Shown: one piece after another, positions 1-3,221 of the stretch | How the letters are laid out: each line of letters opens with the position of its first letter | Position numbering within the stretch: position 1 is the stretch's first letter | Origin: Escherichia coli | GTDB lineage: Bacteria > Pseudomonadota > Gammaproteobacteria > Enterobacterales > Enterobacteriaceae | Direction: 5' to 3' (one strand) | DNA: 3,221 bases | Assembly (NCBI RefSeq): GCF_003334255.1 | Contig: NZ_QOWU01000126.1 | Notes under the pieces: model-generated | What the model saw: only the letters and a program-made list of their open reading frames with translations | Told to the model about the DNA's origin: nothing | Databases searched by the model: none | Program-made: the position numbers and the translations under genes

Positions 1-77
1 AGTTATCGTGAGAGTAATTCATCGGCACGTTAAATCATATCAGGCGTAATACCACAACCCTTAAGTTAGCGCTTATG
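1..77. mobile_element. Terminal 77 bp of an IS186-like insertion sequence (IS4 family), element truncated by the window start; terminus at position 77
   Basis: Reverse complement of 1..77 reads CATAAGCGCTAACTTAAGGGTTGTGGTATTACGCC..., which matches my recollection of the IS186 terminal inverted repeat and adjacent sequence. The flank immediately outside (78..90, GGATCACTCCCCG) is GC-rich, the kind of target IS186 prefers. Identification is from memory, not a search. Confidence 0.7.
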
Positions 78-99
78 GGATCACTCCCCGCCGTTGCTC

Positions 100-252
100 T
101 TACTCGGATTCGTAAGCCGTGAAAACAGCAACCTCCGTCTGGCCAGTTCGGATGTGAACCTCACAGAGGTCTTTTCTCGTTACCAGCGCCGCCACTACGG
201 CGGTGATACAGATGACGATCAGGGCGACAATCATCGCCTTATGCTGCTTCAT
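100..252 (-). CDS. hokC: HokC (Gef) type I toxin, 50 aa small membrane peptide of the Hok/Gef family
   Basis: The last 50 codons of the 100..342 minus-strand ORF translate to MKQHKAMIVALIVICITAVVAALVTRKDLCEVHIRTGQTEVAVFTAYESE, which I recognise as HokC/Gef: one hydrophobic transmembrane segment and a short polar tail. ATG is at 252..250 and stop TAA at 102..100 on the - strand. An AGGAGA Shine-Dalgarno lies 8-13 nt upstream (revcomp of about 258..268). Confidence 0.9.
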   Translation of the reverse strand: MKQHKAMIVALIVICITAVVAALVTRKDLCEVHIRTGQTEVAVFTAYESE

Positions 253-309
253 TGCTCTCTTCTCCTTGACCTTACGGTCAGTAAGAGGCACTCTACATGT
301 GTTCAGCAT
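100..309 (-). CDS. mokC: MokC, 69 aa overlapping reading frame (modulator of killing) whose translation is coupled to hokC
   Basis: In-frame ATG at 309..307 extends the hokC frame N-terminally (MLNTCRVPLTDRKVKEKRA + HokC), with GAGG about 9 nt upstream. The ORF track's 80 aa version starts at a further upstream GTG (342), which I do not favour. The nested mok/hok arrangement is the established architecture of hok/sok loci. Confidence 0.8.
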   Translation of the reverse strand: MLNTCRVPLTDRKVKEKRAMKQHKAMIVALIVICITAVVAALVTRKDLCEVHIRTGQTEVAVFTAYESE

Positions 310-355
310 ATAGGAGGCCTCGGGTTGATGGTAAAATATCACTCGGGGCTTTTCT
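301..355 (+). ncRNA. sokC: SokC antisense RNA (antitoxin of the hok/sok type I system); ends approximate
   Basis: Lies antisense to the mokC translation initiation region (mokC ATG at 307..309, SD at about 319..322). A hairpin with stem 317..324 paired to 342..349 (8 bp including two G-U pairs in RNA) is followed by TTTTCT at 350..355, an intrinsic-terminator-like 3' end. The 5' end near 301 is from recall of the locus, not derived from the sequence. A TTGACC -35-like hexamer is at 266..271 but I could not find a convincing -10. Confidence 0.55.
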
Positions 356-408
356 CTATCTGCCGTTCAGCTAATGCCTGAGACAGACAGCCTCAAGCAC
401 CCGCCGCT

Positions 409-414
409 ATTATA
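409..414 (-). promoter_or_regulatory. Candidate -10 hexamer (TATAAT on - strand) for the mokC/hokC mRNA
   Basis: Revcomp of 409..414 is a perfect TATAAT, about 95 nt upstream of the mokC ATG and about 150 nt upstream of the hokC ATG, consistent with the long structured leader typical of hok mRNAs. No good -35 match at 16-18 bp spacing. Positional inference only. Confidence 0.3.
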
Positions 415-534
415 TCGCTCTCTTTAACCCATTTTGTTTTATCGATTCTAATCCTGAAGACGCCTCGCATTTTTGTGGCGTAATTTTTTAATGATTTAAT
501 TATTTAACTTTAATTTATCTCTTCATCGCAATTA

Positions 535-563
535 TTGACGACAAGCTGGATTATTTTTGAAAT
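535..563 (+). promoter_or_regulatory. Candidate sigma70-type promoter (TTGACG -35 at 535..540, 17 bp spacer, TGAAAT -10 at 558..563) in the AT-rich nhaA upstream region
   Basis: Hexamer match and spacing read directly from the sequence. nhaA is known to have two promoters (P1 NhaR/Na+-dependent, P2 stationary-phase), but I cannot assign which this is, if either. Confidence 0.25.
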
Positions 564-760
564 ATTGGCCTAACAAGCATCGCCGACTGACAACAAATTA
601 ATTATTACTTTTCCTAATTAATCCCTCAGGAATCCTCACCTTAAGCTATGATTATCTAGGCTTAGGGTCACTCGTGAGCGCTTACAGCCGTCAAAAACGC
701 ATCTCACCGCTGATGGCGCAAATTCTTCAATAGCTCGTAAAAAACGAATTATTCCTACAC

Positions 761-766
761 TATAAT
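761..766 (+). promoter_or_regulatory. Candidate -10 hexamer (perfect TATAAT) about 72 bp upstream of the nhaA start
   Basis: TATAAT at 761..766; the sequence 17 bp upstream (TAAAAA at 738..743) is a poor -35. Could be one of the two known nhaA promoters; not resolved from sequence. Confidence 0.3.
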
Positions 767-771
767 CTGAT

Positions 772-799
772 TTTAACGATGATTCGTGCGGGGTAAAAT
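772..799 (+). promoter_or_regulatory. Second candidate nhaA-proximal promoter (TTTAAC -35-like at 772..777, 16 bp spacer, TAAAAT -10 at 794..799)
   Basis: Hexamers read from the sequence; the predicted start would be about 30 nt upstream of the GTG. Weak -35. Listed as an alternative to the 761..766 element. Confidence 0.25.
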
Positions 800-823
800 A
801 GTAAAAACGATCTATTCACCTGA

Positions 824-829
824 AAGAGA
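824..829 (+). promoter_or_regulatory. Ribosome-binding site of nhaA (AAGAGA)
   Basis: Purine-rich AAGAGA sits 8 nt upstream of the GTG at 838. Confidence 0.5.
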
Positions 830-837
830 AATAAAAA

Positions 838-2004
838 GTGAAACATCTGCATCGATTCTTTAGCAGTGATGCCTCGGGAGGCATTATTCTTATCATTGCC
901 GCTATCCTGGCGATGATTATGGCCAACAGCGGCGCAACCAGTGGATGGTATCACGACTTTCTGGAGACGCCGGTTCAGCTCCGGGTTGGTTCACTCGAAA
1001 TCAACAAAAACATGCTGTTATGGATAAATGACGCGCTGATGGCGGTATTTTTCCTGTTAGTCGGTCTGGAAGTTAAACGTGAACTGATGCAAGGATCGCT
1101 AGCCAGCTTACGCCAGGCCGCATTTCCAGTTATCGCCGCTATTGGTGGGATGATTGTGCCGGCATTACTCTATCTGGCTTTTAACTATGCCGATCCGATT
1201 ACCCGCGAAGGGTGGGCGATCCCGGCGGCTACTGACATTGCTTTTGCACTTGGTGTACTGGCGCTGTTGGGAAGTCGTGTTCCGTTAGCGCTGAAGATCT
1301 TTTTGATGGCTCTGGCTATTATCGACGATCTTGGGGCCATCATTATCATCGCATTGTTCTACACTAATGACTTATCGATGGCCTCTCTTGGCGTCGCGGC
1401 TGTAGCAATTGCGGTACTCGCGGTATTGAATCTGTGTGGTGCACGCCGCACGGGCGTCTATATTCTTGTTGGCGTGGTGTTGTGGACTGCGGTGTTGAAA
1501 TCGGGGGTTCACGCAACTCTGGCGGGGGTAATTGTCGGCTTCTTTATTCCTTTGAAAGAGAAGCATGGGCGTTCTCCAGCGAAGCGACTGGAGCATGTGT
1601 TGCACCCGTGGGTGGCGTATCTGATTTTGCCGCTGTTTGCATTTGCTAATGCTGGCGTTTCACTGCAAGGCGTCACGCTGGATGGCTTGACCTCCATTCT
1701 GCCATTGGGGATCATCGCTGGCTTGCTGATTGGCAAACCGCTGGGGATTAGTCTGTTCTGCTGGTTGGCGCTGCGTTTGAAACTGGCGCATCTGCCTGAG
1801 GGAACGACTTATCAGCAAATTATGGTGGTGGGGATCCTGTGCGGTATCGGTTTTACTATGTCTATCTTTATTGCCAGCCTGGCCTTTGGTAGCGTAGATC
1901 CAGAACTGATTAACTGGGCGAAACTCGGTATCCTGGTCGGTTCTATCTCTTCGGCGGTAATTGGATACAGCTGGTTACGCGTTCGTTTGCGTCCATCAGT
2001 TTGA
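838..2004 (+). CDS. nhaA: Na+/H+ antiporter NhaA (388 aa, 12-TM secondary transporter), GTG start
   Basis: ORF 838..2004 translates to [41 protein letters not shown]..., which I recognise as E. coli NhaA essentially residue for residue. The protein is highly hydrophobic, and the conserved Asp163-Asp164 pair (IIDDLG, codons GAC GAT at 1324..1329) of the ion-binding site is intact. Stop TGA at 2002..2004. Confidence 0.97.
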
Positions 2005-2018
2005 CAGGACGGTTTACC

Positions 2019-2046
2019 GGGGAGCCATAAACGGCTCCCTTTTCAT
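2019..2046 (+). terminator. Intrinsic-terminator-like hairpin between nhaA and nhaR (probably partial, allowing read-through)
   Basis: GGGAGCC at 2020..2026 pairs perfectly with GGCTCCC at 2033..2039 (7 bp GC-rich stem, 6 nt loop ATAAAC), followed by TTTTCATTGTT from 2040. It starts 15 nt after the nhaA stop and ends before the nhaR SD. The short, interrupted T-tract suggests incomplete termination. Confidence 0.45.
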
Positions 2047-2052
2047 TGTTAT

Positions 2053-2060
2053 CAGGGAGA
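2053..2060 (+). promoter_or_regulatory. Ribosome-binding site of nhaR (AGGGAGA)
   Basis: Strong SD-like AGGGAGAGA ends 3-5 nt before the ATG at 2064. This supports ATG 2064 as the start rather than the TTG at 2046 used by the ORF track. Confidence 0.55.
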
Positions 2061-2063
2061 GAA

Positions 2064-2969
2064 ATGAGCATGTCTCATATCAATTACAACCACTTGTATT
2101 ACTTCTGGCATGTCTATAAAGAAGGTTCCGTGGTTGGCGCAGCGGAGGCGCTTTATTTAACTCCACAAACCATTACCGGACAGATTCGAGCGCTGGAAGA
2201 GCGCCTGCAAGGCAAATTATTTAAACGCAAGGGACGTGGTCTCGAACCCAGCGAGCTGGGAGAACTGGTCTATCGCTATGCCGATAAAATGTTCACCTTA
2301 AGCCAGGAAATGCTGGATATTGTGAACTATCGCAAAGAATCCAATTTATTGTTTGACGTTGGCGTGGCTGATGCACTTTCCAAACGCCTGGTCAGTAGCG
2401 TACTTAACGCCGCAGTGGTAGAAGGCGAGCCCATTCATCTTCGCTGCTTCGAATCCACCCACGAAATGCTGCTGGAGCAATTAAGTCAGCATAAACTGGA
2501 TATGATCATTTCTGACTGTCCGATAGACTCTACGCAGCAGGAAGGCCTGTTCTCCGTGAGAATTGGCGAATGTGGCGTGAGTTTCTGGTGTACAAATCCA
2601 CCACCAGAAAAACCGTTCCCGGCTTGTCTGGAAGAACGGCGACTTTTGATTCCTGGGCGACGTTCAATGTTAGGGCGCAAATTGCTTAACTGGTTTAACT
2701 CCCAGGGATTAAACGTAGAAATCCTCGGCGAGTTTGATGATGCCGCTTTGATGAAAGCTTTTGGTGCGATGCACAATGCAATCTTCGTTGCCCCAACGCT
2801 TTATGCATATGACTTTTATGCCGATAAAACTGTCGTAGAAATTGGTCGCGTCGAGAATGTGATGGAAGAGTACCATGCTATTTTTGCTGAGCGGATGATT
2901 CAGCACCCGGCGGTACAGCGAATCTGCAATACGGATTATTCTGCGCTTTTTAGTCCAGCGGTGCGTTAA
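2064..2969 (+). CDS. nhaR: LysR-type transcriptional activator NhaR (301 aa), Na+-responsive regulator of nhaA
   Basis: From ATG 2064 the frame translates to [53 protein letters not shown]..., which I recognise as E. coli NhaR. It has an N-terminal helix-turn-helix typical of LysR-type regulators and a C-terminal co-inducer domain. Stop TAA at 2967..2969. The ORF track's TTG start at 2046 adds 6 residues and overlaps the upstream hairpin, so I reject it. Confidence 0.96.
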
Positions 2970-2976
2970 TCGGCAG

Positions 2977-3001
2977 CTCCCCCAAAGTTAAGGTGGGGGA
3001 G
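2977..3001. other. GC-rich hairpin immediately downstream of the nhaR stop (no U-tract)
   Basis: CTCCCCCA at 2977..2984 pairs with TGGGGGAG at 2994..3001 (8 bp stem, 9 nt loop). No T-run follows on either strand, so it is not a canonical intrinsic terminator; it could be an RNA stability element or a rho-dependent termination region. Confidence 0.3.
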
Positions 3002-3144
3002 ATAGATTAGTTGTACATTACCACGATTTTGACTCGGCTCATTATTTGCCCGCTTGAGACATTGTTTCCATATGTACGCGGGCGAATAAATAGAGGAATC
3101 TGATTACTTCCTTCATGGGGATGCTGAAAAGAGTAGTAATTGCT

Positions 3145-3221
3145 GGTAATGACTCCAACTTATTGATAGTGTTTTATGTTCAGATAATGCCCGATGACTT
3201 TGTCATGCAGCTCCACCGATT
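3145..3221. mobile_element. IS1 terminus (terminal inverted repeat GGTAATGACTCCAACTTATTGAT and adjacent sequence), element truncated by the window end
   Basis: 3145..3167 matches my recollection of the IS1 terminal inverted repeat. The following sequence encodes the InsB C-terminus on the - strand (see next feature). The putative 9 bp target flank just outside the element is 3136..3144 (GTAATTGCT). Confidence 0.85.
3160..3221 (-). CDS. insB: IS1 transposase InsB, C-terminal fragment (partial, continues beyond the window)
   Basis: Minus-strand translation of 3219..3163 gives ...SVELHDKVIGHYLNIKHYQ followed by stop TAA (revcomp of 3160..3162), which matches the InsB C-terminus as I recall it. 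The ORF track did not list it because it is truncated at the window edge. Confidence 0.85.
   Translation of the reverse strand, partial: SVELHDKVIGHYLNIKHYQ

Follow-up and report, generated by a model that had tools for sequence, protein, structure and literature searches.

Positions 1..420 of the window (the whole stretch of DNA analyzed, i.e. 3,221 bases of the Escherichia coli dnaJ-to-rpsT interval) very probably constitute a chromosomal hokC(gef)/mokC/sokC type I toxin-antitoxin locus, in which an IS186 copy splits the 3' UTR of the toxin mRNA and the regulated delayed-killing circuit is disabled. The 3' elements of this mRNA, fbi and the terminator, are not deleted; they now lie across IS186 towards dnaJ, 1,349 bp away and beyond the window. 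A sequence-only reading of the same DNA had described the locus as probably a decayed, non-killing copy. The detachment of fbi and terminator, as judged from predicted folds, supports this description and at the same time refines it: "non-killing" is best taken to mean that the regulated stable-mRNA circuit is gone, while the toxin ORF is intact. Anatomy, target site, displacement of the 3' elements, predicted pairings, and population frequencies provide the observed part of this picture, to which a proposal on mRNA fate and loss of killing is added; the latter is modeled on thermodynamic folds and on the analogy to the hok/sok system of plasmid R1. For K-12, the IS186-split hokC is already on record in the literature, to which the orientation variant and the population figures presented here are incremental.

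Organization of the window

The window encompasses an IS186 end, hokC/mokC/sokC, nhaA, nhaR, a fimbrial-gene remnant, and an IS1 end. The following features were assigned:

1..77, minus strand: IS186 end (transposase-proximal); the remainder of the 1,339-bp element lies beyond the window
1..22, minus strand: first 7 codons (MNYSHDN) of the IS186 transposase gene insL, ATG at 22..20, co-directional with hokC
55..77: 23-bp terminal inverted repeat of IS186, CAACCCTTAAGTTAGCGCTTATG, exact match
78..87: one copy of the 10-bp target-site duplication GGATCACTCC; the second copy lies at the far IS end, beyond the window
78..99, minus strand: residual hokC 3' UTR of 22 nt, in mRNA sense GAGCAACGGCGGGGAGUGAUCC, consisting of 9 nt past the stop codon, then the 5' arm and the loop of the first 3' hairpin
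100..252, minus strand: hokC (gef) toxin ORF of 50 aa from the ORF list, stop codon at 100..102, identical to MG1655 b4412
100..309, minus strand: mokC, an open overlapping frame of 69 codons that couples hokC translation, with the coordinates of MG1655 b0018
250..402, minus strand: hokC mRNA leader, its 5' end GGGUGCUUGAGG (tac element) beginning at 402, with an upstream complementary box at ~345..351
301..359, plus strand: sokC (sof) antisense RNA, spanning the mokC ribosome-binding site and start codon, identical to the MG1655 annotation (b4413)
409..414, minus strand: perfect TATAAT, read directly, a putative -10 box ending 6 nt upstream of the inferred hokC mRNA 5' end
838..2004: nhaA
3007..3144, minus strand: 138-nt remnant of a fimbrial-family gene truncated by IS1
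3145..3221: IS1 terminal repeat (GGTAATGACTCC...), the final segment of the window

The assignment of the first segment to IS186, for which the sequence-only reading had proposed a database comparison, was confirmed: 1..77 is 100% identical to the end of the complete 1,339-bp IS186 of strain 720632 (locus L001 of the set compared here). In this strain, the annotated transposase CDS (1410..2522, minus strand) extends to the equivalent of window position 22, in agreement with direct reading of the sequence. Both marks of IS186, the exact 23-bp terminal repeat and the start of the InsL transposase, are therewith present in the window. IS186 is classed as an IS4-family element; the RefSeq annotation names the IS421 family. 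The repeat is found in exact form at both IS186 ends in L001, L004, L006-L008, L010, and L011-L012, and at the one end that is present in L005. The target-site duplication was defined by comparing the junctions of strain 720632 (L001) and MG1655 (L004) with the empty sites of strains E3 (L003) and JP538 (L017); in this target with its G-run and C-run, the same 10 bp flank both IS186 ends in L001, L004, and L006-L010. The gap between the IS186 end at 77 and the hokC stop codon is exactly 22 bp (78..99), as had been read from the letters; all coordinates of that first reading proved correct.

The toxin matches PF01848 (Pfam HOK_GEF) with E = 5.5e-24 over the full model (1-42) and scores 46.8 bits with the NCBIfam Hok models, which is below their curated cut-off of 73; the HOK_GEF domain is likewise present in the longer mokC frame. 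mokC and hokC use one and the same stop codon, the arrangement of the mok frame in hok/sok loci, and sokC overlaps the mokC start at 307..309, as does the antisense RNA of such loci. The predicted sokC fold (z = -4.3) begins with 12 unpaired nt at the 5' end, followed by a long stem-loop and a tail rich in U. Toxin ORF, mok frame, and antisense RNA had been called intact, a view that the open frames, the Pfam match, and the identity to MG1655 bear out. Annotation pipelines call hokC simply a type I toxin, and the detached regulatory 3' end goes unflagged.

The Rfam sok family RF01794 matches 250..402 in full length with 118 bits (gathering score 59). This match runs in the sense of hokC up to the hokC AUG, while sokC of MG1655 is annotated on the other strand at 301..359; the model thus appears to capture the leader of hok and not the antisense RNA. 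A consensus promoter scan recovered neither the hokC nor the sokC promoter and found no good -35 box on the hokC strand.

At the other end of the window, IS1 is found 89 bp deeper in the fimbrial-family gene in close relatives (2 SNPs in 3 kb), which suggests a separate insertion or an IS1-mediated adjacent deletion. Among seven IS-free near-identical strains examined, JP538 is the only one with the exact haplotype of the window, IS1 being located 89 bp further in in the other 6 of the 7. The combination of IS1 and an empty site was for this reason rejected as proof of independent IS186 insertions.

Sequence elements separated by the insertion

The allele without IS186, represented by strain E3, reads ...GTGGC GGGGATCACTCCCC GCCGTTGCTCTTACTCGGATTCGTAA. 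The target of IS186 is a G+C-rich GGGG-N6-CCCC hairpin (GGGG-ATCACT-CCCC on the plus strand) that starts 10 nt past the hokC stop codon. The intact hokC mRNA, inferred to extend over 401 nt from the equivalent of window position 402 to a terminator common to hokC and dnaJ, carries the stop codon at nt 301, the target hairpin at nt 311-330, and the duplicated target at nt 316-325. Numbered from the first base of the stop codon, the 3' region of IS-free hokC amounts to 101 nt. A 3' region of about 100 nt with fbi and terminator, which the sequence-only reading held to be needed by functional hok mRNAs, indeed exists in the IS-free alleles; it has not been replaced by the IS or lost, but displaced by the said 1,349 bp.

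The predicted fold of the intact allele has a minimum free energy (MFE) of -169.7 kcal/mol (z = -5.96). In this fold, tac (nt 1-12) pairs with fbi (nt 352-364, CUUCAACGCACCC), a 13-nt element located ~52-64 nt past the hokC stop codon, with predicted probabilities of 0.945-1.0, and an intrinsic terminator stem-loop with a U run follows at ~nt 374-399. When IS186 and one copy of the duplication are removed in silico, hokE and the hok gene adjacent to cysH are predicted to form the same pairing between their mRNA ends. One compensatory change was found in this pairing, U7-A in hokC vs C7-G in hokE.

The fbi sequence was not found anywhere in the window, even with 2 mismatches allowed, and the terminator is likewise absent from it. 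A search of 78..99 for either element, suggested by the sequence-only reading, yielded just the 9 nt past the stop codon and the proximal arm and loop of the hairpin. The alignment to an IS-free allele suggested there as well identified the 3' elements, and the duplication expected at the far end of the IS was located in strain 720632, with GGATCACTCC at both ends. The tac-fbi pairing and the terminator are hence the hok/sok hallmarks that the window allele lacks, every other sequence-level test for a hok/sok locus having been passed.

Orientation and recurrence of IS186 at hok loci

The window does not represent the MG1655 allele. This assignment was rejected, since the inverted IS186 leaves positions 1..54 without a match to MG1655 at this locus. 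MG1655 encodes insL1 on the plus strand, convergent with hokC, whereas in the window the transposase gene is located downstream of hokC and co-directional with it. The IS186 copy of strain 720632 is the exact reverse complement of IS186A of MG1655 and shows the same junctions; genomes with the opposite orientation match the window starting at position 55.

A count over 5,426 complete E. coli genomes gave 3,815 with an empty site, 925 with IS186 in the window orientation, and 677 with IS186 in the K-12 orientation; these three states together account for 5,417 of the 5,426 genomes, with ~30% occupied. The orientations were counted with queries for the dnaJ-side junction; 140-nt queries and hokC-side 300-nt queries also matched IS186-bearing hok paralogues and plasmid hok loci. 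The K-12 reference thus displays the minority of the two orientations, and the one in the window is commoner in sequenced E. coli. Therefore, data on the K-12 gef transcript are not automatically valid for the commoner allele.

The target hairpin is the only occurrence of GGGG-N(3-7)-CCCC in the 5.3-kb empty locus. For IS186, SaiSree et al. reportedly arrived in 2001 at a target consensus of (G)≥4 N3-6 (C)≥4, i.e. at least four G and at least four C separated by 3-6 nt. IS186 is also found 21-22 nt past the stop codon at three further hok loci, namely hokE, a hok gene adjacent to cysH/cas3, and a plasmid hok gene. At each of the further loci inspected (L011, 2177..2199; L012, 2177..2200; L005 and L013, both hokE), the element is located in a homologous GGGG...CC hairpin. 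In the plasmid hok locus, the far IS186 junction shows no matching duplication, which suggests that this locus was rearranged after the insertion. In E. coli TOP10 (L002, NZ_CP080620.1, 2450..2530), IS186 has been reduced to approximately its last 50 bp next to hokC, which now adjoin sequence from downstream of dgcT, the result of a deletion or rearrangement that has one of its endpoints within the element.

Repeated independent insertion into this preferred target is the simplest account of these findings, with inversion and selection as possible minor contributors. Of the two, selection to disarm toxin loci, acting beyond target preference, fares somewhat better as the reason for the frequency of IS186 behind hok genes, and is still considered unlikely. 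The occupancy of about three tenths of the complete genomes and the equivalent position of the element at four different hok loci would fit this explanation. A survey in which hok/sok homologues were noted near several mobile-element insertion hot spots also suggested that their disruption is adaptive (bioRxiv 10.1101/527788). Against it stands that the hairpin represents the exact IS186 target motif and the sole such site in the locus, so that target preference alone predicts the pattern, and that the insertions are never found inside the ORF. The hok 3' UTR hairpin, as an exact IS186 target, offers a mechanical explanation for the repeated inactivation of chromosomal hok loci by IS elements that does not require selection.

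Inversion is bound up with the question whether both orientations stem from one ancestral insertion that was flipped in place or excised and re-inserted. To our knowledge, no mechanism inverts an IS between 23-bp repeats. In favor of a single event, one IS copy equals the reverse complement of the other over 1,339 bp without a mismatch, the window and MG1655 share the identical 10-bp duplication and 3,144 bp of flank, and this duplication stays identical on diverged backgrounds as well. Each orientation is found on an identical K-12-like haplotype as well as on backgrounds that differ by 1.2-1.7%, in every case with one and the same 10-bp duplication. The IS186 copies at hokC differ by 0-1 base, one 1,336-bp copy that is annotated as frameshifted (L009) excepted; set against flanks diverged by 1.2-1.7%, the insertions look younger than the haplotypes that harbor them. 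Moreover, strain JP538 (NZ_AP025180.1, 3601..4333) possesses an empty, unscarred IS186 site in the same 3.1-kb haplotype, with 0 mismatches over window positions 88..3221 and the same IS1 junction. Therefore, one background exists in three states: empty, in the window orientation, and in the K-12 orientation. The lon promoter offers a precedent for either orientation at a single site (PMC3045373). A common ancestral insertion is accordingly rated as rather improbable, slightly more so than selection, and repeated insertion is preferred.

The exceptional copy belongs to strain ET245 (L009, 343..1797), in which the IS186 transposase and mokC are both annotated as frameshifted and the IS measures 1,336 bp vs 1,339 bp; these frameshifts could reflect real decay or homopolymer sequencing errors.

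Proposed fate of the interrupted hokC mRNA

In the hok/sok system of plasmid R1, fold-back keeps the full-length mRNA untranslatable, hidden from Sok, and long-lived, until slow trimming of the 3' end frees it. By analogy, a course of events is proposed for hokC that starts from the observed insertion: IS186 entered the G+C-rich hairpin behind the stop codon, duplicating the 10 bp GGATCACTCC, and fbi and terminator now lie 1.35 kb away on the far side of the element. Transcripts ending within the IS would then fold their 5' end locally onto nt 52-58, adopting an "open" form. For interrupted transcripts of 402, 500, 700, and 1,000 nt, the 5' end is indeed predicted to pair with nt 52-58 and to have no 3' partner. 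SokC would bind the open hokC mRNA immediately and bring about its destruction; where SokC is missing, the mRNA would be translated. A stable pool of inert toxin mRNA could thus not accumulate, and the delayed-killing circuit would therefore be lost in spite of intact toxin, mok, and sok sequences. As to the toxin, hokC (gef) is said to have been found lethal on over-expression by Poulsen et al. in 1989.

A surrogate fbi within IS186 was also considered. Within IS186, the most favorable 14-nt partner for the mRNA 5' end gives a duplex of -18.3 kcal/mol, equal to the native duplex; both energies correspond to the mean of a shuffled-sequence null, and the short-duplex search is not discriminating.

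For K-12, gef is described as hokC with IS186 downstream, an arrangement thought to disrupt fbi and normal mRNA processing (PMC3562002). The sequence-only reading had treated this as known biology, which the publication confirms. K-12 gef is still transcribed and regulated by the antisense RNA, its mRNA ending within the IS ~200 bp beyond the stop codon (PMC3562002). In MG1655, the right end of IS186A (L004, 2560..2600, minus strand) provides, on the hokC-sense strand, a hairpin followed by UUUUUGUUAUU that ends 183 nt past the hokC stop codon (counted from its first base). The end reported for the gef mRNA of K-12 is probably explained by this hairpin with its U run, which is present only in the K-12 orientation. 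As IS186 is inverted relative to MG1655, the K-12 transcript-end data are not directly transferable to the window allele.

On the hokC strand inside IS186 in the window orientation, a consensus scan revealed no convincing intrinsic terminator and one weak site of 5 pairs. Transcription from the hokC promoter may thus continue into insL, no terminator being predicted in between, which raises the prospect that insL is co-regulated with hokC or that read-through restores a functional hok mRNA; on the evidence at hand, this combined prospect is improbable. If the former applied, IS186 transposase expression would be placed under a toxin-antitoxin promoter and under SokC-directed RNase III cleavage. 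If the latter applied, a 1.75-kb read-through mRNA would regain the tac-fbi pairing and hok would be functional, with the IS embedded in its 3' UTR.

A hok/sok module that still works in this manner, through a hokC-insL transcript of 1.75 kb that crosses IS186, reaches the native fbi and terminator by dnaJ, and folds back, is the least probable of the alternatives and very unlikely: the weak terminator-like site and the predicted MFE structure of the 1,750-nt RNA, which restores the pairing of nt 1-12 with the native fbi, speak for it, but the 5' end is predicted to be open at every intermediate length tried over the extra 1.35 kb and would be exposed to SokC and ribosomes, and insL translation and Rho could interfere. 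Pedersen and Gerdes are said to have found in 1999 that hokA, hokC, and hokE of K-12 are inactivated by nearby IS elements, which also argues against a working module. The end of the gef mRNA inside the IS, reported for the K-12 orientation (PMC3562002), points in the same direction. Disruption of the regulated circuit by the split 3' UTR hence stays the preferred reading.

Comparison with known systems

The prototype for the locus is hok/sok (parB) of plasmid R1, with which it shares a toxin of the Hok family overlapped by a mok frame, a short antisense RNA covering the start of mok, and the tac element at the 5' end. The 3' fbi and the terminator of the plasmid system are matched by the IS-free hokC alleles. 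R1 hok possesses an intact 3' end and mediates post-segregational killing, whereas the copy in the window is chromosomal and cut off from fbi and terminator.

IS186B at hokE of K-12 shares the orientation seen in the window, the transposase gene being co-directional with the toxin gene. Here, the element is inserted 21 nt past the stop codon in the homologous hairpin (GGGGAGTAATCC directly adjoining the IS) and is flanked by a 10-bp duplication. hokE is a separate paralogue at another chromosomal position (ybdK-entD).

The lon promoter is comparable to hokC in that a single preferred, G/C-flanked target is struck repeatedly by IS186 in either orientation (PMC3045373). The consequences differ: at lon, the insertion inactivates a promoter, whereas at hokC it splits a 3' UTR.

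hokC/IS186A of MG1655 is the K-12 counterpart of the window allele. Positions 55..3221 of the window are 100% identical to it (0 mismatches over 78..3221); in both alleles, IS186 has entered at the same point, 22 bp from the stop codon, and has duplicated the same 10 bp, while the orientation of the element sets them apart.

Follow-up and report, generated by a model that had tools for sequence, protein, structure and literature searches.

Deletions of adjacent DNA promoted by IS1 belong to classical IS1 genetics, and SaiSree et al. reportedly described, in 2001, hot-spot insertion of IS186 at GGGG(N6/N7)CCCC, for example in the lon promoter. The published IS186 target is this same motif, used in either orientation (PMC5009759), with the consensus drawn also from PMC3045373, and sites such as the lon promoter are hot spots for the element (Lee et al. 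2016, PMC5009759). In Escherichia coli K-12, the hok loci are described as inactivated by IS elements, and the fbi element of gef/hokC in particular as disrupted by IS186; for the K-12 IS186A/hokC junction we draw on Pedersen and Gerdes 1999, as cited in PMC7232551, and on PMC3562002.

Layout of the window and its place in the chromosome

The window, the whole 3,221-nucleotide stretch analysed here, holds hokC/mokC/sokC, nhaA and nhaR between an IS186 terminus and an IS1 terminus (Table 1). Each terminus is 100% identical to annotated copies, and positions 55..3221 match MG1655 16706..19872 at 100% identity. In genomes carrying neither IS186 nor IS1 here, alignment to the window is confined to 77..3144. 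The genes enclosed by the two ends occupy their usual chromosomal place in the dnaJ-rpsT interval. An E. coli hokC-nhaA-nhaR region with unrelated IS ends is well known and ordinary, an instance of known IS biology in a well-annotated region.

Table 1. Features of the window, with strand and supporting annotation.
Feature	Position	Strand	Remarks
IS186 left (transposase-proximal) end	1..77	-	reverse complement of 1..80 = MG1655 IS186A 15387..15466, annotated start
insL start codon	22..20	-	MNYSHDN...
IS186 terminal inverted repeat	55..77	-	23 bp CATAAGCGCTAACTTAAGGGTTG, exact reverse complement, ends at 77
IS186 target-site duplication, proximal copy	78..87	.	GGATCACTCC, 10 bp; alternative reading 6 bp core ATCACT at 80..85
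hokC (gef) toxin ORF, 50 aa	100..252	-	ORF list; MG1655 hokC 16751..16903; identical to MG1655
mokC, overlapping frame	extends to 309	-	MG1655 mokC 16751..16960
sokC antisense RNA gene	301..359	+	MG1655 sokC 16952..17010
nhaA, Na+/H+ antiporter, intact	838..2004	+	388 aa ORF; MG1655 annotation
nhaR, LysR-type activator, intact	2064..2969	+	MG1655 18715..19620
fimbrial-family gene 3' remnant, IS1-truncated, 45 codons + stop (138 nt)	3007..3144	-	annotated "fimbrial family protein, incomplete, missing N-terminus"
IS1 right-end inverted repeat	3145..3221	-	identical to MG1655 IS1A 19796..19872, first 77 bases
insB last 20 codons + stop	3160..3221	-	within IS1 end

The first-pass annotation had read the two ends as termini of unrelated elements and hence not as a composite transposon. 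Both points hold: the ends match the annotated IS186A and IS1A ends exactly, IS186 and IS1 belong to different families, and the cargo is flanked by one of each rather than by two copies of one IS. Joint mobilisation of the enclosed 3.1 kb by the two elements, for which the bracketing alone speaks, has a vanishingly small probability, given that the elements are unrelated, that either one is present at this locus alone in hundreds of genomes, and that the cargo genes lie in their normal dnaJ-rpsT position. Scanned against Rfam at E≤1, the window as a whole matched the sok family only; no other structured RNA therefore accounts for the ends.

The window is best read as the stretch between dnaJ and rpsT in a phylogroup-A-like E. 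coli that underwent two independent, mechanistically different IS events, the order of which we infer. Normal insertion of IS186 into the hokC 3' hairpin loop, together with IS1 as a deletion scar, is very probably the joint explanation.

IS186 in the hokC 3' hairpin

The IS186 boundary may be drawn at 77, 79 or 80, because the palindromic target leaves two to three bases ambiguous; the MG1655 annotation would put it at window position 80. Strain 720632 contains the window in full; its IS186 is complete (1339 bp, with a minus-strand transposase CDS annotated) and corresponds exactly to MG1655 IS186A in reverse complement. A duplication at the far end of IS186, which the first-pass annotation proposed to look for, is present as the 10 bp GGATCACTCC in both L003 and L001. 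Strain 1500 has an empty site, gtggcGGGGATCACTCCCCgcc, which fits GGGG(N6)CCCC; the locus thus shows both the GGGG(N6/N7)CCCC motif, in the empty-site target sequence GGGGATCACTCCCC, and the direct duplication. The target is a GC-rich hairpin 22 bp 3' of the hokC stop codon, and the duplication copy in the window is half of this hairpin, split. IS186, a member of the IS4 family, has very probably inserted normally here into the hairpin loop at GGGG-ATCACT-CCCC, duplicating GGATCACTCC.

The closest counterpart is K-12 IS186A, which shares the site, the 10 bp duplication, the 1339 bp length and the 22 bp distance from the hokC stop, but lies in the opposite orientation: the insL-proximal end adjoins hokC in the window, whereas the distal end does so in K-12, so that hokC and the transposase gene are transcribed co-directionally in the window and in opposite directions in K-12. 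With hot spots such as the lon promoter the locus has in common the motif, a duplication containing the 6 bp core, and use in both orientations; the difference is that the target here is an RNA hairpin loop at the 3' end of a hok mRNA. A paralogous hok locus on a plasmid is struck at the corresponding position: an independent IS186 occupies its equivalent hairpin, GGGG(ATCTCT)CCCC.

Up to 940 genomes out of 5426 have the window-type IS186 junction, E. coli C and ATCC 8739 among them, and up to 831 have the K-12-type orientation; these and the other junction counts given here are maxima, as the search merges neighboring pieces and some of its matches lie in plasmid hok loci. Laboratory K-12 derivatives that were sampled have the MG1655 orientation. 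Window-type IS186 combined with the K-12-type IS1 junction accounts for at least 24 identical records and at least 38 full-length single-piece matches, and for fewer than about 173 in all; at least 24 isolates of wild origin (humans, poultry, ducks, vegetables and river water) carry the exact 3221 bp sequence. The earlier claim that the two insertions fix the background as K-12-like therefore fails, on account of the inverted IS186 and of these wild isolates, while the claim that the region is an insertion hotspot stands, with IS186 in both orientations at the hokC hairpin and IS1 at five or more sites of the neighbouring island.

Because IS186 is documented to reuse a single GGGG(N6)CCCC site in either orientation, independent insertion is to be expected as the origin of the two orientations. 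Alternatively, one ancestral copy could have flipped in place, or have been excised and re-inserted, between the K-12 and window states. The flanks of MG1655 and strain 720632 are identical over ∼7 kb, the two strains have the unique K-12-type IS1 junction and the same duplication in common, their IS186 copies are exact reverse complements, and no IS1-positive, IS186-negative genome appeared in the sampled ranks (about one row per 170 records). However, repeated use of one site in either orientation is documented, both orientations also occur on diverged backbones without IS1, and sampling at ∼170 records per row is coarse, so we regard a flip or re-insertion as unlikely and favor independent insertion. 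An imported divergent segment behind the orientation difference was ruled out because the flanks are identical over those ∼7 kb. More speculatively, and with quite a low probability, the conserved GC-rich 3' hairpin of hok mRNAs could be a dedicated landing pad at which IS186 cycles in and out, or flips, among near-identical strains. The orientation would then be of consequence: with IS186 placed as in the window, transcription from the hokC promoter enters the transposase gene in the sense direction, which would tie IS186 expression to a toxin-antitoxin promoter.

The interrupted locus otherwise has the components of a hok system: a hok ORF, an overlapping mok frame and an antisense sok RNA, the last matching Rfam RF01794 (sok) at 250..402 (118 bits, E 1.3e-27). 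The hokC mRNA leader runs on the strand opposite sokC up to about position 402, where a tac-like 5' end, GGGUGCUUGAGG, begins. When folded, the empty-site hokC mRNA paired nt 1-12 with nt 352-364 and placed the IS186 target hairpin at nt 311-330; this fold is partly circular, because the 3' end of the mRNA was picked for its complementarity to the 5' end. A contiguous 3' fbi able to pair with the 5' tac is not found in the window, IS186 lying between the hokC ORF and the 3' segment; the insertion puts 1.34 kb between the fbi element and the hokC/mokC/sokC core. The first-pass term "TA remnant" is loose, since hokC, mokC and sokC are all intact in sequence; the loss concerns their connection to the 3' fold-back-inhibition (fbi) element. 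An effect on hokC function and regulation is predicted from the literature on these loci.

IS1 and the missing fimbrial island

The IS1 boundary between 3144 and 3145 is exact. The terminal inverted repeat is GGTAATGACTCCAACTTATTGAT, the element carries insA/insB and measures 768 bp in L001 and L003, and the match is not due to chance, because the same end recurs at ∼75,000 places in 5,294 genomes. As the earlier annotation stated, IS1 begins ∼175 bp downstream of nhaR (for which the strain 720632 annotation sets the start 6 nt later). Between nhaR and the fimbrial stub lies an inverted repeat (2977..3001), which a terminator scan did not flag. The stub's translation, SNYYSF...VVMYN*, matches the C-terminus of the full-length gene in strain 135. 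Compared with K-12 IS1A between nhaR and rpsT, both junctions and the orientation are the same; the IS1 copy of strain 720632 deviates at five internal positions, whereas the window's 77 bases are identical.

An IS1 insertion is expected to leave an 8-9 bp target-site duplication, and the first-pass annotation had proposed GTAATTGCT as a 9 bp candidate. This sequence is not repeated at the far end of the element, which reads TACCTCAAT instead, an outcome that the annotation had itself set down as indicating rearrangement rather than simple insertion. As a control, simple IS1 insertions in the same island do show duplications (ATCTCTTC in strain B, CTCAATGTG in strain J6). The default reading of two simple insertions into a K-12 chromosome, with GTAATTGCT as the IS1 duplication, gains from the complete identity of 55..3221 to MG1655 but is highly improbable; we consider it refuted by the TACCTCAAT far flank, by the 4-6.5 kb missing beside IS1, and by the inversion of IS186 relative to MG1655.

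Between the sequences that flank IS1, strain 1500 has 4051 bp and strain 135 has 6506 bp, and these are the lengths of host DNA missing beside IS1 relative to the two IS-free strains. Other E. coli carry here, between nhaR and rpsT, an AT-rich island (37% G+C versus ∼50% for its neighbors) comprising a chaperone-usher fimbrial operon and espX1, of which at least five sites have been struck by IS1. The suggestion that IS1 had displaced the native 3' flank of nhaR is thus borne out, with ∼6.5 kb of the island replaced. A sister, HUE1-type lineage (up to 126 genomes) has the identical rpsT-side junction, IRL followed by TACCTCAATG, and differs from the K-12 type on the other side, where 89 bp more of the fimbrial gene are kept. 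One constant and one variable junction is the pattern of nested IS1-associated deletions. These junctions and endpoints, like the duplications and population counts, are direct observations; IS1 is very probably the scar of such a deletion, which removed most of the fimbrial operon, together with espX1, and left a 138 nt gene stub and an IS1 without target duplication. The likeness to classical IS1-promoted adjacent deletions extends to the position of IS1 at the deletion border, the missing duplication, and the fixed and variable junctions; the difference is that the parental simple insertion was not found. A synthetic junction of native sequence ending in TACCTCAAT with the IS1 end occurred in 0 of 5426 genomes, so we infer the deletion mechanism from its scars. 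The sole junction match, strain J6, was rejected as parental, being offset by 3 bp with its own duplication, and is an independent insertion; E. coli B was likewise rejected as the source of the K-12 IS1, its copy lying in espX1 in the opposite orientation with an 8 bp duplication.

The 6.5 kb could also have been lost if an IS1 at the TACCTCAAT anchor near rpsT had undergone homologous recombination with a second, directly repeated IS1 in the fimbrial gene, which would likewise leave a single IS1 without duplication. Island insertions in the orientation of the K-12 copy have arisen repeatedly, beside the anchor in J6 and inside the fimbrial gene in strain 042, and IS1 copies at this site differ by 4-9 SNPs between strains with identical flanks, which suggests exchange among IS1 copies. 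However, the K-12-type and HUE1-type left junctions, 89 bp apart, go with one common right junction, so recombination would need two separate second insertions and two recombinations. A nested series of adjacent deletions that start at one fixed end is the simpler account, and the two-IS1 intermediate was not seen. We thus hold recombination to be possible but the less probable route, and favor intramolecular IS1 transposition, which would have produced the nested deletions.

Use for annotation and strain typing

These results leave current understanding of IS186, IS1 and hok/sok unchallenged and are chiefly useful for annotation and strain typing. Two cheap lineage markers tell laboratory K-12 and its wild relatives apart: how IS186 is oriented at hokC, and which exact IS1 junction is present (K-12-type or the +89 bp HUE1-type). 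That IS1 lacks its duplication explains, in turn, why K-12 is without the espX1 gene and the fimbrial operon found between nhaR and rpsT in other E. coli.

IS termini, gene content and strain background

The first-pass annotation read positions 1..77 of the window as an IS186 end and 3145..3221 as an IS1 end. Both match the annotated MG1655 copies: read on the opposite strand, window 1..80 is identical to the first 80 bases of IS186A, and IS1A opens with the 77 bases of window 3145..3221. Genomes without both elements align only over 77..3144, so the observation and its coordinates are confirmed. The last base of the 23 bp IS186 terminal inverted repeat lies at 77 and the MG1655 annotation puts the boundary at 80 instead; because the target is palindromic, this boundary is ambiguous by 2-3 bases.

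Features of the window
Feature	Position	Strand	Source
hokC	100..252	minus	ORF list and MG1655 annotation
mokC	100..309	minus	ORF list and MG1655 annotation
sokC	301..359	plus	MG1655 annotation
nhaA	838..2004		
nhaR	2064..2969		
fimbrial-family gene remnant, last 45 codons	3007..3144	minus	annotation and comparison with strain 135

The only family found by an Rfam scan of the window was sok (RF01794; 250..402, 118 bits). This match is on the minus strand, the sense of the hokC/mokC mRNA leader and opposite to the sokC of MG1655, and the model seems to extend over the hok leader, not over the antisense RNA alone. In non-K-12 RefSeq records the 153 nt hokC ORF is named mokC and nhaR starts 6 nt downstream of its MG1655 start (window 2064..2070), both being annotation inconsistencies only. 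CFT073, O127:H6 and similar strains are homologous to the window only from about 592 onward, with nhaA-nhaR 89-93% identical, and within 1..~591 the whole hokC/sokC module gave no alignment at this position at megablast sensitivity.

The two insertions had been taken to fix a K-12-like background, a reading that we do not retain. By sequence comparison, MG1655 16706..19872 is identical (100%) to window 55..3221, and the match to sampled laboratory K-12 derivatives likewise begins at 55; at least 24 records carry the entire window at 100% identity, none of them labelled K-12, and at least 38 of 60 among the records listed match it full-length in a single piece. No more than 570 genomes have the K-12-type IS1 left junction, HUE1-type matches joined from two pieces being included, and 558 have the right junction. 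Between MG1655 and strain 720632, which contains the entire window, about 7 kb of flanking DNA is identical except for 5 SNPs within IS1 and a flipped IS186. Given flanks this alike, an inverted IS186 and K-12 matches that start only at 55, we conclude that the source of the window is a wild strain closely related to K-12, not K-12 itself.

IS186 at the hokC 3' hairpin

IS186 has inserted here in the normal way at a hot spot, in the orientation opposite to that in K-12. Its hokC-adjoining end is transposase-distal in MG1655 (...GGTTCAACCCTTAAGTTAGCGCTTATG) and transposase-proximal in the window, where the insL start codon lies at 22..20; the 1339 bp element of strain 720632 is the exact reverse complement of IS186A. 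Position and flanking repeat, GGATCACTCC, are common to the two strains, and the far-end duplication anticipated by the first-pass annotation is thus present in strain 720632. The empty site of strain 1500 (gtggcGGGGATCACTCCCCgcc) fits the published target 5'-GGGG(N6/N7)CCCC-3' (PMC5009759), which is rare in the genome and repeatedly hit in either orientation (PMC5009759; PMC3045373). The opposite orientations at one shared position may reflect independent insertions or, less probably, a flip or re-insertion. Among 5426 complete genomes, 940 have the window-type junction (E. coli C and ATCC 8739 among them) and up to 831 the K-12-type one (K-12 derivatives and E. coli B belong to this group), the site being empty or the locus absent in the rest. 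An independent IS186 lies in a hok homologue of plasmid pDX6A (L011 739..2077), at the equivalent hairpin GGGG(ATCTCT)CCCC with duplication GGATCTCTCC. That homologue, annotated hokD, has an IS3-family element on the other side, and the transposase of its IS186 is interrupted by an internal stop.

The target is the loop of a hairpin with perfect pairing, GGCGGGGA GUGA UCCCCGCC; this hairpin starts 11 nt past the hokC stop codon, which is 22 bp from IS186. In the fold predicted for the 366 nt mRNA of the empty-site allele, the 5'-terminal 12 nt pair with nt 352-364, downstream of the hairpin (nt 311-330). The 3' end was picked by complementarity search, so the fold lends support but is not independent evidence. 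A tac/fbi fold-back is the established arrangement in hok mRNAs, and the predicted fold corresponds to it. In the window, hokC, mokC and sokC sequences are all intact, and 1.34 kb of IS186 separates the hokC ORF from the fbi-side 3' segment. This agrees with the published disruption of the gef/hokC fbi element by IS186 (PMC3562002) and with the inactivation of K-12 hok loci by IS elements, as stated in PMC7232551 (citing Pedersen and Gerdes 1999). Transcription of insL and hokC is co-directional in the window and convergent in K-12; any consequence of this is speculative.

Other elements also occur here. Some strains have IS150 inside the sokC/mokC leader (around window 323..327), among them LD27-1 (L006 828..2268), which also has the window-type IS186 and the IS1; NCTC10973 and 4/2-1 show the same pattern, but the K-12-type IS1 junction is missing from 4/2-1. 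All three have an IS element on either side of hokC. IS26 was seen in the region in one record among the matches listed.

IS1 as the scar of a deletion

The 9 bp preceding IS1 are GTAATTGCT and the 9 bp following it TACCTCAAT, both in MG1655 and in strain 720632; comparison of the flanks in these two genomes revealed no target duplication, contrary to the 9 bp repeat that had been proposed. We conclude that the duplication is missing because this IS1 is not a simple insertion and marks a deletion. A distance of 4051 bp separates its two flanks in strain 1500; in strain 135 the distance is 6506 bp, and the nhaR-rpsT interval there holds a fimbrial-family gene, usher, chaperone, fimbrial subunit and espX1. 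This fimbrial island has a G+C content of 37%, against about 50% in neighbouring genes, consistent with the reported preference of IS1 for AT-rich DNA (PMC5009759).

In the HUE1-type lineage (L007/L008; up to 126 genomes), IS1 has the same orientation and an rpsT-side junction, IRL/TACCTCAATG, identical to the K-12-type, and at its left junction the retained part of the fimbrial gene is 89 bp longer than at window 3144/3145. A constant rpsT-side junction with a variable fimbrial-side junction is what characterises nested deletions associated with IS1. A junction search of 5426 genomes did not find the presumed parental insertion at TACCTCAAT, and recombination between two IS1 copies, instead of intramolecular transposition, therefore stays a live alternative for how the deletions arose. 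Simple insertions do occur in the island: E. coli B (ATCC 11303) has one in espX1 in the opposite orientation, with duplication ATCTCTTC (8 bp), and J6 (L012 9099..9866) has an independent one 3 bp from the K-12 rpsT-side junction in the same orientation, with duplication CTCAATGTG (9 bp) and with espX1 and the fimbrial genes kept. Duplications are absent in 042, where IS1 lies in the fimbrial gene and about 50 bp are deleted, and in SY3626, where IS1 accompanies a 5.36 kb deletion. IS1 copies in comparison loci L001, L003, L008 and L012 share chromosomal junctions and carry 4-9 internal differences despite identical flanking DNA, which suggests within-genome sequence exchange among IS1 copies.

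The first-pass interpretation, set aside as to K-12 strain and IS1 duplication, holds in other respects: the window, flanked by IS186 and IS1, is not a composite transposon, the region is an insertion hotspot, with its IS186 target used repeatedly and multiple independent IS1 events in the island, and the native 3' flank of nhaR has been displaced. Because all of these elements and mechanisms are already well known, we regard the finding as an ordinary one.

Follow-up and report, generated by a model that had tools for sequence, protein, structure and literature searches.

Does this stretch of E. coli DNA, in which the initial annotation recognised only known elements, also hold a system that has not been described? 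The window, as we call the whole stretch of 3,221 nucleotides that was analysed, is almost certainly a part of the E. coli chromosome, lying between dnaJ and rpsT, that has been characterised before, and the earlier conclusion that it contains no undescribed system was borne out. Sequence comparison placed positions 55-3221 on MG1655 16,706-19,872, colinear and at 100% identity. The full window is present at 100% identity in 25 or more complete E. coli genomes; in 4,145 of 5,426 genomes, a single place covers 80% or more of it. Every long ORF is covered by annotated features of two reference records, and the family assignments were confirmed independently with NCBIfam, Rfam and Pfam. Neither of the two observations named beforehand as grounds for rejecting that conclusion was made: every segment of more than 100 bp has its match at the known locus (55-3221 match MG1655 and 1-54 belong to IS186), and no rejected ORF with coding-type conservation was found in the nhaA/nhaR frames, antisense to hokC or in intergenic DNA. 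From left to right, the window would be read as an IS186 end, hokC/mokC/sokC, a variable AT-rich spacer, nhaA-nhaR, a 45-codon fimbrial remnant and an IS1A end, with the remaining ORFs arising by chance or as shadows. Its features are as follows.

1-77, minus strand: terminal 77 nt of IS186, transposase-proximal end (MG1655 alignment and RefSeq annotation)
22-20, minus strand: start codon (ATG) of insL
55-77: 23-bp terminal inverted repeat of IS186
78-87: 10-bp IS186 target-site duplication GGATCACTCC, within a G+C-rich hairpin, GGCGGGGATCACTCCCCGCC, in the 3' untranslated region of hokC
100-252, minus strand: hokC, Hok/Gef-family membrane toxin, nested in mokC in the same frame (transferred from MG1655 annotation b0018/b4412)
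100-309, minus strand: mokC (transferred from MG1655 annotation b0018/b4412 over 100% identity)
250-402, minus strand: hokC mRNA 5' leader, starting at the 5' end of the transcript and reaching the hokC AUG, containing the SokC target (RF01794)
301-359, plus strand: sokC antisense RNA gene, the antitoxin (transferred from MG1655 b4413, 16952-17010; inside the Rfam sok match)
403-734: AT-rich strain-variable spacer, 32-45% G+C
735-837, plus strand: nhaA promoter-proximal control region, conserved in Citrobacter and Kluyvera (blastn matches over 733/739-836 to L007, L008, L026 and L009)
838-2004, plus strand: nhaA, Na+/H+ antiporter, 388 aa, GTG start (TIGR00773 and annotation)
2019-2040, plus strand: intergenic nhaA/nhaR hairpin, G+C-rich and with a T run after it (terminator scan and fold)
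about 2050-2057, plus strand: nhaR ribosome-binding region, conserved TCAGGGAG
2064-2969, plus strand: nhaR, LysR-type activator of nhaA, 301 aa in the MG1655 annotation (NF008284 and annotation)
2977-3001, both strands: hairpin CTCCCCC ... GGGGGAG between the convergent nhaR and fimbrial genes
3007-3144, minus strand: fimbrial pseudogene remnant, the last 45 codons and stop of a 319-aa gene (RefSeq pseudo-CDS)
3145-3221, minus strand: first 77 nt of IS1A (transferred from MG1655 IS1A, 19796-20563)
3160-3221, minus strand: last 62 nt of insB (transferred from MG1655 insB1, 19811-20314)

The initial annotation had named the IS186 end, hokC/mokC/sokC, nhaA, nhaR and IS1/insB, all of which lie where they would be expected; it omitted the fimbrial remnant. 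Its expectation of near-identity to MG1655 over the full length held for 55-3221 and failed for 1-54, which correspond to the other IS186A end of MG1655, in reverse complement. This non-colinear stretch of 54 nt is shorter than the 100 bp that had been set as the threshold for refutation.

The cassette next to the IS186 end belongs with hok/sok: its toxin ORF is of the Hok/Gef type, a mok frame overlaps it, and a Sok RNA gene is encoded in cis, antisense to the mRNA leader. The Rfam sok family RF01794 matched 250-402 (minus strand) over its full length (model positions 1-157; 118.3 bits against a gathering score of 59, E = 1.3e-27), and HokC matched the full Pfam model PF01848 HOK_GEF (1-42, E = 5.5e-24). 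The NCBIfam Hok subfamily match (E = 2e-12, 46.8 bits) fell under its curated cut-off of 73 bits; the Pfam match, together with 100% identity to K-12 hokC, settles the Hok/Gef assignment. The mok frame (100-309, minus strand) is open and lies within an 80-aa ORF that starts with GTG. Folding of the IS-free O157 allele paired the first 12 nt of hokC mRNA with nucleotides that lie 50-60 nt beyond the stop codon, the mRNA 5' end pairing with nt 352-364, and the IS186 insertion point in the window corresponds to mRNA nt 316-325. The 3' fold-back element (fbi) thus lies beyond the insertion and is no longer contiguous with hokC. With IS186 placed 13-22 nt behind the stop codon, the hokC mRNA has lost this element. 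Disruption of the fold-back element by a downstream IS186 has been described for K-12 gef/hokC (PMC3562002), and the hokC of the window is this known disrupted K-12-type allele, not a separate family.

The nhaA-nhaR operon is equally well accounted for, both proteins matching their equivalog models over the full length. NhaA scored 660 bits against the TIGR00773 equivalog (cut-off 254) and 677 bits against NF007112 (cut-off 408); NhaR, encoded directly downstream, scored 603 bits against the NF008284 equivalog (cut-off 219). The start of nhaR is at 2070 according to RefSeq PGAP and at 2064 in the MG1655 annotation, and a CAGGGAG motif upstream of it is widely conserved. The order nhaA-nhaR is kept in 48 of 80 loci, spanning Enterobacterales, Aeromonas, Shewanella and Vibrionaceae. 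Expression of nhaAR is driven by P1, which depends on NhaR and H-NS, and by the sigma-S-dependent P2, and CsrA regulates nhaR (PMC6307784); the region 735-837 is likely the site of the NhaR-dependent promoter P1. The hairpin at 2019-2040 (-20.6 kcal/mol, z = -2.9) looks like a terminator or attenuator, and other genera carry a hairpin of differing sequence at the same place between the two genes. The hairpin at 2977-3001 is predicted on either strand (z = -3.9 and -3.7) and is probably a two-way terminator.

Beyond it, RefSeq names the pseudo-CDS at 3007-3144 'fimbrial family protein, missing N-terminus'. Its 45 codons are identical (45/45) to residues 275-319 of an intact O157:H7 gene (L003 9108-10067), which in that strain belongs to an operon with usher, chaperone and fimbrial subunit genes. 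The remnant ends exactly at the IS1A end, and this end sequence and the 3' end of insB are identical to the annotated MG1655 IS1A. IS1A takes the place of 6,505 bp of the O157 arrangement, comprising the usher, chaperone and subunit genes and espX1. No 9-bp target duplication flanks IS1A (GTAATTGCT versus TACCTCAAT), and these flanks point to a deletion beside the element instead of simple insertion; the arrival of IS1A would have deleted the rest of the fimbrial operon, a loss of about 6.5 kb.

The one departure from the reference is the orientation of IS186. Window positions 1-92 are the reverse complement of the MG1655 locus (L002 1467-1376), and the RefSeq annotation of NZ_CP025842.1 places the end of an IS421/IS186 transposase CDS at window position 22 on the minus strand. 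The 1339-bp element has inverted repeats at both ends and is identical to the MG1655 copy once reverse complemented. Its 23-bp inverted repeats and short duplication of a G+C-rich target of the GGGG...CCCC type are those of IS186, a member of the IS4 family, with one end of the element inside the window. The left and right junctions are alike in L001 and L002, the O157 locus L003 represents the empty site, and the hairpin GGCGGGGATCACTCCCCGCC is present in the predicted fold of the uninterrupted hokC mRNA. Similar IS186 junctions occur at hokE- and hokD-type loci. Since IS186 is inverted relative to MG1655, the window is not the MG1655 reference sequence; judged from this locus, the source strain is K-12-related here and distinct from that reference.

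Could the inversion be functionally meaningful, with transcription from the hokC promoter entering insL in the sense direction and driving transposase expression? Both genes lie on the minus strand, where the insL ATG (window position 22) follows the hokC stop codon at a distance of 78 nt and the search for terminator-like sites gave none. The K-12 hokC (gef) transcript reportedly continues into the IS, ending about 200 bp beyond the hokC stop (PMC3562002). Both orientations at hokC are common, being found in about 941 and about 831 genomes. Against this, translation of transposase from read-through transcripts is blocked in many insertion sequences. At the lon promoter, moreover, IS186 spontaneously inserts at one hot-spot position in either orientation (PMC3045373), so that two orientations need no selective explanation. 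We therefore regard a role for the inversion as unlikely. A bolder version, in which insertion into the hokC 3' hairpin is a recurrent and selected disarming of chromosomal hok toxins rather than a neutral hot spot, and in which the hokC promoter might drive the transposase too, is slightly less likely still. The inverted IS186 and the fimbrial remnant are ordinary strain variation.

The spacer is another place in which something undescribed could reside, as a small RNA or a small protein. At 330 nt it is large for an E. coli intergenic region, and about 100 nt of its plus strand (approximately 620-719) fold somewhat better than shuffled sequences (z about -2.7). This stretch lies where the upstream nhaA transcript from P2, reportedly described by Dover and Padan (2001), would presumably run, which counts against a separate small RNA. 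No Rfam match at E ≤ 1 was found in the spacer, and promoter-like and terminator-like matches across the window were no commoner than in shuffled sequences. A TATAAT on the minus strand at 414-409 is likely a hokC promoter candidate, judged by its motif. By blastn, the spacer has no match outside Escherichia; positions 88-597 show no conservation outside E. coli, and only 598-837 are kept in E. albertii. The spacer is also split in other E. coli lineages, which carry an island with genes for an OmpK-like protein and a sulfatase at a point around 520-600; in JJ1886, the match stops at window position 519 and the island genes then follow. Its three ORFs of 23-25 aa lack an obvious ribosome-binding site and are broken in other Escherichia, two by stop codons and one by an indel. 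A lineage-specific small transcript might be present in 403-734 despite the lack of conservation there, and we consider an undescribed small RNA or protein there very improbable.

Other kinds of element were searched for across the window, and the reported lack of CRISPR repeats, tRNA-like sequences and unexplained repeat arrays stood up to ARAGORN, TRF, repeat and Rfam searches. ARAGORN found no tRNA or tmRNA gene in the window, TRF gave a single trivial 21-nt AT-rich repeat, and Rfam returned no family other than sok at E ≤ 1. No regularly spaced direct repeats or CRISPR array were detected, the only repeats being two-copy chance matches of 14-27 nt at 76-93% identity.

Among the longer ORFs in alternative frames, the following were candidates for overlapping genes.

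94-381, plus strand: 95 aa, a codon-aligned antisense shadow of hokC/mokC
1372-1605 and 1509-1736, minus strand: 75-77 aa
2486-2776, minus strand: 96 aa

It is scarcely credible that nhaA or nhaR conceals a gene in one of its other frames or that one runs antisense to hokC, and this is the least probable of these explanations. Some minus-strand ORFs are open in many relatives: among 70 loci, 1185-1349 is uninterrupted in 52 and 1359-1451 in 62, and among 47 loci, 2327-2434 is so in 37. Three other E. coli alleles, at 97.6-99.3% identity, also keep the plus-strand ORF 94-381 open. However, most of the 16 alternative-frame ORFs in nhaA/nhaR are interrupted by stops in the orthologues of Citrobacter, Kluyvera or Enterobacter; ORF 1372-1605 already has stops in the 98%-identical E. 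coli L005, and of 47 loci just 14 keep ORF 2486-2776 open. All ORFs that remain open in a majority of the loci share one antisense frame, in which, by frame arithmetic, a stop would require a sense Tyr, His or Gln codon after T or C. These residues are scarce in NhaA, and we infer that the openness of these ORFs reflects the composition of the sense protein. Synonymous-codon entropy showed no dip beyond z = -2.4. In the small sample of four hokC substitutions, all four change amino acids of ORF 94-381, whereas two are silent in hokC. The initial reading of the remaining ORFs as antisense or out-of-frame shadows is thus upheld, as they are broken in relatives or lie in a frame kept open by composition, and no stretch of synonymous constraint stands out.

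Together, these results make the window a clean negative that can be set aside; here, recognising known loci from raw sequence alone succeeded. Both the inverted IS186 and the truncation of the fimbrial gene by IS1 are of use as strain markers; neither points to new biology.

Compared with known systems, the window shares with MG1655 the insertion site, the 10-bp duplication and the IS1A junction and differs from it in the inverted 1339-bp IS186, so that window positions 1-54 are the transposase-proximal end where MG1655 has the distal end. The O157:H7 chaperone-usher operon that adjoins nhaR, which we take to be 'loc1' or O-island 1 of EDL933, is represented only by a fragment, in which the final 45 codons of its terminal gene are preserved at 100% identity. 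Like plasmid R1 hok/sok and the chromosomal E. coli hok loci, the cassette has a Hok/Gef ORF, an overlapping mok, an antisense Sok gene and a structured leader. Unlike R1-type hok/sok, its hokC has been separated from the 3' fold-back element by IS186, for which reason the literature regards the locus as disrupted (PMC3562002).

The window is an already known E. coli locus. In a megablast search of 5,426 complete E. coli genomes with the entire 3,221-base window, at least 25 gave full-length matches at 100% identity, and 4,145 carried at least 80% of the window at one place. Relative to the MG1655 reference, positions 55-3221 are colinear with, and 100% identical to, NC_000913.3 16,706-19,872, while positions 1-92 are the reverse complement of the left end of IS186A. 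The near-identity to MG1655 that the initial annotation had predicted across the window was thus borne out for 98% of it and failed at the IS186 end; the MG1655 reference itself cannot be the source of the window. Neither comparison left a segment longer than 100 bp without a match to the known locus. All of the elements listed initially were recovered, with two small corrections: IS186 is inverted relative to MG1655, and a fimbrial remnant on the minus strand had been omitted. Neither tRNA nor tmRNA genes occur in the window, nor do meaningful tandem repeats, its only repeats being short two-copy chance repeats; this agrees with the reported absence of tRNA-like sequences and unexplained repeat arrays. 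The claim that the window holds no undescribed system stands, both as observation and as interpretation.

Features at the two ends of the window (hokC, mokC and sokC transferred from the MG1655 annotation over identical sequence)
55-77, IS186 terminal inverted repeat, 23 bp
78-87, IS186 target duplication, 10 bp, GGATCACTCC
100-252 (-), hokC
100-309 (-), mokC
301-359 (+), sokC
3007-3144 (-), fimbrial family pseudogene, N-terminus missing (RefSeq annotation)
3145, beginning of IS1A

IS186 occupies the same site as in MG1655, with the same 10-bp duplication and junctions, but is inverted. In NZ_CP025842.1, an annotated genome identical to the window, the transposase is encoded on the minus strand, its coding sequence starting at window position 22; in MG1655 it lies on the opposite strand. 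The two copies (L001 1739-3077, from a locus with the window orientation, and L002 1391-2729, from MG1655) are both 1,339 bp and show no mismatches after reverse complementing. Probing complete E. coli genomes with 160-nt junction sequences placed IS186 at hokC in the window orientation in ~941 genomes versus ~831 in the MG1655 orientation (approximate counts, since a few matches come from similar junctions at loci of the hokD or hokE type), and the site was empty in most of the remaining genomes. Spontaneous IS186 insertion at one position of the lon promoter has been reported in either orientation (PMC3045373), so independent insertion at a hot spot would be a sufficient explanation for both arrangements at hokC. 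In-place inversion of the element between its inverted repeats is a possible alternative origin. Beside hokE and hokD-type genes, both chromosomal and plasmid-borne, there are further IS186 junctions with ~91% identity to that at hokC, which suggests that IS186 repeatedly targets the G+C-rich 3' hairpin of hok loci. In the window orientation, hokC and the transposase gene point in the same direction, the latter lying 78 nt downstream of the hokC stop codon.

At the opposite end, the product of the pseudogene at 3007-3144 matches residues 275-319 of a 319-aa O157:H7 protein at 45 of 45 positions. The O157:H7 gene (in locus L003, which has an intact fimbrial operon) is the last in an operon with fimbrial subunit, chaperone and usher genes; espX1 lies past the far end of that operon, towards rpsT. 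IS1A lacks a 9-bp target duplication, and its flanks are 6,505 bp apart in O157:H7 (fimbrial region L003 9108-15750); IS1A therefore replaced the remainder of the fimbrial operon together with espX1. Pfam and NCBIfam gave no matches to the intact 319-aa protein, for which 'fimbrial' is a label only, taken solely from operon context and RefSeq naming. In strain SBF22, genes for a GH31 glycosidase and an MFS transporter replace the fimbrial operon downstream of nhaR.

The hokC-nhaA spacer (403-837) is AT-rich (32-45% G+C). Outside E. coli, positions 735-837 are conserved in Citrobacter and Kluyvera and positions 598-837 in E. albertii; the rest is E. coli-specific. In JJ1886-type lineages the match ends at position 519 and gives way to an island encoding an OmpK-like protein and a sulfatase. 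A strain-variable junction lies at ~520-600, where an OmpK-like outer-membrane protein and a sulfatase are encoded in both JJ1886 (L085 2934-5433) and SBF22 (L004 39-3687); a further SBF22 protein has an N-terminal zinc-binding domain of the IS1/IS1595 type. NhaA is transcribed from an NhaR-dependent, H-NS-affected promoter, P1, and a sigma-S-dependent promoter, P2 (PMC6307784), and this known regulation, with P1 and P2 at putative positions, accounts for the conserved part of the spacer. We rejected a structured RNA here: sok was the only family returned by a permissive Rfam scan, and sliding fold z-scores were unremarkable except for ~-2.7 at 620-719 (+). Compared with mononucleotide shuffles, the segment 580-719 (+) has a slightly stronger fold (z ~-2.4 to -2.7). 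Because it falls within the nhaA upstream part that is also conserved in E. albertii, it may be 5' untranslated sequence of the transcript from the distal nhaA promoter. Three small ORFs of 23-25 aa, at 393-470 (-), 636-707 (-) and 786-863 (+), were also rejected, as each is broken in other Escherichia by an indel or by stop codons.

Both nhaA and nhaR have NCBIfam equivalog matches far above the cut-offs. Between them lies a hairpin with a T run (2019-2040); other genera have a hairpin of differing sequence at the same position, and the ribosome-binding motif CAGGGAG, which is conserved, comes after it. This arrangement is consistent with an ordinary terminator or attenuator and with the reported CsrA control of nhaR (PMC6307784). 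A second hairpin (2977-3001) lies between nhaR and the convergent fimbrial gene. The nhaA-nhaR spacer measures 6-220 nt in Enterobacteria and 340-480 nt in Aeromonas and Shewanella (loci L038, L040 and L042-L050), where an apparent small ORF, absent from the window, begins directly at the nhaA stop codon with a signal-peptide-like start.

ORFs initially dismissed as antisense or out-of-frame shadows indeed lack coding-type conservation. Across 80 nhaA loci from GTDB species representatives (codon alignments of 71 nhaA and 48 nhaR sequences), stop codons interrupt the majority of the 16 alternative-frame ORFs among close relatives. All ORFs that remain open in over half of the loci share one antisense frame, in which stops require sense Tyr, His or Gln codons; their persistent openness thus follows from sense-protein composition. 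No synonymous-codon entropy outlier exceeded z = -2.4 in nhaA or nhaR, and hidden overlapping genes were rejected on both open-frame conservation and the synonymous scan. A 95-aa ORF at 94-381 (+), codon-aligned antisense to hokC, stays open in three further E. coli alleles, which is uninformative because these are 97.6-99.3% identical. Each of the four hokC substitutions changes the product of this ORF, while two leave the hokC product unchanged, a weak but consistent pattern favouring hokC, on which we rejected the ORF as an antisense gene.

The hokC product matches Pfam HOK_GEF (E = 5.5e-24), and the Rfam sok model gives a full-length match at 250-402 (-) (118 bits versus a gathering score of 59), which is the hokC mRNA leader, between the 5' end and the AUG of hokC. 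When the uninterrupted O157:H7 allele is folded, mRNA nt 1-12 pair with nt 352-364, ~50-60 nt past the stop codon. The IS186 insertion point corresponds to nt 316-325, inside the hairpin GGCGGGGAGUGAUCCCCGCC, and the fold-back element is therefore severed from hokC in the window. The same state has been described for K-12 gef/hokC, whose fold-back element is likewise cut off from the gene by IS186 (PMC3562002).

Follow-up and report, generated by a model that had tools for sequence, protein, structure and literature searches.

Which of two transcripts does a stem maintained on a doubly read piece of DNA serve? The question arises at a short inverted repeat of Escherichia coli that lies, on one strand, at the end of a small antisense RNA and, on the other, in the translation initiation region of a toxin mRNA. 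The window (the whole stretch of DNA analysed here, 3,221 nucleotides of contig NZ_QOWU01000126.1) was initially annotated from its letters alone, and that annotation placed the 3' end of sokC at a G-U-containing hairpin followed by a U-tract, with selection acting in the antisense RNA rather than in the mok mRNA. We consider that positions 301-356 of the + strand are very probably SokC, the cis-antisense antitoxin RNA of a chromosomal hokC/mokC type I locus, whose only structural domain (313-353 plus UUUUCUC) is an intrinsic terminator. Both strands of the hairpin are nevertheless under selection, as the mismatches that the mRNA stem carries are of the one form, the G·U wobble, that still pairs in SokC.

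The locus and the ends of SokC

The window is the E. coli hokC/mokC/sokC–nhaA–nhaR region (Table 1). Positions 55-3221 are 100% identical to MG1655 NC_000913.3 16706-19872, and a window position equals the record position minus 16651; the span 301-355 thus becomes 16952-17006 in MG1655 numbering, which we take to be the older sokC annotation. HokC has 50 amino acids, and its homologues show a match to Pfam PF01848 and go under the names Hok/Gef or MokC in their sources, i.e., a toxin gene of the Hok/Gef family adjoins sokC, as is required of a Sok-type antitoxin RNA. Likewise, sokC (301-359, +) is antisense to the mok initiation region and overlaps the mokC start codon (309..307) and Shine-Dalgarno (SD) sequence (321..318). 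The dual constraint proposed at the outset holds, the SD GAGG being the complement of 318-321 and the mokC AUG the complement of 307-309.

Table 1 Positions of the features discussed, in window coordinates
Feature	Position	Strand	Basis or remark
mokC	100-309	−	RefSeq annotation, ORF list; homologues carry Pfam PF01848
hokC (b4412)	100-252	−	RefSeq; nested within the mokC reading frame
hokC mRNA 5' leader	250..402	−	RF01794 match; ends at the hokC AUG
Putative sokC −35 hexamer TTGACC	266..271	+	Read from sequence; 17 nt upstream of the putative −10
Putative sokC −10 hexamer CACTCT	289..294	+	A at position 2, T at position 6
sokC ncRNA (b4413)	301-359	+	RefSeq, MG1655 16952..17010
SokC antisense RNA, about 56 nt	301..356	+	Annotated/sequenced 5' end to Term-seq 3' end
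Single-stranded 5' tail GUUCAGCAUAUA, target-recognition region	301..312	+	Unpaired in MFE and centroid folds
Terminator stem-loop	313..353	+	RNAfold; strong core 317-349, weak lower extension 313-316/350-353
mokC SD GAGG	318..321	−	Sequence; 8-11 nt upstream of the mokC AUG (309..307)
U of invariant wobble U320·G346	320	+	Complement is the A of the mokC SD GAGG; homologous to R1 A106
G of second wobble G323·U343	323 (partner 343)	+	
ucb / anti-SD box GCCCC	345..349	−	Leader folds, Rfam consensus structure, R1 literature
G of invariant wobble U320·G346	346	+	Complement is a C of ucb GCCCC; homologous to R1 C74
U-rich tract UUUUCUC	350..356	+	Sequence; stops at the Term-seq 3' end
Rho-dependent termination region, reported centre	388 (MG1655 17039)	+	PMC7815308 supplementary file 2
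nhaA	838-2004	+	RefSeq
nhaR	2064-2969	+	RefSeq

The RNA is known from the literature to be made, with defined ends on both sides (PMC2912661, PMC7815308). Genome-wide sequencing of 5' ends reproduced that of SokC exactly (PMC2912661), and Term-seq of MG1655 places the dominant + strand 3' end at 17007, i.e., window position 356 (Adams et al. 2021, PMC7815308 supplementary file 1), where it is classed as the primary sokC 3' end, antisense to mokC, scoring 66697.6 in one condition table and 36222.8 in another. At the mapped end the RNA reads ...GGGGCUUUUCUC-3', 7 nt past C349, the last base of the core stem. The expectation of a + strand RNA ending near 355 was thus borne out by published data, and the placing of the sokC 3' end at hairpin and U-tract agrees with both the annotated sRNA and the Term-seq end, with the correction that the end is 356 and not 355. 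The mapped position equals neither annotated end (355, 359), a slight offset to be kept in mind when either annotation is used. Northern blots of the mokC/sokC locus have been reported as well, together with RNase III-dependent dsRNA fragments arising from it.

Upstream, the place of the −35 hexamer is conserved in homologous loci as TTGACC or TTGCCT, and by its position in the sequence it would be homologous to that of the R1 sok promoter. The putative −10 lies 6 nt before the transcription start and matches the consensus weakly, the homologues showing TAATCT or TAACCT here, and we infer its role from this placement. A consensus promoter and terminator scan of window positions 1-900 listed neither the sokC promoter nor the SokC terminator among its calls and was rated uninformative; we think that it passed over the hairpin because the bulged U326 violates its rule of an ungapped stem and restricted loop size. 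A 17-codon open reading frame within SokC (GGAGG at 313-317, ATG at 328) was rejected as a coding feature.

The toxin side of the locus is less complete. Window positions 1-54 are unlike MG1655, and the IS186/IS421 element downstream of hokC occupies the same site as in MG1655 in inverted orientation, ending at window position 80, 19 nt beyond the hokC stop (100). Positions 1-840 are 100% identical to strain 720632, where the transposase gene lies on the opposite strand. The inversion leaves sokC untouched. This insertion is reported to disrupt the fbi element, and the K-12 hok loci are described as inactive. The intact fbi that would close the mRNA of a complete, active locus at its 3' end is accordingly missing, a shortcoming of the toxin mRNA and not of SokC as a member of its family. 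Because the element disrupts fbi and the K-12 hok loci are inactive, the antitoxin function of SokC may be vestigial in the source strain.

The hairpin and its strand asymmetry across hok loci

The core of the structure consists of eight pairs between 317-324 (GCCTCGGG; also given as GCCUCGGG) and 342-349 (CTCGGGGC; also given as CUCGGGGC), among them the wobbles U320·G346 and G323·U343, and is followed by TTTTCT (350-355). This pairing, as first described, is exact in the sequence, and the hairpin predicted by RNAfold is larger: its stem joins 313-325 to 341-353 and 327-330 to 337-340, with U326 bulged and a 6-nt loop at 331-336. It has a third wobble (G330·U337) and further ones in the weak extension into the U-tract (G313·U353, G314·U352, G316·U350). 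On the minus strand, U320·G346 and G323·U343 both become C·A mismatches, so the claim that the wobbles exist only in the + strand transcript also stood. Folding 301-355 on both strands, the check suggested for it, gave a stable hairpin of −21.6 kcal/mol on the + strand (shuffle mean −10.6, z −4.73, 0/200 shuffles as good) vs. −8.3 kcal/mol on the − strand (shuffle mean −5.0, z −1.70, 15/200 shuffles as good); the core 317-349 alone reaches −16.9 kcal/mol on the + strand. Given these z-scores and shuffle counts, it is only on the + strand that the structure lies far outside what chance would give. Together with the 12-nt unpaired tail, the single stem-loop reproduces the architecture of Sok-type RNAs (55-67 nt, with a tail of ~11 nt).

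We compared the Sok-sense strand upstream of hok in 107 usable loci, drawn from species-representative genomes (29) and viral contigs (80), a sample of related paralogues and orthologues in which covariation and asymmetry counts are non-independent events. Among them are 47 distinct Sok regions with 26 distinct hairpins in two classes, one short and sokC-like, the other long through an inserted upper stem. Across the distinct regions the stem foot (GCCUC.../...GGGGC) is all but invariant and the 5' tails are hypervariable, and a U-rich tract of similar kind follows the hairpin in homologues (TTTTCTCT, TTTCTTCT, TTTTATCT). Fifteen short-class sequences were aligned, including an R1-type Sok verified as 100% identical to plasmid NC_004998.1. 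Standard pairs fill 96.6% of the cells in this alignment vs. 39-53% when the partners are slid by 1-3 columns, and three pairs change on both sides. G322-C344 becomes A-U in five sequences, G324-C342 becomes AU, UA or UG, and in Photorhabdus CGGG/CUCG is replaced by CAAA/UUUG. The covariation that had been asked for across hok loci is thus present in the form of compensatory changes, from which it follows that the hairpin is maintained by selection. The two wobbles behave differently, U320·G346 being UG in 15/15 sequences and G323·U343 appearing as GU in 8, AU in 3, CG in 1, another combination in 1 and a gap in 2.

A palindrome arisen by chance, with no conserved role for hairpin or wobbles, would have in its favor only that small inverted repeats are frequent in general. 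It is opposed by the z-score of −4.7 with 0/200 shuffles as good, the compensatory changes across genera and the coincidence with an annotated sRNA whose ends are mapped; we rejected it, and its probability is practically nil.

The asymmetry between the strands extends to the whole family. Each of the 47 distinct regions has a Sok-sense hairpin that exceeds its mirror image in stability (mean difference 8.9 kcal/mol, range 4.5-14.7), and the 26 distinct hairpins contain 88 G·U pairs in their Sok-sense MFE folds vs. 8 in the mirror folds. No A·C 1x1 mismatch, the type that would pair in the mRNA sense, occurs within their Sok-sense stems. As the G·U pairs sit at 21 distinct stem positions across the hairpin classes, the pattern must have arisen repeatedly and is not a single inherited accident. 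Plasmid R1 Sok presents the same kind of asymmetry (hairpin −21.8 vs. mirror −9.9). This family-wide asymmetry supports selection of the Sok hairpin in the antisense RNA.

The mirror stem in the hokC mRNA

The opposite strand of the hairpin is not idle sequence. Its left arm is, on the − strand, the mokC SD GAGGC (321..317) and its right arm the ucb or anti-SD box GCCCC (349..345); the R1 mok SD likewise reads GAGG (PMC9841398). According to the same work, ucb pairs with SDmok in the closed, untranslatable hok mRNA, and the open, processed form pairs ucb with tac and the SD with dcb. The 153-nt hokC leader (402..250, −) contains, in this order, tac (402-396), the metastable hairpin region, ucb, SDmok and dcb. 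The elements of the Sok target (tac, ucb, SDmok and dcb) are recovered both by the full-length match to Rfam RF01794 and by the leader MFE, which is the open form (tac/ucb plus SD/dcb) at −53.6 kcal/mol. The best fold with a closed ucb/SD stem reaches −51.6, i.e., 2.0 kcal/mol worse, and becomes the MFE once tac is blocked in the model, mimicking its pairing with fbi. These energy gaps refer to folds of the isolated leader and are model values only.

The match to RF01794, named 'sok antitoxin (CssrC)', deserves a word of caution. It covers the full length of the model (157 positions) with 118.3 bits at 402..250 on the − strand, ending at the hokC AUG. The consensus structure is that of the open hok mRNA leader (tac/ucb, target hairpin, SD/dcb), and the hok-mRNA strand is matched at four other loci too, including an R1-type plasmid. 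Since it matches the mRNA strand and spans the leader, RF01794 marks the Sok target region and not the 55-64 nt Sok RNA. The label of the model thus belongs to the mRNA strand rather than to that of the sRNA, which matters wherever strands are annotated from Rfam.

Deep mutational scanning of R1 bears on the mismatches themselves. In PMC9841398, A106G in the SD and the opposing C74T in the anti-SD each abolish toxicity, which its authors explain by an added SD/anti-SD base pair that locks the mRNA closed; of the seven anti-SD-stabilising substitutions given there, these two were mapped onto the window. The R1 pair C74·A106 is the fourth of GCCCC/GAGGC and is homologous to G346/U320. Modelled on the window, the wild type has an open leader at −53.6 and a SokC (301-356) of −21.6 kcal/mol. 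With U320C the leader MFE becomes closed at −58.5 and SokC reaches −24.6 kcal/mol, and with G346A the leader is again closed, at −56.4, and SokC reaches −22.5 kcal/mol. With the second wobble repaired (G323A or U343C), the closed and open folds differ by no more than 0.1 kcal/mol. The C·A mismatches thus appear to be required in the closed stem of the hok mRNA. Because their repair abolishes toxicity in R1 and flips the modelled window leader closed, both strands are constrained.

Could the stem be selected in the mRNA only, as the closed SDmok/ucb stem, with the SokC hairpin as its passive mirror image? That the mirror stem is functional in hok mRNAs is indeed documented, the leader MFE contains it when tac is blocked, and the invariant bases at the foot are explained by the A of the SD and the C of ucb that pairs with tac. 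Such selection, however, predicts G·U pairs in the mRNA sense (A·C in the Sok sense), and the opposite is seen: the counts of 88 vs. 8 G·U pairs, the 21 distinct G·U sites across hairpin classes, the lack of A·C in Sok stems, a Sok-sense hairpin stronger by 4.5-14.7 kcal/mol in 47/47 regions, and an RNA that demonstrably ends just past the hairpin by Term-seq. On the G·U asymmetry, the uniform stability difference and the mapped RNA end we rejected a purely mRNA-selected stem, which we regard as highly improbable. The initial annotation was therefore right that the G·U asymmetry indicates selection in the antisense RNA, and wrong in the words 'rather than', as the mirror is a functional SDmok/ucb stem.

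SokC and its terminator stem-loop are an already known and annotated feature, and the consequence for genome annotation is slight, the RNA being a textbook type I antitoxin whose ends have been mapped by experiment. The sole new element is possibly the explicit statement, documented family-wide, that G·U pairs in Sok correspond to A·C mismatches in the hok mRNA. A literature search that did not include the classic Gerdes-lab work found no paper on hok mRNA wobbles discussing this strand asymmetry. It is a tentative, and on balance doubtful, proposition that the asymmetry represents a recurrently evolved and not yet explicit design rule of the whole hok/sok family. If it does, wobbles would be the one solution by which a single DNA segment encodes a strong terminator and a marginal, switchable SD/anti-SD stem, and how far each toxin mRNA leans to the open or the closed form would be tuned by their number and position. 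Of modest value in its own right is the link between the R1 mutagenesis (A106G, C74T) and a sequence rule present in 47/47 Sok regions surveyed.

Probable termination at 356 and proposed antitoxin action

Stable and GC-rich, the hairpin directly precedes a U-rich tract within which the 3' end falls, at a distance from the stem within the ~7-9 nt expected, i.e., it has the features of an intrinsic terminator. Like the canonical intrinsic terminators of enterobacterial sRNAs, it combines a GC-rich stem with a U-rich tract, its end lying 7 nt past the stem; unlike them, it offers only four consecutive U, a bulged stem, several G·U pairs and a Rho-dependent backstop downstream. The short, interrupted U-tract (UUUUCUC) speaks against intrinsic termination. 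The alternative is that 356 is not an intrinsic end, and that readthrough is stopped by Rho near 388 or beyond and then trimmed back to the hairpin by a 3' exonuclease. A Rho-dependent region centred on 17039 (+), about 30 nt downstream of 356, has a Rho score of 3.45 and p 2.9e-14 (PMC7815308). PMC11441560 assigns sokC a Rho-dependent terminator and notes that readthrough could reach nhaA. The p19-captured dsRNA reported for the locus spans 16960-17328, suggesting + strand RNA well past 356, and, besides the interrupted U-tract, the site was not called by the simple terminator scan. On the other side, a GC-rich stem of 13-17 bp followed by UUUU, with the end 7 nt on, is the usual geometry of intrinsic terminators, the U-rich tract beside the hairpin is conserved family-wide, the paralogue sokX ends at the equivalent position and the Term-seq peak is very strong. 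In MG1655 the sokX Term-seq end lies 6 nt past the homologous GGGGC, which fits a terminator design shared with sokC. Trimming keeps some weight, since Term-seq cannot separate termination from exonucleolytic shortening to a hairpin, and we consider it unlikely as the origin of the end. From the Rho region at 388, the account in PMC11441560 and the dsRNA up to 17328, it is likely that not all transcripts terminate at 356. The two routes are not exclusive, and all the data are compatible with intrinsic termination of part of the transcripts and a Rho backstop behind it.

By homology with R1 we infer intrinsic termination rather than end-trimming and, in the same manner, each step of the antitoxin action that follows. 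RNA polymerase would start at 301, make the 12-nt tail and then the GC-rich stem, and release the RNA in the U-tract at 356, leaving a free SokC that consists, as R1 Sok does, of a 5' tail and a stem-loop. The tail 301..312 is complementary to the mokC AUG and the second and third codons, and its bases 301-306 (GUUCAG) are complementary to the loop CUGAAC (306..301, −) of the SDmok/dcb hairpin in the leader fold. In the processed hokC mRNA this loop is where GUUCAG would make first contact; its CUGA conforms to YUNR, a U-turn motif familiar in hok/sok systems. The duplex would then spread over the mokC start codon and SD and block translation of mokC and, by coupling, of hokC, and RNase III would cleave the SokC–mRNA duplex. 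Earlier work reports that the mokC transcript is more stable in rnc mutants and that dsRNA is captured at the locus; a search of the literature returned neither a SokC repression assay nor an experiment at this locus showing repression of mokC. The G·U pairs would keep the SokC stem continuous (−16.9 kcal/mol, 317-349), and the C·A mismatches would hold the closed SD/anti-SD stem of the mRNA at about −7 kcal/mol, so that it may open when tac pairs with ucb.

The gene described here is E. coli K-12 SokC itself (sof, b4413; antitoxin of hokC (gef)/mokC) and not a relative of it. Among the systems closest to it is R1 Sok (hok/sok, parB), an RNA of 64 nt in which a single-stranded 5' tail of 11 nt makes the first contact with a loop of processed hok mRNA and is joined to one stable stem-loop (PMC1635323). 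Both RNAs are antisense to the mok translation-initiation region, each joins a tail (11 nt in R1 Sok, 12 nt in SokC) to one long terminator stem-loop, and the stem foot GCCUC/GGGGC is identical in the two, including the U·G fourth pair whose mRNA counterpart in R1 is the A106·C74 mismatch. R1 Sok differs from SokC in its length of 64 nt, its 39-nt hairpin and its poorer U-tract (UAUCUUCUU), and the R1 system is one of plasmid post-segregational killing; hokC, by contrast, is a chromosomal gene that an IS element has probably inactivated. Because the tail sequences differ, cross-repression between R1 and SokC is not expected, and chromosomal Sok RNAs are reported to have failed to silence R1 hok.

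Putative target loop of the hokC leader and the SokC tail

In the open leader fold, the hairpin formed by SDmok and dcb presents the loop CUGAACA, which includes a YUNR-type CUGA and is the exact complement of the first six bases of SokC, and this loop/tail complementarity fits the first contact described for R1. Among the Sok homologues compared (hok loci L002-L110), the 5' tails are hypervariable except for a CAUA core, and there is almost no variation in the stem foot (GCCUC/GGGGC) or in the U-tract. Judged from these sequences, such a combination of variable tails and near-invariant stem foot is consistent with paralogue-specific target recognition.

Features of the hokC/SokC region
Feature	Window	Strand	Remark
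IS186/IS421 end	1-80		19 nt beyond hokC stop
Opposite IS186/IS421 end	1-54		compared with MG1655
RF01794 match	250-402	-
SDmok/dcb hairpin loop	300-306	-	CUGAACA
SokC first six bases	301-306	+
Equivalent of Sok 5' tails	301-316
dsRNA cluster	309-677		MG1655 16960-17328
SD-like GGAGG	313-317	+	upstream of ATG at 328
17-codon frame	ATG at 328 (313-381 region)	+	within SokC and past its end
Rho-dependent termination region	~388	+	MG1655 17039
TATAAT (perfect)	403-415 region	-	6 nt upstream of leader 5' end (G402)

Strand of the Rfam family and a small reading frame

The Rfam family RF01794, named "sok antitoxin", matches the hok-mRNA-sense strand, as it likewise does at four other hok loci (L112, L007, L019 and L020). 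Its 157 positions begin at the mRNA 5' end and reach as far as the hok AUG, and its consensus structure is that of the hok leader in the open form, i.e., the family models this leader and not the 55-64 nt Sok RNA, and strand calls based upon it are thus wrong for the sRNA. Within SokC itself, the 17-codon frame preceded by an SD-like motif is not conserved among Sok homologues, whose loop and arm sequences differ there, and it is therefore probably due to chance.

Transcription around SokC

Downstream of the sokC hairpin, a region of Rho-dependent termination has been published (PMC7815308), and a cluster of p19-captured dsRNA has been described in separate work; taken together, both strands appear to be transcribed well past the SokC 3' end, in the direction of the nhaA promoter region. 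On the minus strand, the TATAAT is, by its position, in the right place for a putative -10 of the hokC mRNA promoter, and a promoter scan found no good -35 for it. Outside the window, at the hokB locus, the Term-seq data have a very strong minus-strand 3' end at MG1655 1492156, within the hokB mRNA leader's mirror hairpin and antisense to sokB, that could be a product of RNase III or other processing; an equivalent minus-strand 3' end was not found at hokC in the passages searched.

Orientation of the neighboring IS element

An IS186/IS421 end lies beside hokC, as in MG1655, but it is the opposite end of the element that is matched here, which puts the IS in the reverse orientation to that in MG1655. 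Strain 720632 (NZ_CP025842.1) is identical to the window over 1-840 and carries the transposase on the opposite strand. Either the element inserted at the same hotspot independently, or it was inverted.

Follow-up and report, generated by a model that had tools for sequence, protein, structure and literature searches.

A layered control region between hokC/sokC and nhaA in Escherichia coli, with a conserved NhaR/P1 core and a lineage-specific upstream start

The DNA between the hokC leader and the nhaA start codon (positions 421 to 837 of the window, the whole 3,221-nt stretch of Escherichia coli DNA analyzed here) is, with high confidence, the known composite control region that separates the hokC/sokC type I toxin-antitoxin locus from the nhaAR operon, organized in four layers. 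In unstressed minimal-medium cultures, the main start upstream of nhaA is at 573, and the promoter for this start, together with its restriction to non-B2 lineages, is the one under-described item of the region. The nhaA control region is otherwise already known and well studied, and because nhaA is the textbook case of a Na+-responsive LysR-type activator set against H-NS, the analysis adds little beyond bookkeeping. Its uses are a coordinate-level map that links public start-site data to sequence elements, the definition of a minimal NhaR/P1 module from about 105 bp conserved across Enterobacteriaceae, and the placement of the strongest start in a lineage-specific segment outside earlier B2/non-B2 comparisons. 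From the hokC side to nhaA, the proposed layers would be as follows.

402-484: promoter of hokC, with its minus-strand start at 402, and flanking DNA
485-591: lineage-specific AT-rich junction with a strong extended -10 promoter (start 573), presumably of the sigma-70 type
592-732: Escherichia-specific segment with a putative sigma-S-type promoter (start 660), probably P2
733-837: Enterobacteriaceae-wide core, where NhaR would occupy a TCG-N7-CGA box and a second box over the P1 -35

Window positions 55-3221 match MG1655 (NC_000913.3) positions 16706-19872 with 100% identity, so a record coordinate equals the window coordinate plus 16651. This match and the MG1655 annotation show the locus to be the K-12-type hokC–nhaA–nhaR locus, as an earlier interpretation made from the letters of the DNA (the sequence-only reading) had proposed from the hok leader and nhaA. 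The annotation, taken together with the Rfam hok/sok leader described below, identifies 421-837 as the sokC/hokC–nhaA intergenic region. The features that frame it are the following; all except the ribosome-binding region are taken from the MG1655 annotation.

Up to 80: end of IS186
100-252, minus strand: hokC
100-309, minus strand: mokC
301-359, plus strand: sokC
825-840, plus strand: ribosome-binding region (AGAGA) and nhaA GTG; in an alignment of 12 Enterobacteriaceae, A825 is invariant, G826 and A827 are nearly invariant, and the GTG is conserved
838-2004: nhaA, with a GTG start
2064-2969: nhaR
From 3145: IS1

The right end of the window (3145-3221), about 175 bp past nhaR, is the terminal inverted repeat of IS1 (IS1A in MG1655). 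At the left end, the IS186/IS421 end beside hokC (window 1-80) has the orientation opposite to that in MG1655: window 1-92 is 97% identical to the reverse complement of the other IS186 end, and collinearity with MG1655 is confined to 55-3221. The arrangement of the window is found at at least 80% coverage in 939 complete E. coli genomes, so the window probably does not derive from MG1655.

The region is strongly AT-rich, especially in 470-660, as the sequence-only reading had claimed. Its GC content is 35.0%, compared with 49.2% elsewhere in the window (z = -5.8), which makes 421-837 the lowest-GC 417-nt frame of the window; the value is 30.4% in 470-660 and goes down to 18% in 60-nt frames. 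The extreme is reached in a single run.

481-518: AT-richest run, TAATTTTTTAATGATTTAATTATTTAACTTTAATTTAT, 5% GC, with three TTTAAT hexamers that have no mapped plus-strand start after them

Promoter matches were compared with those expected by chance. The built-in consensus scan found no plus-strand promoter site in 421-837, and over the whole window it found 7 sites versus 4.9 +/- 2.6 in shuffles. A relaxed promoter scan returned 14 partly overlapping matches versus 5.8 +/- 2.6 in dinucleotide shuffles of the region, with 14 being reached in 4 of 300 shuffles. Hexamers matching TATAAT at 5 or more of six positions showed no excess (7 versus 6.3 +/- 2.0 in shuffles). With matches modestly above chance and no excess of -10 hexamers, a promoter reading made from sequence alone is weakly suggestive; it is the mapped transcription starts that establish the promoter-like elements as real, if ordinary. 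The consensus-scan matches inside the region are all on the minus strand (TTTACC-16-TAAAAT at 797-770 and TTAAAA-17-AATAAT at 776-748), both sit within the NhaR core, and no minus-strand start is listed near either of them by Kim 2012. An exact 9-mer repeat, ATCGATTCT (441-449 and 851-859), was considered as a duplicated 5' end of nhaA, and a second near-repeat shares its spacing; the local alignment was reached by 512 of 2,000 shuffles, and the repeat was therefore attributed to chance.

Transcription starts were taken from two independent data sets, both for MG1655 grown in M9 glucose: Cappable-seq (Ettwiller 2016, PMC4782308, supplementary file 1; plus-strand entries) and the map of Kim 2012 (PMC3415461, Table S1). 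Record coordinates are given in parentheses, and the scores are Cappable-seq relative read scores.

301 (16952), plus strand: score 12.4; start of sokC, in agreement with Kim 2012
368 (17019), plus strand: score 9.4
402 (17053), minus strand: start of mokC/hokC (Kim 2012)
573 (17224), plus strand: score 171
660 (17311), plus strand: score 30
775 (17426), plus strand: score 4.4
803 (17454), plus strand: score 9.6

Four plus-strand Cappable-seq starts thus fall within the 417 nt of the region, compared with 0.74 expected from the genome-wide density. The hexamers quoted in the sequence-only reading are all present (TTGACG at 535-540, a 17-nt spacer and TGAAAT at 558-563; TATAAT at 761-766; TTTAAC at 772-777, a 16-nt spacer and TAAAAT at 794-799), and the three promoter elements built from them are real, since starts 573, 775, and 803 are mapped 10, 9, and 4 nt after positions 563, 766, and 799, respectively. 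Two parts of that reading fared less well. It had expected starts to lie 5 to 9 nt downstream of the -10 hexamers, which is exactly so for only one of the four starts, and although each listed element has a start, the list missed the -10 cTATGAT (646-652) that belongs to start 660.

The mapped starts also bear on whether the promoter-like hexamers are anything other than nonfunctional chance products of an AT-rich spacer. The count of strong -10-like hexamers, which is no different from that in shuffles, would fit such an origin, as would the empty plus-strand consensus scan and the TATAAT-like hexamers at 447, 487, 495, and 509, none of which has a mapped start. However, each of the four plus-strand starts is 4 to 10 nt past a -10-like hexamer, start 573 is at the same base in both data sets, and the -10 at 794-799 is invariant across genera. 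We therefore give almost no credence to chance as the general explanation and treat the elements with starts as functional promoters.

On the hokC side, the minus-strand start at 402 confirms the -10 that had been proposed for hokC at 409-414.

402-414, minus strand: hokC/mokC promoter, with the -10 TATAAT (reverse complement of 409-414) ending 7 nt before start 402
421-484: flank of the hokC module, upstream of its promoter; 380-484 stays beside hokC in UTI89

The Rfam hok/sok leader (RF01794) matches 402-250 on the minus strand with 118 bits (E = 1e-27), and the first base of the match to the model is the mapped start itself. The locus resembles other hok/sok type I toxin-antitoxin loci (plasmid R1 hok/sok and chromosomal hokC/gef) in having an Rfam-recognized hok mRNA leader and a start with a TATAAT -10 and a poor -35. 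It differs in that only 421-484, upstream of the hokC promoter, falls inside the region under study and in that the 3' side of hokC here borders an IS186/IS421 element. The distal segment is single copy in each genome, and a repeated hok-family module was rejected on that basis. Two further plus-strand starts, at 345 (16996; Kim 2012) and at 368 (Cappable-seq), lie within or just past sokC and are antisense to the hokC leader, and Adams 2021 found a BCM-sensitive 3' end at 17039.

The strongest promoter of the region is the one for start 573.

535-573, plus strand: strongest promoter of the region, with TTGACG at 535-540, the extended -10 TG(558-559)-a-AATATT(561-566), and start A573
573-837, plus strand: leader of the start-573 transcript, 265 nt (Kim 2012)

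Start 573 is found at the identical base in the two independent maps and is the sole nhaA start given by Kim 2012 (17224, plus strand, 265-nt leader). The SMRT-Cappable-seq tables contain no entry for nhaA. For this start, the sequence-only reading had proposed an element at 535-563; the start is there, but the better-fitting -10 is the extended one at 558-566, in which TG at 558-559 is followed by a560 and by AATATT at 561-566, ending 7 nt before A573. The promoter is conserved in K-12-type strains and absent from B2 strains and E. albertii. In genomic SELEX, the sokC-nhaA spacer is listed as bound constitutively by RpoD holoenzyme, with an overlapping H-NS site (table mark "HNS"), which accords with the suggestion that AT-rich DNA of this kind is an H-NS target. 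The promoter guessed by the SELEX authors, TTAACC-17-TCTAAT (424-452), has no mapped plus-strand start after it, and the RpoD-holoenzyme target is more likely to be the start-573 promoter. Initiation at 573 would provide NhaR-independent, constitutive transcription through an unstructured 265-nt leader.

As to the structure of that leader, the folding of RNA 573-860 was no stronger than that of shuffles (z = -0.68), and 573-837 had no Rfam match at E <= 1 (the window's only match being sok) and no terminator-like site. A structured leader or riboswitch, such as the nhaA-I/II Li+/Na+ motifs, was rejected because there was neither an Rfam match nor excess folding. A related possibility is that the start-573 transcript is mainly a separate short RNA (about 280 nt long) or else an attenuated leader, ending just inside nhaA, with a regulatory role (for example, as a CyaR target). 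Its 5' end would be the strongest start of the region, Term-seq 3' ends that were classed as not Rho dependent are found at 17501 and 17504 (window 850 and 853), 12 to 15 nt into the nhaA open reading frame, and the nhaA-nhaR mRNA is pulled down by CyaR. However, no hairpin or terminator was found upstream of the 3' ends at 850 and 853, the leader has no more structure than shuffles and belongs to no Rfam family, the 3' ends could equally come from the transcripts starting at 660 or 803 or from decay or pausing, and Kim 2012 assign start 573 to nhaA. A separate RNA thus seems quite improbable, and start 573 is better read as a start of nhaA mRNA.

The surroundings of start 573 differ between lineages. 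In UTI89 (B2), the order is dnaJ, hokC, 380-484 (96% identity), an ompK-like gene, a sulfatase gene, a hypothetical gene, 592-840 (83%), and nhaA, so that a module of about 4 kb comprising the three genes lies between 484 and 592; ST131 has the same arrangement on the nhaA side.

485-591: lineage-specific segment (non-B2 E. coli), its position being taken by the 4-kb module in B2 strains; in UTI89 and ST131, homology above about 80% ends at 484 and begins again at 592

The segment 485-591 is thus specific to the non-B2 arrangement. These 107 bp contain both the AT-richest run and the strongest promoter, and they have no detectable counterpart in B2 E. coli (above about 80% identity) or in E. 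albertii. Window 403-591 is present at at least 80% coverage in 4,123 of 5,426 complete genomes. The proximal part is present in all 5,426, with the best match being merely 80 to 90% identical in 1,050 of them; the B2 examples among the matches listed cover only 592-837, with 83.5% identity. Within K-12-type strains, the 573 promoter is conserved and 733-837 is almost invariant, and 592-732 is polymorphic. Other genera lack all of 421-732: the dnaJ terminator lies upstream of about 733, and the nhaA control region is the DNA of about 110 to 190 bp between that terminator and nhaA. This modular picture of 421-837 agrees with that of Lescat 2014 (PMC4182557), who described volatile modules around nhaAR and strong B2/non-B2 divergence and who compared a 172-bp promoter region.

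As for the origin of 485-591, a decayed remnant of the last gene of the B2 module was considered. Neither the 3' end of that gene in UTI89 nor E. albertii aligned with the segment better than shuffles did, and an alignment of 509-554 with the left junction was weakly above shuffles (70 of 1,000 reach it). Natural strains carry insertions in this part of the region. In some, an IS1 at about 505 separates hokC from the start-573 promoter; in others, the IS110-family element ISSso6 is inserted at about 680, cutting starts 573 and 660 off from nhaA. In strain AST81, the sulfatase module is joined at about 598, and the proximal region is 94.6% identical to that of K-12, far closer than the B2 type.

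In K-12-type cells that are not stressed, then, the main start comes from the lineage-specific 573 promoter. It is conceivable, if doubtful, that B2 and non-B2 strains would as a result differ in NhaR-independent basal transcription of nhaAR or in a leader-derived RNA, about 280 nt long and with its 3' end at +12 to +15 of nhaA. [quoted passage not shown]

The same comparison informs the role of the AT-rich DNA. One reading of 470-660 is that it has been selected as a dedicated element for H-NS nucleation or DNA curvature and is integral to the regulation of nhaA by Na+ and pH. This would be in keeping with GC as low as 18% in 60-nt frames, with the H-NS SELEX mark on the sokC-nhaA spacer, and with the reported effect of hns on P1 (PMC6307784). 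However, no counterpart of 485-591 is detectable in B2 E. coli or in E. albertii, other genera lack the whole of 421-732, and insertions of IS1 (at about 505) and of an IS110-family element (at about 680) are tolerated in natural strains. Binding of H-NS to AT-rich mobile flanks, such as the hokC module, is in any case expected whatever their role. The sequence TCGATAAATT and its near variants represent what we take to be the high-affinity H-NS motif; at up to 2 mismatches, it was not enriched, with 9 occurrences in the window versus 4.5 +/- 2.2 in shuffles and 3 in the region. A dedicated H-NS element is therefore unlikely, and of the AT-rich DNA that the sequence-only reading had taken as a whole for nhaA control DNA, 733-837 is indeed conserved but the AT-richest core, 485-591, is a lineage-specific junction.

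A more general action of H-NS fits the composition of the region (35% GC over 417 nt). H-NS may coat the AT-rich DNA and lower the activity of P1, and NhaR with Na+ would override this effect. Such control would resemble that of H-NS-silenced promoters with an antisilencing activator of the LeuO or SlyA type in the AT richness of the DNA, the SELEX H-NS mark, and an activator overriding repression. It differs from those promoters in that the H-NS motif is unenriched here and the H-NS mark comes from genomic SELEX. Another protein, the LysR-type factor YdcI, has a ChIP-exo site upstream of nhaA.

In the literature summarized in PMC6307784, P1 of nhaA is NhaR and Na+ dependent and is affected by H-NS, and P2 is a sigma-S, stationary-phase promoter, which agrees with the NhaR/Na+-dependent and stationary-phase promoters, and the involvement of H-NS, put forward in the sequence-only reading. 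Start 660 is a candidate for the second of these.

646-660, plus strand: candidate classical P2, with the sigma-S-type -10 cTATGAT (646-652), C at -13, and start 660

A C at -13 combined with a dispensable -35 is a signature of sigma-S promoters. The mapped start at 660 is preceded by c646 and by TATGAT at 647-652, with no match to a -35. The TATGAT hexamer is conserved in four Escherichia sequences, the segment is missing from other genera, and the start lies upstream of the NhaR core. We infer that start 660 is the classical sigma-S P2.

To examine conservation across genera, nhaA loci were fetched from 80 genomes, and an alignment was built of the 330 nt that precede the start codon in 12 Enterobacteriaceae (K-12, B2 ST131, another E. 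coli, E. albertii, three Citrobacter, Kluyvera, Enterobacter, two Pluralibacter, and one further genus). Conservation in this alignment is confined to about 733-837, or about 105 bases. Its elements, together with a repeat copy upstream, are as follows.

689-702, plus strand: upstream NhaR-type repeat copy, CGTCAAAAACGCAT, a direct repeat of 736-749 (86% identity, 47 bp apart)
735-747: candidate NhaR recognition box, TCGTAAAAAACGA, with a LysR-type T-N11-A and a TCG-N7-CGA dyad; T735, C736, A741, C745, G746, and A747 invariant
761-779, plus strand: second conserved box, TAATCTGATTTTAACGA, with TATAAT at 761-766, a candidate NhaR activation site overlapping the P1 -35; T763, A764, A765, C767, T768, T771-773, C777, G778, and A779 invariant
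794-803, plus strand: candidate classical P1, with the -10 TAAAAT (kept as TAnnAT; T794, A795, A798, and T799 invariant) and start 803
799-817, plus strand: third conserved repeat, AAAAACGATCTATTC, downstream of the P1 start; G801, T802, C808, G809, A810, and A814 invariant

LysR-type regulators typically use a recognition site near -65 with a T-N11-A dyad and an activation site near -35. The first box lies 68 to 56 nt upstream of start 803 (center at about 62 nt), and the center of the second is about 34 nt upstream of the same start. The second box, through 763-779, overlaps a -35 with 3 of 6 matches (TTTTAA or TTTAAC), and start 803 is 4 nt past its -10 hexamer, which is shorter than usual. 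The TATAAT at 761-766 also precedes the weak start 775. On this arrangement, start 803 is probably the classical P1, and Na+-bound NhaR would activate this promoter, with its weak -35, its -10 at 794-799, and its start at about 803.

The first box is also supported by the PRODORIC NhaR consensus TcgtaAaAAac (quoted in PMC6307784), which is identical to 735-745; the upstream copy at 689-702 has 2 mismatches to this consensus and is found in Escherichia only. A scan for plain T-N11-A motifs, as had been advised in the sequence-only reading, gave 45 matches in the region and, in DNA this AT-rich, was uninformative without conservation; only the box at 735-747 is conserved. Repetition extends through the core: 740-754 is directly repeated at 803-817, 63 bp apart, and invariant CGA triplets are at 745-747, 777-779, and 808-810.

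Work by Carmel and coworkers from 1997 reportedly placed the NhaR footprint at -120 to -14 relative to the start codon and, in the same numbering, its contacts at G-92, G-60, G-29, and A-24. These methylation-protection contacts correspond to window positions 746, 778, 809, and 814. The four window positions carry the expected bases in four of four cases and are invariant in the alignment in four of four, so that the reported contacts and the NhaR/P1 assignment are both independently supported. As judged from conservation, 733-837 thus appears to be the minimal NhaR/P1 module. The Klebsiella nhaA start in Kim 2012 is inside dnaJ with a low read count and is uninformative on P1.

In its layout, the core resembles LysR-activated promoters, with a TCG-N7-CGA box about 62 nt upstream of the start, a second box about 34 nt upstream over a poor -35, and repeats about three helical turns apart. 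It differs from them in having a third conserved repeat past the start (799-817), and nhaR is cotranscribed downstream of its target rather than being divergent. The region as a whole is the same DNA as the E. coli K-12 nhaA P1/P2 control region (Karpel 1991; Dover 1996, 2001; Carmel 1997; via PMC6307784), and it has the NhaR consensus and conserved contact bases at 735-814. Where it departs from the summaries of that region (PMC6307784) is in the stronger start at 573, 265 nt upstream of nhaA, which is present in genome-wide maps and absent from the summaries.

Several observations concern the mRNA within and beyond nhaA. A stable hairpin at 865-888 (-11.6 kcal/mol, z = -2.7) covers codons 10 to 17 of nhaA, just downstream of the 3' ends at 850/853, which may stem from pausing, cleavage, or decay guided by a small RNA. 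The small RNA CyaR copurifies strongly with the nhaA-nhaR mRNA (MAPS ratio of 160), and the same paper also reports the interaction in RIL-seq. An RpoS-holoenzyme SELEX peak has been reported inside nhaA at 17732 (window 1081). The nhaA-nhaR spacer, reported to be the nhaR leader regulated by CsrA, contains an intrinsic terminator at window 2019-2045, made up of a hairpin and a T-run after it, and a Term-seq 3' end maps to this terminator at 18696 (window 2045). The interior of nhaA also has strong sense-strand starts at window 1374 and 1902 (record 18025 and 18553), both of which Kim 2012 give to nhaR, and an internal nhaR promoter is mentioned in the YdeO paper. The start at 18025 has a relative read score of 209, exceeding that of every start upstream of nhaA.

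Follow-up and report, generated by a model that had tools for sequence, protein, structure and literature searches.

Leaky terminators between genes of one operon, known as "attenuators", include the rplL–rpoB attenuator, the rpsU–dnaG terminator and the terminator between glnA and glnLG; the REP hairpins between malE and malF are intercistronic hairpins that serve as stabilisers. Leaders repressed by CsrA, such as those of glgC, cstA and pgaA, carry several GGA motifs, one of them inside the Shine-Dalgarno (SD) sequence in a CARGGA context, and the geometry preferred by CsrA presents GGA in a hairpin loop. The spacer between nhaA and nhaR of Escherichia coli can be compared with each of these. 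It resembles canonical E. coli intrinsic terminators in having a G+C-rich stem of 8 bp, a loop of 6 nt (usual ranges, about 5–14 bp and 3–8 nt) and a U-run on the 3' side, and in that the nhaA 3' end falls 5–6 nt after the stem and is insensitive to Rho inhibition; it differs from them in that its U-tract is short and interrupted, in that related genera keep the hairpin without the U-tract, and in that no more than 13 nt separate the hairpin from the nhaR ribosome-binding site. A further probable likeness to the leaky attenuators is partial read-through into a regulatory gene downstream, here nhaR, which also has a weak promoter of its own. As with the malE–malF REP hairpins, a stem-loop after the upstream cistron could block 3' exonucleases and skew the product ratio; unlike REP hairpins, that of nhaA–nhaR is single-copy in E. 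coli. The spacer shares with the CsrA-repressed leaders several GGA motifs, one of which falls within the SD as part of a CARGGA match, but the GGA of its large hairpin is buried by stem pairing. The nhaR leader also lies between two cistrons, where it probably doubles as the terminator of nhaA, and no CLIP-seq peak is listed for it.

The stem-loop is essentially known already, being covered by published datasets, and as first described its value is mostly that of annotation clean-up. Our analysis joins three facts that were published separately: the Rho-independent 3' end at MG1655 coordinate 18696, the CsrA-controlled nhaR leader, and the major NhaR start at 18721 rather than 18715; no paper joining them was found in the literature searchable here. 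Constructs called "nhaR 5' UTR" would include the nhaA terminator as well. A modest comparative lead, which is new, is that a covarying hairpin has been conserved and its U-tract mostly has not, with arms that are SD-like and anti-SD-like; it bears on how the antiporter:regulator ratio might be combined with CsrA control.

Results and Discussion

The spacer contains a stable stem-loop

The window, i.e., the whole 3,221-nt stretch of E. coli DNA that was analysed (assembly GCF_003334255.1, contig NZ_QOWU01000126.1), is the mokC/sokC–nhaA–nhaR–IS1A region of E. coli K-12. Window positions equal MG1655 coordinates minus 16651, the offset having been checked on NC_000913.3. Features are collected in Table 1.

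Table 1. Positions of nhaA, nhaR and the elements of their spacer within the window.
Feature	Position	Strand	Description	Basis
nhaA CDS	838..2004	+	Na+/H+ antiporter; GTG start, TGA stop 2002-2004	ORF list; RefSeq annotation, identical DNA, MG1655 17489..18655
ACAGGAC	2004..2010	+	First GGA 2007-2009, just after nhaA stop; candidate upstream CsrA contact	Sequence
B2 vs non-B2 substitutions	2012..2018	+	Only three in the spacer: 2012 G>A, 2014 T>G, 2018 C>T	Pairwise alignment
Hairpin 5' arm	2019..2026	+	GGGGAGCC; contains GGA 2021-2023, SD-like	Sequence, fold, covariation
Hairpin loop	2027..2032	+	AUAAAC, no GGA	Sequence, fold
Hairpin 3' arm	2033..2040	+	GGCUCCCU; CUCCCU 2035-2040 is the exact complement of SD AGGGAG 2054-2059	Sequence, fold
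Interrupted U-tract	2040..2050	+	UUUUCAUUGUU, directly 3' of stem	Sequence, terminator scan
Mapped RNA 3' end	2045..2045	+	…GGCUCCCUUUUCA-3'; MG1655 18696	Adams et al. 2021 Term-seq, PMC7815308
In-frame TTG	2046..2048	+	Artefact of open frame	5/78 species; no SD; absent from TetRP list
Shine-Dalgarno	2053..2060	+	CAGGGAGA (GGAG 2056-2059); matches CsrA-type CARGGA	Sequence; 79 aligned leaders
First in-frame ATG	2064..2066	+	MG1655-annotated start (NC_000913.3, 18715); minor or lineage-specific	11/78 species; weak TetRP
nhaR CDS	2070..2969	+	From conserved major start ATG 2070 (MSHINYN…, 299 aa); TAA 2967-2969	WP_001300855.1 (PGAP)

The spacer up to ATG 2064 runs from 2005 to 2063 (59 nt). The first-pass annotation described within it a perfect 7-bp GC stem; the pairing of GGGAGCC (2020–2026) with GGCTCCC (2033–2039) is indeed perfect, but it is not all G-C, being made of six G-C pairs and one A-T pair, and a G2019·T2040 pair (G·U in the RNA) lengthens the stem to 8 pairs (2019–2026 with 2033–2040). 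The hairpin core has an energy of −15.5 kcal/mol; the 36-nt hairpin segment folds at −16.1 kcal/mol (z = −4.4) and none of 200 shuffles was equally stable. The hairpin between nhaA and nhaR is real. The DNA after the stem (2040–2050) reads TTTTCATTGTT, which gives a U-tract of four U, CA and then UUGUU, with U at 8 of 11 positions, one of which can pair with G2019; the tract passes a simple terminator scan, yet is weaker than canonical tracts. In that scan the spacer hairpin ranked first in the window (8 pairs, 6 of them G-C), although the scan as a whole was without significance (7 sites compared with 3.5 ± 2.4 expected).

A permissive cmscan of the whole window against Rfam (E up to 1) returned nothing in 2005–2066, its sole match being sok at 250–402, and a known RNA family (riboswitch, leader or sRNA) is ruled out as the identity of the hairpin. 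A REP/BIME repeat was rejected as well, since all of the 5426 E. coli genomes searched have the 71-nt spacer as a single copy (megablast with a word size of 28 nt, at which the 22-nt hairpin by itself is detected less sensitively). The perfect −35 sequence TTGACA at 2001–2006 was rejected as part of a promoter; there is no usable −10 at 16–18 nt and the scan of the window did not report it.

The stem is conserved across the Enterobacteriaceae and its U-tract mostly is not

We examined if the hairpin is shared by related species. A core stem of −12 kcal/mol or lower was present in 55 of the 62 species' spacers of at least 45 nt, compared with 1.0% of mononucleotide shuffles, so that its conservation exceeds chance. 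Of 78 species, 56 have retained the hairpin, which in all but one of them ends 19–34 nt before the start codon. The alignments used were an in-register subgroup of 12 sequences and a covariance-model realignment, a global MAFFT alignment of the 79 leaders being out of register. With the sequence-only alignment 99% of cells were paired and double changes occurred at 4 of 8 pairs; covariation was 0.40 compared with 0.19 for shuffles (reached by 0 of 500), and at most 0.18 when the partners were slid. With the model-fitted alignment of 61 leaders, double changes occurred at 8 of 8 pairs and covariation was 0.55 compared with 0.14.

The inverted repeat could be a chance palindrome, or a protein-binding site in the DNA with no role in the RNA: terminator-like patterns are common (7 in the window, 3.5 expected), and the minus strand of the palindrome folds as well. 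The minus strand of the spacer, however, has no T-tract and no gene (one mechanical 42-aa ORF only), the same stem energy arose in only 1% of shuffles, the plus-strand RNA has a 3' end right after the stem (below), and the compensatory double substitutions preserve pairing as the sequence changes, whereas a DNA site bound by a protein would show the reverse. Covariation together with the mapped 3' end effectively refutes a chance or DNA-level origin, which we regard as extremely improbable.

Escherichia species retain 4–5 consecutive U after the hairpin. Across the family only 10 of the 56 species with the hairpin have a T-rich tail behind it (5 or more T in 8), 6 of those 10 being Escherichia; the counts come from a strict core-stem finder that allows no bulges. 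Hairpin and U-tract are therefore not conserved together in relatives (56/78 for the one, 10/56 for the other), though joint conservation does not define a terminator within one species. Given so few T-rich tails, canonical termination is probably not what selection preserves across the family, and the lack of a family-wide U-tract weakens termination as the conserved function. A hairpin that shows compensatory changes across the Enterobacteriaceae while mostly lacking a T-rich tail is, as judged from these alignments, a new observation. REP-like hairpins were seen at the same position in Pseudocitrobacter (leaders L058 and L065).

An RNA 3' end lies within the U-tract of E. coli

The first-pass annotation had proposed a weak intrinsic terminator or attenuator, which calls for transcript 3' ends near 2040–2050; such an end has been mapped, and the published data lend the idea support. 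Term-seq places an RNA 3' end at MG1655 18696, 5 nt after the stem, in two of the three condition sheets, where it is classed as "primary" for nhaA, the nhaR start as annotated being 19 nt further downstream (Adams et al. 2021, PMC7815308). Reads at this end were low (about 930–1090), and Term-seq does not distinguish terminated ends from processed or exonuclease-trimmed ones. The end has an intrinsic-terminator score of 8.36 (threshold 3), a score that derives from a sequence model and not from an assay, and a Rho score of 0.71 with the significance flag "No" in the bicyclomycin experiment (PMC7815308). The 3' end thus falls inside the U-tract in vivo and is Rho-independent, as is typical of intrinsic terminators. 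In DirectRNA-seq of cells not treated with bicyclomycin, the 800 nt upstream of the end had 74 reads and the 800 nt downstream had 62 (PMC7815308), a downstream/upstream ratio of 0.84 that is confounded by the promoter inside nhaA and by differences in mRNA stability; with downstream coverage at this level the stop looks leaky.

Other datasets bear on the transcripts that cross the spacer. A YdeO-activated nhaR promoter is located inside nhaA, and the filtering rule of the Term-seq study implies a transcription start at most 200 bp upstream of the 2045 end. MAPS and RIL-seq handled nhaA–nhaR as a polycistron, and a CyaR pull-down enriched nhaA 160-fold and nhaR only 7-fold. The SMRT-Cappable-seq supplements make no mention of nhaA or nhaR.

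We think it probable that the hairpin with its interrupted U-tract is a leaky, Rho-independent terminator that ends nhaA within the nhaAR operon. Polymerases from the nhaA promoters, or from the weaker promoter in the 3' part of nhaA, would in part be released at U2043–A2045, giving an nhaA-only mRNA with a stable hairpin at its 3' end; the others would continue through the hairpin into nhaR. The 2045 end would then arise from termination rather than processing, and the terminator may serve to set the nhaA:nhaR ratio. On the read-through RNA the hairpin would become part of the nhaR leader, with 13 nt between it and the ribosome-binding site that follows.

The same end could instead be a processing product. 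The hairpin would then be mainly a conserved RNA structural element, acting as a barrier to 3'→5' exonucleases and/or marking an endonuclease cut in the AU-rich stretch downstream, with the nhaA segment stabilised relative to nhaR. Its compensatory changes in 56 of 78 species with a T-rich tail in only 10 of 56, and its position 19–34 nt before the start codon in all but one of them, are what such an element would show, and the end would correspond to a cut A↓UUGUU in a single-stranded AU-rich segment, a site that may resemble those preferred by RNase E. Adams et al. credit processing for most of the ends that fit neither intrinsic nor Rho-dependent termination, and allow for several mechanisms acting in combination (PMC7815308). 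On the other side, the E. coli end lies exactly at the intrinsic release point, 5–6 nt into the U-run of a sequence that scores 8.36, and the run of 4–5 U is kept in Escherichia species. We consider a mainly structural role unlikely; it is compatible with the terminator that we favor, the two not being mutually exclusive.

The stem-loop lies in a leader controlled by CsrA

The first-pass annotation mentioned neither that the spacer is the published CsrA-regulated nhaR leader nor that the promoter inside nhaA feeds nhaR. CsrA binds the nhaR 5' UTR directly and inhibits translation, the SD of nhaR being overlapped by one of its sites (Pannuri et al. 2012, J Bacteriol 194:79, as described in PMC4052769, PMC7652899, PMC4066749 and PMC5694010). 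As expected of a CsrA-regulated leader, the spacer has more than one GGA, at 2007–2009, 2021–2023 and 2056–2058, the last of them inside CAGGGAG and overlapping the SD. The sequence TCAGGGAG is at least 90% conserved in the 79 aligned leaders. A GGA upstream of the hairpin occurs in 27 of 56 species, and that at 2007–2009 is a candidate CsrA site by its sequence. The high-affinity geometry, with GGA in the hairpin loop, is absent from the large hairpin of E. coli, where the GGA is in the stem, and only 5 of 56 species have a GGA within the loop or bordering it; loop-presented GGA is, though, not universal among CsrA sites. The CLIP-seq study of Potts 2017 lists a CsrA peak inside nhaA (17656–17824) and none in the nhaR leader. 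Lescat et al. assigned the three B2 substitutions to the CsrA site; by pairwise alignment they sit 5' of the stem, outside the hairpin, and leave the stem, U-tract, SD and both ATGs of the B2-type variant (L002) unaltered.

In sequence, the hairpin arms mimic and complement the nhaR ribosome-binding site, an observation that is also new. The 5' arm GGGGAG could then be both a CsrA contact and an SD mimic, and the 3' arm CUCCCU an anti-SD. With CsrA on the 5' arm the hairpin would fail to form or be opened (anti-termination), and the freed 3' arm would pair with the SD and reinforce repression; without CsrA the hairpin would lock the anti-SD away and leave the SD free. That the hairpin responds to CsrA in this manner we consider quite unlikely. 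Consistent with it are the perfect complementarity of CUCCCU to AGGGAG and the folds computed with the 5' arm blocked: at minimum energy the SD of E. coli then pairs with the 3' arm, as it does in 37 of 54 species, compared with 12 of 54 in which the SD is mostly paired when nothing is blocked. Of 56 species, 43 carry an SD-like purine run in the 5' arm and 1 carries it in the 3' arm. At four stem pairs the 5' base remains G/A in 85–90% of sequences while the other pairs drift freely; the species are related, however, and this orientation bias may be inherited rather than selected. The 5' arm of some clades has no GGA (AGAGAGCC), and 13 of the 56 hairpins lack an SD-like arm altogether.

The energies argue against a switch as well. 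The hairpin (−15.5 kcal/mol) would prevail at equilibrium, and the alternative fold, computed with the 5' arm left out (−10.0 kcal/mol), was no stabler than shuffles (z = −0.69), for which reason a switch is kept only as a reading of low probability. CsrA may block the SD directly, which would make an anti-SD unnecessary. The abstract of Pannuri et al. 2012 reportedly finds the nhaR transcript level unaffected by CsrA. The B2 substitutions of Lescat et al. lie 5' of the stem and not in it. Remodelling of a leader by CsrA is documented for pgaA (Figueroa-Bossi et al. 2014, PMC4052769), and only if the nhaR hairpin were a switch would the two be alike: both would have GGA-containing hairpin arms whose opening by CsrA alters termination and ribosome access. 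The pgaA terminator is Rho-dependent and CsrA promotes termination there, whereas for nhaR the prediction would be anti-termination at an intrinsic terminator. Complementary arms, biased orientation and constrained folds are compatible with a dual-purpose CsrA-sensitive switch conserved in the Enterobacteriaceae, in which CsrA on the nascent 5' arm would suppress the nhaA terminator and lead to sequestration of the nhaR ribosome-binding site, but we consider it quite unlikely; if it existed, transcriptional read-through and translational repression would be coupled in one 22-nt element.

Translation of nhaR most likely starts mainly at ATG 2070

The first-pass annotation dismissed the extension of the nhaR frame to TTG 2046 as an artefact, and our comparison agrees with it: the TTG is present in only 5 of 78 species, which rules it out as a genuine start, it is missing in E. 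albertii and in one genome of the E. coli clade, and in Salmonella an in-frame stop follows its position. The annotation's choice of ATG 2064, on the grounds of a strong SD, did not hold up. The AGGGAGA motif exists (at 2054–2060; its position had been given as 2053..2060, one off), but its GGAG lies only 4 nt before ATG 2064. A second in-frame ATG at 2070–2072, which the annotation left unmentioned, lies 10 nt from the GGAG, and 10 nt is the mode of the family-wide spacing between the SD and the conserved start (5–11 nt). A start codon (ATG or GTG) occupies the 2070 position in 78 of 78 species, whereas ATG 2064 is found in only 11 of 78, and PGAP placed the start at 2070 in 5 of 6 annotations sampled. 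Tetracycline ribosome profiling (TetRP) found the major nhaR start at 18721 (window 2070), the annotated site being minor with a weak signal; TetRP compared nearby in-frame NUG codons and did not list TTG 2046. Translation of nhaR most likely starts mainly at ATG 2070, two codons after ATG 2064, with ATG 2064 probably a minor start and TTG 2046 presumably unused. The MG1655 and UniProt-type annotations of NhaR with 301 aa probably carry two surplus N-terminal residues.

Locus and coordinates

The DNA corresponds to mokC/hokC–sokC, nhaA, nhaR and the end of IS1A in E. coli K-12, as identical DNA is annotated in RefSeq genomes. From the nhaA and nhaR coordinates of MG1655, the window coordinate equals the MG1655 coordinate − 16651.

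Coordinates of features in the nhaA–nhaR region
Feature	Window	MG1655	Source
nhaA	838-2004	17489..18655	RefSeq annotation
Hairpin tail, TTTTCATTGTT	2040-2050		
nhaR	end at 2969	18715..19620	MG1655 record
IS1A end	from 3145		RefSeq annotation of identical DNA

A hairpin and an RNA 3' end between nhaA and nhaR

In the best-supported account of the spacer, a leaky Rho-independent terminator would close nhaA, and its hairpin doubles as part of the CsrA-controlled nhaR leader; nhaR would be supplied by read-through and from a promoter within nhaA, with ATG 2070 as its main translation start. Each piece of this account has been published before, in papers or as supplementary data, so the finding is real but ordinary; the comparative results on the hairpin are a modest added lead.

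The spacer features described in the first-pass annotation (stem, tail, TTG, AGGGAGA and ATG 2064) were all present, except that the AGGGAGA lies at 2054-2060, its start having been placed one too low at 2053; a second in-frame ATG, at 2070, had been missed. The arms GGGAGCC (2020-2026) and GGCTCCC (2033-2039) pair perfectly (six G-C, one A-T), G2019·T2040 lengthens the stem to 8 pairs, and the loop is ATAAAC. The folding energy of the 36-nt hairpin segment is −16.1 kcal/mol, a z of −4.4, which none of 200 shuffles equalled. It was the highest-ranked terminator-like site in a pattern scan of the window, the scan itself being not significant overall (7 sites vs 3.5 ± 2.4 expected), and an Rfam search returned no family at the spacer.

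Term-seq, by which termination and processing are not distinguished, places a 3' end at MG1655 18696 (+), window 2045 (Adams et al. 2021, PMC7815308); the weak terminator suggested on first pass called for transcript 3' ends near 2040..2050, and this end supports it. The RNA ending there (…GGCUCCCUUUUCA) stops five nt past the stem. The authors list it as a primary nhaA 3' end that precedes the annotated nhaR start by 19 nt, and it is present in two of their three condition sheets (933 and 1093 reads; PMC7815308). Its intrinsic-terminator score, which comes from a sequence model, is 8.36 (at least 3 being counted as predictive), and its Rho score, 0.71, is flagged not significant (PMC7815308). 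The listed Rho score was recovered from the DirectRNA-seq counts in 800-nt windows around the end, 74 reads upstream and 62 downstream when untreated (PMC7815308), and 314 and 187 with +BCM; a second promoter confounds the untreated RNA level into nhaR, about 0.84 of that upstream. In the main rival account, the hairpin would serve chiefly in RNA stability or processing and the 3' end would be a processing product; this may coexist with a terminator.

A YdeO-activated nhaR promoter has been reported within the nhaA coding region, and a TSS must exist within 200 bp upstream of 18696, because this end passed a Term-seq filter that kept a 3' end after a stop codon only with a dRNA-seq TSS ≤200 bp upstream. 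MAPS and RIL-seq work treats nhaA-nhaR as a polycistron; MS2-CyaR enrichment (nhaA 160-fold, nhaR 7-fold) fits both co-transcription and many transcripts stopping before nhaR. The TTGACA at 2001-2006 (+), a perfect −35 hexamer overlapping the nhaA stop codon, is probably not a promoter: there was no acceptable −10 at 16-18 nt, and the best candidates (CATAAA or ATAAAC) were 19-20 nt away, inside the hairpin loop.

Conservation of the hairpin across Enterobacteriaceae

The nhaR locus was taken from 80 GTDB Enterobacteriaceae species, 78 of them analysable. A strict core stem (−9 kcal/mol or better) was present in the spacer in 56 of the 78 and, with one exception, ended 19-34 nt upstream of the conserved start; where spacers were at least 45 nt, 55/62 reached −12 kcal/mol vs 1.0% of shuffles. 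The hairpin was absent from the Citrobacter freundii complex, Kluyvera and Atlantibacter, whose spacers are short or different. When 12 diverse leaders were aligned on sequence only, the 8-bp stem was 99% paired with four pairs doubly substituted, and covariation was 0.40 vs 0.19 for shuffles (0/500 reached it) and ≤0.18 for slid partners. Realignment of 61 leaders with a covariance model, an alignment biased toward structure, gave double substitutions at all 8 pairs and covariation of 0.55 vs 0.14 for shuffles and ≤0.14 for slid partners. Selection thus acts on the hairpin as an RNA structure rather than as a palindrome in the DNA.

At least five T residues in the 8 nt after the hairpin were found in only 10/56 species, six of the ten being Escherichia, and T-rich tails were lacking in Klebsiella, Enterobacter, Salmonella and others. 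Canonical termination, which fits E. coli, is therefore unlikely as a function conserved across the family.

Could the arms have a sequence-specific role, for example in contacting CsrA and/or switching as an anti-SD? The 5' arm GGGGAG resembles the SD AGGGAG, and the 3' arm CUCCCU (2035-2040) is exactly complementary to the SD (2054-2059). SD-like purine runs occupy the 5' arm in 43/56 species and the 3' arm in one, and four stem pairs stay the same in 85-90% of sequences, the others drifting. When the 5' arm was blocked, the SD paired with the 3' arm in the minimum-energy fold of 37/54 species, including E. coli; unconstrained, the SD was paired in only 12/54 and otherwise mostly free. Together these observations suggest such a role. 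However, the alternative fold was no stabler than shuffles (z = −0.69), the GGA or SD-like arm is missing in some clades, and the sampled species are not independent, so that we give this reading a low probability.

In Pseudocitrobacter (loci L058 and L065), REP-like palindromes (GCCGGATGGC…GCCATCCGGC) occupy the hairpin position upstream of nhaR, and the SD differs (AAGGAGG in L058, GGGAGGAAAC in L065); a different hairpin is recruited to the same site. Two comparison loci carry unexpected labels. CASFSC010000151.1, labelled 'uncultured Alistipes sp.', matches E. coli at 100% identity over its nhaR locus, and the contig almost certainly belongs to E. coli and was mis-binned into a Bacteroidota MAG; another is labelled Chryseobacterium, yet its nhaAR is enterobacterial.

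The nhaR start codon

The start at 2070 (MSHINYN…) is ATG in 76/78 species and GTG in the other two. The in-frame TTG 2046, judged on first pass to be most likely an artefact, is one: it occurs in just 5/78 species, all Escherichia; E. albertii and one genome of the E. coli clade lack it, and Salmonella has an in-frame stop after its position. The first-pass choice of ATG 2064, six nt upstream of 2070, did not hold: this codon is found in 11/78 species (Escherichia, two Salmonella, two Citrobacter), and GGAG lies only 4 nt from it in E. coli but 10 nt from ATG 2070, the spacing to the conserved start being 5-11 nt across species (mode 10, in 31 species; one outlier at 14). Tetracycline-inhibited ribosome profiling also favours 2070, reporting a new nhaR start at 18721 (+6), 'multiple; our data was major', selected for depth at least 10-fold above the annotated codon and with the authors' own caveat of limited resolution between adjacent codons (Nakahigashi et al. 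2016). Five of six sampled PGAP annotations start nhaR at 2070, and the start is at 2064 in one B2 genome and in the MG1655 reference. At best, ATG 2064 serves as a minor start.

The CsrA-controlled leader in E. coli populations

According to papers that cite Pannuri et al. 2012, the nhaR 5' UTR contains sites to which CsrA binds, blocking translation, and the 60-bp spacer has been given as the site of CsrA control (Lescat et al. 2014); CLIP-seq lists no CsrA peak in the nhaR leader. The spacer is single-copy across 5426 complete E. coli genomes, with at least 99% identity in 4337 and 95-99% in 1089; two matches listed in the latter band, at 95.8%, have three differences. By alignment, B2 and non-B2 spacers differ at only three positions (2012, 2014 and 2018), between the first GGA (2007-2009) and the stem foot; stem, U-tract, SD and both ATGs are the same. 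Over 1900-2200 (301 bp), 1047/5426 genomes were only 90-95% identical, in agreement with the published strong nhaAR divergence between phylogroup B2 and other E. coli.

Surrounding sequence

The Rfam sok model (RF01794) matched 250-402 on the − strand (118 bits), which is the mokC/hokC mRNA strand. In Term-seq and its annotation, sokC lies on the + strand (301-356) and ends strongly at 17007 (window 356); the model seems to follow the hok mRNA in orientation, or to cover more sequence than the antisense RNA. Another Term-seq 3' end, MG1655 17501 (window 850, +), lies only 12 nt inside the nhaA ORF, with a read count of 4844 (LB, OD 0.4), about 5x that of the nhaA terminator end, a Rho score of 0.81 and a terminator score of 1.08. 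Lying near the start codon, it could be sRNA- or RNase-related, because the CyaR sRNA strongly pulls down nhaA.

A second strong hairpin (2977-3001, +; CUCCCCC/GGGGGAG, segment −16.6 kcal/mol) lies 8 nt past the nhaR stop, with a loop of 9-11 nt, no T-tract, and the purine/pyrimidine arm order reversed relative to the nhaA hairpin; the Term-seq entries covered list no + strand 3' end past 18696 up to the region end. The IS1A terminal inverted repeat (GGTAATGACTCCAAC…) closes the window, convergent with nhaR; in many non-K-12 genomes rpsT or an unrelated gene, not IS1A, directly follows nhaR. In one of the 5426 complete E. coli genomes, NZ_CP148133.1 (isolate FELIX_MS78, K-12-sized; L003 2501-2700), IS1A abuts window position 2066, nhaR is wholly deleted after the first ATG, and rpsT is next; the junction looks like an IS1-mediated adjacent deletion.

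Follow-up and report, generated by a model that had tools for sequence, protein, structure and literature searches.

Features of the nhaR-IS1 interval

The window, by which we mean the whole analysed stretch of 3,221 nucleotides, was identified as the E. coli K-12-type region hokC/sokC - nhaA - nhaR - IS1A, its positions being converted to K-12 coordinates with an offset of 16651. The nhaR coding sequence, counted from the RefSeq start, occupies 2070-2969 on the plus strand (K-12 18721-19620) and closes with a TAA stop codon at 2967-2969. Beyond it lies a 175-bp segment (2970-3144), which a preliminary description made from the sequence had correctly taken to end at an IS1 junction: the insertion sequence starts at 3145 with GGTAATGACTCC, and 3145-3221 covers the right-hand inverted repeat of IS1A with the 3' end of insB on the minus strand, the complete element of 768 bp running past the end of the window. 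The segment is made up of a 37-bp spacer of island-specific DNA (2970-3006), lying between the stop codon of nhaR on the plus strand and the convergent stop codon of a fimbrial gene remnant on the minus strand, and of the remnant itself (3007-3144). The segment had been called AT-rich; at 44.0% GC, against 47.4% for nhaR, this holds mildly for the whole and for the remnant part (40.6%), but not for the spacer, which is 56.8% GC.

Rfam 15 covariance models gave no match in 2970-3144 at E <= 1, and promoter and terminator scans of the segment returned chance-level results. The sole Rfam match in the window was to sok (RF01794, 118 bits) at 250-402 on the minus strand. Published sokC 3' ends, at 17007 (window position 356), belong to the plus strand, and the Rfam sok model appears to track the hokC/mokC leader strand. 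A canonical intrinsic terminator was observed between nhaA and nhaR at 2019-2045 (GGGGAGCC-ataaac-GGCTCCC-TTTT). The published 3' end at K-12 18696 coincides with window position 2045, and thus part of nhaA transcription halts ahead of nhaR.

A fimbrial gene remnant next to nhaR

The minus strand of 3007-3144 is an open frame of 45 codons followed by a TAA stop codon (3009-3007), and this frame takes up 138 of the 175 bp in which the preliminary description had found no ORF. The same interval and strand carry a pseudogene in RefSeq, under the name "fimbrial family protein, incomplete, missing N-terminus". When the frame was translated (SNYYSFQHPHEGSNQIPLFIRPRTYGNNVSSGQIMSRVKIVVMYN, then the stop), all 45 residues agreed with the C-terminal end of a 319-aa gene that other E. 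coli carry intact, and the possibility that the intact E. coli gene has a C-terminus not matching 3007-3144 was excluded. The remnant is without a start codon because IS1 cut the gene. The segment had also been described as a non-coding 3' flank, a view that its author would have given up on finding a conserved small ORF there in other genomes, and a conserved ORF was indeed found in them.

The 319-aa gene is always positioned after chaperone and usher genes, including in its homologs of 45-48% identity, in which the chaperone is of the PapD type. The name "fimbrial family protein" has its source in the RefSeq annotation only, and the protein gave no Pfam match at E <= 10, no NCBIfam match and no PDB sequence match. 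A glycine about 14 residues from the end together with a penultimate tyrosine is the mark of chaperone-usher pilin subunits, and the C-terminus of the 319-aa protein (...SSGQIMSRVKIVVMYN) has G at -14 and Y at -2, both invariant in the family alignment. The AlphaFold2 model of the protein was poor (mean pLDDT 53), and the top PDB matches obtained from this poor model with Foldseek, CsuE (E 9e-5) and FimH (E 1e-4), had TM-scores of only ~0.22. That both are tip adhesins is no more than suggestive of a two-domain adhesin fold in the 319-aa protein. The remnant is the 3' end of the adhesin-like gene that closes the chaperone-usher fimbrial operon of O-island 1 (OI-1).

Two further observations were made on this gene. 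The stop codon of insB stands in frame with the remnant (window 3007-3219, minus strand), with five codons from the IS1 inverted repeat in between, and this shared frame is probably a coincidence. In the O157-type strain 112 (locus L002, 7108-8068) the 319-aa gene is frameshifted into an N-terminal ORF of 108 aa, the start of which is signal-peptide-like, and a C-terminal ORF of 227 aa; gene order would make these z0021 and z0020, respectively. The former is fmrA, reportedly a repressor of flagellar motility, so that fmrA may represent the N-terminal part of a fimbrial adhesin gene that has been split in two.

O-island 1 and the IS1 junction

In strains without the IS1 junction the adhesin-like gene is succeeded on the minus strand by usher, PapD-type chaperone and YehD-like major subunit, with espX1 and rpsT coming next. 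OI-1 of E. coli O157:H7 EDL933 has been described as a putative fimbrial cluster, z0020-z0025, with espX1 (PMC10877973, PMC9387321), and literature searches combining nhaR with rpsT and fimbrial, or nhaR with espX1, returned no papers. The window shares its locus and its DNA with OI-1: positions 2970-3144 and the O157-type strain 112 are 100% identical, and it is the gene next to nhaR, z0020 by gene order, whose 3' end the remnant represents. K-12 differs in that no more than 175 bp survives beside nhaR and ~200 bp beside rpsT, with IS1 in place of the other 6.5 kb. The island measures 6881 bp and has a GC content of 37.2%, compared with 49.7% for nhaA-nhaR. In most E. coli its site is between the convergent core genes nhaR and rpsT, and the island flank occurs in 4208 out of 5426 complete E. 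coli genomes, the K-12-type IS1 junction being found in 582. When K-12-type and B2-type E. coli were compared, homology was already lost within the last ~6 codons of nhaR. We read OI-1, that is, the chaperone-usher operon together with espX1, as a horizontally acquired island and the segment as its left-hand stub, composed of the 37-bp spacer with hairpin 1 and the last 45 codons and stop of the adhesin-like gene.

The IS1 element in K-12 replaces 6506 bp of the island (L002 7246-13751). The 9-mers on its two sides, GTAATTGCT and TACCTCAAT, differ and the flanks are mutually unrelated; comparison of these 9-mers showed no target-site duplication of 8-9 bp, the size usual for IS1 (PMC12428005). 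The absence of a duplication, together with flanks that lie 6.5 kb apart in the island, indicates an insertion with an adjacent deletion rather than a simple insertion. These features (a complete 768-bp IS1, flanks 6.5 kb apart in related genomes and no target duplication) are those of an IS1-mediated adjacent deletion, although recombination between two IS1 copies would give an identical scar. As direct comparison of the sequences shows, an IS1 insertion and adjacent 6.5-kb deletion in the K-12 lineage removed the rest of the island. E. coli PEC1009 (L084 3057-3824) carries an independent IS1 in the opposite orientation, located inside the 3' arm of hairpin 1, and has lost the whole of OI-1; OI-1 has thus been removed by IS1 at least twice.

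The nhaR-rpsT terminator and the end of nhaR transcription

A scan for NhaR in 100,044 species genomes yielded 80 loci. In ~60 of them, from Enterobacteriaceae species of many genera, the stop codons of nhaR and rpsT are 57-200 bp apart, and these ~60 species have a single conserved bidirectional terminator between the two genes, CATAAAAAAACCCGC-loop-GCGGGTTTTTT, in which A- and T-tracts flank a CCCGC/GCGGG stem. On this comparative evidence the ancestral terminator of nhaR is taken to be the bidirectional AAAAAAACCCGC-loop-GCGGGTTTTTT hairpin that it had in common with rpsT. K-12 keeps the rpsT-side terminator at 20764, outside the window and 1144 bp from the nhaR stop codon. The idea that a native terminator had been separated from nhaR by IS1 was therefore right as to the separation, but wrong as to what caused it: it was the OI-1 fimbrial/espX1 island that moved the terminator away, IS1 having afterwards deleted 6.5 kb of this island.

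Neither hairpin in the segment takes the place of this terminator. Each has the G+C-rich stem-loop of an intrinsic terminator (8 bp in hairpin 1, a 12-bp core in hairpin 2). As had been noted, neither is followed by a T-run: no terminator-like site was found on either strand, and the only runs of four T, at ~3027-3030 (plus strand) and ~3127-3130 (minus strand), do not follow a stem. Neither hairpin is thus an intrinsic terminator.

The published maps of RNA ends were then consulted for the interval. In the Term-seq data of Adams et al. (2021, PMC7815308), in which the nhaA terminator (18696, plus) and the rpsT terminator (20763, minus) are listed, tiling 12-mers of 2935-3136 found no 3' end on either strand under three conditions, while positive controls were found; the TRS LB RNAtag-seq list (PMC10687069) has no 3' end between 18697 and 19915. 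Expression of nhaR is low, the neighbouring nhaA terminator having 933 reads, one of the lowest plus-strand counts in the Term-seq rows examined, so that a minor 3' end at hairpin 1 might have escaped detection. The suggestion that nhaR termination is Rho-dependent or occurs inside IS1 was borne out, as two published MG1655 datasets place a plus-strand end inside IS1, one of them Rho-sensitive. The Rho-sensitive region is on the plus strand, antisense to insB-1, with a best coordinate of 20044, a Rho score of 7.73 and p 1.25e-10; counts were 66 upstream and 9 downstream without bicyclomycin, and 148 and 156 with it (PMC7815308). The Rho score is computed over 800-nt windows and is imprecise; the best coordinate is inside IS1, past the end of the window. 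The other dataset has a plus-strand terminus at 19910-19919 (19915), antisense to insAB1, with a fold of -7.8 kcal/mol and a longest U-tract of 2 (PMC10687069). Since IS1 is multicopy, reads and 3' ends at both 19915 and 20044 could come in part from other copies.

Plus-strand GC skew in sliding windows of 80 nt ran from zero to +0.27 over the 175-bp flank and from -0.10 to -0.26 inside IS1. The plus strand is therefore C-rich and G-poor only from IS1 on, which fits Rho loading in IS1. With the nhaR terminator displaced by the island, plus-strand transcription would leave nhaR and enter IS1 untranslated, antisense to insB, where it is halted by Rho. The Rho stop itself rests on the published bicyclomycin and 3'-end data, and we infer that the transcription halted there is read-through from nhaR.

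The two hairpins

The 9-bp stem noted earlier at 3045-3053 with 3078-3086 (hairpin 2) is present and grows to a 12-bp core, 3042-3053/3078-3089, with one G-U pair and a 24-nt loop. Imperfect 23-nt arms, 3031-3053/3078-3100, extend it to 3031-3100 and are 74% complementary. The whole structure lies inside the coding remnant, its arms encoding SGQIM and FIRPR. In the homologs of 45-48% identity the residues IRPR and SSG.I are conserved at this place, while the corresponding DNA takes up shapes unrelated to hairpin 2, with folding energies of only -8.8 and -6.0 kcal/mol where K-12 has -17.0 kcal/mol. As the residues were kept and the fold was not, hairpin 2 was rejected as a functional structure; its lack of conservation in the homologs argues that it would have no function of its own. 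Hairpin 2 is best read as a coincidence of codons, Ser-Gly against Arg-Pro-Arg, in coding sequence that is now dead.

Hairpin 1, CTCCCCCA-aagttaagg-TGGGGGAG at 2977-3001, is a palindromic stem present on both strands without a T-run on either. The 8-bp GC stem reported there was found with perfect 8-nt arms (2977-2984/2994-3001), a 9-nt loop and 6 G-C plus 2 A-T pairs, and its folding energy is -13.7 kcal/mol on the plus and -13.6 kcal/mol on the minus strand. It begins 7 nt past the nhaR stop codon on the plus strand and 5 nt past the fimbrial gene stop codon on the minus strand. When the segment was shuffled with its dinucleotides kept, 3 of 1000 shuffles contained a perfect stem of 8 bp or longer with 6 or more G-C pairs, and 41 of 1000 a perfect stem of that length with any composition. 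A dispersed REP-like repeat was rejected as its identity, a 205-nt query containing hairpin 1 matching one place in the median genome and never more than two. Like the rpsT terminator, it is palindromic and placed between convergent genes; unlike it, hairpin 1 has neither of the two tracts.

Several observations connect hairpin 1 with the fimbrial operon. The two diverged homologous operons that were recovered (L086 and L087) both have a C5/G5 hairpin shortly past the stop codon of the equivalent gene. In L086, CCCCCTC-acgtc-GAGGGGG is followed by CTTTTTTT, which contains a T7 tract, and forms a canonical intrinsic terminator, and L087 has the same stem without a T-run; hairpin 1 may resemble these by analogy and not by common descent. 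In E. coli itself the stem is intact as a rule. A recurrent G-to-A variant leaves the plus-strand stem with a C.A mismatch (-8.1 kcal/mol) and the minus-strand stem with a G.U pair (-11.1 kcal/mol), and the variants in L003 and L093 fold at -16.5 and -16.6 kcal/mol on the minus strand versus -13.7 and -14.6 kcal/mol on the plus strand. In the L007 lineage an extra C and an extra G make the stem 9 bp. This evidence for action on the minus strand, if hairpin 1 acts at all, is modest. Most likely, hairpin 1 is the 3' hairpin of the fimbrial operon on the minus strand, where it would serve the fimbrial transcript as a terminator or a barrier to exonucleases and would be a relic in K-12 now. Because the stem is palindromic, it would form in the nhaR 3' UTR as well, where for want of a U-tract it would not be expected to terminate transcription.

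In E. albertii the fimbrial gene has been reduced to a few codons and the stem of hairpin 1 is still kept: 16 of 16 stem bases are unchanged, with 4 of 9 loop bases and ~25% of neighbouring bases differing. The chance of an unchanged stem was put, as a rough estimate, at ~0.01. Its survival could mean that hairpin 1 has a role apart from the operon.

Alternative interpretations

Hairpin 1 might instead serve nhaR, with 3'-5' exonucleases trimming the Rho-terminated transcript back to the stem-loop, which would then define and protect the mature mRNA 3' end. A stable stem just beyond the stop codon, without a U-run and with Rho-dependent termination further downstream, matches the class published by Dar and Sorek (2018, PMC6061677), Rho-dependent termination does take place downstream of nhaR, and the stem is conserved in E. 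albertii despite the loss of the fimbrial gene. However, no steady-state 3' end maps to hairpin 1 in Term-seq under the three conditions or in the TRS LB RNAtag-seq list, the common E. coli variant weakens the plus-strand hairpin and not the minus-strand one, so that polymorphism favours the opposite strand, and the class has rut sites directly downstream whereas the DNA directly 3' of hairpin 1 is G-rich on the plus strand and not rut-like. The IS1 within the 3' arm in PEC1009 indicates that hairpin 1 is dispensable, and B2 E. coli and other genera are without it after nhaR. We consider a role in protecting the nhaR transcript unlikely. It is also rather improbable that hairpin 1 has been selected on both strands as a palindromic insulator between convergent genes, lacking a U-tract and acting, for example, by stalling converging polymerases or blocking exonucleases. 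Such an insulator would shield nhaR from transcription arising in the island or IS1, and the island from transcription arising in nhaR, and, if real, would account for the survival of the stem in E. albertii and in K-12 after loss of the operon.

The original view of the segment, as an ORF-free, AT-rich, non-coding nhaR flank with two free-standing regulatory hairpins, has in its favour that both hairpins exist and that the segment folds better than its shuffles (z-scores of -2.4 for the plus and -3.5 for the minus strand). With most of it a gene remnant, a GC content only mildly low, and hairpin 2 built of conserved codons and lost in homologs, this view is refuted for hairpin 2 and for the absence of an ORF, and is very unlikely as a whole. 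A small RNA or small protein is scarcely credible. Two candidate frames are present, a 30-aa plus-strand ORF at 3011-3103, with GGAG ~10 nt ahead of its TTG at 3011, and a 38-aa minus-strand ORF at 3042-3158, and there is a weak promoter-like site on the minus strand at 3070-3041. Against them stand the Rfam result given above, a promoter count equal to chance expectation, and the published maps, which place no RNA ends in the interval. The 30-aa frame is lost in L007 and E. albertii, and the 38-aa frame is the +1 frame of the fimbrial gene, seen only in frameshifted alleles; the idea was rejected because the frames are not conserved. Taken as a whole, the segment is best explained, and we think quite probably, as what remains of a fimbrial island mostly deleted by IS1 in K-12.

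Each part of this reading, in which the segment is an island remnant, belongs to a familiar kind: the pseudogene stub of a known island, a deletion associated with IS1, a bidirectional terminator that has been displaced, and untranslated read-through stopped by Rho. RefSeq already lists the pseudogene, and the finding is an ordinary and already known one. The K-12 nhaR-insB1 interval should be read as an OI-1 pseudogene stub and not as a regulatory 3' UTR, which has little import past annotation hygiene. In most E. coli, nhaR has lost its ancestral intrinsic terminator to the island and would rely on Rho. Transcription from nhaR would run antisense into IS1A, and this may be relevant to the context effects reported for IS1A transposition (PMC12428005).

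Insertions in the nhaR-rpsT gap

The locus offers a textbook case of a convergent-gene terminator as an island insertion hot spot. The nhaR-rpsT gap has received insertions in many lineages (L005, L006, L012, L015, L017, L022, L036, L038, L073-L076 and L085), and inserted DNA is found there in several Citrobacter, in Klebsiella spallanzanii and in Atlantibacter. In B2 E. coli (EC958) the gap holds a GH31 hydrolase and an MFS transporter, and the DNA after nhaR in E. whittamii is closely similar. In the lineages whose sequence was read, the inserted DNA brings its own hairpin beside the nhaR stop codon. Decayed edges of the island were seen in two cases: in L007, an Escherichia lineage, ~100 bp near-identical to K-12 are followed by a remnant 37% identical at the protein level (4900-5130), and in E. 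albertii (L008 4900-4970) the edge has shrunk to hairpin 1 with no more than the final few codons of the gene.
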